A stretch of DNA of 64,000 bases, taken from assembly GCA_016720775.1 (NCBI GenBank), contig JADKJX010000011.1:8896-72895 (forward strand), given 5' to 3'. Made by a program: the position numbers and the translations under genes. The notes beneath the pieces were generated by a model. That model was not told the DNA's origin. It saw only the letters and a list, made by a program, of their open reading frames with translations, and ran no database searches. Below are positions 1-64,000 of this stretch, in pieces. Position 1 is the first letter of the stretch; each line of letters starts with the position of its first letter. Origin of the DNA: Chitinophagaceae bacterium (GTDB taxonomy: Bacteria; Bacteroidota; Bacteroidia; Chitinophagales; Chitinophagaceae).

Positions 1-547
1 TGCTTATTAATCTGAACAGGTAATAAGGCTGTTCTGCTTCGGTGCAGGTCGTTGATGACAATACCGGTTTTACTTTCCGTTTCAATGCCCCCAGCATCTT
101 TTCTATTTCTTCATTCTTAAAATGGTGAAGGAATAAGGTTGCGATCACAATATCAAATTGCAGTTCTGCAAACTCCGCCGCCAGCACATCCATTTTTATA
201 TAACTGATCTCGGGATAACCGGCTGAAAGCTTCCGGGCATAATTTACGGTAAATTCATTGGCATCGATGCCTGTTAACCTAAAAACGTAATTATTTGCTC
301 TTCCATAGTCGGCCACTGCCCGAAGCATATCGCCGCTGCCACAACCCAGGTCAACGATTGAAATGACCGAACCAGCCGGCCTGGGTTTTAATAACGTATG
401 CAAACCATTGATGGTTGCTTTGTTTCCGCCCAGGCGTTTGTTTATGGCAGCGATCTGGTCCAATGTTTTTTGCAGCATTTCACCCTCCATGAAAAGATCA
501 TCCATGATCTCTTCTTCTGTGCTACGGTATGCTGTATTGACGAACAT
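1..547 (-). CDS. Class I SAM-dependent methyltransferase domain protein (runs off the left edge)
   Basis: Manual translation from ATG at 547: MFVNTAYRSTEEEIMDD...SIVDLGCGSGDMLRAVADY...LTGIDAN...FDIVIATLFLHHF. DLGCGSG is SAM-binding motif I. Absent from the ORF track because there is no stop in the window. Confidence 0.85.
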   Translation of the reverse strand, partial: MFVNTAYRSTEEEIMDDLFMEGEMLQKTLDQIAAINKRLGGNKATINGLHTLLKPRPAGSVISIVDLGCGSGDMLRAVADYGRANNYVFRLTGIDANEFTVNYARKLSAGYPEISYIKMDVLAAEFAELQFDIVIATLFLHHFKNEEIEKMLGALKRKVKPVLSSTTCTEAEQPYYLFRLIS

Positions 548-583
548 TTATGAATAGGTTTGCCGGATGGTATATTTATAAAT

Positions 584-1721
584 TTATACCGTTGTTAGTT
601 TTAAAGGTTTGCCATGCGTATGCCTGATAATGACTGGCAATACTGCCGGGATATGTGTAACGCCATACATGATCGCTCTTGTAAGACCGTCTTTTCCGAA
701 AAAAGGTTGCAGGATCCTGCCGGTTGTTATCCGGGTTTTAAAAGTTGCGTTCCAGGCCTGGCTGTAAGCGGCTTCTAATTCCTGCCGGGATCTTATTTTT
801 TTGTTGAAATGATCAATGATCAGTTCCGAAGCTATTTTGGCGCTGTGTATCGCCATGGCCATACCATTGCCACACATGGGATGGATCATGCCGGCAGCAT
901 CGCCACACATAAGCATATGATCTTCCACGGTTGATTTATTGGAGAAAGACACCTGGCTGATAGTTAGAGGATGCTCAAATGCCGGGACTGAGTTTTCAAA
1001 AATTAATTTCAGATGCGGATTTTTGCAAAGCACTTCCAGCCGGAATGTGTCAATATTCCTGTACTGCTGAAAACTTTTGTACGTAGCCAGGTAGCAAACA
1101 TTCAGGTTCCTGTTTTCCACTTGGATACGCCGCAATAGCCTCCTTTAAAATTGTGCAAGGCTACCAGGTCTTCGGGAAATCTCCTTTCAAATGTGTTTTG
1201 ACTGCCACAAAAGGAGACCGGTGTTTAATAAAAGCCCGTTCAATTTTTACATCAATATTGCTTCTTTTGCCAAAAGCGCCAATTACAATTTTTGCCGTAA
1301 GTTCCTTCCCATCCTTGGTCAGAACCCGGAACAGCTCATTTTCGAACTGAACATCGGTAACAGTATCCTGCAATACGGTGCAGTTATTTTGCAGTGCTTT
1401 TTGTAAAAGAAAATGATCCAGTGTGTACCGGCTTACCCCAAAGCCACCCAGCGGAAGTTTTGTTTCGATTGTTTTGCCACGGGTGGTACTTAATAAGAAC
1501 CGGTTGATCCTTTTTGCACCAGTTGTCATAGGGTCTGCACCAAGCAGTTGCAGGTAAGGCAATACCTCATTAGAAACATACTCGCCGCAAACCTTGTGTT
1601 TGGGGTATTCGTTTTTTTCGATGAGAGTAACTGCCAGGCCAGCTTTGGATAAGTGAATGGCACTTACCAGTCCGGCCAGTCCGCCACCAATGATTATGAT
1701 ATCTGTTGCATTGCTCTTCAA
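584..1721 (-). pseudogene. NAD(P)/FAD-dependent oxidoreductase (geranylgeranyl reductase-like), split by two -1 indels
   Basis: N-part has IIIGGGLAG...EK..YP.HKVCGEY and C-part has GDAAGMIHPMCGNGMAMA. The middle frame EDLVALHNFKGGYCGVS links them. Single bases are missing near 1165 and 1121. May be a sequencing artefact. Confidence 0.85.
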
Positions 1722-1938
1722 AAGATCAGGTTAGATAATTCCAGGTACGGGCGCCGGAAATTTGGTTAAAAGTACATGCAAATCCGGTCATGTCTTTAAA
1801 TCCACAAGGCTATTTTTTTTGTATGTATTTTCTTGATATAGGAATAAAGTTAAAAAATGTTAAAAGCACCTGCATGTCATGCAAATGACAAAGGGTACAG
1901 GCAAGCCGGTTTAGTTTTGCTTTGAAAATTGCATACTT

Positions 1939-2391
1939 ATGAAAAGATTTTTCATTCTGTTCATTATTTGTTGTGTAATAGGGATGGCCTCCTGTAAAAA
2001 AGATAATATCCCTTCCAATGGTAATGAAATTATTGTTCCTCCATCCGATACAAGTACCACGCAAATCCTTTACAGTGGCAGTTTAATAGGCGGGGAGGCA
2101 GGTGACCAGGCCAGGGGAGATGTGACCGTGGAGAGAGTGGGTTCAAGAAAATACCTGGTGTTCCGGAATTTCAATTCCAACAGCGGGCCGGATGTACATG
2201 TTTATTTTTCAAAAACGATCGGTAGTCATGCATCACCACCAACGGAATATAAAGACCTCGGTTTTTTAAAATATACCAGCGGAACCTTCAATTACGAGTT
2301 ACTTACCGACCCGGATATTTCTAATTATAAATACGTTCTCATCTGGTGTGCCCAATACCGCATCCAGTTCGGGTATACAGAATTAAAATAA
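1939..2391 (+). CDS. DM13 domain lipoprotein
   Basis: Lipobox GMASC. DM13-like motifs GPDVHVYFS, LGFLK..SG.FNY and VLIWC....QFG. Confidence 0.8.
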   Translation: MKRFFILFIICCVIGMASCKKDNIPSNGNEIIVPPSDTSTTQILYSGSLIGGEAGDQARGDVTVERVGSRKYLVFRNFNSNSGPDVHVYFSKTIGSHASPPTEYKDLGFLKYTSGTFNYELLTDPDISNYKYVLIWCAQYRIQFGYTELK

Positions 2392-2423
2392 AACCTGCAG
2401 CGTAAAACATTCAAATCTTAGTT

Positions 2424-3161
2424 ATGAAACAAAATTTGATCCTTATTTTTTCAATACTGTTTTTATCTGCTGAGGCGTCAGCCCAACAGAAAGCAAAAAG
2501 GCCGGTTGATCGGTTTGCCGATTTTAGCGTAGGTATCGGCCGTTCACAGGCGGCTGTTTCACTTGCTTATGTACATAACTGGAAGGTATTAAAGCGCAAG
2601 AAGTGGGAAATTGGTTTTGGCGCCCGTTTCACCAGCTATTTCGGAAGCAATCATTATTTCAGAACTGCCCCGGCAAAACTGACCAGTGGCAAAACTGACC
2701 CAACGGTGTTGTTCTCCGATGACATTGATGCTAACATTGATTCTGTATTGTTTCCAAAGGCACAGGTCAATTCATTTAATATCTCGTTGAACTTTGGTTA
2801 TAATTTCAGCAAAAAATTCTCTGCAGGATTGAACATTGATGCGGTGGGATTCAGCTTTGGCGGAAAGCAAAGCGGTACTTACTATGGAAATAATTTTGCA
2901 ACCGGTGTACCGGTAAGCGCAAAACCAACCGTTTTTAATCTTTTGTTAATCAGCGATAATGACAAGGGATCGTTGAACAGTGAATTGTTCGGTAAATATA
3001 AGTGGAATAATTCTTGGGGAGTGAAGCTCGGTATCCAGTTTTATTTTGCCGAATACAAAACGGATACAAAAGTACAGACAACACCCGGCGGCGATATGAA
3101 TGACCGCTTCCGGAAAAAGATGCTGGGAGCCGGGATCGGAGTGACCTACAATTTTAAATGA
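2424..3161 (+). CDS. Hypothetical exported protein, probable outer-membrane beta-barrel
   Basis: Signal peptide, alternating amphipathic strands, C-terminal GVTYNF-type aromatic end. Confidence 0.5.
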   Translation: MKQNLILIFSILFLSAEASAQQKAKRPVDRFADFSVGIGRSQAAVSLAYVHNWKVLKRKKWEIGFGARFTSYFGSNHYFRTAPAKLTSGKTDPTVLFSDDIDANIDSVLFPKAQVNSFNISLNFGYNFSKKFSAGLNIDAVGFSFGGKQSGTYYGNNFATGVPVSAKPTVFNLLLISDNDKGSLNSELFGKYKWNNSWGVKLGIQFYFAEYKTDTKVQTTPGGDMNDRFRKKMLGAGIGVTYNFK

Positions 3162-3195
3162 TGGATCGTCGGCTGTTTTTGATTAATTTTAGCTC

Positions 3196-3741
3196 ATGAA
3201 AAGATCAATTATTTTTTTTATCTCTTTAATTGGATTTGTAAGCCTGTTAAAAGCGCAATCAATCTTAACCCCGGTTGATGCCGACAGCAAGGTTCATTTT
3301 GTGATCAAAAATTTTGGCATTAAGACCGGGGGTGATTTTACCGGGCTGAAAGGGAACATGAAATTTGCCCCTGAAAATTTAGCCGCCTGCAGTTTTGATG
3401 TAACCGTTGATGCCGGTACAATTAATACCGATAACGAAAGCCGCGACGGTCACCTGAAGAAGGCTGAATACTTTGACGTAACCACCTACAAGACCATTCG
3501 TTTTAAAAGCACCAAGGTTGTTCTCTCATCTGTTGCCGGGAGGTATTATATTTTTGGAGAGGTTACCATAAAGGGCGTTACCAAGCCTGTTGAATTTGGT
3601 TTTTCCGCAAAGCCAAAAGATGGCGGATACATTTTTGAAGGGGAGTTCGGTATTAACCGGAGGGATTTTGGGGTGGGTGGAAGCAGCATCTCCATGTCGG
3701 ATAATTTAACCGTGTCTTTATCTGTATTTGCAAAAAAATAA
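3196..3741 (+). CDS. YceI family protein
   Basis: Signal peptide; SINTDN..RDGHLK..EYFD....I.FKS; TIKGVTK; INRRDFGVG. Confidence 0.9.
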   Translation: MKRSIIFFISLIGFVSLLKAQSILTPVDADSKVHFVIKNFGIKTGGDFTGLKGNMKFAPENLAACSFDVTVDAGTINTDNESRDGHLKKAEYFDVTTYKTIRFKSTKVVLSSVAGRYYIFGEVTIKGVTKPVEFGFSAKPKDGGYIFEGEFGINRRDFGVGGSSISMSDNLTVSLSVFAKK

Positions 3742-3804
3742 TTTTCTTTCCTGATTACTTCTCAATCATTGGCAGGATGTTGATCTGCTTGTTATCTTTG
3801 CCTG

Positions 3805-4482
3805 ATGCCGAAACTGTTCCGTATTTTTTGGTGGGGTCTTCTCATCAGTTTCCTGGGTTCGTTACCGCTTGGTACCCTTAATGTGGCTGCTATGCAGATC
3901 GGCATACAGGAAAGTATTATGAACGCCTTGTATTTCTCCTTTGGTTCTTTATTGGTTGAAATGATCTACGTACGCATATCGCTTGTGGGCATCGATTGGG
4001 TCCGCAAACAGAAAAGGCTGATGAAGGCCATGGAGTGGATCACCCTGCTTATCATCATTGCGCTGGCTGTTGGTAGTTTTATTGCAGCAACGAAAGACAG
4101 CGGCACAGCAAAGAATGTCATTCTGCAAAACAATATGCACCGGTTTCTATTGGGTATGTTCATGTGTGCCATTAACCCGGTGCAGATCCCTTTCTGGTTT
4201 GGGTGGAGTACTATCCTGTTCACGAAAAAAATACTGGAGCCCAGGCAAAGCCATTATAATATTTATATCATTGGAATAGGACTGGGTACCCTGGCCGGTA
4301 ATGCTGTTTTTATTTTTGGAGGCAAGTGGCTGGTTCAGCGCATCGCCAACAGCCAGCAATATTTAAACTGGGTGATCGGCGGTATTTTTGCCCTCACGGC
4401 AATCATACAGGCCATAAAAATGATCCGGCATAAAGATGCGGTACATAAATTCACGCATGCCGATGAACATAAGAAAGATTGA
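3805..4482 (+). CDS. LysE family transporter
   Basis: LISFLGSLPLGTLN N-terminal motif, NPVQIPFW motif and multiple TM helices. TATCTTTG promoter just upstream (3793-3800). Confidence 0.8.
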   Translation: MPKLFRIFWWGLLISFLGSLPLGTLNVAAMQIGIQESIMNALYFSFGSLLVEMIYVRISLVGIDWVRKQKRLMKAMEWITLLIIIALAVGSFIAATKDSGTAKNVILQNNMHRFLLGMFMCAINPVQIPFWFGWSTILFTKKILEPRQSHYNIYIIGIGLGTLAGNAVFIFGGKWLVQRIANSQQYLNWVIGGIFALTAIIQAIKMIRHKDAVHKFTHADEHKKD

Positions 4483-4488
4483 GTTTGA

Positions 4489-4848
4489 CTAATCCACAAT
4501 AAACAAGCTGCATCCGTTTTCCGACCTGCTCCGGTGTGCTTCGCAGTTATCGCCAACATGATAGGTCATTCCTTTTGACAGAACAAATTCCCGCCCGTCT
4601 TCCAGTTCGGTTATCATTTCGCCAGCAATACAATAAATGATATGGCCTTTTTTGCACCAGTGGTCGGCAAAATAATTGGCTGAATATTCCACCATCCGCA
4701 CCCGTATGTCGCCCATTTTAAAAATGCGCCAGGTGGCGATACCTGTTGTTCCTGTACGCTCTTCTTTTTCTACCGTAGACCAGTTCAGCGTTTGAAAGGG
4801 AAATTCCTTTATCTCCATAAGGCAAATTTTGAGGTTCAAATTTGGCAA
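4489..4848 (-). CDS. DHCW-motif cupin-fold protein (likely start 4818)
   Basis: RMVEYS..Y.ADHWCKKGHIIYC..GEM.TEL.DGR...HRS. Confidence 0.8.
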   Translation of the reverse strand: MPNLNLKICLMEIKEFPFQTLNWSTVEKEERTGTTGIATWRIFKMGDIRVRMVEYSANYFADHWCKKGHIIYCIAGEMITELEDGREFVLSKGMTYHVGDNCEAHRSRSENGCSLFIVD

Positions 4849-4905
4849 AATGCCTGTTCAGAAAAAATATTAATTGACTGGGCAAGTTTGTATTTTTGAA
4901 GACTC

Positions 4906-6255
4906 ATGCTTTATGCTATTGTTGATATAGAAACAACCGGCGGCCATGCTTCTGCAAATGGCATCACGGAGATATCTGTGTATGTACATGATGGCGAGCG
5001 GGTGGTTAAACATTTTGAGACCCTGGTCAATCCGCAACAGCATATTCCAAGATATATTACAGCACTTACCGGTATTGATAATGAGATGGTGGCCGAAGCC
5101 CCGGCTTTTGATGAAATTGCAGATACCCTGTTTGAAATACTGGAAGCGGCAGTGTTTGTTGCCCACAATGTGAACTTTGATTATTCTTTTGTAAAGCACC
5201 AGCTTAAACAATCGGGGTATGACCTGTCTGCAAAAAAATTATGTACGGTTCGCCTGGGAAGAAAAGTGTTTCCGGGTCTGCCTTCATACAGCCTGGGGAA
5301 TCTCTGCCGTTCGTTGAAGATCAATATCGAAAACAGGCATCGGGCAGGCGGTGATGCAAAAGCAACGGTTAAGCTGTTTGAATACATGCTGGCAAACGGC
5401 GCCCGGCAGCATATTGACCAGATGCTGAAAAAAACATCCGCTGAGCAATGGTTACCACTTAACCTGGAGAAAACGGTTATTGATAAACTGCCGCCTAAAC
5501 CAGGGGTTTATTATTTTCACAACAGCAAAGACAAGATCATTTATGTAGGGAAGGCCATCAATCTTAAAAAAAGGGTGAGCAGCCATTTTACACAAAATGA
5601 TCCCGATCCCAAGCGGCAGAATTTTATACGCAATGTTCATAAGGTTTCTTACCGGCAATGTGCCACCGAACTGGAAGCAATTGTTTTAGAAAGCACTGAA
5701 ATAAAAAGATTGTGGCCCCGGTATAACAAAAGCCAGAAGCAGCCGCTCCAGAAGTATGCACTTTATTCTTTTGAAGACAACCGGGGATATATCAGGCTGG
5801 CCATTGACAAGAAAAAAAAGAACCTGCCGTCTTTGTATGTTTTTAACCTGCTCAACGAAGGATTGGTATTGGTAAAAAAAATGGTAGAAGAATTTGAGCT
5901 GAATGCAAAACTCTGTTTTCTTGATAAAACAGCATTTACCTCCAAAGAGCAGCATGACCTGGATCCGCCGGTGGTTTATAATACAAAAATGAAGAGGGCC
6001 ATTGATGCCCTGAATGAGAACCTGCCCACTTTTGCGCTGGTGGATGAAGGAATAGCTGCTGAAGAGAAATTGTGCCTGCTCATAGAACGGGGTAGTTTCT
6101 GGGGGATGGGTTACCTGCCAAAATCATATGCCATCGCTTCTACAGGGGAGTTGAAGAATTTTCTGGATCCCTATGCAGATAATGATTATATCCGCAATAA
6201 CATTTATTCATTTGCAGAAGCCAATCCCGAAAAGAAGGTATTGCTGAACAGTTAA
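4906..6255 (+). CDS. DEDDh 3'-5' exonuclease (DnaQ-like) fused to a GIY-YIG/UvrC-N domain
   Basis: IVDIETTG, VAHNVNFD, HRAGGDA; then PGVYYF...IIYVGKA.NLKKRV.SHF. Confidence 0.9.
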   Translation: MLYAIVDIETTGGHASANGITEISVYVHDGERVVKHFETLVNPQQHIPRYITALTGIDNEMVAEAPAFDEIADTLFEILEAAVFVAHNVNFDYSFVKHQLKQSGYDLSAKKLCTVRLGRKVFPGLPSYSLGNLCRSLKINIENRHRAGGDAKATVKLFEYMLANGARQHIDQMLKKTSAEQWLPLNLEKTVIDKLPPKPGVYYFHNSKDKIIYVGKAINLKKRVSSHFTQNDPDPKRQNFIRNVHKVSYRQCATELEAIVLESTEIKRLWPRYNKSQKQPLQKYALYSFEDNRGYIRLAIDKKKKNLPSLYVFNLLNEGLVLVKKMVEEFELNAKLCFLDKTAFTSKEQHDLDPPVVYNTKMKRAIDALNENLPTFALVDEGIAAEEKLCLLIERGSFWGMGYLPKSYAIASTGELKNFLDPYADNDYIRNNIYSFAEANPEKKVLLNS

Positions 6256-6268
6256 AACCAACCTCAAG

Positions 6269-7273
6269 TTGCAAGCAGCGCTGTATAACCTGAAAATACA
6301 AAAACGGATCGCCGTTCTTTCTGTCATCTTACTCATCGTTAAAACCATTGCCTGGTATCTTACCGCTTCTGTTGCTATTTTAACGGATGCCTTTGAAAGT
6401 ATTGTGAATGTGGTTGCCGGCTTTATAGGGGTGTACAGTCTCTATGTTTCTGCAAAGCCCATGGATACGGATCATCCTTACGGACATGGAAAGGCTGAGT
6501 TTATTTCGGCAGCCATTGAAGGAACCATGATAACCATTGCCGGCCTGATCATAATTTATGAAGCACTGAATAACCTCATTCATCCACATACCATAAAAAA
6601 ACTGGATTACGGTATCATGCTTACGGGAGCCACCGGGCTGGTCAACTTTATTGCCGGGTATATATGTATAAAAACAGGGAAAAGAAATAATTCACTGGCA
6701 TTGATATCAAGTGGTAAGCACCTGCAATCCGATACCTGGACAACGATGGGTATTGTTGTTGGGCTTATCCTGCTTTTATTTACCGGGCTTGCCTGGATCG
6801 ACAGCGTGGTTGCCATCCTGTTTTCAGGCTTCATTATTTATACCGGTTACAAGATCACAAGAACTTCTGTGGCAGGCATCATGGATGAAGCGGATACTGC
6901 ATTGCTTCATAAACTGGTACTGATGCTTAATGCAAACCGCAAAGAGAACTGGATCGACATGCATAACCTTCGTATCATCAAGTATGGCAGCAGGCTGCAT
7001 CTTGACTGTCATCTTACGGTTCCCTGGTACCTGAACGTACATGAAGCACATGAAGAAATTGATGCGTTATCCGGGCTGGTAAAAAATGAATTCGGTGAGT
7101 CGGTGGAGTTGTTTGTGCATTCGGATGGCTGCCTTGATTTTTCATGCCAGATATGCACCAAGTCGGATTGTAAGGTTCGCAAACACGCATTTGAAAAAAA
7201 GGTGGAATGGACAATGGAAAATATCCTGAGCAATTCCAAGCATCGTATTTCCCGGCAGGAGAGCCAGGCGTAA
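6269..7273 (+). CDS. Cation diffusion facilitator family transporter
   Basis: SVAILTDAFES, HPYGHGKAE, HL.SD and a C-terminal H..VP....V.EAH domain. Confidence 0.92.
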   Translation: MQAALYNLKIQKRIAVLSVILLIVKTIAWYLTASVAILTDAFESIVNVVAGFIGVYSLYVSAKPMDTDHPYGHGKAEFISAAIEGTMITIAGLIIIYEALNNLIHPHTIKKLDYGIMLTGATGLVNFIAGYICIKTGKRNNSLALISSGKHLQSDTWTTMGIVVGLILLLFTGLAWIDSVVAILFSGFIIYTGYKITRTSVAGIMDEADTALLHKLVLMLNANRKENWIDMHNLRIIKYGSRLHLDCHLTVPWYLNVHEAHEEIDALSGLVKNEFGESVELFVHSDGCLDFSCQICTKSDCKVRKHAFEKKVEWTMENILSNSKHRISRQESQA

Positions 7274-7308
7274 AACCCGATACTGGATACTGGTTGGAGT
7301 AAGCGTAT

Positions 7309-8832
7309 TTAATTGTCACGGGAAAAAGTTCCGTTTTGTATCCTGGTATCATCATCCTTAAAGATGTATGTATAGTTGAGTGGGTCACCACCCGGCCAGT
7401 AAGGCTCATTATCGTTGCCATTACCGGTAGCGTAGTTGTGCGCAAGGATCACGTCAGTCATTTGTGTGGGGATACTGCCTTTTAACCAGGCCATCACAAA
7501 TCCATTCACAATATTGTTTTTAATGTAAACCCCCGTTGCACTTCCGTTGTTTCCGGCGGTAAAATCTATCCCGATAAAAGGCTCCCGGCCAGGTGCGGCG
7601 GTAATGGTATTTTTATAAATATTCAGGTTGGTTATTACCGGGTTATTTGTTCCCTCGCTGATAACAAGAATGCCTCCTGCAGTTCCGGAGCCGGCACCGT
7701 ATGCAAGGTTTGTGAATAGATTCTTCCTGATCACACAATTGGACAGGATGGTTCCGTTTCTTGTATTAAATTGTACACCGCTTGATACATTATTCAATGT
7801 ATTGTTCTCAACAATGGCCGTTTCGGTATCAAATTCAAATATGATCCCACTTTCGAATTTGGCATTCAATGTTGAACGGCTCATATTGTTATCGTGTATC
7901 CAGGCACAGAAAGCATAGGTTCCTTTGGTGTTGTAATTAAGGTCAATGCTGCCCTGTATGGTATTGTTATAAATTTCCAGTCCCTGTATGTGAAATAATT
8001 CAATGCAAAAATCCCACCCGGTTTCCCCGGGATAATTTCCCCCGTACGGTATTTTCGTAAGTACGTTATTATAGATCTTGCAACCTTTTAAATAGCCGTC
8101 GTTCATATACTTGATGGGCCAGCCGTTAAATCCTTCGGGGCGTTTGTTCTGAATAATGGTATTGTTGTAGATCAGCATCCCATCCTGTCCGCCAATGTTC
8201 AGGCAACCCCTGCCATAAATTCCTGTGGAAAGATTGTAGGCGGCACAGTTATTCACCGTATTATCATGAAAACTGTTCCCGGTGCAATAAGCAGTTACAG
8301 GCGGCGCATCCGTTAAATCATTTCTTGCGCTGAACAGTATTCCCCGGTCTTTAAAATCCACGATGGTGCAATTATAGATACTTACATTGCTCCTTCCTCT
8401 CACCCAAATAGCCCAATACGTGGAAAGATTCTGCCCATCGAATTTCAAATTGCTGATGTGCTGGTTCCCGTTCGTTCCTTCTGCAGAATTGAGCGACAGC
8501 AATTCAACAAAGTTGGTTGTTAAAGTGCTTCTGATAATGGAGGTGACCCCATCGCCCTCAATACTTACCCCCACAGCGAGAGAACACTGCAGCGTTTCGG
8601 TATACGTGCCTGCATTTACATGAATGATATCGCCTGCGGTAGTTACAGTCCCTGTTGCCTTGCTTAATGTTTTCCATGGGTTACCAGCCGAGCCATCGCC
8701 CGTAACATCATTGCCAGCCGTACTGATATAGTAGGTGGCTGCAAAACAGTTTACAGAAATGCCCAGTACCAGCAAAATGATCGCCAACGGTTTAAAGAAA
8801 CAGCTACCCCGCAAAAACAGAACAGTTATCAT
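7309..8832 (-). CDS. Secreted right-handed parallel beta-helix protein, paralog 1 (no T9SS C-terminal domain)
   Basis: Signal peptide; DUF1565/PL9-like N-terminus TYYIS..GND..GDGS..NPWKTL..A...GDIIHVNAGTY; many Asn-ladder repeats (I.NN.I). Confidence 0.8.
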   Translation of the reverse strand: MITVLFLRGSCFFKPLAIILLVLGISVNCFAATYYISTAGNDVTGDGSAGNPWKTLSKATGTVTTAGDIIHVNAGTYTETLQCSLAVGVSIEGDGVTSIIRSTLTTNFVELLSLNSAEGTNGNQHISNLKFDGQNLSTYWAIWVRGRSNVSIYNCTIVDFKDRGILFSARNDLTDAPPVTAYCTGNSFHDNTVNNCAAYNLSTGIYGRGCLNIGGQDGMLIYNNTIIQNKRPEGFNGWPIKYMNDGYLKGCKIYNNVLTKIPYGGNYPGETGWDFCIELFHIQGLEIYNNTIQGSIDLNYNTKGTYAFCAWIHDNNMSRSTLNAKFESGIIFEFDTETAIVENNTLNNVSSGVQFNTRNGTILSNCVIRKNLFTNLAYGAGSGTAGGILVISEGTNNPVITNLNIYKNTITAAPGREPFIGIDFTAGNNGSATGVYIKNNIVNGFVMAWLKGSIPTQMTDVILAHNYATGNGNDNEPYWPGGDPLNYTYIFKDDDTRIQNGTFSRDN

Positions 8833-9251
8833 AAAAACTAATTTTGAACAAATGCTTTACTAAATGGCTGAGGTTATTGCTAATTTGAGGACATCACCGC
8901 AGGTATTGGATCTTTCTATTCCCGGAATCTGGTCACAAAATATAAAAATTTAAACTGACAGCTGCATTATTTTAGTGCAAACGTTCTCGTATTCATCATT
9001 TCGGAGAGATAGCAGTTTTTTGCGTTTGGGAAAATGTAGGCGTTTTACCGGGTAAGGTCTGTAGTAGTGAAGCAGTCAGTTCCGGCTGATGCTACCCGTT
9101 ACAATGGTTTCTTCATGCGTTGATAACCGGATATAATAAATACATGTTTGCACAACGGGCACAGGCATATTGAATGTATTACCTCCTTTTTGCAATAAGA
9201 TCCAGCAATGGGAAGTAATTCTTCCATTGATATCTGCCAGGCAAATATCGG

Positions 9252-9287
9252 GAACAGCCTTTTCAACTATAGTTGAAAAGGCTGTTC
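9252..9287. terminator. Perfect 36-bp palindrome downstream of paralog 2, probable intrinsic terminator
   Basis: gaacagccttttcaacta|tagttgaaaaggctgttc, about 20 nt after the stop at 9307. Confidence 0.7.
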
Positions 9288-9306
9288 TGTCAAAAATAAT
9301 ATGTCA

Positions 9307-20362: not shown

Positions 20363-20364
20363 AA

Positions 20365-20400
20365 TAATGGATAATTTAATAGTGGATAATGGATAATTTA
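20365..20400. repeat. 7-nt micro-array (taatgga units), left arm of the four-helix-bundle cassette
   Basis: taatgga taattta a tagtgga taatgga taattta; overlaps the stop of the four-helix gene and abuts the etfA ATG. Confidence 0.75.
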
Positions 20401-20754
20401 TTTAATACGTTGTTTACTTGTTTTTACGCTGGCTGTAAGAAGCTTTAATAGTTCTTCATAGTCCCTATTCAAAGAATCAAACATCTTTTTTGTAATAAGA
20501 CCGGTTGCGGAAAGCAGATCAAGCCAGTACTTTGATTCATTTGCTTCTTTTAGCCCAATGCTTAGTTTATGAATAAAATCTTTAAGACTTTCTGCATGTT
20601 CTGCCTCCCGGATGATTGCGCCTATTGCCATTCCGCTTCTTATTAACTGCTGCGATAAAATGTATTCGCCATGCTGTTTCTTCAGATATTTATACAGGTT
20701 TACCATCCTCACAGCAAAATTGAAGCTTTTATCTTTTAAAATGTTTTCTTTCAT
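20398..20754 (-). CDS. Four helix bundle protein (23S rRNA IVP / Avd-like family)
   Basis: KSF.FAVR...LY..L.....LS.QL.RSG..IGA...EA...ES.KDFIHKL.I..KEA.E..YWL.LL. Confidence 0.9.
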   Translation of the reverse strand: MKENILKDKSFNFAVRMVNLYKYLKKQHGEYILSQQLIRSGMAIGAIIREAEHAESLKDFIHKLSIGLKEANESKYWLDLLSATGLITKKMFDSLNRDYEELLKLLTASVKTSKQRIK

Positions 20755-20798
20755 GATTAATAGTTTTTGATTAAGGAAGATGGTTTTAAGATTAAAAC

Positions 20799-20830
20799 AT
20801 TATCCATTAACCAATTATCAACTATCAATT
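20799..20830. repeat. 7-nt micro-array (attatcc units), right arm, inverted relative to 20365-20400
   Basis: attatcc attaacc aattatc aactatc aatt; its reverse complement contains taatggataat. Abuts the etfB stop. Confidence 0.75.
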
Positions 20831-21572
20831 AAATTGCCTTCGCTTCTTCGTGTAACAGCCTTACCAGTTCTTCCGGGGTATCAGGCGAAACCAGTTTTAC
20901 ACTTGCTTTGGCAGGTGGCAGGTCAAAGGATGCAACAGAAGTAAGCGAATCAACGGCAACCGGCTCTACTGCTTTCAATGGTTTGCTTCTTGCTCCCATG
21001 ATTCCTTTCATATTTGGAATGCGTTGCTCTGCCATTCCTTTCTGGCAACTTACCACCAATGGCAGCGCCACTTTATCCGTTTCTTCTCCGCCTTCAATTT
21101 CACGAATGATGATCGCATTGCTTCCTTCCAGGTCGAATTTTGTAGCGAGTGAAACATAAGGCAGATCAAGTAATTCGGCCACCATGCCGCCAATGGAAGA
21201 ACCATTGTAGTCGATGGTTTCCTTACCGGTAAAAACAAGATCATAGCTGCCTTGTTTGGCAACTTCTGCTATTTGAGAAGCAATGTAATAGCTATCATGA
21301 CTGTCGGCATTTACCCGGATGGCTTCGTCACCACCCAATGCCAGTGCTTTGCGGATCACCGGGTCGCAATCGGCAGCACCTACGGTTACCAGGTGAATTA
21401 CCGTGGCCGGGTCGGCTTCTTTCAATTCGATGGCCCTGACTAAAGCATACCATTCGTCGTAGGGATTGATGATCCACTGAACGCCGTCGGCAGCGAATTT
21501 CGTATTGTTATCGGCGAAAGCTATTTTTGCCGTGGTATCGGGTGTTTTACTGATACAAACTAAGATCTTCAT
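20829..21572 (-). CDS. etfB: Electron transfer flavoprotein subunit beta
   Basis: MKILVCIS..PD; NPYDE.A; ALA.G.D; G.E.ID..G..GG..A.LL. Confidence 0.95.
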   Translation of the reverse strand: MKILVCISKTPDTTAKIAFADNNTKFAADGVQWIINPYDEWYALVRAIELKEADPATVIHLVTVGAADCDPVIRKALALGGDEAIRVNADSHDSYYIASQIAEVAKQGSYDLVFTGKETIDYNGSSIGGMVAELLDLPYVSLATKFDLEGSNAIIIREIEGGEETDKVALPLVVSCQKGMAEQRIPNMKGIMGARSKPLKAVEPVAVDSLTSVASFDLPPAKASVKLVSPDTPEELVRLLHEEAKAI

Positions 21573-21676
21573 GCAGTGAATATTTTAAAAATCTTCAAAT
21601 AAGTTGTTTATGCAACTAATGCAAAGATAAGTGTTGCGAAGATAAATTGATTGAAAAACATAAAAAATTATTGGGT

Positions 21677-21986
21677 ATGAGCAGGATAGAAAAATTGCTG
21701 GAATACATGAAGACGTCCGGCAAAGATAGTTTTCTGCAACATGCGCTGGCACTGGAATACATCAAGGTTGGCAAGGATGAGGAAGCCCGGGAATTATTTA
21801 ATGAAATATTATTGCGGGAGCCCACTTATATCGGGTCCTATTATCATTTGGCCAAATTATTAGAACGGGCCGGTGATTTTGACCGTGCCATCCGGGTGTA
21901 CAAAAGGGGGATGGAAGAGGCAAAAGGCTGCGGATAATCATACATACAGTGAATTGCAGGCGGCCCTGGAGGATATAGAAGAATAA
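21677..21986 (+). CDS. Small TPR protein, apparently frameshifted near 21925
   Basis: D.FL..ALALEY......EA...F..IL...P.Y.GSYYHLAKL.E. The expected tail DNHTYSELQAALEDIEE* lies in another frame ending at 21986. Confidence 0.75.
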
Positions 21987-22014
21987 TTTTGAGTTTGCGG
22001 TTTGTAGTTTGGGG
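21987..22014. repeat. 7-nt micro-array (tttgNNg), reverse complement of the unit embedded in tilS
   Basis: ttttgag tttgcgg tttgtag tttgggg, immediately after the TPR stop. Confidence 0.55.
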
Positions 22015-22164
22015 TTACGGGCATTTGTTTTTCATGTCATCATCGTTGTGTCACTCACTTGTGCTGCAAATCAATATGAAACGAAGCGAAGTGAAGTATG
22101 AATATTTGTTTAAACAGAGAATTGAGTACATTATAAAATAATTTTAAACTAACAAATTAAGTTT

Positions 22165-22185
22165 CCCTTTAGGGGACAGGGGCAT
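22165..22185 (+). repeat. CCCTTTAGGGGAYAGGGGCAT dispersed element, copy 1
   Basis: ccctttaggggacaggggcat; near-identical copy at 41864-41884. Confidence 0.6.
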
Positions 22186-23539
22186 GAGTTTACTTTTAAA
22201 GTTTCAGCACTACATAAAAAAAGAAAATCTTTTTCACCCAAAAGATAAACTGCTGCTGGCGGTAAGTGGCGGCGTTGATTCTGTTGTATTGTGTGAACTG
22301 TGTAAACAGGCCGGATACGATTTTGTGATCGCCCATTGTAATTTTCAGCTAAGGGGAGAGGAGAGTGAACGGGATGAAAAATTTGTAAAGGGATTAGCAA
22401 AAAAATATTCCGCGGAAGTGCTGGTTAAAAAATTTGATACGGAAAAACATGCTGCTGAAAATAAACTGAGCATTCAGGTTGCTGCCCGGGAATTGCGCTA
22501 TAATTGGTTTCATGAACTGATTGAAGCCTCCGTTGCAAAGTATGTGGCAACTGCCCATCATGCAAACGACAACATAGAGACCATGCTGATGAATTTTTTT
22601 AAAGGCACGGGCATCCAAGGGCTGAAAGCCATTTTGCCAAAACAAGGAAATATTGTTCGCCCTCTTTTGTCTGTAAAGAAAGAAGAACTTATTGCTTTTG
22701 CCAGGGAACATGACCTGGAATTTGTGGAGGATTCATCTAACGCTTCTGATAAATACACCCGGAATTATTTCCGTAACCAGCTGTTCCCGGATCTGCAAAA
22801 AGTTTTCCCACAGGTGGAAGAGAACCTGGCTGGTAACCTGCAACGCTTTCGGGAGATAGAAATACTGTACCAGCAATCAATAAGCCAGCATAAAAAGAAG
22901 CTGATGGAGCAAAAGGGAAGTGAGATCCATATTCCTGTCTTGAAACTTCAGAAAACAGAACCACTTCACAGCATTGTTTATGAGATCATCAAAGACTTTG
23001 GTTTTACAGCCCACCAAACGGATGAATGCATTGCCCTGCTGCAAAGCGAGACAGGTAAATATATCCAGTCGCCTACCCACCGCATCATCAGGAACCGCAA
23101 GTGGCTGATCATTTCTCCCAATGAAACAACAGAAGCCGCAACTGTTTTAATTGTGGAAGAAGGGAAGATCATTTTTGTACCGGGTGAACTGGAGATCAAA
23201 AGCCTGCCGCAAACTTCAAACCTCAAACCTCAAACTTCAGACCTCAAACCACAAACTTCAAACAATATCGCCCAGCTTGACGCCGGTGAAATCAAATTCC
23301 CTTTACTGCTCCGCAAATGGAAAACAGGCGATTACTTTTATCCGCTGGGAATGGACAAAAAGAAAAAGATCAGCCGCTTCCTGATCGATCAAAAGCTTTC
23401 CCTGCCGCAAAAAGAAAACGTATGGGTGATCGAAATGAATAAGAAGATCATCTGGGTGATCGGCCTTCGTATTGACAACCGGTTTAAGATCACCGGCAGC
23501 ACTAAAGATATTTTACAGATCAGTTTCCTCCGTAAGTAA
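22184..23539 (+). CDS. tilS: tRNA(Ile)-lysidine synthetase with an in-frame repeat insertion
   Basis: LLAVSGGVDS.VL; AHCNFQLRG.ES; AARELRY; TAHHANDN.ET; VRPLL; D.SN....Y.RN; C-terminal LR.WK.GD.F.P.GM..KK. Confidence 0.95.
   Translation: MSLLLKFQHYIKKENLFHPKDKLLLAVSGGVDSVVLCELCKQAGYDFVIAHCNFQLRGEESERDEKFVKGLAKKYSAEVLVKKFDTEKHAAENKLSIQVAARELRYNWFHELIEASVAKYVATAHHANDNIETMLMNFFKGTGIQGLKAILPKQGNIVRPLLSVKKEELIAFAREHDLEFVEDSSNASDKYTRNYFRNQLFPDLQKVFPQVEENLAGNLQRFREIEILYQQSISQHKKKLMEQKGSEIHIPVLKLQKTEPLHSIVYEIIKDFGFTAHQTDECIALLQSETGKYIQSPTHRIIRNRKWLIISPNETTEAATVLIVEEGKIIFVPGELEIKSLPQTSNLKPQTSDLKPQTSNNIAQLDAGEIKFPLLLRKWKTGDYFYPLGMDKKKKISRFLIDQKLSLPQKENVWVIEMNKKIIWVIGLRIDNRFKITGSTKDILQISFLRK
23210..23265 (+). 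repeat. Eight 7-nt units (caaacYt) inside the tilS coding sequence
   Basis: caaactt caaacct caaacct caaactt cagacct caaacca caaactt caaacaa, encoding QTSNLKPQTSDLKPQTSN. Confidence 0.85.
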
Positions 23540-24230
23540 TTATCTGGTTTAACCGCATGTTTCTGATCTGGTCAATAAACTGGGCAAGTAACGGATACTT
23601 GCCGGTAGCCTGGCATATAACAATTATAAATACGGCGCCAAATATTGAACCCCAGATATGTGCTGAGTGATTAACGGTTCCAGCCTGCCTCTTCTCTAAC
23701 TCGTATGAGACAAAAAGAAATAACAGGCCAAACAAAAAGCCGGCAATGAACAACGGGATGAATATGAGCCCGATACCATTTATGGGATCAAGAACAATTT
23801 TTGCAAATACCACGGCTGAAACACCGCCGGATGCGCCAAGACTACGGTAATAATAATTATCCTTGTTTTTACGGTAGGTGGGCAGCAGGCAAATGCCGAC
23901 AGCGCCTGCATACATAATGAAATAAATAAAATACCCCGTTGTTCCAAATACATTCACAAAAAAGAATTCTACCCCGGTACTCTGTTTTAGCCCGTTTATA
24001 TCAGTATAGGTTTGCCCGTTTCCAAAAATGTATAACGCATACATGTTAAAGATCAGGTGAGGGATGTCTTTATGGATCAGCCCACAACTGAAGAACCGGT
24101 ACCATTCATTTCTCCGGCTTACGGCAGGAGGATAGAAAATTAATTTATCCATCACTGCCTGGTTGTTGAAAGCCATAAAGGATGTTATTGCAGTAATAAT
24201 GATCAGTAACAGGGTAATGCTTAAATTCAT
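23520..24230 (-). CDS. Rhomboid family intramembrane serine protease
   Basis: YRFFS.G.IH....HL.FNM; LGASG; NHSAHIWG. Confidence 0.9.
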   Translation of the reverse strand: MNLSITLLLIIITAITSFMAFNNQAVMDKLIFYPPAVSRRNEWYRFFSCGLIHKDIPHLIFNMYALYIFGNGQTYTDINGLKQSTGVEFFFVNVFGTTGYFIYFIMYAGAVGICLLPTYRKNKDNYYYRSLGASGGVSAVVFAKIVLDPINGIGLIFIPLFIAGFLFGLLFLFVSYELEKRQAGTVNHSAHIWGSIFGAVFIIVICQATGKYPLLAQFIDQIRNMRLNQIITYGGN

Positions 24231-24238
24231 GCTGTGGT

Positions 24239-24712
24239 TTATTGGTGATGATACTTTTCATTCCGGTTAATGGAACAGGCCCGGTAGACCTGTTCGGCTA
24301 AAATAAGGCGGACAAGCTGGTGGGGGAAAACAAGCTTCGACAAACACCAGGTATGGTTAGCTCTTTTCTTTACGGGTTCACTTACGCCGTATGCCCCGCC
24401 GATAAGGAAAACAATATTTTTAATACTTTTATTGGCCCGTTGCTGTATGAATGCTGCCAGTTCCTCACTGCTGAACTGTTTGCCCCGTTCATCCAGTAAA
24501 ACAAGGTGATCATCTTTTTGTAAAAAGCCGCAGATCGTTTCCCCTTCTTTTTTCTTCAGGTCCATTTCGCTCAGCATGGCTGCATTTTTTGGAGAAGGGA
24601 TGATGTTCCATTCCACCGGGTAGTAATTGGCAATGCGTTTGGTGAATTGTTCAATTCCTTCCTTTACATAAGGCTCGTGATTTTTTCCAACGGTCCAGAA
24701 CTGAAATTTCAT
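24239..24712 (-). CDS. rlmH: 23S rRNA (pseudouridine1915-N3)-methyltransferase
   Basis: LDERGKQFSSE; F.IGGAYG; LS.L.FPHQLVR..L.EQ.YRA..I....YH. Confidence 0.95.
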   Translation of the reverse strand: MKFQFWTVGKNHEPYVKEGIEQFTKRIANYYPVEWNIIPSPKNAAMLSEMDLKKKEGETICGFLQKDDHLVLLDERGKQFSSEELAAFIQQRANKSIKNIVFLIGGAYGVSEPVKKRANHTWCLSKLVFPHQLVRLILAEQVYRACSINRNEKYHHQ

Positions 24713-24809
24713 GGACTAAAAATAAGAAAGCTTCTTCATTTGCAGGGAATGAAAATACCCTGAATAGAATTATCTTAGCCGGGAAAGAAGTCAATCTTAA
24801 AAATACGTC

Positions 24810-25286
24810 ATGACATCGGCCCGGCGTTTTTTCTCAAAGAATAAATCAATTATTGCTTACAGCATCAGCCTGGCTTTGCTGATGTTCCTGCTTAAGTGGC
24901 TTGAGCTGCGTTTTGTGATATTCGATCATGCGCTGGAAGTATATATCGGCGCCATTGCTGTCATTTTTACGGTGCTGGGTATCTGGCTTGCCCTCAAGCT
25001 TACCAGGCCAAAAGTTACAACCATCGTGGTAGAAAAGCAGGTATATATTAACCCGGGTGAATTTGTGCTCAATGAAACAGCTGTTAATGAACTGGGCTTG
25101 AGTAAACGGGAACTGGAAGTACTGAACCTGATGGCCGAAGGTTGCAGTAACCAGGAAATTGCCTCCCGGCTGTTTGTTTCACTTAGCACGGTAAAGACAC
25201 ATAGTTCCAATCTTTTTTTTAAACTGGATGTAAAAAGAAGGACCCAGGCTATTGAAAAGGCAAAAAAAATATGCCTGATACCCTGA
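24810..25286 (+). CDS. Membrane-anchored LuxR-type HTH regulator
   Basis: Two N-terminal TM helices; LSKRE.EVL.L.A.G.SNQEIA..LFVS..TVKTH..N...KL.V..R. Confidence 0.88.
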   Translation: MTSARRFFSKNKSIIAYSISLALLMFLLKWLELRFVIFDHALEVYIGAIAVIFTVLGIWLALKLTRPKVTTIVVEKQVYINPGEFVLNETAVNELGLSKRELEVLNLMAEGCSNQEIASRLFVSLSTVKTHSSNLFFKLDVKRRTQAIEKAKKICLIP

Positions 25287-25292
25287 GTGGCT

Positions 25293-25345
25293 CCTGCTTT
25301 AGTATGAAATAATGTGCTGATAATAAAAATCATCCTAAAGTATGA
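25293..25345 (+). promoter_or_regulatory. Putative regulator-binding repeats upstream of the DUF4199 gene
   Basis: cctgctttagtatga (25293-25307) and atcatcctaaagtatga (25329-25345, quasi-palindromic). Confidence 0.35.
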
Positions 25346-25399
25346 GCAAAAATTTATTCCAAAATTTCAATTTGCACATCTAAACCAAATCAAACCAAG

Positions 25400-25927
25400 A
25401 TGAAAAAAATTGTAATTGTATGCGGGCTGATAGGGGGACTTATCGTTACCGCTCCCATGATGTTATTCACCGACGCATGCTATACAAGTGGAAACTATGA
25501 GGGCAGCATGCTGGTGGGTTATGCCTCCATGATCCTTGCCTTTTCACTTGTCTTTGTCGGCATCCGGAATTACCGGAACAAGTACAATAACGGGGTGATC
25601 AGTTTTGGCAAGGCATTCAAGACCGGGATCTTTATCGTTTTGATCGCTTCAACCATATACGTGATCGTATGGCTGATCGATTACTATTTATTTATGCCCG
25701 ATTTTGCTGAAAAATACGGTGCTCATATAATTAATAAGCTGAAAACCAGCGGAGCAAGCCAGTTGGAGATTGATAAGCAGACAAAAGAAATGGCAGGTTT
25801 TGCAAAAATGTATAAGAATCCTTTGATCGTGATCCTGTTCACTTATGTGGAGATATTACCGGTAGGACTGGTTGTAACACTTATCAGTTCCTTCATTCTG
25901 AAAAGAAAAGAAAAGGCTGTAGCCTGA
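25400..25927 (+). CDS. DUF4199 domain membrane protein
   Basis: Multi-TM; G...YR....NG.ISFGKAFK.G pattern typical of DUF4199. Confidence 0.8.
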   Translation: MKKIVIVCGLIGGLIVTAPMMLFTDACYTSGNYEGSMLVGYASMILAFSLVFVGIRNYRNKYNNGVISFGKAFKTGIFIVLIASTIYVIVWLIDYYLFMPDFAEKYGAHIINKLKTSGASQLEIDKQTKEMAGFAKMYKNPLIVILFTYVEILPVGLVVTLISSFILKRKEKAVA

Positions 25928-25950
25928 CGGGTACGGGAAGTAGAAATTAT

Positions 25951-25980
25951 ACAAAGCCTCTCCATTTGGAGAGGCTTTGT
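25951..25980. terminator. Bidirectional terminator between convergent genes
   Basis: acaaagcctctcc-attt-ggagaggctttgt, a perfect 13-bp stem. Confidence 0.8.
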
Positions 25981-26031
25981 GACTAACAGCGGTTCATTAC
26001 CGAGGTCAGGATAGCGTATTTTAATGAACCC

Positions 26032-27882
26032 TTATTCCTTTATTACTGGCAACTCAATGTATGTTGCATATTGTTGATTACAATAAATTGTCTGTGTTGC
26101 TTTAATGAAATCAGATTCCTTTGCTTCAAAAATATTTGGTACATATTTCTGCGGGTTGCGGTCAATGACCGGGAACCAGGTGCTTTGTACCTGTATCATG
26201 ATACGATGCCCTTTTTTAAACGTATGGTTGATGTCGTGCAGGTCGATCACAAATTCTTCGGGCTTACCAGGTGTTAAGGGAGTTGGGTTTGAGAAACTTT
26301 TCCGGAAACGCCCCCTGAATACCTCCATTGCAACCGGCAATTGGTAGCCACTCATGGTTATACTTGTTGAATCAAAATCAGGATACACATCTATGAGCTT
26401 TACGATCCAGTCGGCATCGCTGCCGGTTGTACTTGCAAAAAGATGCGCTTTTATCTTTCCGGTTACGGTGATGTTGTCGGTTAATTTATCCATGGTAAAA
26501 CTGATCACATCTGGCCTTGAATAAACAAAACGCTGGTCTTCTACCTGCCATGGCCGCCACCGGCTGGCAGGGCCATACGTAGCTTCAATGGGTTGTGTAC
26601 GGTAGGGGACTGGTTTTGCAGGATCGCTGATGTATGATACAGAACCTGTTGCTGTTGCTGGTTTGGTAAAGGACGCTGTATTGTTGGTAGCGGTATATAA
26701 TTTTTGTATCAATGCCTGCTTTGGCGGCCAGGCATCATAGGTTTTCCATTGATTGGTACCTGTTTGAAAACAATAGGCTTCTTCAAACTTACCATCGCCA
26801 ATGCCTTTCAGCCAATAGTCGAACCATTTTTTTTGCAATGATTGAAACCAGTAAGCGGTGTTGCTGCCAAAGCTTATTTTTCCCAAGCTATCTGCTTTGC
26901 CTCTTGCCCACTGTCCGTGGTTCCATGGCCCAAGCACAATATGGTTATAATTGTCCTTATCATTTTTCTCCATGTGCCCATACATCAGTTGCGGACCGTT
27001 AATATCTTCCTGGTCGTAATAACCACCCACATGCAGTTGAGGAATTTGTGCAGATGATACATAATTCAACGGAGAATTCTTTTGCCAGAAATCGTCGTAA
27101 TTGGGATGCTGTACAAAATTGTTCCAGGTAGGAATTTTATTGTGAAAATATTTCTCATTTACATTCTTCAACGAGCCCAGGTTCAGGTACCAATCGTAGA
27201 GATCAAATTGCGGGAAAGGAAAATCGCTGTCGGTGGTTTTATCAAATTCCACTTCGTAGGTATATTCCATCCCATAACTTAAACGGAAAGCACCGTTGTG
27301 GTGAAAATCATCGCCTAAAAAAAGATCGCTCATACATGCCTGTTCCGATGATGCTTTTAATGCAGGGTGCGGATCAACTGCACCCACCAACGCCAGCCAG
27401 CCGGGGTACGAAACCCCCAAAATACCTGCTTTGCCATTATTGCCTTTCAGGTTTTTCATCAGCCAATCCACAGTATCCCAGGTATCGGTGCTTTCATCAA
27501 TGGCGCCTTTTTGCGTAGCATGTATCAATGGCTGATGAATTTCCATCTTACCTTCACTTTTATATTTGCCACGAATATCCTGGAACACTAAAAAATAACC
27601 TTCCTTCAGCATGCTGCCATAATAGGCGCCCAACGCATTCATACTAACCGCACTGTCATCGTGGGTATCACTGCCACTGGCACCATAGGGCGTGCGCTGC
27701 AACAGCACGGGTACAGGTTTGGTAGCACCAACCGGGCTTAGTATTACCGTATGCAGTTTAATGCCATCCCTCATCGGTATCATGGCAGATGTTTTTATGT
27801 AATAAGCAATACTGTCTGTTTGCGCAAAACAAACATTCAGTAATAAGCAGGTAAAAAACAGGCTGGTGAAAATCTTTTTCAT
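26032..27882 (-). CDS. CocE/NonD family hydrolase (glutaryl-7-ACA acylase-like)
   Basis: Signal peptide MKKIF (start 27882); IPMRDG.KL; RTPY; QD.RG.Y.SEG; G.SY.G nucleophile elbow; GPWNHG.W. Confidence 0.9.
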   Translation of the reverse strand: MKKIFTSLFFTCLLLNVCFAQTDSIAYYIKTSAMIPMRDGIKLHTVILSPVGATKPVPVLLQRTPYGASGSDTHDDSAVSMNALGAYYGSMLKEGYFLVFQDIRGKYKSEGKMEIHQPLIHATQKGAIDESTDTWDTVDWLMKNLKGNNGKAGILGVSYPGWLALVGAVDPHPALKASSEQACMSDLFLGDDFHHNGAFRLSYGMEYTYEVEFDKTTDSDFPFPQFDLYDWYLNLGSLKNVNEKYFHNKIPTWNNFVQHPNYDDFWQKNSPLNYVSSAQIPQLHVGGYYDQEDINGPQLMYGHMEKNDKDNYNHIVLGPWNHGQWARGKADSLGKISFGSNTAYWFQSLQKKWFDYWLKGIGDGKFEEAYCFQTGTNQWKTYDAWPPKQALIQKLYTATNNTASFTKPATATGSVSYISDPAKPVPYRTQPIEATYGPASRWRPWQVEDQRFVYSRPDVISFTMDKLTDNITVTGKIKAHLFASTTGSDADWIVKLIDVYPDFDSTSITMSGYQLPVAMEVFRGRFRKSFSNPTPLTPGKPEEFVIDLHDINHTFKKGHRIMIQVQSTWFPVIDRNPQKYVPNIFEAKESDFIKATQTIYCNQQYATYIELPVIKE

Positions 27883-27978
27883 GATCGTGGGATGGTTGAA
27901 TTTTAAAGGTAATAAGTCTTGGGATGACATCATTTTTTTTATTCGCTCCCCGTGAATCTTTTTTCACGTGGCGAATAA

Positions 27979-28011
27979 AAAACCCTGTAAATATTCAAAT
28001 TACAGGGTTTT
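27979..28011 (-). terminator. Terminator downstream of tRNA-Arg
   Basis: aaaaccctgtaa-N9-ttacagggtttt; a second hairpin lies at about 27935-27982. Confidence 0.7.
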
Positions 28012-28031
28012 AAAATCAAGTGAAACTTGTC

Positions 28032-28108
28032 TGGTGACCGCGTCAGGATTCAAACCTGAAACCTTCTGATCCGTAGTCAGATGCTCTATTCAGTTAAGCT
28101 ACGCAGCC
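28032..28108 (-). tRNA. tRNA-Arg (ACG), CCA encoded
   Basis: Minus strand GGCTGCGTAGCTTAACTGAATAGAGCATCTGACTACGGATCAGAAGGTTTCAGGTTTGAATCCTGACGCGGTCACCA; anticodon arm TCTGA-CTACGGA-TCAGA. Confidence 0.95.
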
Positions 28109-28153
28109 ATTTTTTTGGACGGCAAAGATAGGGATTTAAACCGTTTCTTCAAA

Positions 28154-29266
28154 CTACAATCCACTTAAAAATTCAGTATGAATGAGGTCAACTACATCGA
28201 CCAGGCTTTTTGTTTCTTCAAATACTTTCAGCTGCCGGTCGGCACCAGTGCCCTGTTCCAGCATTTTGTGCACATAGCCGATGGCATGGCGGCTGCCAAG
28301 GTCGTTTAAAACATCGTCCACAAAATCCAGCAGCTCGTAAATAAGTACCCGGGTGTTTACTTCCATTTCCTTTCCAAAATCGATCAGGCTGCCGTCAATT
28401 CCATAACGGCCGGCCCGCCATTTATTTTCATTCAGCAAGGCCCTGGAATACATCATGAAATTCAGGTTCTGGCTCCGCAGTTTGTAAAGCTTGGCACAAA
28501 CTGCCTGGAACAACGCAGCAATGGTTATCGTTTCCTGTACGGTCAACGGCACGTCGCATATCCTGAATTCAACGGTATTGAAAAACGGATGAACACGAAG
28601 ATCCCACCATATTTTCTTGGCGTTATCAATACAGTTTGTTTTCACCAGCAGCTTTACATAATTGTCATATGCTTCTATGCTGTCGAAATAATCCGGAATG
28701 CCGGTGCGGGGAAATTTATCAAAAACCTTTGTACGGAACGATTTGTATCCCGTGGTCCTTCCTTCCCAGAAAGGGGAGTTGGTACTGAGTGCATAAATAT
28801 GCGGTAAAAAATAACGGGCCGAGTTGGCAATGTGTATGGCCATTTCCCGGTTCTCCATGCCTACGTGTACGTGCAGGCCAAAGATGAGGTTACTTCTGGC
28901 GGCTTCCTGTAATTCATTTACGATCTCGTTGTAACGAACATGTTCCGTTATCAACTGGCGTTCCCAATGACTGAAAGGATGGGTGCCGGATGCGCCAACC
29001 CAAAGACCCAGTTCACCGGCAATGCTGCTGATCGTTTTCCGCAACGTACCTACATCCATGAGGGCTTCGTCAATATCCTGGCAGATATCGGTACCTACTT
29101 CCACTACGGCCTGGTGCATTTCTGCCTTTACCTTATCCTTGATCACCTTTTGTCCTTCCTGAACAATTTTCTGCTCATGGCTTTTCAGTTCCCTCGACTC
29201 GGGGTCGATCACCATGTATTCTTCTTCCACGCCAAGCGTAAAGTGTTTGTAAGATAGATTTGACAT
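28154..29266 (-). CDS. Carboxylate-amine ligase (YbdK / glutamate-cysteine ligase-2 family)
   Basis: FTLGVEEEY..ID; E.H...VE..T; SGTHPFS.W; FGLHVHVG; ALS.NSPFW.G..TG..S.R; WWD.R.HP...T.E.RICD. Confidence 0.92.
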   Translation of the reverse strand: MSNLSYKHFTLGVEEEYMVIDPESRELKSHEQKIVQEGQKVIKDKVKAEMHQAVVEVGTDICQDIDEALMDVGTLRKTISSIAGELGLWVGASGTHPFSHWERQLITEHVRYNEIVNELQEAARSNLIFGLHVHVGMENREMAIHIANSARYFLPHIYALSTNSPFWEGRTTGYKSFRTKVFDKFPRTGIPDYFDSIEAYDNYVKLLVKTNCIDNAKKIWWDLRVHPFFNTVEFRICDVPLTVQETITIAALFQAVCAKLYKLRSQNLNFMMYSRALLNENKWRAGRYGIDGSLIDFGKEMEVNTRVLIYELLDFVDDVLNDLGSRHAIGYVHKMLEQGTGADRQLKVFEETKSLVDVVDLIHTEFLSGL

Positions 29267-29272
29267 TCTGAT

Positions 29273-29395
29273 GAATTAAGAATTAAAAATTGATACTAGA
29301 TACTGGATACTGAATGGATTCTGAAAATTTGAAAAGTTTATAAATAATTAAACTGCTTACCAGTATCCAGGATCTAGGTTCAAGTAACCAGTATC
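29273..29395. repeat. Inverted pair of 7-nt micro-arrays (gatactg / cagtatc) around a ~45-nt spacer
   Basis: Left arm gaattaa gaattaa aaattga tactaga tactgga tactgaa; right arm ccagtat ccaggat ctaggtt caagtaa ccagtat. Fills the gap between the ATP-grasp stop and the ligase start. Confidence 0.75.
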
Positions 29396-29396
29396 A

Positions 29397-30350
29397 TTAA
29401 TACAGTTTCTTTTTATTACTGCTGCGCTTGATGTATTCACCCCAGGTAAGGTTATCTTTTCCCTCTTTATGTTCCTGGGCTTTTTCAATAGCATAGGTAG
29501 CCGCTGTTTCAACAACCCAATCAAAGTTTTCCTGGCCAACACTCTTCACATCGGCATCGGGTGCGGGGTTACAGAAATCAATGGCATAGGGCACACCGTC
29601 TCTTAGTGCTAACTCTACGGTGTTGAAATCATAGCCCAGGTACCCACATATACGCAGCACAATATCTTCCATCTGCTTGTATCTTTCGGGGCTTGGTTTA
29701 AAATCGGCCACATAACGCAAATGATGCGGATTGCGTGGTTCATAAGGCATAATGCGTACATACTTTCCGCCGATGCAATAGCAGCGGTAGTATTCATCAA
29801 ATTTTATTTCTTCCTGCAGCATCATAACCAGTTGCTCCGTCTCAGCATGTTTCTCAAAAAATTCTTCAATGCTGTTGAGTTGGTAAACACTTTTCCATCC
29901 GCCGCCGGCAAATGGTTTCATGTAAGCCGGAAACCCGATGTAGTTGAATATGCCTTCCCAATCCATTGGATAGGCAAGGTTTGAAAACGATTCTTCACTG
30001 GTATCCGTTGGTAATTCTCTTGAAGGCAGGATCACCGTTTTAGGAACAGGCACATCTATCTTTGTAGCCAGGCAGTTATTAAAGAATTTTTCATCGGCGC
30101 TCCACCAAAAAGGATTGTTGATGACCGTTGTACCACATAATGCAGCATTCTTTAAGAATGCCCTGTAAAAAGGAACATCCTGCGATATCCTGTCAAAGAT
30201 CACCGCATAGCCTGAACTTTCACCTTGCATTACTTTATCAATGCGAACGGGTTCTGCCATAATGCCTTCTACCTTTTTACTGTTTACACGGGCTATAAAA
30301 GCTTCCGGAAAACTTCTTTCTTTTCCGAACAATACGCCTATTTTCTTCAT
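29397..30350 (-). CDS. ATP-grasp (RimK-like) ligase family protein
   Basis: VIFDRIS; VINNPFW...DEKF; VPKT.IL; FPAYMKP..GGGW; QE.I; VE.A.RDG.PYAID..NP.PD. Confidence 0.8.
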   Translation of the reverse strand: MKKIGVLFGKERSFPEAFIARVNSKKVEGIMAEPVRIDKVMQGESSGYAVIFDRISQDVPFYRAFLKNAALCGTTVINNPFWWSADEKFFNNCLATKIDVPVPKTVILPSRELPTDTSEESFSNLAYPMDWEGIFNYIGFPAYMKPFAGGGWKSVYQLNSIEEFFEKHAETEQLVMMLQEEIKFDEYYRCYCIGGKYVRIMPYEPRNPHHLRYVADFKPSPERYKQMEDIVLRICGYLGYDFNTVELALRDGVPYAIDFCNPAPDADVKSVGQENFDWVVETAATYAIEKAQEHKEGKDNLTWGEYIKRSSNKKKLY

Positions 30351-30524
30351 AAAAGCAGTTTTAAGTTTTTGTTTTTAGAGTCTGATATTTTAACCTGTTC
30401 AAATATATTTTTTCGGCGCCAATAAAACAAATTATGTTTAAACCGGTGATATCATGGCCAGGGAAGCGGCGAAACCTTCCTGGTTGTGCTGATTAATATC
30501 GGGTATTTCCTTATTTTTGGCGAT

Positions 30525-31358
30525 ATGTCAGCAGAAAAGACTGCCAGTATCCTGGTAAAAGAACACCTGATCCAATCTGTACATCTTAACCGAGAAGTAA
30601 TAGTTGACTTCTATGTTCCTGCACGTATTTCTGACGGTCATATTCCCGCACTCTTATTGATCAATGATGGCCAGGATCTTCGGACCATGAATTTTGAAGA
30701 GATATTGGAAGGGTTATATGAGGCGAATGCCCTTGAAGATGTTTTTTTTGCAGGCATTCATTGCGGCAAAGACAGGAAGAATGAATACGGCACAGCAAAC
30801 GTGCTGGACTACAAAGGCCGCGGTGCCCGTGCAAAACTCTATAACCGTTTTATATTTGAAGAGTTGCTGCCTTATATACGGAGAGCTTCAGCCATTCATT
30901 CGTTCAAGGAAAAAGCTTTTGCAGGCTTCTCGCTGGGTGGATTATGTGCCCTGGATATTGTTTGGAACCATCCGCAGGAGTTTACGAAAACCGGCATTTT
31001 CAGCGGGTCATTGTGGTGGCGGGATAAGGACCAGGAAGATGCAGATTTTGATGAGAATACCGACCGCATCATGCACCGGCAGGTGAGGGAGGAGCCGAAT
31101 CCTGCGCCCTGGCTGCAATTCTTTTTTGAAGTAGGTACACTGGATGAAGTAGCCGATAGAAATAATAACGGGATCATTGATTCCATCGATGATACCCTTA
31201 GCCTGATCGATGAACTTGTTAATAAAGGATATGATCGAAATAAGGCCATAAAATTCACCGAATTAAAAGATGGCAAACACGACGTGCCCACCTGGGCCAT
31301 GGCATTTCCCGAATTTTTAAAATGGGCATGGGGAAGAAGTGATAGGGAAGTCAGGTAA
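30525..31358 (+). CDS. Esterase, alpha/beta hydrolase fold
   Basis: LL.NDGQD; AGFSLGGL nucleophile elbow; FSGSLWW; G.HD. TATTTTTG promoter at 30512-30519 supports ATG 30525. Confidence 0.85.
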   Translation: MSAEKTASILVKEHLIQSVHLNREVIVDFYVPARISDGHIPALLLINDGQDLRTMNFEEILEGLYEANALEDVFFAGIHCGKDRKNEYGTANVLDYKGRGARAKLYNRFIFEELLPYIRRASAIHSFKEKAFAGFSLGGLCALDIVWNHPQEFTKTGIFSGSLWWRDKDQEDADFDENTDRIMHRQVREEPNPAPWLQFFFEVGTLDEVADRNNNGIIDSIDDTLSLIDELVNKGYDRNKAIKFTELKDGKHDVPTWAMAFPEFLKWAWGRSDREVR

Positions 31359-31369
31359 GTAAATAAAGT

Positions 31370-31402
31370 AAAAAGGCTATCCGGATAACGGATAGCCTTT
31401 TT
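31370..31402. terminator. Bidirectional terminator
   Basis: aaaaaggctatccg-gataa-cggatagccttttt between convergent genes. Confidence 0.85.
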
Positions 31403-31423
31403 TATGGAGTGTTTGTATGATGC

Positions 31424-34400
31424 TTAGAAGATCAAACGCAGACCTAGTTGCAGTGACCAGGTACTTGAAGTAGACGCACTCCTGATGAATGTTTTGTCAA
31501 CCAGTATCGGGTTTGATCCCGGAACTGCATCATTTGGCGTGTAAGTAGCCAGTTGATACCTTACTTCACCGGTAGTGGCATTTTTAGTGGCTCTCAGTGG
31601 ATTATTAACCACAAAGAAATCACGCAACCCCCAGTCTTTGTTTAGCATGTTCAGGAAGTTAACGCAATCAGCACTGAATTGAAGGGTAACTCTTCTTGAT
31701 CCTATATTGGTAAAGATATCCTGTAAGAACCTTCAGGTCAACGCGGTGGTAGAAAGGATAAATGGCGCCGTTTCTTTCAGCAACCTTTCCTTTGTGTCTT
31801 CTCAGGTATTTGTCCTGTTCAATAAAAGAAAAGAAAGCATCACTTTGTTGCTGTGCCGTATAGGTAACAGCATTAGAACCAGAACCAACGGTCAATGGAG
31901 TGAAAGTGATCTGTGAAGCATCTTTCGGTATATACATCAGGTCGGAGCTGTTCCCATCATAATTGATATCGGCTGTATTGCTGAAGCCGGTTGGGGCAGT
32001 ACCGCCTGCCGTACCATAGATATAGTTGAAACGGCCACCCTGTTGCTGGGAACCTTCATAGAAGATAGATATGGTTGTACCGAGGTGTTTGAGGAATTCT
32101 CTGTTGTAAGAGAAGGTGCCCACGATTCGGTGAGGAACTGCAAACAAGGAAGGGGCTAACTCCTTATCATTTTGAGTTCCGGAAGTCAGGTTACACTGCC
32201 AGGTTGAAGAAGCAGTTGAACCCGGGTTAGCCGTTACGTCCATTGCAGCACTGAATGTGTAGGCCAGCGATGCATAAAAACCTTTACTGAACGACTTAGA
32301 TACCTGTGCCGTATATGAGAAAGAACCACCGGCATTATTATTTTCCAGAACGATTGCATTGCTATAGGCATTATAAAGCCTGCGGGTAGAAGTGGATGTA
32401 TTGGCAAAACTTGGCCGGATAGAACCTCCCAGGTTTACCGTTGATGTGGGGGCGATCTGGTTAGCATTACGCATTACAGTAGCATTCAGGTCTTTGGTGT
32501 AAAGCATATCCATTGACAATGTCCAGCCTTTTCCAAATTTCCGGTCGAAGCCAACATTGGTTCTCCATACCTGCGGGAATTTGTATTTTGGATCGATGAG
32601 TACAAAACCGGCAGAGTTAGGAACCGGTGTAGGTGCAGTAAATAATGATGCCCATGCTGTTGGATTAGGGCTGAACGTGATCTGATTCAACTGTGCTGCA
32701 TTAGCCACCACACTAACCTGGTACATACCGCTGTTGGTAGGCATGTTGGTTAGGTATACAAATGGTATCCTTCCGGTAAATACACCCGAACCACCACGTA
32801 CGATCATGCTCTTATCGCCGTTCATATCCCAGCGTATGTCAAATCTTGGAGCCCAGTATATTCTTGATTTCGGCCACATGCCGGTAGTATAATTCGTTGG
32901 CTTGCCATACCTGTCGGGGAAGGTTAAGGGCTGCTGAATTGCCGGGTTCTCCAAAGGCTGTTCAATGGGTAGATCGGTTTATCAATACGTAAACCCAGTA
33001 TAAGTTTCAGGCGGGTGTAATATTTATTTCATCCTGCGCATAGATGCCCAGTTGGCCGATCTTCATTTCCGCAGAGTAAACAGCATCCTTTCCGGCTATC
33101 CTGGAGAAAGTATAAGAATAACCGATCGGATGAGAAGCAGGGTTCATGAATTCATCCAGGGAACCATATGCATAATAACTTTGCGTTGCAGGCATAAATT
33201 TATTACCTACATATTGGTATTCATAAGTACCGCCGATTGTTGCAGTATGTTTTCCTAATAGATATTGAAATTATCGGTAAAATTATAAATATTATTCTTC
33301 ACATCATTGTTATTCGAGAAATTCTCCTGTCCGGCACTCATATAATTCTGCTTGGCGCCACCGGCATAAGTTGACTGAACCCCACTCTTGGTCGGATCCC
33401 CATGATATCAATGAAAGGAAATACACCGCCGGGGGTAGAACGGGTTGTGCGGATCTTTGTACCGGTTGCAATGATCTGGTTGGAGAATCGGCCCTTCCAG
33501 TTACTGTTTAATTCGATCGCAGCCGTTCTTACCTGGTCGTGGAAACTATATTGAGAATTTGCAAACGACATGGCATTGGTTCCAAAACGTGCATTGGCTG
33601 TCCAGGTGTTTGGCCCGCCGCTGTTGGCTCCGTTCGGGGCACTGTTTGACATCAGCTTGTCATCGTCACCCACCATTTCGCTATACTTCAAGGTCAGTTT
33701 GTGGGTGGTATTGATATTCCAGTCGATCCGGCCGAGTATTTTATAGTTTTTGATCTGTGCATTTGGCAAACCATCCGCACTACCCGTCTCATATCCGTAT
33801 GTATTTTTCAGGTAATTAGAGAACTTAACGAGTGAATCGATCTTTACTTGCGAGATATTACCGCCAGTGCCGATACCGGAACCACCGGTTGGTCTGAAAG
33901 AGGTCAATGGTGGAGCTACTCTTTTTTCTATCTCACCGTTCACGAAAAAGAATAATTTATTCTTTATGATCGGGCCACCCACGCTTCCGCCATAAATGGT
34001 ACTTTTTTGATCTGGTTGTTTAGCAAGTTTCAGACCGGCTACATTAGTACCGATGAAACTCTGGTTGCGATAAAAACCATAAACCGTACCCTTAAACTTG
34101 TTCGTTCCGCTTTTTGTTACTGCTGCAATATTGGCACCGGTAAAATTTGATTGTCGTACATCGGCCGGTGCAATGTTCACACTCACTTCTTCAATGGCAT
34201 CCAGTGAGAAATGGGCTGGCTGTTTCCGCCGGGCAATGGATCAGGGCTTAAACCAAAGTTGTTGTTCAGGTTTGCACCATCAATCGTAAAGTTATTATAA
34301 CGGCCATCCCTTCCGGCAATGTTGTTTCCATTTGCCTGCGGAGTAAGACGGGTAAAATCCGTGATATTACGGTGATACGGAAGGCAGGGTAGCAATCATG

Positions 34401-34819
34401 CGTTGTCCCACATTTGTAGACGCACCCGTTCTTTGACTGGTAGCTTTTCCGCCTGAAACAACTACCTCGGTAAGGGTGGTAGCAGCAGGAACCATGGTGA
34501 GGTTTAAGTTATAGTTATCACCCAGTGTTAATGTGATGTCTTCAACATCCTGTTTTTTCATTCCTGTAAACTGGCAACTCAGGGTGTATGGGCCACCCGG
34601 ACGAAGGCCCGGCATGGTGAATGAACCGCTTTTATTACTCACGGTTGCATATTTGGTACCTGATGGAATGTGTATTGCAGTAATACTGGCGCCCGACAGG
34701 GCTTCTCCATTCGATTGCTTAACAATACCCGAAATGCTACTGGTGGTTACCTGTGCCTTCAGCAGAGCCGGAATGGCAAACAGGGCGATCAGTAAAGGTA
34801 AAATTTTCTTAATTCTCAT
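31424..34819 (-). pseudogene. Oar-like TonB-dependent receptor with carboxypeptidase-regulatory-like N-domain, fragmented by about 7 indels
   Basis: Signal peptide plus GT.Y...S...G.F...GLRPGGPY; NN.TIDGA..NN.FGL; FTGA.I.AVTKSGTN.F.G; FPQVWR.N; ends ..W..QLGLRLIF. Frame breaks near 34375, 34205, 33400, 33258, 33012, 32957 and 31731. Confidence 0.85.
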
Positions 34820-35070
34820 ATTAGTTTGGTTTTACGAAGGCAAAGAAAGCGAATAATTGCCGAATTCTGTTAACTTTTATTAACAAAATTAGGAGCAACA
34901 AAAACTTAATAATTGCTGCTTTTCAGGCTAAAATCATGGCATTTCAAACAACAGGCAACGCCCCTTCAAATCAAGCCGATAGGAGGATAAAAATCCTCCA
35001 AACTAATAATTACCAAAACCGGAAGTTGGGGTCTTGTATTCTGATTAACTTTGCCACCTAATTCAAACAT

Positions 35071-36276
35071 ATGTTAGACAGTATTGAAAGCGCCATAGAA
35101 GATATTAAGCAGGGAAAACTGGTTATTGTAGTAGATGATGAAGACAGGGAAAATGAGGGCGATTTTATTGCAGCAGCAAACAGCGTTACCCCCGAGATCA
35201 TAAATTTCATGAGCATGTACGGCCGGGGACTGATATGTGCACCCCTGACCGAAGAAAGATGCAATGAATTGCAACTGCAACCCATGGTTGTAAACAATAC
35301 CTCCTTGCATGAAACAGCTTTTACCGTAAGCATTGACCTGCTCGGCAATGGTTGTACAACCGGCATCTCAGCACAAGACCGTGCAAAGACCATCAAGGCC
35401 CTGGTGAACCCCGATACAAAACCCGAAGACCTGGGAAGGCCCGGGCATATTTTCCCCCTGCGGGCAAAAAAAGGAGGGGTGCTTCGCCGGTCGGGGCATA
35501 CCGAAGCTACCATTGATATGGCCAGGCTTGCCGGCTTTGAACCTGCGGGCGTATTGGTTGAGATAATGAATGAAGACGGCAGCATGGCCAGGCTGCCACA
35601 GCTTAAAGAGATCGCAAAGAAATTTAACCTGAAACTTATTTCCATCAAAGACCTGATAGAATACCGCCTGCGGCAGGAAACATTGATCAAAGAAGAAGTA
35701 AGGGTTCAGCTTCCTACCAAATACGGAACATTTGAACTGGTGGCTTTTGAACAACTGAACACCGGTGAAGTACACATGGCATTAAAGAAAGGCGATTGGA
35801 AAAAAGATGAACCGGTACTGGTAAGGGTACACAGCAGCTGCATGACGGGGGACATACTCGGGTCGCTTCGCTGCGACTGCGGAGATCAATTGCATCATGC
35901 CATGAAGATGATCGAAGCAGAAGGCAAGGGCCTGGTACTTTATATGAACCAGGAAGGAAGGGGCATTGGCCTTATAAATAAACTGAAAGCATACAAACTG
36001 CAGGAGCAGGGCATGGATACTGTTGAAGCTAATTTAGAACTGGGTTTTGATATGGATGAACGGGATTACGGCGTAGGCGCACAGATATTACGACACATGG
36101 GCATCAGCAAAATGAAACTGATAAGCAATAACCCACGCAAACGTGCCGGCCTGCTTGGCTATGGACTGGAAGTGGTGGAAAAAATTCCCATCGAAATAAA
36201 ATCAAATCCGCACAACGAAAAATACCTGGCCACAAAAAGAGATAAGCTGGGGCACGAGATATTGAACAAGCATTAA
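35071..36276 (+). CDS. ribBA: Bifunctional DHBP synthase / GTP cyclohydrolase II
   Basis: [12 protein letters not shown]; RPGHIFPL; GVL.R.GHTEA; VRVHS.C.TGD..GS.RCDCG.QL; [10 protein letters not shown]. Confidence 0.97.
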
Positions 36277-36277
36277 T

Positions 36278-39200
36278 TTAGTGAGAGACCGGCGGTGCAT
36301 TTTCTTCCTGCACTTTTGCGGCTAAACGTTTCTTTCTCTTTTCTTCATTGGGGCCAAACAGTTCAGAGAATTTATCAAAATCACTTCTATAGGTAAGACT
36401 TATTCCCTGGCGGTTGCGCTGGCCGAATGTATAATCAATATTGGTTCGCCTGAACCCAACGATACGTAGTTTTCCGTCTTTACTTAATAACCACTCTGCC
36501 GTGAAATCCGGGGTGAGCAACAGGTTACTGTTGGTGAGGTAAGGATTATTGTAATCCAGGTTTCCTCCAAGAGAAATGATGAGCTTGCCGTTGAGATAGC
36601 TTTTGGTTATTCCGAATTTGGCAGCGCTCTGTAACTGCGAAACAGAATTTTTCAGATCAAGGCTCGGGTTTACATCAAAATACGTGCTGATGGTATTATC
36701 ATTAAGCGCCTTCTGCAAAAACTTGCTGAATGTGGTACTTAGTGCATTGGAAAGGATCTGGCCAATGGTATTGGCGGCAATGCCAAACGTGTTGTTGCTG
36801 GTTATAAAACTTTCGTTGCCGGAAGCAAAGGTATTCAGCAACAGTAAGGATGCCACCTGTTTAAGCTGTTCGTTCTTGTCATTCTTCAGGTCATCGAGTT
36901 TTTTCTCGGCTATAAAATCGGAAGGAAGTTTTTTGTCGAGTTCAAAATCAAAACTGATATCGGGCTTATTCAATACGCCCCGCAAATGCGCAATGATTGT
37001 AAGGTCTCCTTTCTGCCGGAGGGTAGGAGATATGTTCTGTAAGTTGATGTTGCTGGCGATGTATTCAGCATCAATATTGATCTGGGCTAAATAAGGGTCC
37101 CTGTTCCAGTTGATGGATGATCCTTTCCGGATGGTAAAGAATTTTTTGAGAACGGTTTGAAAATTATATGTGTATTCACCTTCCGTGATATTATAATTGC
37201 CGGTTATGGTAAGCGGCTCTTTTGTTCCCACCCGTATGTTCAGCAATCCATTTCCTTTTCCTTTTATTACATCACCCAATGTTTCATCCAGTATTACATC
37301 AACCTTGCAGGCCGGGTTTGCGGTAATATCCATGTTGATGAGCAGGTTGCTTTCTTTTTTTCGTGTAAACTCATCTTCCATTTTCTTTCCAAACGGCACG
37401 AATTGAATGTAATCAACGCCCCCGATCTCCTGGCTGCTGCCGGTAGGAATATAGATATGGCTGCTGTCTGTAACCGAAGGTTCACCGTTTATGTCCATCC
37501 GCATATCGGTAACCGGGCCGTCCAATGTCATTACGGCCTTACCGATCACTTTACCGTAAAATTGACTGTTGTCTCTTTTAGTAGTGTTCAGCAACAACAT
37601 TTTTTTTGTTTCAAAACGCAAATTGTCAAAACCAAAATCATCAAAGAAATTATGCTGAACCTTTCCCGAAACAGTGCCGGTATTATTCAACGTGTCTTTT
37701 AACTGCATGGTGCCCAGGTCAATTTCATCGGGATTAAAAATGATGGTCTCATTATCGAATTTGTATTTTACCTGGGTGTATTTAACTTTTAGTGAACCGC
37801 CGTTTACAGTTACGCTTCCGGTAACATATTTATGATCGCCGTCGCTTTTTACATGGAGGTCGCTTATGGCATTGCCTTGCATATCGCTGAAGATATTGTC
37901 CATGTACTTATCCAGTATGTTAATATCGAAACGTTCAGAGCCAAATGCAATATCCATATGGTTGTTGCCTGAATCTTTGTAGTTGATCTTTCCGTCGATA
38001 TTGAATTTAAACTTTTCATTATCTGCATATGCTTTAACCGTTACCTGACCCGTGGTTGTGTTCACTTCGCCGGTTGCATTTACGGTGCCGATCTTTTCAT
38101 TATCTAACCTGAAGTCGTCGGCTTTCAGGTCGTACTCAACTATTTGTTTGCCAAATGGGTCTTTCAGCTTCACGGTGCCGGTTAGTATTCCTTCCAGCCT
38201 TGGTTTGCTCATGAATAAAGGCGTAATATCATTGATGTTCACCTTCCTTAGTTTTGCAACCAGGTTTGTGTGGTCTGTAAGTTCATCAAGTTCTGTATCG
38301 ATCACAATTTCCTGCTCACCCTGTGTAAACCGAACATCCTTTGCTTCTACGTATGATCTTCTTAATGTGATCTCCCCGTCTTTTTCCAGTTTCCATTTTT
38401 TATCATTCAGGATAAAAGACGAAGGGAAGAAATGCACTTTTACGCCATCAGAAAGTGTTTGCACGCTGGCATTCAGTTTTGCCTCACTGAAAGTTTTACT
38501 TGCACTGGTTGTTAATTGTATGTTTGAAATATCATTCCTTGCATTCAGCACCAGCCTGGTGTTTGGCAAATGAAAGCTGTCGCTCAATCCCACATCACTT
38601 ACCGATATGGTTGCATTCAGGCTGTCGAGATTTCCCTTGCTTACGAGCTCTACATTTGAAAACTGTTTGCCATCATAACTGAATTCAGGCACCGAAGCGT
38701 TTACATTCATTTCATTCTGCGCCAGTTTAAGATTTCCTGAAAAAACAGAATTATTAAAACCACCCAGCTTTTTATCAAGCAGCCGCACATACTCATCCAC
38801 CTCCCTTGTTTTTATGTAGAAAGAAAAATCCTGGTCGCTTATATTTTTAGCCGGCTTTTCAATATAGGCAGGGTAGTAGCGGTTTAAAAATACTTTGAAG
38901 GCATCGGGCAGCTCCAGGATCTTGAAACTGCCCGTGAGGTTTCCTTCCAGTTCGTTCGTTTGAACCGTTAGCATCTTTTTATCATCAACGATCAGCGACC
39001 TGAGTATTAATGAATCAAAAGATAATTTGCTGGTATCGTGCCATAATTCGGCATTGTATACCTTAGCTGTACCCAGGAAATCATCGATGTTATTGCCGGC
39101 AAAATTGAGGTTTAAATTTCCGGCGAGCCTGAAATCCTGTTTTGTATAATGCAGTTGCTGCAGGTTTGCCTTTTGCAGGTCTGCATTAAAATTAAATTCT

Positions 39201-41098
39201 GTTTTATCGCCCAGCAAACTGATAGAACCGTTCAGGTTCGATATCTCCAGGTTGGGATCATCAATATCTAGCCGGCCATTGAAGAGGTTCTTTACAAAGG
39301 TCCCGTTCAATGTTATGTTCTGATACGTGTAGCCTGAAAAATCGAGCTGCTGCACCTTACCATTAAAATCTGCATTCAGGTCTTTCAGATTAAATCCCCT
39401 GCCCTTCACCTGCCCGTTGAATGCCACATTGCCCAGCCGGTTGTTGTTAAAGAACCTGCCGAGGTTGAATCCTCCGGAAGAAATTTTTCCCGAATAGGTA
39501 GGTACGTTCACATTGCGGAGCTTCATGTTTATATCGGCATTCACATTACCCAGGTTTGTGCTGATGCTTCCATACGCCACAAAATCCTTTATGAAGCCGG
39601 TGAAATTTCCCTTGAACCGGATGGCACTTAACTGGTTTAATTGTGGTTGCCTGATCGTTTTTAAATAAGGAACCAGTGTAACAAGATCCGTATAATTGGT
39701 ACGCAGGTCATCCGACTTAAAATCAATAAATGTATTTTCAATATCTGGCAATCCCCGTAACGTAATGCTGCCAGCAACAGAGGTATTGCCGCTTTTAATG
39801 TTCAGGTTTTTCCCCGAAAGATTGTCGATGGTTCCTTTCGCCTTGCCCTGGAAATATAAAATTCGGTTCCATGTTTTTAATTGCGGGGCAAAGTATGCAA
39901 TGTCATCGCTGTGGATATAACTGTTCTCAAAATTGCCTTCCAGCATGATGCTGTGGATGAAATTGCTCATGTCGGCATTGAAACTCTCATACCGCATCGC
40001 ATAATAATTCCCGATCCGGCTTTTGTCTGTTTTAATGTCCAGGCCGCTGAACTCCATCATGGAAGGAGTTACTTTCATTTTTGCAATAAGTTGTTTTACT
40101 TCAAAGCCGCTCTTTTCTTTTGTTGCCAGTTTTACATTTACTGAAATAGTGTCTTTTGCAAACAGCACATTGTCCAGGTCGCCGTTTATTTGGGCGAATT
40201 GCAAATGGAATCCGTCGAACTGGTCGGTATAAGGTGCCCGGGGTGTTTCTTTATCGTTGCTGAATGACCCGTTGGTAATGTGGATATTCTTTGCACTTAA
40301 TGTCCACCCTTCTTTATTCCATTGCAACTGGCCGGGCTCGGTGAGTGATGCAGAACTGGGTGGCGGAATACCTGTAACGGGTTTATTTCCCTGGTAATCG
40401 TAGAGCGAAAAAACAGGTTGATCAAGATCTACCTTATTGATCGTTATTATTTTTTTTGCAAGATCAAATTCATCTGCACTAAGCGTTAATTTTTTCAGCG
40501 AAGCTTTCATGTCCTGCCCAAACCATTTATCAATACTGTTGAATGAGATATTTTTCAGATCAAGCTCTTTCAGGTCTACCTGGAAACTTTTTTGTTTTGA
40601 ACCGCTGCTTTTTGGGGAAGAGAAATAATCAACCAGGAACTGGTAGTTCCATACCGAATCGGTACGGTTCAGGTTTATGACTGCATCGGAAAGTCCGATG
40701 TATTTTAAAACGGGTTTATCTTTTAAGAAGAACCAGTCGCTGATATTCACATTGAGCGAACCGGCATACAGCAGGGTGTCTTTCTTCCGGTCTTCCACCA
40801 ATACACCTTCTACCGTCATTCTGCTGAATAAGCTGAAATCCACATGGCGTACAGTAACGGTTGTTTTAAGGTTCTTTGAAAGGGTGGCAGATACTTTTGC
40901 AACCAGCCAGTTTTGTACCACGTTCAGGTGAAGAATGCCCCAGCCCGATAAAAGCAGGATGATGAAGATGAGAAAGAACCAGGTTTTATGCCTTAGTTTT
41001 TTGAACAGGAATACCCAGCCAACCACCCATGCCAGCACTAAAGCGGCAAATAACAATTTCGAGACAGGGTAGGTAAAAATGAAAATTATGATGAGCAC
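36278..41098 (-). CDS. Translocation/assembly module TamB domain protein
   Basis: 1606 aa, N-terminal TM anchor, taco-like beta repeats, C-terminal G..G.G.L...G.Y.I..G.Y...F.I..GS.I.W..DP. The 5' end may extend to about 41150 across an indel near 41103. Confidence 0.85.
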   Translation of the reverse strand: MLIIIFIFTYPVSKLLFAALVLAWVVGWVFLFKKLRHKTWFFLIFIILLLSGWGILHLNVVQNWLVAKVSATLSKNLKTTVTVRHVDFSLFSRMTVEGVLVEDRKKDTLLYAGSLNVNISDWFFLKDKPVLKYIGLSDAVINLNRTDSVWNYQFLVDYFSSPKSSGSKQKSFQVDLKELDLKNISFNSIDKWFGQDMKASLKKLTLSADEFDLAKKIITINKVDLDQPVFSLYDYQGNKPVTGIPPPSSASLTEPGQLQWNKEGWTLSAKNIHITNGSFSNDKETPRAPYTDQFDGFHLQFAQINGDLDNVLFAKDTISVNVKLATKEKSGFEVKQLIAKMKVTPSMMEFSGLDIKTDKSRIGNYYAMRYESFNADMSNFIHSIMLEGNFENSYIHSDDIAYFAPQLKTWNRILYFQGKAKGTIDNLSGKNLNIKSGNTSVAGSITLRGLPDIENTFIDFKSDDLRTNYTDLVTLVPYLKTIRQPQLNQLSAIRFKGNFTGFIKDFVAYGSISTNLGNVNADINMKLRNVNVPTYSGKISSGGFNLGRFFNNNRLGNVAFNGQVKGRGFNLKDLNADFNGKVQQLDFSGYTYQNITLNGTFVKNLFNGRLDIDDPNLEISNLNGSISLLGDKTEFNFNADLQKANLQQLHYTKQDFRLAGNLNLNFAGNNIDDFLGTAKVYNAELWHDTSKLSFDSLILRSLIVDDKKMLTVQTNELEGNLTGSFKILELPDAFKVFLNRYYPAYIEKPAKNISDQDFSFYIKTREVDEYVRLLDKKLGGFNNSVFSGNLKLAQNEMNVNASVPEFSYDGKQFSNVELVSKGNLDSLNATISVSDVGLSDSFHLPNTRLVLNARNDISNIQLTTSASKTFSEAKLNASVQTLSDGVKVHFFPSSFILNDKKWKLEKDGEITLRRSYVEAKDVRFTQGEQEIVIDTELDELTDHTNLVAKLRKVNINDITPLFMSKPRLEGILTGTVKLKDPFGKQIVEYDLKADDFRLDNEKIGTVNATGEVNTTTGQVTVKAYADNEKFKFNIDGKINYKDSGNNHMDIAFGSERFDINILDKYMDNIFSDMQGNAISDLHVKSDGDHKYVTGSVTVNGGSLKVKYTQVKYKFDNETIIFNPDEIDLGTMQLKDTLNNTGTVSGKVQHNFFDDFGFDNLRFETKKMLLLNTTKRDNSQFYGKVIGKAVMTLDGPVTDMRMDINGEPSVTDSSHIYIPTGSSQEIGGVDYIQFVPFGKKMEDEFTRKKESNLLINMDITANPACKVDVILDETLGDVIKGKGNGLLNIRVGTKEPLTITGNYNITEGEYTYNFQTVLKKFFTIRKGSSINWNRDPYLAQINIDAEYIASNINLQNISPTLRQKGDLTIIAHLRGVLNKPDISFDFELDKKLPSDFIAEKKLDDLKNDKNEQLKQVASLLLLNTFASGNESFITSNNTFGIAANTIGQILSNALSTTFSKFLQKALNDNTISTYFDVNPSLDLKNSVSQLQSAAKFGITKSYLNGKLIISLGGNLDYNNPYLTNSNLLLTPDFTAEWLLSKDGKLRIVGFRRTNIDYTFGQRNRQGISLTYRSDFDKFSELFGPNEEKRKKRLAAKVQEENAPPVSH

Positions 41099-41301
41099 CG
41101 CCCAGGCTACCAGCGAGAGAAAAAACCATTTTGATATGTTCAGGAACCTAGTCAGGGTGTATTATTATATGTAAAAGTAATTATTCGCCCTCTAAAGGCA
41201 AATTCGGTACCAAACTTTACCTTTATTTTAAAAGGGAATGAGGCCCAACCGGGGTTTGGTGAATGTAGGTATGAAAAGCAAAAGCAGGTTAACGGTAATC
41301 C

Positions 41302-41832
41302 TCATTTCTTCGAACTCATCTCCTTATTAAACTGATCTGAATTTCCCTTTTGAATGGAAAGATTCTGCCAGCCTTCATTCTTTATCATCCGGCCAATGTA
41401 AACGATCTGACCAACATGATATGGGTAATGCGCCAGTTGCCGGTTGATGGCATCCACAACCAGCAAACCTTCGCTGCGGATATAAATGGTTTTTAAAAGA
41501 TCCTCTTCTTTTAAAGAAGAAATGGCATCCAGGCAGCAGGCCCATCCTTTTTCCCATAATGCGATCAACTGCTCTTTATTCATGTGTTGCTCTTCAAACT
41601 CAATATCCCGGTTGCGCCATTCCTTTTCGCCGTCGCTGGTTAAAAAATCGGTCCAGCGGCTGAGCATATTACCCGCCATGTGCTGGATGGTGATGGCAAT
41701 GCTGTTGCTTGCTTCATTCGGTTGGTAATGAAGATCGGCATCGGTTAACTGCGAAAAAGTTTTATCTCCAAGTTCTTTGTAATAGTTTAAACGCTTAACT
41801 GCACTTTGTAAAAATTCCTTACTTAAATTCAT
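41302..41832 (-). CDS. DUF1572 family (DinB-like) protein
   Basis: SNSIA..I.HMAGNMLSRWTDFLT.DGEK.WRNRD.EFE; HY.YHVGQIV. Confidence 0.88.
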   Translation of the reverse strand: MNLSKEFLQSAVKRLNYYKELGDKTFSQLTDADLHYQPNEASNSIAITIQHMAGNMLSRWTDFLTSDGEKEWRNRDIEFEEQHMNKEQLIALWEKGWACCLDAISSLKEEDLLKTIYIRSEGLLVVDAINRQLAHYPYHVGQIVYIGRMIKNEGWQNLSIQKGNSDQFNKEMSSKK

Positions 41833-41863
41833 TTAATTTCTTTTTTATAATATTTTAATATTC

Positions 41864-41884
41864 CCCTTTAGGGGATAGGGGCAT
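41864..41884 (+). repeat. CCCTTTAGGGGAYAGGGGCAT dispersed element, copy 2, overlapping the ggt stop
   Basis: ccctttaggggataggggcat, 20/21 identical to 22165-22185. Confidence 0.6.
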
Positions 41885-43598
41885 ATCCCCTTGCATCATC
41901 GTCACCTCGTTTGTCTCCAACTGCAATAATTTTCTTACCCGATATTTGAATCACTTCAGTTCTTCCGATCGCTTCCCTCACTTTTATATTATATCCCATT
42001 GCTTCCAGTTGTTTCTTTACATCCGCCGGGAAATCTTTTTCAATATCAAGCCTGTCTGGCGACCACTGGTGATGAAATTTTGGTTTGTTCACCGCATCCA
42101 CGGCGCTCATATTGAATTCAAGAATATTTACCAATGTTTGAAATACACTGGTGGGAATAGTGGTGCCGCCGGGGGTACCAACAACGAGATAAGGTTTCCC
42201 TTTTTTCAAAACAATGGTTGGTGTCATGCTGCTCAGCATTCGCTTTGCAGGTGCAATGGCGTTCTTATCATTACCCAAAGCGCCATACATATTCGGCACG
42301 CCGGGCTTTGCGCTGAAGTCATCCATCTCGTTGTTCAAAATAAAACCTGCGCCTGCAACAACGGTATGACTTCCATAGCTGTCGTTTAACGTAGTGGTTA
42401 TCGCAACGGCATTGCCTTCATTATCTATTACGCTAAAATGTGTGGTCTCTTCACTTTCTTTGATAGCACCGGCTACCGTTATTTTACTGTTGCCTGCTTT
42501 ACCGGGTTCGTAATCTTTCATTCGTTCTTTTAAATAAGATTCACTCACCAGTGTTTTTAAGGGAACCTTTACAAAATCAGGATCGCCTAAAAACTCAGCC
42601 CGGTCGGCATAAGCCCTTCGTTCCACTTCAGTCATCAATTGTACCGATCTTGCTGTTTGAAATTTCATAGCTGCAATATTCCTGCCTTCGATCATCTTAA
42701 GCATCTGCTGCAATATTACCCCGCCGCTGCTGGGCAAAGGCATTGAAATTACCTGGTAGCCTTTGTAACTAAAATCACAGGCAGGCCTTTCCTTTGCTTC
42801 ATAATTTTTCAGGTCATCCAGGCTGATGATGCCGTTTCCTTTCTGCATTTCGGCAACAATAAAAGCGGCTGTCTCTCCTTCATAAAAACCTTTTTGTCCA
42901 AAATCCCTTATTCGCTTTAATGTATTGGCAAGTTCTTTCTGTATTAAAATATCACCCACCTTCCATTCGGTTTCTTTCACAAATGCAACCGGGGTTTTAT
43001 TTTGTTCCAGGAATTCTTTTTTGTTGCTGTTGAATGATGAAGCCTGTGCAGCGGTGATGGCAAAACCATTTTCTGCCAGGTCGATCGCCGGCTGGATCAA
43101 TTTTGAAAAAGGAAGTTTTGCATATTTCACCTGGCTGAATATGCCGGCCACCGTACCCGGCACGCCGGATGCAAGATGCCCATACTGGGATAAATTCGTC
43201 TGTACATTGCCATCCTTATCCAGGTACATATCCCTGCTTGCTTTTGCCGGGGCTTTTTCACGGTAATCAATACAGATGTTCCTGCCGTCTTTTAAATGGG
43301 CAACCATAAATCCTCCGCCACCAATATTTCCTGCCCCCGGGTAAACCACGGCAAGAGCCAGTTGTGTGGCGATGGCAGCATCCACCGCATTTCCTCCTTG
43401 TTTTAAAATATCGAGGCCAACCATGCTTGCCAGCGGATGGGCAGATACCACAGCACCCCTGGTGCAGGTAATGTTCTTCTGAATTAAATAGCCAACGCCT
43501 TTTGTCTTTTGTTGCTGGGAAAATGAACCGGGTGCAAACGCAAGCGTAAGTGCAGCGGCAAAAAGGAACCTCTTTAAATACATAAAAGAATATTTCAC
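41868..43598 (-). CDS. ggt: Gamma-glutamyltranspeptidase
   Basis: GGNAVDAA.A....LAVVYP.AGNIGGGGF; autocleavage site E.TTHFS..D..GNAV..T.T.N; NEMDDF; PAKR.LSSM.P; G.PGG..I. Confidence 0.95.
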   Translation of the reverse strand: MKYSFMYLKRFLFAAALTLAFAPGSFSQQQKTKGVGYLIQKNITCTRGAVVSAHPLASMVGLDILKQGGNAVDAAIATQLALAVVYPGAGNIGGGGFMVAHLKDGRNICIDYREKAPAKASRDMYLDKDGNVQTNLSQYGHLASGVPGTVAGIFSQVKYAKLPFSKLIQPAIDLAENGFAITAAQASSFNSNKKEFLEQNKTPVAFVKETEWKVGDILIQKELANTLKRIRDFGQKGFYEGETAAFIVAEMQKGNGIISLDDLKNYEAKERPACDFSYKGYQVISMPLPSSGGVILQQMLKMIEGRNIAAMKFQTARSVQLMTEVERRAYADRAEFLGDPDFVKVPLKTLVSESYLKERMKDYEPGKAGNSKITVAGAIKESEETTHFSVIDNEGNAVAITTTLNDSYGSHTVVAGAGFILNNEMDDFSAKPGVPNMYGALGNDKNAIAPAKRMLSSMTPTIVLKKGKPYLVVGTPGGTTIPTSVFQTLVNILEFNMSAVDAVNKPKFHHQWSPDRLDIEKDFPADVKKQLEAMGYNIKVREAIGRTEVIQISGKKIIAVGDKRGDDDARGYAPIP

Positions 43599-43727
43599 CG
43601 AAATTACTTTATTGCCGTGATATTTAACAGTACGGATGGTAGATGGAAGTCACCTGCTTTCTTTATTTTCACGTAATATTTAAAAGGAAGGGCCAATAGC
43701 CCTTCTTCCCATTACTAAACAAAAACG

Positions 43728-46236
43728 ATGAGAGTTAAATCCCTTTTTGCAGGCTTGCTTTTGCTGGGTATGTCTGCCGCGGCACAATTAAGAACACCAG
43801 ATGAATTTTTAGGTTATCCCCTCGGAAGCAAATTCACTCCCCATTACAAGATCGTAAACTATTTCAATCAAACGGCTGCAGCTATGCCGCAGATGATGAA
43901 ACTGGAAAAGTACGGCGAGACCAATGAAGGCAGGGAATTGTTGCTTGCATTTGTTTCCTCTGCAGAAAATATGGCGAGGCTGGAAGATATCCGGAAAAAT
44001 AACCTGCGGCTCACCGGCATATTAAAAGATAAGCCTGCTGATCCGTCTGCACCCGTGATCGTGTGGCTGAGTTATAATGTACATGGCAACGAAGCAAGTT
44101 CTTCGGAAGTTTCGATGAAGACCTTGTATGAATTACTAAATCCTGCCAACGCACAAACCAAAGAGTGGCTGAAGAACACGGTAGTGATCATTGACCCCTG
44201 TTTGAATCCCGATGGCAGGGACCGTTATGTGAATTGGTTCAATCAAATGGTTGGAAAGAATGCGAATGCTGATGTTGCAAGCCGGGAACACCGGGAACCA
44301 TGGCCGGGCGGCCGGGTGAACCATTACAATTTTGACCTGAACCGTGACTGGGCCTGGCAAACACAGGTGGCAACACAGGGCCGGGTAAAAAAATACAATG
44401 AGTGGATGCCGCAGATTCATTGCGATTACCACGAACAGTACATTAATAACCAGTCGTAGTTTGCGCCTGCTGCCGAACCTTTTCATGAAGTGATCACCCC
44501 CTGGCAACGGGAGTTCCAGGTAACCATTGGTAAAAACCATGCAAGGTATTTTGACGCCAATGGCTGGTTGTATTTTACCAAAGAGGTATTCGACCTGTTC
44601 TATCCATCGTATGGAGATACATACCCGACTTATAATGGCGCCATCGGCATGACCTATGAGCAGGCGGGCCATAGCATGGGTGGTTTGGCGGTGGTTACAA
44701 ATGATGGCGATACACTTTCTTTGAAAGACAGGATCGCTCATCATTTTACCACCAGCATGAGTACGGTAGAGATCGCTTCAAAGAATGCTGCAAAACTGAT
44801 CGGCGAATTCAAAAAATATTTTGATGATGCGAATGCCAATGGGATCGGCGAATACAAAACTTATGTGATAACAGAAAATAATGAAGGTAAGCGAAAAGCA
44901 TTGCAGAGTTTTTTTTGAACGGAATGGAATTGTGTACGGTTCAGCAAACATCTCTTCGGCGAAAGGATATAATTACTTTACCGGTAAAGAGGAAGGCTTT
45001 GCTGCGGTTGGAAGTATGGCGGTAAGCGCTTACCAGCCCAAATCTTCACTGGTGAAAGTGTTGTTTGAGCCCAAATCAAAATTAAGTGACTCGGTCACCT
45101 ACGACATAACCGCCTGGAGCCTGCCGTATGTATATGGTGTACAAGCCTATGCCGTTAAGGAAAGACTGGTAATGGGTTCATACAGCAGCCAGAAAATAAA
45201 TGGAAATATTACTGTAGCTGATTATGGTTACCTCGTTAATTACAATTCATTTGCCGATGCAAAATTCCTGGCTGCATTGCTCAATGCAAAAATAAAAGTG
45301 CGTTTCGCTGAAAAAGAATTCGGCTTCAATGGCCGGACGTTTGCAAAAGGGACCCTGATCATTTTGAAAAAAGGAAATGAAGATAAGTTGCAGCAGTTTG
45401 CCGGTATGGCGGCATCTTATAATGCTGCTGTAACAGAAGTAGGCGGAGGTTTTATGGATACCGGTTTTGATTTTGGCAGCGATAAGGTGCACCTCATTAA
45501 AAAACCAAATGTAGTACTGCTCACCGGCAAGGGAGTAAATGGCAATGCCGCCGGGGAAGTATGGCATTTGTTCGAGCAGCAGCTGGATTATCCGATTACC
45601 TTAATGAATGCAGAAGACATTGATGCCGGTGACCTGAAGAACACCGATGTGCTGATACTGCCGGATGGTAATTATAAATTCTTACAGAATAAAGAGGCCG
45701 CTGCAGAAATTAAAGCATGGGTGCAGCAGGGAGGAAAGATCATTGCGTTTGACAATGCGGCCGCACAGATAGCCAGGGCCGATTGGGGCATCAAATCAAA
45801 AAAGGAAGACGAGGATAAGAAGAAGGATGATAAAAAAGACGACAAAGATCCGTATGCAGACCTGAAACGTTATGAGAACAGGGAGCGGGATGGCATTGTA
45901 AATAACATACCCGGCGCCATTTACAAAGTGGAACTGGATAATAGTCACCCGCTTGCTTTTGGCTACGGCAATAATTATTATACGCTGAAACTGGGTGATG
46001 AAATGTATGAGTTCATGAAAAGCGGATGGAATGTAGGCGTTATCAAAAAAGAGAACCAGGCGGCAGGCTTTGTAGGTAATAAGTTACAGGAAAAAATAAA
46101 AGACGGTACGGTGATCGGGGTGCAGCCATTGGGTAATGGCTCTATCGTGTTCTTTGCTGATGATCCCATTTTTAGAAATTTCTGGGAGAACGGGAAGATG
46201 CTGGTAGCAAATGCGGTTTTCCTCGTTGGGAATTAA
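43728..46236 (+). pseudogene. M14 family zinc carboxypeptidase with C-terminal GATase-like domain, interrupted by an in-frame TAG (44457) and +1 T (T8 run, ~44915)
   Basis: VHGNE..S.E; DP..NPDGR; R.NHY.FDLNRD; DYHE. The frame continues past TAG as FAPAAEPFHEVITPWQ. Confidence 0.85.
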
Positions 46237-46247
46237 AATGTTTTATG

Positions 46248-46941
46248 TTGCTTCGCAAAATAAACGTTGCCACAGAGGCACAGAAACACAGAAAATTCGG
46301 AGCAATGAGTGAATTTGAACAAATTGATCATCCTCTCAAGGAGGAAACGGAGATGATAATCGGGCTCGCCATTGAAGTTCATAAAATTTTGGGACCGGGA
46401 TTTTCAGAGATTGTTTATAAAGATGCCCTGGAATATGAATTCAATAAGAATGACCACCTGTTTGTGAGAGAAAAAGAATATAAAGTGCTTTATAAAGCGA
46501 TTATTCTAAAACATAAATTCTATGCTGATTTTGTGGTCTTCGATAAGGTAATTGTTGAGATAAAAGCTAAGCAGGCTGGTATTGCTGCAGAAGATATGGC
46601 ACAAACAATAAATTACCTGAAAGTATCTGGGTGCAAGGTTGGACTTATTTTAAATTTTGCAGCTGCAAAACTTCAGATTAAAAGAGTTATATTATAGATG
46701 ATGCCACAGAGGCACAGAAACACAGAAATAAAACAAATATGCAACTAAAAAATTACCAACTTCTTAAAACAAGTGCCTCTAATTTCTCCACTTCTGTGCT
46801 TCCGTGCTTCCGTGGCAAGCTCAATTTGCGTAAGCAAATCAATTATTCGTTTTTGAACTTTTATAGCAACTTAAGTTTACGCAATCAAATTACTTCTGTG
46901 CTTCTGTGCTTCCGTGGCAAACTTAATTTGCGCAAGCAAAT
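46248..46941. mobile_element. Putative repeat-bounded cassette carrying the GxxExxY gene (8-nt arrays, ~46-bp terminal inverted repeats)
   Basis: 27-bp exact direct repeat tgccacagaggcacagaaacacagaaa at 46268-46294 and 46702-46728. Two inverted copies, cttctgtgctt(c/t)(c/t)gtgcttccgtggcaa...aatttgcg.aagcaaat, at 46791-46839 and 46893-46941. Confidence 0.55.
46305..46697 (+). CDS. GxxExxY protein (PD-(D/E)XK nuclease-like)
   Basis: IIG.A.EVH..LGPGFSEIVY..AL..E; ADFVV.DKVIVEIKA; Q..NYLK.SG..VGL..NF. Likely start MSEFE at 46305; the longer ORF start reads through the repeat. Confidence 0.92.
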   Translation: MSEFEQIDHPLKEETEMIIGLAIEVHKILGPGFSEIVYKDALEYEFNKNDHLFVREKEYKVLYKAIILKHKFYADFVVFDKVIVEIKAKQAGIAAEDMAQTINYLKVSGCKVGLILNFAAAKLQIKRVIL

Positions 46942-49417
46942 TCTGCTCTTTTTATTTGCTACCATGTTTTGCGGAGTAAGCGCTCAGGTGCCTAAATCAT
47001 ATACTTCTGCCGAATTGCTGCTTCAGCTAAAAAAACTCAACGTACTTGGTTCCGTATTATACATTGCTGCTCACCCTGATGATGAGAATACAAGATTACT
47101 TGCCTATCTCGCCAATGAAAAATTATACCGTACCGGTTACCTGAGTTTAACAAGAGGCGATGGCGGACAGAATCTGATCGGTGATGAGCAAGGTGTTGAC
47201 CTTGGCCTAATACGTACACAGGAATTACTTTCTGCAAGACGTATCGATGGCGCCGAACAATTCTTTAGCCGTGCATTTGATTTTGGTTTCAGCAAAAGCC
47301 CCGAAGAAGCGATGCGTTTTTGGGGACACGATAAAATATTAAGTGATGTAGTTTGGGTAATACGTAAGTTCAAACCCGATGTGATCATCACCCGCTTTCC
47401 CACAACCGGCGAAGGAGGGCATGGGCATCATACCGCTTCCGCCATGCTGGCCGGCGAAGCATTTGATGCAGCGGCAGATCCCACAAAATTTCCTGAGCAA
47501 TTGACGCAGGGTGTTACCGTTTGGCAGGCAAAGCGTTTGCTTTGGAACACATTCAATTTTGGCGGAACAAATACACAACGGGATGACCAGTTTAAAATGG
47601 AATGCGGCGACTACAATCCCATTCTTGGAAAAAGTTATGGTGAGATCGCTGCTGCCAGCAGAAGCCAGCACAAGAGCCAGGGCTTTGGCGTGCCGGCGCA
47701 AAGGGGCAGTGTGATCGAATATTTTAAAACGATCAAAGGTTCGGCGCCGGTGAATGACCTGATGGATGATGTGGACCTGGGCTGGAACCGGATCAATGCA
47801 TCAAGCCTGACCAATGAAGTAAAGAAGATCATTGAAAAATTTGAAGTAGAGCATCCGGAAAGATCGCTCCTGGCATTGACGAAGCTTTATAAAAATGTGG
47901 GAGAAGTAAAAGATGAGTACTGGAAAAATCTCAAACTGAATGCGGTGAACGACCTGATTGAAAACTGCAGCGGCCTGTTCATGGATGCAACCAGCAATAC
48001 CCAGTTTGCCGTGCAGGGTGATAGTTTGAAAATTAACCTCGTCGTGAATAACCGGTCGGGAGCTAACATCCTGAGTGCCGATGCATTCCTGAATGACGAC
48101 TATGTGATCTTCGACCAGTTAAAGAAGAATGTGAATTCGGTACAGAACTACAGCATCTACATCAGACCAAATGCAAAGATCACCCAGCCTTATTGGCTGG
48201 AGAATGCAATGGATAAAGGAAGCTTTAATGTAACCGATCAGCAACAGATCGGGAAAGCAGAAAGTGACCCTATGAGTGTTGTGTTCAGCATGCTGGTGGA
48301 AGGCACAGAGTTTAAATTCCGTAAGCCGGTACGCTATAAACATACCGACCCGGTGAAAGGAGAATTGTATCAACCTGTTTCCATCATCCCAAAACTGGAA
48401 CTGAATTATGCCGGTGATGTTTTCCTGGCAGTAAATAGTAAACCGGTTGATATACGCACACATATAAAGGCGAACCTGAATCTTCCCGAAGTTGCTGCCT
48501 ATACGGTTACCAAGCAAACTTCTTCAAAGATCACGAACTCAAATAATCCCTATGTATTTAAGAACGGGGGAATGAATAAAGAGAATTATGAATCCTCCAC
48601 TTTTGGTTTTAATGCGGTTGATTCGGATTATACCGAACAGATCAGGCTGCAGGCGGGGGACGGCAATAATCTTTTTCATCAATATAAAAGAACCATCGAG
48701 TACGATCACATTCCTTCCATCGTTTATTTTCATGATGCTACGGCTAAACTTTCTAGGGTTGATCTGAAGACAGAAGGGAATTTTGTAGGATATATTCCCG
48801 GGGCAGGCGATAAAGTGCCGGATGCTTTGATCCAGATGGGATATAAGGTAGTAACGCTGAAAGAAAGCGACATCACTGCAGCTAACCTGCGGCAGTTTGA
48901 TGCCATCGTTACCGGCGTACGTGCATACAACACCAATGAATGGATGAATAATGTGTACGATGAGCTGATGCAGTATGTGAAAGATGGGGGTGTGCTGCTG
49001 GTTCAATACAATACGAGTAACCAGATCGGCCCGGTGAAGGCAAAAATATCGCCCTATCCATTTACCATCAGCCGCAACCGGATAACGGACGAAGAAGCAA
49101 AAGTGAATTTCCTTTTGCCCGATCACCCGGCCCTGAATTACCCGAATAAGATAACGCAAAAAGATTTTGAAGGCTGGATACAGGAGCGGAGCATTTATCA
49201 TGCAGAGAATACCGACACGGCCTATAAAAAAATATTCAGCATGAAAGATCCCGGCGAGAATGAACAGGACGGCAGCCTCATCATTGCCAATTACGGCAAG
49301 GGAAGATTTGTGTATACCGGGTTGGTTTTCTTCCGGGAGTTACCGGCCGGTGTGCCGGGAGCGTATCGCTTGTTTGCGAATTTAATTGCTAATAACAGGA
49401 GTAAGTATATAAAATAG
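46928..49417 (+). CDS. PIG-L/LmbE family de-N-acetylase with C-terminal extension
   Basis: VLYIAAHPDDEN; LTRGDGGQN; R..ELL.AR; GHGHH. The ORF track start at 46739 is repeat-derived; TTG 46928 gives the signal peptide MRKQILLFLFATMFCGVSAQ. Confidence 0.88.
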   Translation: MRKQILLFLFATMFCGVSAQVPKSYTSAELLLQLKKLNVLGSVLYIAAHPDDENTRLLAYLANEKLYRTGYLSLTRGDGGQNLIGDEQGVDLGLIRTQELLSARRIDGAEQFFSRAFDFGFSKSPEEAMRFWGHDKILSDVVWVIRKFKPDVIITRFPTTGEGGHGHHTASAMLAGEAFDAAADPTKFPEQLTQGVTVWQAKRLLWNTFNFGGTNTQRDDQFKMECGDYNPILGKSYGEIAAASRSQHKSQGFGVPAQRGSVIEYFKTIKGSAPVNDLMDDVDLGWNRINASSLTNEVKKIIEKFEVEHPERSLLALTKLYKNVGEVKDEYWKNLKLNAVNDLIENCSGLFMDATSNTQFAVQGDSLKINLVVNNRSGANILSADAFLNDDYVIFDQLKKNVNSVQNYSIYIRPNAKITQPYWLENAMDKGSFNVTDQQQIGKAESDPMSVVFSMLVEGTEFKFRKPVRYKHTDPVKGELYQPVSIIPKLELNYAGDVFLAVNSKPVDIRTHIKANLNLPEVAAYTVTKQTSSKITNSNNPYVFKNGGMNKENYESSTFGFNAVDSDYTEQIRLQAGDGNNLFHQYKRTIEYDHIPSIVYFHDATAKLSRVDLKTEGNFVGYIPGAGDKVPDALIQMGYKVVTLKESDITAANLRQFDAIVTGVRAYNTNEWMNNVYDELMQYVKDGGVLLVQYNTSNQIGPVKAKISPYPFTISRNRITDEEAKVNFLLPDHPALNYPNKITQKDFEGWIQERSIYHAENTDTAYKKIFSMKDPGENEQDGSLIIANYGKGRFVYTGLVFFRELPAGVPGAYRLFANLIANNRSKYIK

Positions 49418-49420
49418 ACT

Positions 49421-49486
49421 GTCATTCTAAGCAATAGCGAAGAATCCCTGTAAAAATAAAGGAGATGCTTCGTTCCTCAGCATGAC
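49421..49486. repeat. REP-like palindromic element (GTCATTCT...AGCATGAC type)
   Basis: gtcattctaagcaatagcgaagaatc ... gatgcttcgttcctcagcatgac. Confidence 0.55.
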
Positions 49487-49501
49487 TGTCTTGGTAAGCA
49501 T

Positions 49502-49606
49502 ATGCAAAACGAAAGATCATATTGGAACAGATGGTACATCATTGTACTGGTGGTTCTTGTTATTGAGATCATTATCTTCTATTTGATAACTAAGTCATTC
49601 TCATGA
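49502..49606 (+). CDS. 34-aa single-TM small protein coupled to the symporter
   Basis: MQNERSYWNRWYIIVLVVLVIEIIIFYLITKSFS*; its TGA overlaps the symporter ATG (ATGA). Below the ORF-track length cutoff. Confidence 0.65.
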   Translation: MQNERSYWNRWYIIVLVVLVIEIIIFYLITKSFS

Positions 49607-51228
49607 GCGGCATCGACTGGTCCATATTGATCGTTACGCTTACCGGCATCATCCTGTACGGCATTTATAAAAGCCGCACCACCAAAAACCTGGAAGGATA
49701 TTTTTTAAGCAACCGTTCGCTGCCCTGGTACCTGGTGTTGCTAAGCATCATGGGCACGCAGGCAAGTGCCATTACGTTTTTAACCGGCCCCGGACAGGCT
49801 TACAGCGATGGGATGCGTTTTGTGCAATACTACTTTGGATTGCCATTGGCGATGATCGTCATCAGCATTTTTTTTGTGCCCGTCTTCAGCAAATTAAAAG
49901 TGTATACGGCGTATGAATTTTTAGAGAACCGTTTTGATGTAAAGACAAGAACACTTACTTCTTTTTTATTTTTAGTTTCCCGTGGCCTCAGCACCGGCAT
50001 CAGCATTTTTGCGCCGTCTATTGTACTGAGTTCATTGATGGGCTGGAATATTTATTACACAAACCTGGTAATGGGCGGACTGCTCATCATCTATACTATG
50101 AGTGGCGGTGCAAAAGCAGTGGCACATACACAAAAGCTGCAGATGATCATTGTACTGGTTGCTTTGTTTTTGGTTGGATACCTGGCTGTAAAACTCTTGC
50201 CTGAGACGATCGGGTTTGTGGGAGCGCTTAATAAAAGCGGCGAGATGGGAAAGATGAATATCATTACCACCGGTTTCACAGATAAAGGTTTTGATTGGAA
50301 AGACAAATACAATATCTGGAGCGGCCTCATCGGCGGATTTTTTCTGGCGCTCAGTTATTTTGGTACCGATCACAGCCAGGTGGGGCGATACCTCACTGCA
50401 AAAAATGTAAAGGAAAGCCGGAAAGGTTTGCTCATCAATGGCCTGGTAAAAGTGCCCATGCAATTTTTTATTCTGCTCATCGGGATTCTCATCTTTTCAT
50501 TTTATCAATATAATAAGGGGCCTGTTTATTTTGACGAGGTAAGCCTTACCCAGGCAAAACAAACCATAAAGAAAGATTCGTTGAATATGCTTGAGGCACA
50601 ATACGCCACTGCATTTTCTGCAGGCAATATGAAAGAAGCCAATGGGGTACGGAAAACTTTCAAGGCGGTAATGGAAAGAGCCTTGCCGGACCAGAAACCA
50701 AACGACACCAATTATATCTTCCTTTGGTTTGTGAAAGAGAATTTACCGGTCGGGTTGATCGGGTTGATCTTTGCCATTATCTTTTTAGCGGCATGGGGGA
50801 GTATTGCAGCAGCGCTCAATTCACTGGCCGCCTGTTCGGTGATCGACTTTCATAAAAAATTCTTTGTAAAGAAGGAGACAGAACTGGAAGACTATAAAGT
50901 ATCGCAATGGTACACCCTGGGCTGGGGGGTATTCTGTATCATCATTTCCATGTTTGCCTATAATATCGGCAACAGCCTTATTGAAGCAGTGAACATACTG
51001 GGCTCATTATTTTACGGCGTGATACTCGGCATCTTCCTCGTTGCCTTTGGCATGAAGTTCATAAAAGGCCATGCAGTATTTTATGCCGCCGTGATCTCAG
51101 AATTATTGATCATTCTTATTTTTAAAATGGATATTATTTCCTTTCTCTGGCTGAATGTAATTGGCGCCGTACTGGTGATCGTGCTGGCGGCGATGCTGCA
51201 ACTTTTCATAAGACAAAAAGCGATATAA
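49603..51228 (+). CDS. Sodium:solute symporter family protein
   Basis: YFL..RSLPW.....SI..TQ.SA.TF; YE.LE.RF; GG.KAV..T...Q; GTD.SQV.RYL; LP.GL.GL......A..GS....LNS. Confidence 0.92.
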   Translation: MSGIDWSILIVTLTGIILYGIYKSRTTKNLEGYFLSNRSLPWYLVLLSIMGTQASAITFLTGPGQAYSDGMRFVQYYFGLPLAMIVISIFFVPVFSKLKVYTAYEFLENRFDVKTRTLTSFLFLVSRGLSTGISIFAPSIVLSSLMGWNIYYTNLVMGGLLIIYTMSGGAKAVAHTQKLQMIIVLVALFLVGYLAVKLLPETIGFVGALNKSGEMGKMNIITTGFTDKGFDWKDKYNIWSGLIGGFFLALSYFGTDHSQVGRYLTAKNVKESRKGLLINGLVKVPMQFFILLIGILIFSFYQYNKGPVYFDEVSLTQAKQTIKKDSLNMLEAQYATAFSAGNMKEANGVRKTFKAVMERALPDQKPNDTNYIFLWFVKENLPVGLIGLIFAIIFLAAWGSIAAALNSLAACSVIDFHKKFFVKKETELEDYKVSQWYTLGWGVFCIIISMFAYNIGNSLIEAVNILGSLFYGVILGIFLVAFGMKFIKGHAVFYAAVISELLIILIFKMDIISFLWLNVIGAVLVIVLAAMLQLFIRQKAI

Positions 51229-51235
51229 TAAAAAG

Positions 51236-51318
51236 AGGTTGTCAGGCTGAACTTGTAAAACATGATCAGTTACATAATAACCTTTCAATCGCCTTCGGCA
51301 AGTTCAGGCTGACAACCT
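51236..51318. repeat. 20-bp inverted repeat (REP-like) between convergent genes
   Basis: aggttgtcaggctgaacttg ... caagttcaggctgacaacct, one mismatch, 43-nt spacer. Confidence 0.7.
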
Positions 51319-51339
51319 GATTATTTGAGAGAAATAATA

Positions 51340-52173
51340 TTATTTCAAACCCTTCTGAAAATCCTGGTTTATTTTCACGTAGTCATCATTCTTTGCTTCT
51401 TTAGCCAGTTCCATTGATTTTTTTGAACTTGCCAAAGCACCTTCTTTATCACCCAGCTCTTTCTGGATCTTTGCTTTGTATATCCACATCCAGTATGCCT
51501 TATCATTTTCAGCGATGGCCTTGGTCACGTTTTCCAGTGCTTTGGGCAGGTTGGTATCGTATTCGTTGTAAAATTGTGCTGCCTGCCAGTAGGGTTTTTT
51601 ATCGGTTTGCATGGCCGCTTCTATCTGTGCTCTTACTTTATCCCTGAAATCGGCTTTTACAGTAATACCCACGTCTGTCTTCTCCCACATGATGTGCATC
51701 TCACAACTTTCGGGTTTTATATTTGCAAATACGATGGTGAAGGTTTCCATCTTCTCTTTCATTTTCATTGGCTCTACCCGGATACGGGCCACGTCTTCAC
51801 TTTCCTTGTATCCGTCGGTGCCCCAGTTCTTCAATCCTTTGTTGAATATAATATCCCACGAATCGATGCCCGGAATGGTATAGAGTACATAAGTGCCGGT
51901 ATCAATTCTTTTTCCGCCGATCTCCAGTGGTTCTGTCAAAACAATTTTTGTAGCAGCATTAGCGCCGGTACGCCATAACTTGTTGTAAGGAACCAGTTCG
52001 CCGAAAATTTTGCGGCCCTTGGCAGATGGCCTTGAGTAAGTAAGTTCAATGGAACCAATGCCGAACTCCTGCTTAACGGTTTGTGTAGTGGATGGCGCCG
52101 GCATACGCACCTGGGCAGTGCTCACAAAAGAAAAACATGAAATAGCAATGATCGGTAACAATAATTTCTTCAT
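51340..52173 (-). CDS. DUF2911 domain protein with TPR tail
   Basis: P.PS....V.Q..G...I...YSRP..KGR.IFG.LVPY.K.WRTGAN..T; G.Y.LYTIP; WG...Y. Confidence 0.88.
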   Translation of the reverse strand: MKKLLLPIIAISCFSFVSTAQVRMPAPSTTQTVKQEFGIGSIELTYSRPSAKGRKIFGELVPYNKLWRTGANAATKIVLTEPLEIGGKRIDTGTYVLYTIPGIDSWDIIFNKGLKNWGTDGYKESEDVARIRVEPMKMKEKMETFTIVFANIKPESCEMHIMWEKTDVGITVKADFRDKVRAQIEAAMQTDKKPYWQAAQFYNEYDTNLPKALENVTKAIAENDKAYWMWIYKAKIQKELGDKEGALASSKKSMELAKEAKNDDYVKINQDFQKGLK

Positions 52174-52266
52174 AAAAATGATTTAGGTGGGCTAAGGTAA
52201 TGAAATTGAACTTAAGTAGAATGGGAGGATTTAGAATTGAAAGTAGCGCATTGAACATTTTAAAAA

Positions 52267-53658
52267 TCAAAACTTCACTTTCACACTTGCAGATGTCTTT
52301 CTCCCTTTTTTCACCTTCCATTGCGGGCCTTGCATGATGAGGCGTTTGGCGGCTTCGTCGTAAGCCGGGCCAAGGGATTTGTTGATGCGGATATTGCTGA
52401 TGGTGCCGTTTGCTTTTACATCAAAACTAACTTCCACTTCACCATGAAATTCATTCTTCAGCATTTCATCCGTTATGTCGAGGTTATTGGCCACATAGGT
52501 ATTATAATTATCCCAGCCGTCTTTCGGTTCTACGTTGATGGCTGAGTCGCTTAAAACGGAAGCCCTGCGTATCTTTCCATTAAGGCCCACATCGCCGGCC
52601 TGGTTTTCCATCTTGTCTTTTAGGGCCTCCTCATTTTCCTGCAAGGTGATCTTGTTTGTAGCCTGGTTGCTCCGTAAAGAATAAGTACGGGGCTCGTAGC
52701 CTACGGATCTTATTTCAACGGTGAGTAGAGAATCGGTGGAGAAGAGGCGGAAATTTCCTTTTACATCGGCATAGGTTTCAAACTTGCCGCTCTTTACCGA
52801 AATGTTGGAGAAGGGCAGGGGTGAGTTATCAGCCGCCACCACCTGTGCATTGAAAAAATTATTTTGAGCTTTTTCGTTTTTATAGTAGTACCCGTTATTT
52901 GCATTGGCAGATTTACGCTTTAACGTTTCCGCATCGGCATCATATGTTTTAGCAAGTGCCTGGTTGCTGTTTGTCGTTTTGGTTTCTGCAGCAAAGGAAA
53001 CATTTTCTTCTGCCTTGGCAGGAGAAGTAGTTACAACACCGGCGTTCTTGCTCCTGGCAAGATCATTCATCTGTAACTTTATAGAATCGGCTGCCTGCAT
53101 CCTGCCCGGTTTGGTAACAAAGTTATCATCGAGCCTTGCCTGCGGACTGGTTTGTGAAACAACGGTATTTGTTCCTCCTTTCTTTTCATCTGCAACAGCG
53201 GGCGCACCAGGCTTTACAACAACAGGATCCTTTGCAGGAGACATGTTTGTATTGTCTTTTGTTGCTGGAGCCGGTACAGTAATATTGTTATCGGCTTTGG
53301 CTATTTGCGGAGTTGTTTTCTCTTCTGTTTTATTTTTTGTGAGGATCACGGTTAGTGCAGTGCCAACGCCTATGACCAATACAGCCGCCGCGGCTTTCCA
53401 CCACCTGCCCGTTGAATACCGCATGGGAACAACTTTGGCTCCGGTACCTGCTTCGGCCAATTGTTTATGGGCCAGGGCAAGTTGTTTTTCCCATTCCTTG
53501 TCGGTCATGGCGCCGTAACCTTCCATGGCTTCTGCAAGAAAGGAGTCATCCAATGCTGCTTTTTCCATGGCATGCATCTGCTGTACGGTAAGTTTGCCCG
53601 AGAAATATTTTTCAATATCCTGTGCGGTATAGGCCATATTTTTATTGTCGCTGCTCAT
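52267..53658 (-). CDS. Putative anti-sigma factor: TM, carboxypeptidase-regulatory-like domain and TonB C-terminal domain
   Basis: N-terminal I..Y..G.L...MH.ME..AL.D.FLAEAMEG; WWKAAA TM; V...D..PL....I....G.F.L; P..GW..Y..Y...NL...G.V.V.F.V...G.I.N..I...L....D..A.RL...GP.W. Confidence 0.7.
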   Translation of the reverse strand: MSSDNKNMAYTAQDIEKYFSGKLTVQQMHAMEKAALDDSFLAEAMEGYGAMTDKEWEKQLALAHKQLAEAGTGAKVVPMRYSTGRWWKAAAAVLVIGVGTALTVILTKNKTEEKTTPQIAKADNNITVPAPATKDNTNMSPAKDPVVVKPGAPAVADEKKGGTNTVVSQTSPQARLDDNFVTKPGRMQAADSIKLQMNDLARSKNAGVVTTSPAKAEENVSFAAETKTTNSNQALAKTYDADAETLKRKSANANNGYYYKNEKAQNNFFNAQVVAADNSPLPFSNISVKSGKFETYADVKGNFRLFSTDSLLTVEIRSVGYEPRTYSLRSNQATNKITLQENEEALKDKMENQAGDVGLNGKIRRASVLSDSAINVEPKDGWDNYNTYVANNLDITDEMLKNEFHGEVEVSFDVKANGTISNIRINKSLGPAYDEAAKRLIMQGPQWKVKKGRKTSASVKVKF

Positions 53659-53673
53659 TTGTCAATAAGGTCA

Positions 53674-54255
53674 TCAGATATTTACCTGTTTTTCTTCCAT
53701 GCATATTTTCAGGTTCCGCTTGCCATTCTGGATATAGCTTCTCACTTTGTTCCAGTCATACCCGGTTATTTCTGCTATTTCATTGTAACATTTCTGATCC
53801 AGGTAAAACAGCATCACCGTCCTTTTCTGTTCATCGGCCAGGGTGTCCATGCATTGCTCTAATTTCTTAAAATTTTCTTCTTTTTCCAACGCCTCGCCAT
53901 TCAGATGCGTATTTTGTTCGGAATACATAAAAGTAGCGCTGAATTCTGTGGTTTTCAGGTTGCGTGGACTGCGGAGTTGCATCAGGCAATAATTGCGTGT
54001 CAACACATGCAGCCAGCCCTTAAAATTATCCACTTCATGCACCCGCAGTTTGGTATGCAGTTCGTTGAAGATATCCATCACGGCATCTTTGCAACGTTCC
54101 GGGTCTTTGAAGTATTTAAGGCACACACCAAATACCAGGTCCATATAACGTTGGTACAGGATGCTCAACAGGTTCATATCGCCTGTTTCCTTGTAGGCAA
54201 TAAGCAATTCCTTATCACTTGAATCTTGTGGAGATATGTTCTTTAAAAATGTCAA
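53674..54255 (-). CDS. ECF RNA polymerase sigma-70 factor
   Basis: LY.RY...V.G.CL.Y......DA.MD.F; F..WL....RN; L...Q.....FY.....Y.EIA..TG....V.S.IQNG.RNL. Confidence 0.92.
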   Translation of the reverse strand: MTFLKNISPQDSSDKELLIAYKETGDMNLLSILYQRYMDLVFGVCLKYFKDPERCKDAVMDIFNELHTKLRVHEVDNFKGWLHVLTRNYCLMQLRSPRNLKTTEFSATFMYSEQNTHLNGEALEKEENFKKLEQCMDTLADEQKRTVMLFYLDQKCYNEIAEITGYDWNKVRSYIQNGKRNLKICMEEKQVNI

Positions 54256-54278
54256 TATCCGTTTTTGTTTCTGTATGG

Positions 54279-55106
54279 CTATTCAAAAAACACTTTCACT
54301 GTCTGGTAGAACAGGCGGCTGTTCAGGTACTGGCTCTGCTGTAATTGTCTTTCCGAAAATCCCTGCAGTCCCAATAACCCGGCAGCATTTCCTTTGTTAA
54401 TGGCAATCTCCAGGTAGCCGGCTGAATTGAATAAAGCCAGTTTTTCGCCTTCGTTCACATCGGCGTAAGTATCACTTATTCTGTCTATTACTTCGTCTCT
54501 TTTAAATACAATTTTAAAGCTGCGGCCCTTGCGTTGTTCTTCAAATTCATCCCGGTGTATGTTCACGATCACGTTTTCGAAGTTATCGGTAAAGATGATC
54601 TGTCCTTCTATATAATCGTTCCCGAGCAAAGGCCTCAATGGATTTTTAACGTGGATAGAGATATCCAGGCTGCCGATCTCCTCTATCTTTTTTCCGCTGT
54701 TAAGTTCCTTAAAGGCGGCCGCAAATACGGATGTGCAATACAGGGTATTTTTCTGCTCGTTCTTACCCAAATTTAGTGCAACCACTTTTTGAGGTATCTC
54801 TTCCAATATCATGGTAAGCAGTCCATTATCGGCACATCCAATGTAATGTCCGTTATGTTCAGCCAGTAACATGTGCTCTGGTTTTTCATCAAACAGATTG
54901 ACCAGCACCAGGTGAAATGTTCCCGCGGGAAAATTCTTTATGGCATTTCTGCATACATAGGCTGCCTGCGGATAGTTGAAAGGGGAAAGCTCATGCGATA
55001 TATCCACAATACTGAAATCGCTGTTCTCCTGCAACAACTGTCCTTTGACCGCACCCACCAGGAAATCCTGCCGGCCGATATCGGATGTAAGCGTTAGTAA
55101 AGGCAT
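54279..55106 (-). CDS. DUF62 SAM hydroxide adenosyltransferase family protein
   Basis: LTLTSD.G..D..VG.VKG; DISH...PF; ADNG; G.II..DNF.N..N; FNS.G.LEIA.N.GNA..LLG. Confidence 0.88.
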   Translation of the reverse strand: MPLLTLTSDIGRQDFLVGAVKGQLLQENSDFSIVDISHELSPFNYPQAAYVCRNAIKNFPAGTFHLVLVNLFDEKPEHMLLAEHNGHYIGCADNGLLTMILEEIPQKVVALNLGKNEQKNTLYCTSVFAAAFKELNSGKKIEEIGSLDISIHVKNPLRPLLGNDYIEGQIIFTDNFENVIVNIHRDEFEEQRKGRSFKIVFKRDEVIDRISDTYADVNEGEKLALFNSAGYLEIAINKGNAAGLLGLQGFSERQLQQSQYLNSRLFYQTVKVFFE

Positions 55107-55119
55107 TGTTTGTTGATCT

Positions 55120-55207
55120 GTTAACTGGTTAATTGGTTAATTAGTTTATTGGTTAATCCGTTAATCCGTACATACTAACTAACCAATTAACATATAAACG
55201 GATTAAC
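55120..55207. repeat. Inverted pair of 8-nt micro-arrays (gttaattg / caattaac) with a ~6-nt loop
   Basis: gttaactg gttaattg gttaatta gtttattg gttaatcc gttaatcc g, then ctaactaa ccaattaa catataaa cggattaa c. Confidence 0.8.
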
Positions 55208-56012
55208 GCACAAGTTCCCCGTTTTTAAAAAAGAAATTCTTTGTCAGTTTATCAGTCAGCCCGGGAAATAACTTATTCATAAAAACGGTTCGCTTGCCGG
55301 TGAAGGTAAGCACCAGTGTTCTTTTCCTTTTTTCGATGGCGTTTAAGATATGTGTGGCACATGCTTCTGAACTCATCATCTTTCCTTCGTCCATCGGGCT
55401 TTCTCCCTGGGATTGTCCTTTTTTGTTCAATGCTTTATTGCGGATATTTGAAGCAGTGAAACCGGGGCATACCCACATCACGTTTACGCCACTATCGAGC
55501 AACTCGGTCCGGAGCGCTTCGAGAAAACCATTCACGGCAAATTTGCTGGCGCTGTAACCACTACGGCCGGGCAGTCCACGGAAACCGGCAATAGAAGATA
55601 TCCCCACAATGCTTCCATTCCGCTCAATGATGGAGTTAAGGGCCAGTTTGGTGCAATAGAGCGTTCCGGAGAAATTTACGTCCATTACTTTTTGGATGAC
55701 CTCCACTTCAAGGTCCTTCAGCAATGCCCGCATGGATATTCCGGCGTTGTTGATCAGGATATCTATTCCGCCAAAAACCCGGATGGTTGAATCAATGAAG
55801 TTTTTACAATCGTTGTAGTTACTCACATCGGCCACCATGGTATGCAATGGCTTGCCGGAATGCAGGAGCTGCAGATCATAGAGTTTATCCTGGTTGCGGG
55901 CACAGGTAGCCACTTTAGCTCCCTGTAGCAGCAATGCATCGGTAAGTGCCTTGCCAATGCCGTCGCTTCCGCCTGTAATGACCACTACCTTGTTTTTGAA
56001 AAAATCTGTCAT
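55203..56012 (-). CDS. SDR family oxidoreductase
   Basis: ITGGSDGIG; NNAG; S; YSASK. Confidence 0.93.
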   Translation of the reverse strand: MTDFFKNKVVVITGGSDGIGKALTDALLLQGAKVATCARNQDKLYDLQLLHSGKPLHTMVADVSNYNDCKNFIDSTIRVFGGIDILINNAGISMRALLKDLEVEVIQKVMDVNFSGTLYCTKLALNSIIERNGSIVGISSIAGFRGLPGRSGYSASKFAVNGFLEALRTELLDSGVNVMWVCPGFTASNIRNKALNKKGQSQGESPMDEGKMMSSEACATHILNAIEKRKRTLVLTFTGKRTVFMNKLFPGLTDKLTKNFFFKNGELVR

Positions 56013-56085
56013 AAGAATATTGACAAAAATAGGTGAGTTCCGGCGCTGTTTGAAAACAAATTGGGGAAAAACTTTCTGTAAATAA

Positions 56086-56116
56086 TTTGATACAAACCCT
56101 TTTTGCCTTATTTTTG
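56086..56116 (+). promoter_or_regulatory. Bacteroidota housekeeping promoter (-33 TTTG / -7 TAnnTTTG) for tRNA-Lys
   Basis: tttg (56086-56089), 19 nt, then tatttttg (56109-56116). Confidence 0.7.
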
Positions 56117-56140
56117 CACTCCCTTTAAAAAAAGGGTGTC

Positions 56141-56213
56141 GATTTGGTAGCTCAGTTGGTAGAGCAATACACTTTTAATGTATGGGTCCTGGGTTCGAGT
56201 CCCAGCCAGATCA
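56141..56213 (+). tRNA. tRNA-Lys (TTT), CCA not encoded
   Basis: GATTTGG acceptor pairs with CCAGATC; anticodon arm ATACA-CTTTTAA-TGTAT; T arm CTGGG-TTCGAGT-CCCAG. Confidence 0.95.
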
Positions 56214-56217
56214 CAAG

Positions 56218-56247
56218 AAAACCGGTTGATTTTCGACCGGGTTTTTT
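56218..56247. terminator. Terminator between tRNA-Lys and the convergent acyltransferase gene
   Basis: ccggttga-ttt-tcgaccgg followed by a T run. Confidence 0.7.
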
Positions 56248-57268
56248 ATACCGTCAATAAACTGCATCCCCGTATGTCGCTGGAGTCCATTCTGCCCAGC
56301 ACTTCAAAACTTTCATTACTGTGCAGGCGGGCAATATCATCGGTGGCAATAAAACTGCAACTGTAGATATTGGCAAGATCAATGATGTTTATGGCACCGG
56401 TCAATGGATGGTTGATGGCTCCTTCGGCACTCGTCACGTGAAACGGATCATCTTCATCTCTCAGCAGAATTTTCATCCATGCGGGGCAATGAAAAATTCC
56501 ATCACCCTTTGAATAGGCCTGTGATAATAATTCCGTCATGCCGTATTCGGAATGTACCAGGCCGATGGCAAACTGCTTTTGTAACAGTTCATGCACCTGC
56601 TGCCGGGTCATTTCTTCTCTTCTTCCTTTCATGCCGCCGGTTTCCATCACAATGGTATGCCGCAACTGCATGGGATACTTTTCTGCAAATTCCAGCAACG
56701 CATAGGTGACCCCGATGAGCAAGGTAGGCATCTTAAGCAATTCGTTGTGAAGGATGGTGCGATGAAGCTTTTCAAGATCATATAGGTAAAAACCGCTCAA
56801 TGGGTCGGCGCTTGCTTTTATCAGTTCATCTGTCATCATTACCAGCGATGAATTATTTCTTTCCAGGTAAGATGGTAATAAGCCAAGGATACATTTTGAC
56901 ATGGGTGATCCGTAAAACCGTTCATAACAGGTCATGAAACTTTTTCGGTAAACGGTAAGGTCTTTTACCAAATGCCTGCTGTTAATGGACGTGGTTGTTC
57001 CGCTGCTTTCAAAAACGGCTTCCGGTTCAAACTCCGTTGTTTTAACCGGGTGTGTTTTAAAGAATGAAACGGGGAGGAAGGGGATCTTTTCCAACCGGTC
57101 AACCGCAGCAACATCTGTATTGATCACATCGCAATACTGCTGATAAACGGGGTTGTGTTCGTACTGAAACCGGAAAATTTCCAGGGCCAATGCTGAAAAG
57201 TTATCTGCAGAAGCAGCAAATACTTTTTTTTCGAGGTCTGTATTTTTAACGGTTTCTTTCACCGGCAA
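56246..57268 (-). CDS. LuxE-like acyl-protein synthetase family protein (Bacteroidota acyl transferase)
   Basis: IPFLP..FFK; FESSGTT; LLPSY.ER..SSL..M; METGGMKGRR.E; SEYGMTEL.SQAY; IDLAN..SCSFIAT.D; LGR.D....RGC. Confidence 0.85.
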   Translation of the reverse strand: MPVKETVKNTDLEKKVFAASADNFSALALEIFRFQYEHNPVYQQYCDVINTDVAAVDRLEKIPFLPVSFFKTHPVKTTEFEPEAVFESSGTTTSINSRHLVKDLTVYRKSFMTCYERFYGSPMSKCILGLLPSYLERNNSSLVMMTDELIKASADPLSGFYLYDLEKLHRTILHNELLKMPTLLIGVTYALLEFAEKYPMQLRHTIVMETGGMKGRREEMTRQQVHELLQKQFAIGLVHSEYGMTELLSQAYSKGDGIFHCPAWMKILLRDEDDPFHVTSAEGAINHPLTGAINIIDLANIYSCSFIATDDIARLHSNESFEVLGRMDSSDIRGCSLLTV

Positions 57269-57294
57269 TGATTAAATTTGACAAACAAAACAAA

Positions 57295-57753
57295 ATGATG
57301 CGTTACGCTATATTAGTGATCTCCGTGCTTATCTTTTGCACCGCCTGTAAAAAAGACAAATTTACAACGGCTCCTCAAATAAAATATAAATCCCTTTCGC
57401 ACAATGCAGTTGATCTTTCCCCTACCAGCGCCGTGCCGGTTGTTACCCTGCATATTACGGATGCAGAAGGAGACCTGGGTAACTCTGCCAATGGCACATC
57501 ATTCGTTTACATGACAAACAAGCTTACCAACACCTTTGATTCTGTTCCTTTCCCCGACCTGCAGAGTGCTGCCAAGAAAGATTTTGCAGCAGATATTGAT
57601 GTAACGATCGGTAAAGTGCTTAAATGCCGCTCACTGCCGGGTAATCCCTTGCATACAGATACCCTGTATTTTGAGTTTTATGTAAAGGATTTTGCCAATA
57701 ACAAAAGTAATGTAGTAACAACACCCGAACCGGTATTTTTTATCTGCCGCTAA
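57295..57753 (+). CDS. Hypothetical lipoprotein
   Basis: Lipobox FCTAC-KKD; TD.EGD.G motif; TAAATTTG promoter at 57273-57280. Confidence 0.65.
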   Translation: MMRYAILVISVLIFCTACKKDKFTTAPQIKYKSLSHNAVDLSPTSAVPVVTLHITDAEGDLGNSANGTSFVYMTNKLTNTFDSVPFPDLQSAAKKDFAADIDVTIGKVLKCRSLPGNPLHTDTLYFEFYVKDFANNKSNVVTTPEPVFFICR

Positions 57754-58584
57754 ATGAAATGGTTTCATTTCATCCTGTCTCATTCCATCTTTGTTGCTTT
57801 TTGTGCGGTGGCCCTGTCTTTTCAAACGGGTCAATTGCTCCATGTTGATATACCAGCCTTTTTATACGGGTTCATTTTTTTTGCCACGCTGTGCAGTTAT
57901 AATTTTTACTGGATACTGAGCCGCTTTGCATTTTCAGGCAATGTGCCGGTTGCTGCCTTTCTGAAAAAGGAAGCAACGGGGATAGCGCTTTTTGCAATTT
58001 CTTCGATCGGCCTTTTTATTTGCCTGCTGATGTCTTCTGTTCAGTTGATCCATGTTGCCATCGCAGTTTTACTTACCGTTGTTTATTCCATTCCACTGCT
58101 GCCGTTTACCTTTTTACATTTTACCCGCAAGGCCGGCGTATTGAAAACTGTTCTGCTGGCATTCACCTGGGCTTATGTAACCGCTTTCCTGCCTTTACAA
58201 AAGGACTGGTTGCTGATGAGCAGTGCCGATGTGTTTATTCTTACCCGGCGCTTTTTATTCATGCTGATGCTCTGCATCATTTTTGATAACCGGGATGAAG
58301 CTGTTGATAAGATCAGGGGATTACACAGTCTGGCCACCGATCTTAAACCAAACCAACTTCTCCTGCTGATCGCTGTTATCTTTATCATTTTGTTTGGCAC
58401 CAATTTTCTTTCGGTGAACTATGGAATAAGCCTTGCGCAATCCATCGCCTTGCAAACCTCTACCATTGCCCTGCTCGTTGTTTATTACTTCAGCACACGC
58501 AAACAGGGTTATCTTTTCTATTATTTTATTGTGGATGGATTGATGTTGTTTTCTGCCTTAACAACATTCGTAGCCGGTATTTGA
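57754..58584 (+). CDS. UbiA-like polytopic membrane protein
   Basis: About 8 TM helices; Y; FDNRD..VD...GL.SLA resembles the second UbiA acidic motif. Confidence 0.5.
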   Translation: MKWFHFILSHSIFVAFCAVALSFQTGQLLHVDIPAFLYGFIFFATLCSYNFYWILSRFAFSGNVPVAAFLKKEATGIALFAISSIGLFICLLMSSVQLIHVAIAVLLTVVYSIPLLPFTFLHFTRKAGVLKTVLLAFTWAYVTAFLPLQKDWLLMSSADVFILTRRFLFMLMLCIIFDNRDEAVDKIRGLHSLATDLKPNQLLLLIAVIFIILFGTNFLSVNYGISLAQSIALQTSTIALLVVYYFSTRKQGYLFYYFIVDGLMLFSALTTFVAGI

Positions 58585-58609
58585 TTAATTTTGCCGTAAA
58601 CCGATCAAT

Positions 58610-59713
58610 ATGGCAACAGCAAAAAAAGCAAAATCTATCCTCAGCGAACAATCTTACTCTTTTTTAAAGAACTATATAAACAACCCTTCTCCAACAGGTT
58701 TTGAAAGCAGCGGACAGAAACTCTGGCTTGAGTACATTCGTCCGCACGTAGATACTGTTTTTACTGATCCATACGGAACTGCGGTTGGCGTGGTCAATCC
58801 CAATGCCTCTTTTAAAGTGGTGATTGAAGCGCATGCAGATGAGATCAGCTGGTTTGTGAATTATATTTCTCCCGAAGGGTTGATCTACCTGAAGCGCAAT
58901 GGGGGAGTGGATCACCAGATCGCTCCATCCATGCGGGTGAATATCCATGGTAAGAAAGGATTGGTGAAAGCGGTTTTTGGCTGGCCCGCCATTCATACCC
59001 GGATGGGTGGTGGTGAAAAGGAAACACAACCCAAAGTTGATAACCTGTTCCTTGATTGCGGGGCAAGAAATAAAAAAGAAGTGGAGGCATTAGGCATTCA
59101 CGTCGGTGCTGTGGTAACTTACGAACAGGGTTATGAAGAACTGGCGTATGATTACCTGATCGGCCGTGCATTTGATAACCGCATCGGCGGGTTCATGATC
59201 GCTGAAGTAGCCCGTATGCTGAAGGCGAATAAGAAAAAACTTCCGTTTGCTTTATACGTGGTGAATGCGGTACAGGAAGAGATCGGCTTGCGGGGTGCAG
59301 AAATGATCGCCCGCAGAATTAAACCCGATGTGGCCATCATCACCGATGTAACACACGATACTACCACACCGATGATCAACAAACTGGTGGAGGGAGAATG
59401 CAGTTGCGGCAAAGGTCCGTCGCTTACTTACGGCCCGGCCGTGCATAACAAACTGCTGGATGTGATACAGGCAGCGGGGGTAAAAAATAAGATACCGTTG
59501 CAATACCATGCGGTAAGCCGCAGCACCGGTACCGATACGGATTCCTTTGCGTATGCCAACGATGGATGCCCTTCTGCATTGATATCAATTCCGCTGCGCT
59601 ATATGCATACTACCGTAGAGATGCTGCACAAGTTGGATATTGAGAATACCATTAAGCTGATGTATGAAACATTGCTCACGATAACCCCAAAAACAAAACT
59701 GAGTTATTTTTAA
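58610..59713 (+). CDS. M42 family metallopeptidase
   Basis: AHADEI; RAFDNR.G; VQEE.GLRGA; DVTHD; GTD; SIP.RY.HT..E. Confidence 0.93.
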   Translation: MATAKKAKSILSEQSYSFLKNYINNPSPTGFESSGQKLWLEYIRPHVDTVFTDPYGTAVGVVNPNASFKVVIEAHADEISWFVNYISPEGLIYLKRNGGVDHQIAPSMRVNIHGKKGLVKAVFGWPAIHTRMGGGEKETQPKVDNLFLDCGARNKKEVEALGIHVGAVVTYEQGYEELAYDYLIGRAFDNRIGGFMIAEVARMLKANKKKLPFALYVVNAVQEEIGLRGAEMIARRIKPDVAIITDVTHDTTTPMINKLVEGECSCGKGPSLTYGPAVHNKLLDVIQAAGVKNKIPLQYHAVSRSTGTDTDSFAYANDGCPSALISIPLRYMHTTVEMLHKLDIENTIKLMYETLLTITPKTKLSYF

Positions 59714-59763
59714 ACTTGGTTGCAGCTATTTTGTTTGGCATATCATTGATGAATTAAATTTAA

Positions 59764-60228
59764 ATGGAAGACAGGTTTTTAAAATATTCGAAGCTGTATG
59801 CACTGATCTTTTTATTATTCCTGTCGGTGCCGGTGATCATCGGGCTGGCTATCTTCTTTTTTTGGGGCTTTTCAAAACTGGTCTCATCAAGCATTGTTGA
59901 CGTCATCTTTGGTCTCGGGATCATAACCATTCCGCCCGCGCTTTTTTCAACCGTGCATTTGATATTTTATAAAAGAACCAAACGACATCCCGCTGTATGG
60001 GTGCGTTATATCTCTTATCCCTTTTTTGCAGTTGGGATCGTTTTCAGTATTTATGTTTTAATGACAGACCTTATTGCATTCTTCAGCTATTACTCCACTG
60101 ATATTGCATCTTATAATTGTTACAGCCTTATTTACATGGCTGGCAATATTGCCGGGCTTTTTATCATTGCCCTCATGCAGGCATTTACTACCAATAAAGA
60201 GGTTGACTGGATGGACCGGCATCGCTGA
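59764..60228 (+). CDS. Hypothetical membrane protein (4 TM)
   Basis: Hydrophobic helices and a C-terminal E.DWM motif; no family recognised. Confidence 0.55.
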   Translation: MEDRFLKYSKLYALIFLLFLSVPVIIGLAIFFFWGFSKLVSSSIVDVIFGLGIITIPPALFSTVHLIFYKRTKRHPAVWVRYISYPFFAVGIVFSIYVLMTDLIAFFSYYSTDIASYNCYSLIYMAGNIAGLFIIALMQAFTTNKEVDWMDRHR

Positions 60229-60253
60229 TCTGATCTTCCGCAGGTATAAAATA

Positions 60254-60287
60254 AAATTCCCATTCCGTAGAAACGGAACGGGAATTT
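60254..60287. terminator. Terminator between convergent genes (downstream of lon)
   Basis: aaattccc-a-ttccgt-agaa-acggaa-c-gggaattt. Confidence 0.7.
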
Positions 60288-60383
60288 CTTTAACCCTTAA
60301 ACAACCAACATGAATCTGTTGATTAACTTAACCAAAATATATACGGTTAAATGATGCCGATGGTTGTCTGGTTGCATAAAATT

Positions 60384-62783
60384 TTATGTTAAAGCAAGTT
60401 CCAATACCTGTTGCATGGTCTTTACATAATGAAATTTGATGCCTTTGATGTACTGGCTGTTTATTTCCAGCACGTCTTTTTCATTCTGCCAGCACATGAT
60501 GATCTCTTTCAAACCTGCTCTCCGGGCGGCTAATACTTTTTCCTTGATCCCGCCAACAGGCAGAACCTGTCCCCGGAGAGTGATCTCTCCCGTCATCGCT
60601 AAGTAAGGTTTTATTTTGCGGCCGGTGAATGCACTTGCCAGGGCAGAAAGCATGGTGATACCGGCGCTTGGCCCGTCTTTGGGAACAGCACCTTCAGGCA
60701 CATGGATATGAATGTCCTTTTTGTTGAACTCTTCCGGAGCGATGTTTATTTTTTTACAGTTTGCTTCCAGGTAAGTGAGGGCCGTGCTGGCACTTTCCTT
60801 CATCACATTGCCAAGGTTGCCGGTAAGTTTCAGTTCGCCTTTGCCATCGCTCAGTTGTGTTTCTATGAAAAGAATATCGCCACCCACATAGGTCCATGCA
60901 AGTCCAACAGCAACCCCGGGCATGTTTGCGATCTTGTACATATCGTTGCTGTACCTCGGTTTGCCCAATATCTTCTCCACGTCATTATTGGTAATGGTGG
61001 CTTTTAATTTTCCTTTGATCACCAGTTCCTTTGCCTGGTAACGCATGATACTCGCCAGTTGCCTGTCCAGTTCCCTTACACCGCTTTCTCTTGTGTAGTC
61101 CTGGATTATTTTTTCCAGCACATTATCACTTATTTTAAATGCGGCATCTTTAAGTCCGTGCATCTCTTTTTGCTTAGGTATGAGATGCCGTTTGGCTATC
61201 TCTATCTTTTCTTCTACGGCATAACCGCTCAGGTCAATGATCTCCAGCCTGTCTCTTAATGCCGGAGGGATATTGCTGATGTTATTAGCCGTGGCTATGA
61301 ACAGTACCCGGCTCAGGTCGTATTCCAGTTCCAGGTAATTATCATAGAAAGTATTGTTCTGTTCCGGATCTAAAACTTCTAATAATGCGGAAGACGGATC
61401 GCCGCGGTTATCACTTCCTACTTTATCAATTTCATCCAGTATCATCACCGGGTTGCTCGACTTTACCTTACGTATGGATTGTAAAATGCGGCCGGGCATG
61501 GCGCCGATATAAGTTTTACGGTGGCCACGTATCTCGCTTTCGTCATGTAATCCGCCCAAGCTTACCCGTACATATTTCCTGTTTACGGCAGAAGCAATGC
61601 TTTTTCCCAAACTTGTTTTTCCAATGCCCGGAGGGCCGAGAAAACAAAGGATGGGTGATTTCATATCGCCTTTTAATTTCAATACGGCCAGGTATTCTAA
61701 TATGCGTTCTTTTATCTTCTGCATGCCGTAATGATCCTGGTCCAGTATCTTCTTTGCTTTCTTCAGGTCGTACGAATCTTCGGTGTATTCATTCCAGGGC
61801 AGGTCAAGCATCAGGTCGAGGTGATTATACACCACCGAATAATCGGGTGTGGAAGGATGCATGCGCTCCAGTTTCTCAGCGCCCTTGGTGAACATTTCTT
61901 TTGCAGCCGCCGGCCATTTTTTGTTCTCTGCTTTTTTCAGCATGTCTTTTACCTCCGCCACATTATCACTACCCAGTTCATCCTTGATGGCCTTCATCTG
62001 CTGCTGTAAAAAATATTCCCGCTGCTGTTTATCTAATTCTGCCCTTGTTTTATTGGTTACTTTATTTTTCAGTTCGGTGTATTGCAGTTCTGTCTGCATC
62101 AGGTTCATCAGTAATTCGGCCCTTGCTTTTATGTTGCTTATCTCCAGCAGGCGTTGCTTGTCTTTTATCTCGCAGTTCAAATTGCTGCTTACAAAATGAA
62201 TTAAGAAGTTGGGGTTCTCGATATTCTTTAAAATAATGGCAGCTTCGCTGGGCAGGTTGGGAGAGAGGTTAACGATCTGCCCGGCCAGGTCTTTAATACT
62301 TCCTATCATGGCATTAAAATCAGCATCGTCTTTCAACACTTCATCATCAAGCACTTTTATCTTAGCTTTGAAATAAGGATCATCGGTTGTAATCTCCTCA
62401 ATCTTGCAGCGCTTACGTCCCTGTATGATGATGGTGGTGCCCCCATCAGGCATTTTTATCAGCTTCGCAATTTTTGCAACGGTGCCGATATCTTCCAGGT
62501 CGCTTACAGTTGGTTCTTCAACCGTACTGTCTTTTTGCGCTACCACGCCTATCAATTTGTCAGCCTTATAAGCATCGGTTACAGCCTTAATACTCTTATC
62601 GCGGCCAACAGTTATGGGAATTACAACACCCGGGAAGAGTACGGTATTTCTCAACGCAAGAATGGGTATTTCGTCTGGAATCACCTGCCCGTCGGCACTT
62701 CCGTCATCATCTTCATTAAGTGGAATGATGGGCATGAATTCCATTTCATCTTCCGGGCCCTGCAAATAAAACTTGTTATCCAT
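60384..62783 (-). CDS. lon: ATP-dependent Lon protease
   Basis: LRNTVLFP; GPPGIGKTS; GG..DE.EIRGHR.TYIGAMPG; ILDEIDK; PKDGPSAG; TGEI.LRG.VLPVGGIKEK. Confidence 0.97.
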   Translation of the reverse strand: MDNKFYLQGPEDEMEFMPIIPLNEDDDGSADGQVIPDEIPILALRNTVLFPGVVIPITVGRDKSIKAVTDAYKADKLIGVVAQKDSTVEEPTVSDLEDIGTVAKIAKLIKMPDGGTTIIIQGRKRCKIEEITTDDPYFKAKIKVLDDEVLKDDADFNAMIGSIKDLAGQIVNLSPNLPSEAAIILKNIENPNFLIHFVSSNLNCEIKDKQRLLEISNIKARAELLMNLMQTELQYTELKNKVTNKTRAELDKQQREYFLQQQMKAIKDELGSDNVAEVKDMLKKAENKKWPAAAKEMFTKGAEKLERMHPSTPDYSVVYNHLDLMLDLPWNEYTEDSYDLKKAKKILDQDHYGMQKIKERILEYLAVLKLKGDMKSPILCFLGPPGIGKTSLGKSIASAVNRKYVRVSLGGLHDESEIRGHRKTYIGAMPGRILQSIRKVKSSNPVMILDEIDKVGSDNRGDPSSALLEVLDPEQNNTFYDNYLELEYDLSRVLFIATANNISNIPPALRDRLEIIDLSGYAVEEKIEIAKRHLIPKQKEMHGLKDAAFKISDNVLEKIIQDYTRESGVRELDRQLASIMRYQAKELVIKGKLKATITNNDVEKILGKPRYSNDMYKIANMPGVAVGLAWTYVGGDILFIETQLSDGKGELKLTGNLGNVMKESASTALTYLEANCKKINIAPEEFNKKDIHIHVPEGAVPKDGPSAGITMLSALASAFTGRKIKPYLAMTGEITLRGQVLPVGGIKEKVLAARRAGLKEIIMCWQNEKDVLEINSQYIKGIKFHYVKTMQQVLELALT

Positions 62784-62880
62784 AATAATCTCAATATATA
62801 GTCAAAATGTCAAAACACCAGCTATTTAACTGTTTTTTGTGTGGGGATGTATATGGTCAATATTAATGCCGTTTTGTACT

Positions 62881-63009
62881 GAATTAGGAATTTGTAATTA
62901 GGAATTAGGAATTCGGAATTAGACCATTAATTCGGTTACTTCATTTAAAAGATAAAACTGCAATTAGTTCAGAGCCTAATTCCTAATTACAAATTCCCAA
63001 TTACCAAGT
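62881..63009. repeat. Inverted pair of 7-nt micro-arrays (gaattag / ctaattc)
   Basis: 62882-62908 aattaggaatttgtaattaggaattag versus the reverse complement of 62976-63002, aattgggaatttgtaattaggaattag (26/27). Confidence 0.85.
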
Positions 63010-63022
63010 ACGTTTGCATCCC

Positions 63023-64000
63023 ATGTATATTAATTGCAACGATACCGAACTCTTTGTATTAAAAAAGATAGCGCAAGCTGCCGAAGAACTCGGCCTGCCC
63101 TGTTATCTGATCGGCGGATTTGTACGGGATAAGATACTGGGAAGAGATACAAAAGACATTGATATTGTTTGCGTGGGAGATGGTATTGAACTGGCCGAAA
63201 ATGTTTCGCAAAAACTAAGCCCCAAACCCGAAGTGCATTTCTTTAAGAATTTCGGTACGGCGCAGATAAAATTCAACGACATGGAAATTGAATTTGTGGG
63301 CGCCCGTAAAGAAAGTTACAATTTCGACAGCCGTAAACCTGATGTAGCGACCGGTACTCTGGAAGATGACCAGAACCGGCGTGATTTCACCATCAATGCC
63401 ATGGCCATCAGTTTGAATAAAACTGATTTTGGCGAACTGGTTGATCCGTTCAACGGGATAAAAGACCTGGCATTAAAGAATATTGAAACGCCCTTGGCAC
63501 CTGTACAAACTTTCAGCGACGATCCTTTGCGCATGATGAGGGCCATCCGTTTTGCAACGCAACTGGATTTTACCATCGAACAAAAAACATTTGATGCGAT
63601 CGGTGAAAATGCAGCACGGATAAAAATTGTAAGCGGCGAACGCATCGCAGATGAACTGAATAAAATTTTATTGAGCAAAAAACCTTCCATTGGTTTTGAC
63701 CTGTTGTATAAAAGCGGTTTGCTGAAACTCATTTTTCCGCAGATGGTTGATCTTGCAGGCGCAGAATACATCGATGGCAAAGGCCACAAGGATAATTTTT
63801 ATCACACGCTGCAGGTAGTAGATAATATTTCTGAGCATACCGATGATCTTTGGCTTCGTTGGGCAGCGGTGTTGCATGATATCGCAAAGCCTGCCACAAA
63901 GAAATTTGAAGAAGGGCATGGCTGGACCTTTCATGGCCACGAAGTGGTTGGCGGCAGAATGGTGCCTAAGATCTTCACCAAACTGAAACTGCCGCAAAAT
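63023..64000 (+). CDS. cca: CCA tRNA nucleotidyltransferase / HD domain protein (runs off the right edge)
   Basis: Manual translation from ATG 63023: Y.IGGFVRD..LG..TKDIDI; ARKESY...SR.P; D..RRDFTINA; F.DDPLRMMRA.RF; HKD.F.HT; LHDIAK. Confidence 0.92.
   Translation, partial: MYINCNDTELFVLKKIAQAAEELGLPCYLIGGFVRDKILGRDTKDIDIVCVGDGIELAENVSQKLSPKPEVHFFKNFGTAQIKFNDMEIEFVGARKESYNFDSRKPDVATGTLEDDQNRRDFTINAMAISLNKTDFGELVDPFNGIKDLALKNIETPLAPVQTFSDDPLRMMRAIRFATQLDFTIEQKTFDAIGENAARIKIVSGERIADELNKILLSKKPSIGFDLLYKSGLLKLIFPQMVDLAGAEYIDGKGHKDNFYHTLQVVDNISEHTDDLWLRWAAVLHDIAKPATKKFEEGHGWTFHGHEVVGGRMVPKIFTKLKLPQN

What the first reader, a model, noticed from the sequence alone, without database searches (positions are those of the whole stretch)
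46248..46941. GxxExxY nuclease-like gene in a nested direct plus inverted octamer-repeat cassette
Seen: an exact 27-bp direct repeat (units cacagagg/cacagaaa) on each side of the gene, then two 49-bp inverted copies spaced 102 nt apart. The outermost pair extends beyond the octamers: ttgcttcgcaaaataaacgttgccacagaggcacagaaacacagaa versus ttgcttgcgcaaattaagtttgccacggaagcacagaagcacagaa, giving ~46-bp terminal inverted repeats. Most mismatches are A/G changes compatible with G-U pairs, which hints at selection on RNA pairing. The arrangement (> gene > < <) allows alternative stems that include or exclude the gene, and direct-repeat recombination could delete it. The right arm appears to supply the TTG start of the downstream PIG-L gene. 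No transposase is present. Inference: a self-mobilising or self-processing element using the PD-(D/E)XK protein.
Basis: partly seen in the sequence, partly recalled or inferred. Interest (0 to 1): 0.75.

Follow-up and report, generated by a model that had tools for sequence, protein, structure and literature searches.

The report
Hairpin-armed GxxExxY nuclease cassette
A small nuclease gene sits between mirror-image arms made of short repeats; the same packaging surrounds this gene family in several bacterial phyla and behaves like an undescribed selfish DNA element that comes and goes between close relatives.

Summary
The repeats are real and non-random. Window 46248-46941 holds a 130-aa GxxExxY (PF13366, PD-(D/E)XK) gene between inverted "arms". 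Each arm is a mini-hairpin, then GCCAC, then three CACAGARR octamers. An extra gene-less hairpin is nested behind the gene.

This is the standard packaging of the family, not a local oddity. 59 of 80 GxxExxY loci have a forward arm upstream and a reverse arm downstream. Arm type follows the protein clade, and the two arms of a locus match each other.

Gene-less hairpins, tandem arrays, internally deleted copies and pseudogenes also exist. Half of the low-GC gene-less hairpins keep the gene's last codons.

At the M14/PIG-L site the cassette is present or cleanly absent in a pattern nearly unrelated to the PIG-L tree (21 changes for 30 filled tips). The gene is a mosaic compared with its closest relative.

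Best reading: a selfish cassette that depends on its nuclease, resembling REPIN-RAYT and homing elements. This mechanism is inferred, not shown.

The claim that the right arm supplies the PIG-L start is plausible. I found no description of this element in the literature, Rfam or PADLOC.

The parts
46248..46294 (+). Left (outer) arm. It consists of a mini-hairpin TTGCTTCGCAA (46248-46258), a spacer, then GCCAC and three octamers CACAGAGG/CACAGAAA/CACAGAAA (46269-46294).
   Evidence: (I1, D2). The same architecture lies upstream of orthologues and of most family members. It is read through as a false N-terminal extension, 'MLLRN..ATEAQKHRK', in database proteins.
46305..46697 (+). GxxExxY gene (130 aa), a minimal PD-(D/E)XK nuclease. 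The catalytic-type residues E35, D75, E85 and K87 are invariant in 54 homologues.
   Evidence: AlphaFold2 model with pLDDT 93.5. Foldseek best matches are Cas4 SSO0001, RecE, lambda exonuclease and Hjc.
46694..46728 (+). Second forward arm (L2), starting on the stop codon. It is an exact 27-bp copy (46702-46728) of the left arm core and lacks the outer mini-hairpin.
   Evidence: D2. It is also present in L141, the relative whose PIG-L is 95% identical, and absent from canonical orthologues L001, L003 and L006.
46729..46789 (+). Loop of the nested gene-less hairpin formed by L2 and R1.
   Evidence: the hairpin 46702-46816 folds at -38.2 kcal/mol, z = -5.2.
46790..46839 (+). Inner reverse arm R1: reverse octamers, GTGGC, then the mini-hairpin TTTGCGTAAGCAAA.
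   Evidence: D1, I3, I4. It pairs with L2 in the predicted folds.
46841..46890 (+). Degenerate 51-nt unit of the right-arm array (60% identical to R1).
   Evidence: D1. Together with R1 it makes up the 102 nt that are missing in L141.
46892..46941 (+). Outer reverse arm R3, the partner of the left arm. Its mini-hairpin TTTGCGCAAGCAAA contains the in-frame TTG (46928-46930) that probably starts PIG-L.
   Evidence: (I1, D1). Codons TTG CGC/CGT AAG CAA (LRKQ) vary synonymously among orthologues. Filled-type PIG-L N-termini are translated arm sequence.
46928..49417 (+). PIG-L family deacetylase gene. Its start and signal peptide (about 46928-46996) belong to the 'filled' haplotype. The longest ORF, from ATG 46739, runs through the arm array.
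44881..46236 (+). 3' part of the upstream M14 peptidase gene. Homology between filled and empty alleles ends at its stop codon, which is the left boundary of the insertion.

Best explanation
Window 46248-46941 is one copy of a widespread cassette that I could not find described anywhere. The cassette is a about 130-aa PD-(D/E)XK (GxxExxY) nuclease gene bracketed by inverted arms. Each arm is GCCRC followed by two or three tandem 8-9-nt units (here CACAGARR). In this lineage an outer mini-hairpin is added.

Shown:
- The gene-plus-arms unit is the standard form of the family.
- Arm sequence type follows the protein clade.
- The unit gives rise to gene-less hairpins by internal deletion.
- It is present or cleanly absent at the same chromosomal site among close relatives.
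- It recombines independently of its flanks.
- It decays to pseudogenes in some lineages.
- It sits co-oriented inside host gene strings.

Inferred: it is a selfish, low-copy mobile or gene-converting element. Its nuclease would recognise and cut the arm repeats, or the hairpins they form. Break repair or recombination would then copy the cassette, or its gene-less derivatives, into new or empty sites. This is analogous to homing endonuclease genes and to the REPIN-RAYT partnership, but with an unrelated enzyme. In the read-through transcript the two arms would pair and loop the ORF out. That could let the element reside between co-transcribed host genes, as 23S rRNA intervening sequences do.

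At this particular site the insertion replaced the native start and signal peptide of PIG-L. The right arm now supplies them.
For: Arm-gene association:
- 59/80 loci have both arms within 220 nt, against a background of 0.13 regex hits per kb.
- Identity between the left arm and the reverse complement of the right arm is 0.86 within a locus and 0.63 between loci.
- Arm types cluster by protein clade. Paralogues in one MAG carry different types.
- Arms also flank copies in Treponema and Bernardetia and in high-GC contigs; Gemmatirosa and Fusobacteria gave only single weak inverted-repeat pairs.
- In an unbiased scan for the arm 23-mer, every GxxExxY homologue found lay 24-112 nt from the arm (8 of 60 loci).

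Non-autonomous derivatives:
- 17/80 loci have extra gene-less hairpins within 400 nt of the gene.
- L016 has tandem internally deleted copies (two or more by the arm-pair scan) and L102 has an internal deletion.
- 9/17 low-GC gene-less hairpins keep TTGTATT, the last codons of the gene, against 4.6% in shuffles.

Presence/absence:
- Empty junctions occur in L142-L144, and an empty-site contig occurs in the same sludge sample.
- About 30 filled and 81 empty PIG-L alleles need 21 state changes on the tree (shuffles: mean 26.4, minimum 22).

Independent history and decay:
- Against L141, the 5' two-thirds of the gene is 67-77% identical while the flanks are 88-90%.
- The gene is split or stopped in L149, L151 and L119.

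Nuclease: confident PD-(D/E)XK fold with the catalytic motif invariant.

Co-orientation: neighbours are on the same strand in 64/73 cases upstream and 66/76 downstream. RNA-library contigs run from the upstream gene through arms, gene and arms into the downstream gene in Cloacibacterium.
Against: - No cleavage, excision circle, new insertion or clear target-site duplication was observed. The contigs of the source population show one form only.
- Copy number is low. There is no other arm in the 64-kb window, no gene-less hairpin in 372 kb lying more than 400 nt from the genes, and only one arm site in a 602-kb Bernardetia replicon.
- The cassette is syntenic across Chitinophagaceae whose neighbouring proteins are only 50-76% identical. 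Much of its history at this site is therefore vertical.
- Filled and empty haplotypes each look single-origin, with a shared signal peptide per haplotype. Ordinary homologous recombination between lineages could explain the patchiness without any nuclease.
- High-GC copies with only 36-44% identical proteins carry the same CACAGAGG arms as this clade. This argues against simple arm-protein co-divergence.
- A 130-aa nuclease has no obvious strand-transfer activity.
Confidence: 0.5

Rival explanations
1. This is a host gene with RNA-level cis elements. GxxExxY is a conserved housekeeping or stress nuclease. The arms are transcribed and pair in the mRNA to form an RNase III or stability/translation-control stem. 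Gene-less hairpins are decayed copies that serve as RNA stabilisers or insulators. The patchy distribution comes from ordinary recombination and loss.
For: The arms abut the ORF, ending 10-60 nt before the start and beginning 4-40 nt after the stop. The cassette is co-oriented with both neighbours. RNA-library contigs span the arms and both gene borders. Stable nested stems are predicted, with z about -5. The locus is syntenic over large divergence, and most copies look to be under purifying selection.
Against: Arm mismatches show no excess of G:U-compatible changes on the sense strand (61 against 71). At this locus most transitions give A:C. There is no terminator signature and no Rfam family. 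A housekeeping gene would not be cleanly absent in relatives whose PIG-L is 85-90% identical, nor repeatedly pseudogenised. Cis-regulation does not explain identical 23-nt arms in contigs of 36-70% GC.
Confidence: 0.2
2. The arms are an independent REP-like hairpin element, mobilised or maintained by some other host enzyme. GxxExxY is a passenger gene, or a gene that inserts preferentially into the loops of such hairpins.
For: 52 of 60 loci found with the arm 23-mer have no GxxExxY homologue in the stretch held. Solo arms exist. The same arm sequence occurs with proteins only about 40% identical.
Against: In Bacteroidota loci, gene-less hairpins were seen only right next to GxxExxY genes: 17/80 within 400 nt and 0 in 372 kb further away. 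Gene-less loops keep the 3' end of the gene (L016), so they derive from full cassettes and are not empty targets. Each paralogue carries its own arm type. No other conserved gene accompanies the arms.
Confidence: 0.15
3. This is an anti-phage defence or toxin-type nuclease, and its flanking repeats are incidental.
For: It is a small stand-alone PD-(D/E)XK nuclease from a large and diverse family of 8,446 clusters at 50% identity. One plasmid copy lies next to a Fic-family gene.
Against: There is no PADLOC match and only a marginal PHROG hit. No partner gene is conserved and the neighbours are unrelated housekeeping genes. This idea does not explain the arms.
Confidence: 0.05

Closest known systems
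REPIN-RAYT systems (REP doublets forming hairpins plus REP-associated tyrosine transposases; PMC3116915, PMC3337134)
   Same: A short enzyme gene is flanked by inverted copies of a repeat that also occurs as gene-less hairpin doublets. Each gene copy is tied to its own repeat sequence type. Inheritance at a fixed locus is largely vertical.
   Different: The enzyme is a PD-(D/E)XK nuclease, not an HUH/Y1 transposase related to IS200/IS605. The arms are arrays of tandem octamers after GCCRC, not REP palindromes. Copy number is low rather than hundreds per genome. Gene-less hairpins keep a remnant of the gene. The gene-carrying unit itself is present or absent among close relatives.
Free-standing homing endonuclease genes, including PD-(D/E)XK ones such as I-Ssp6803I (from my own knowledge)
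   Same: It is a small nuclease ORF. It is present or precisely absent at the same site in close relatives, with a flanking segment differing by haplotype. It has a mosaic history and shows cycles of decay.
   Different: It is not in an intron or intein. It is bracketed by long inverted repeat arms and has gene-less hairpin derivatives, which homing endonuclease genes lack. Cleavage of the empty site is untested. Structural similarity to a homing endonuclease is only weak (I-Bth0305I at rank 35).
23S rRNA intervening sequences carrying a small ORF (for example the Coxiella IVS with S23p; PMC4990558)
   Same: A small ORF of unknown function is enclosed by inverted repeats that would form a long stem in a host transcript. 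The element is regarded as selfish.
   Different: It is not in rRNA (no Rfam rRNA or other family in 20 loci). The protein family is different (PD-(D/E)XK, not a four-helix bundle). RNase III processing is not shown, and there is no RNA-strand signature in the arms.
MITEs and their autonomous parents
   Same: There are terminal inverted repeats. Short non-autonomous copies arise by internal deletion of the coding copy. Tandem and nested arrangements occur.
   Different: No transposase of any known family is encoded. No consistent target-site duplication was found. One high-GC copy has a 16-nt flanking direct repeat, and none is visible at the M14/PIG-L site.

Membership tests
GxxExxY protein family (TIGR04256 / PF13366 PDDEXK_3) | Score above the curated cut-off of the family models | tested here: met
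   TIGR04256 scores 124.7 bits (cut-off 35) and PF13366 scores 113.5 bits (cut-off 22), both over the full model length.
PD-(D/E)XK nuclease superfamily | Alpha-beta-beta-beta-alpha-beta core carrying the D...(D/E)xK catalytic motif | tested here: met
   The AlphaFold2 model has pLDDT 93.5. Foldseek matches Cas4, RecE, lambda exonuclease and Hjc. E35, D75, E85 and K87 are invariant in 54 sequences. Catalysis itself was not assayed.
REPIN-RAYT system | The enzyme is an HUH/Y1 transposase related to IS200/IS605 TnpA | tested here: not met
   The only matches are to PD-(D/E)XK families. The defining feature is taken from PMC3337134.
REPIN-RAYT system | The gene is flanked by inverted repeats that also occur as gene-less hairpins, with a specific repeat type per gene | tested here: met
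REPIN-RAYT system | Tens to hundreds of dispersed repeat copies per genome | tested here: inconclusive
   No further copies occur in the 64-kb window, in 372 kb of flanks or in a 602-kb replicon. Dispersed gene-less copies do exist in metagenome contigs. No whole genome could be scanned.
Transposon / MITE | Encoded transposase (DDE, HUH, serine or tyrosine type) | tested here: not met
   The only ORF between the arms is the 130-aa nuclease. The neighbours are M14, PIG-L and SSF.
Transposon / MITE | Terminal inverted repeats and a target-site duplication | tested here: inconclusive
   Terminal inverted repeats are present (46 nt). No duplication is visible when the filled site is compared with the empty site. 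A 16-nt direct repeat flanks the high-GC copy in L102.
Homing endonuclease gene | Presence or precise absence at one site among relatives, with flanking co-variation | tested here: met
Homing endonuclease gene | The nuclease cleaves the empty allele and is copied in by repair | not testable with these tools
   This needs biochemistry and a genetic conversion assay.
23S rRNA intervening sequence | Located within a 23S rRNA helix and excised by RNase III | tested here: not met
   The cassette lies between protein-coding genes. There is no rRNA or other Rfam family in the window region or in 20 related loci. Processing was not testable.
Integron gene cassette | attC site and an adjacent integrase/attI platform | tested here: not met
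   The arms flank both sides of the gene. No integrase is present and the loci are scattered single copies.
Intrinsic terminator or known structured RNA | GC-rich stem followed by a T tract, or a match to an Rfam model | tested here: not met
   No terminator-like sites were found. The only Rfam hits were sub-threshold miRNA-precursor look-alikes of the hairpin.

The most novel reading that the evidence does not exclude
GxxExxY genes with their GCCRC-octamer arms are a new class of bacterial mobile element, found in several phyla. A minimal PD-(D/E)XK nuclease recognises hairpin or duplex arms built from tandem octamers and drives copying of itself and of gene-less hairpin derivatives. This would be a non-HUH counterpart of the IS200/REPIN-RAYT world. 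It would assign a role to thousands of 'function unknown' genes and to a class of conserved intergenic hairpins.
Probability: 0.35. Interest if true: 0.88.

Novelty: new variant of a known kind. Interest (0 to 1): 0.77.

Why it matters
PF13366/TIGR04256 is a large family of unknown function: 8,446 clusters at 50% identity at E<=1e-3. It is found in Bacteroidota, Spirochaetota, Gemmatimonadota, Fusobacteriota and in high-GC contigs of unidentified phyla.

A fixed gene-plus-arm anatomy gives the family a concrete hypothesis that can be tested directly: the nuclease acts on the arm. The anatomy includes cognate arm types, deletion derivatives and presence/absence polymorphism.

It explains two recurring annotation artefacts:
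- N-terminal 'extensions' such as ..ATEAQKHRK.. or ..TDYTD.. on these proteins are translated arm sequence.
- Arm-derived N-termini appear on downstream genes.

It also shows an insertion that replaced a host gene's start codon and signal peptide with its own sequence.

If the mechanism holds, this is a second, enzymatically unrelated solution to the lifestyle in which a gene and its hairpin repeats persist together, so far known only from REPIN-RAYT. It could also be a source of sequence-specific hairpin nucleases.

Tried and rejected
- G-U asymmetry as a sign of RNA pairing: rejected. Family-wide there are 61 sense against 71 antisense wobble-compatible transitions plus 294 transversion mismatches. 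At this locus there is 1 G:U against 2-4 A:C or C:A per arm pair.
- The idea that the filled-type PIG-L signal peptide is a decayed extra arm copy: alignment scores are no better than shuffles, so it is dropped.
- Rfam: nothing real in the window region or in 20 related loci.
- PADLOC gave no hit. PDB sequence search gave no real hit. PHROGs gave one marginal hit.
- Viral contigs: no relatives found with the patterns used.
- Literature: searches for 'GxxExxY', 'PDDEXK_3' and six arm sequences as strings returned nothing relevant. A combined keyword search returned no papers.
- RNA evidence for the window itself: no RNA run holds it. I used a Cloacibacterium locus instead. Only assembled contigs without strand were available there, and contig breaks at repeats say nothing about processing.
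- Population variants in the source sludge runs: the main contig equals the window. The 'joints' seen at 85% likeness are other organisms' hairpins or an empty-site relative, not excision products.
- Arm census in a replicon: only a 602-kb Bernardetia plasmid could be tested, and it has a single site. Whole genomes could not be scanned.
- The outer mini-hairpin as a universal part of the arm: rejected. It is enriched only modestly (34/106 against 23% in controls) and is confined mainly to low-GC copies.
Full report
**1.

- A 27-bp exact direct repeat, TGCCACAGAGGCACAGAAACACAGAAA, lies at 46268-46294 and 46702-46728.
- Reverse copies lie at 46790-46839 and 46892-46941 (92% identical, 102 nt apart). 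A degenerate third unit lies at 46841-46890, which gives a 51-nt period.
- The outermost inverted pair, 46248-46293 and 46894-46939, is 46 nt long and 78% complementary.
- The octamer pattern occurs 7 times in the window, all at this locus, against 0.08 expected.

The enclosed ORF 46305-46697 is a full-length GxxExxY protein (TIGR04256 2e-36, PF13366 9e-33). The neighbours are an M14 peptidase gene upstream and a PIG-L family deacetylase downstream. No transposase is present.

The outer arms pair around the gene, and L2-R1 form a separate hairpin (-38.2 kcal/mol, z = -5.2; whole region z = -4.9).

**2. The arms are the family's standard packaging**

Homologues with called N-terminal extensions read 'MLLRNK..CHRGTEAQK', 'ATEARKHRK' or 'LPQRHGSTE'. 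These are translated left arms.

I fetched 80 genome loci encoding relatives.
- The closest ones (64-81% identity) all have forward CACNGARR octamers about 50-65 nt before the match and reverse octamers about 20-40 nt after it.
- With a looser pattern (CCRC-N-RA-N2-4-RC-N-RA), 65 loci have a forward arm within 220 nt upstream, 71 have a reverse arm within 220 nt downstream, and 59 have both. Background is 0.13 hits per kb counting both strands.
- Ordered on the protein tree, arm types form blocks: CACAGARR, CACGGATTA, CGCAGATT, CACGAATG, CACAGATG and CGCTGATT.
- The left arm and the reverse complement of the right arm are 86% identical within a locus, against 63% between loci.
- Paralogues from one MAG carry different types: L009 and L034, L019 and L027, L046 and L073.
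- Copies on plasmids of Treponema and Bernardetia are flanked by the same kind of motif, and Gemmatirosa has an octamer hairpin just downstream of the gene. The gene-flanking pairs in Gemmatirosa and Fusobacteria are single weak inverted-repeat matches.
- N-terminal extensions of distant family representatives contain arm peptides such as TDYTD and NTEYTE.

**3. The protein**

AlphaFold2 gives a confident model (pLDDT 93.5). Its best structural neighbours are Cas4 (SSO0001), RecE, lambda exonuclease, MGME1 and Hjc. It is therefore a minimal PD-(D/E)XK core. E35 (of GxxExxY), D75, E85 and K87 are invariant in 54 homologues, so an active nuclease is likely. There is no solved relative by sequence, no PADLOC model and no relevant literature.

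**4. Derivatives without the gene**

- 17 of 80 loci carry extra gene-less hairpins within 400 nt of the gene. None was found in 372 kb further away.
- L016 has tandem copies in which only the first and last codons of the gene remain between the arms.
- L102 is an internally deleted copy of the L137 element.
- An exact-match scan of metagenome contigs for the arm 23-mer returned 60 loci. In 8 of them a GxxExxY homologue lies 24-112 nt from the arm. The other 52 have none in the stretch held. About half are short hairpins and some are solo arms. GC content ranges from 0.36 to 0.70, so several phyla are involved.
- Nine of 17 low-GC gene-less hairpins keep TTGTATT next to an arm, against 4.6% of shuffled loops. 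This motif is the end of the gene (..GTT GTA TTT TAA). The hairpins are therefore deletion derivatives of full cassettes, not empty targets.

**5. Presence and absence at this very site**

The closest genome loci (L001-L007, L009) are syntenic as M14 - GxxExxY - PIG-L, even where M14 is only 50% identical. Arm number differs between them: L002 has 2 left and 3-4 right arms, and L004 has 2 right arms.

Relatives with 85-90% identical PIG-L (L142, L143, L144) have no cassette and no arm trace. There the M14 stop is followed by about 50 AT-rich nt and then an ATG that starts 'MFKKLFPAFLILNFSFLIVSAQA'. A 437-nt contig of an empty-site relative is present in the same activated-sludge sample as the window.

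Among 120 PIG-L orthologues, about 30 have arm-derived N-termini ('MKNKFLCFCASVANSNLRKQI..ILLLFFVAFFCEANAQ'). About 81 have the empty-type signal peptide. On a neighbour-joining tree of the mature protein, the 30 filled tips need 21 state changes. Shuffled labels need 26.4 on average and 22 at minimum. Several sister pairs differ in state.

Homology between the two haplotypes ends at the M14 stop codon and resumes at the signal-peptidase site. Four further filled loci all contain the gene, and in two of them it is split by a frameshift or stop. L119 also has in-frame stops.

Against L141, whose PIG-L is 95% identical, the flanks are 88-90% identical at the DNA level. The left arm and the 5' two-thirds of the gene are only 67-77% identical. 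The 3' third plus the inner hairpin is 88-96% identical. The right-arm array differs by a 102-nt indel whose junction is an R1/R3 hybrid. The cassette therefore has a history of its own.

**6. RNA or DNA?**

- At this locus, transitions in the arm pairs give mostly A:C on the sense strand.
- Over 57 loci, 61 transitions are wobble-compatible on the sense strand and 71 on the antisense strand (p=0.43), beside 294 transversion mismatches.
- No terminator-like site and no Rfam family was found.

On the other hand, cassettes are strongly co-oriented with both neighbours (64/73 and 66/76; many loci are orthologous, so these counts are not independent). In wastewater RNA libraries, contigs of a Cloacibacterium locus with two concentric arm pairs run from the end of the upstream gene through arms, gene and arms into the downstream gene. 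DNA carry-over cannot be excluded there.

The arms are thus probably transcribed, but their conservation does not carry an RNA-strand signature.

**7. Explanation**

I favour (0.5) a selfish, low-copy cassette whose nuclease acts on its own arms and spreads by repair or recombination. This resembles homing elements and REPIN-RAYT. RNA pairing of the arms would be a way to sit harmlessly inside operons.

The anatomy, its generality, the derivatives, the polymorphism, the mosaicism and the decay are shown. The action of the nuclease on the arms and any mobility mechanism are inferred.

Points against:
- Copy number is low.
- The cassette has a long vertical history at this site.
- Both haplotypes look single-origin, so plain recombination could shuffle them.
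- High-GC copies with about 40% identical proteins share the same arm type.

The rivals are an RNA-regulated host gene (0.2), an independent hairpin element with GxxExxY as passenger (0.15) and a defence or toxin nuclease (0.05).

**8. Comparison with known systems**

REPIN-RAYT (PMC3116915, PMC3337134) is the closest in logic but fails membership on its defining enzyme. Homing endonuclease genes match the population pattern but not the arms. 23S rRNA intervening sequences (PMC4990558) match the 'ORF in a stem' design but not the location. MITEs match the derivatives, but no transposase is encoded.

I rate it a new variant of a known kind. I found no description of these arms or of their link to GxxExxY. 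The paper library is incomplete, so prior description cannot be excluded.

**9. The PIG-L start**

In filled alleles the native ATG and signal peptide are gone. The arm's mini-hairpin provides an in-frame TTG (46928) followed by RKQ and a hydrophobic stretch. CGC/CGT variation at the Arg codon is synonymous across orthologues. An ATG just after the GxxExxY stop is also in frame through one or two 51-nt (17-codon) arm units in many loci. Which start is used is unresolved.

Noticed in passing
window 43728-46236: The M14 peptidase gene is broken into three ORFs (43728-44459, 44490-44918, 44881-46236), whereas orthologues are single ORFs of 834-863 aa. Against L141, indels sit at a T-run near 44912 and a few bases further on. 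This is either a real pseudogene or an assembly error.
   Followed up: partly
window 46841-46941 compared with L141 2620-2680: L141, the relative whose PIG-L is 95% identical, has one right arm where the window has R1, a degenerate unit and R3. Its single arm is an R1/R3 hybrid. This points to deletion or duplication by recombination between direct arm copies (a 102-nt indel).
   Followed up: yes
window 46252-46537 compared with L141: The left arm and the 5' two-thirds of the GxxExxY gene are 67-77% identical, while the flanking genes are 88-90% and the 3' third of the gene is 88-96%. This is a recombination mosaic with breakpoints at the left arm and inside the gene.
   Followed up: partly
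L001 about 3440-3470, L003 and other filled loci; window 46968-46982 (degenerate): The filled-type signal peptide encodes ..FCEAK/FCEAN.. with TTTTGCGAAGCAAAA. This is the exact reverse complement of the left arm's mini-hairpin TTGCTTCGCAA and lies just before homology with empty alleles resumes. It may mark the true right end of the inserted DNA.
   Followed up: partly
L102 about 800-1290 and L137 (high-GC contigs): A 16-nt direct repeat, AGAACGTATTGGGCCT, flanks the cassette. It is part of a roughly 28-nt imperfect duplication of the 3' end of the upstream gene. This could be a target duplication, or a repaired gene end carried by the element.
   Followed up: no
L016, 3388-4100: Tandem units of about 220 nt (two or more by the arm-pair scan) follow the intact gene. 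Each is arm, then the first and last codons of GxxExxY, then arm. This is tandem amplification of an internally deleted copy.
   Followed up: partly
L053 2911-3466 (Cloacibacterium normanense): Two concentric arm pairs of slightly different sequence surround one gene: L1 pairs with R2 and L2 pairs with R1. In RNA-library contigs the word depth is 2-5 times higher just outside the gene (2756-2926, 3497-3610) than inside it. This could mean multi-copy sequence or more highly expressed neighbours.
   Followed up: no
L017 about 3400-3500 and L024 about 3520-3580: In another syntenic group the right arm (TCTGCGCATCTGCGG) lies inside the signal-peptide coding region of the downstream gene (..ICASAAKAQQ.., ..KSANLRL..). 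This is a second case where arm sequence is used as the N-terminal coding sequence of a host gene.
   Followed up: no
L097, L106, L131 (one sample, GC 0.53-0.60): Three contigs share not only the hairpin but also about 40 nt of upstream flank (..aaatcaggccacatcagaatggcacaaaaagagat..). In that organism a larger repeated unit contains the arm hairpin.
   Followed up: no
one search list (for example P0257, P0275, P0289, P0307): Some family representatives are 250-295 aa long with two GxxExxY domains in tandem.
   Followed up: no
L149 959-1498: In one filled locus the upstream neighbour is a TonB-dependent receptor instead of M14, and the GxxExxY gene is split into two ORFs. This indicates a rearrangement at the left boundary of the cassette.
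   Followed up: no
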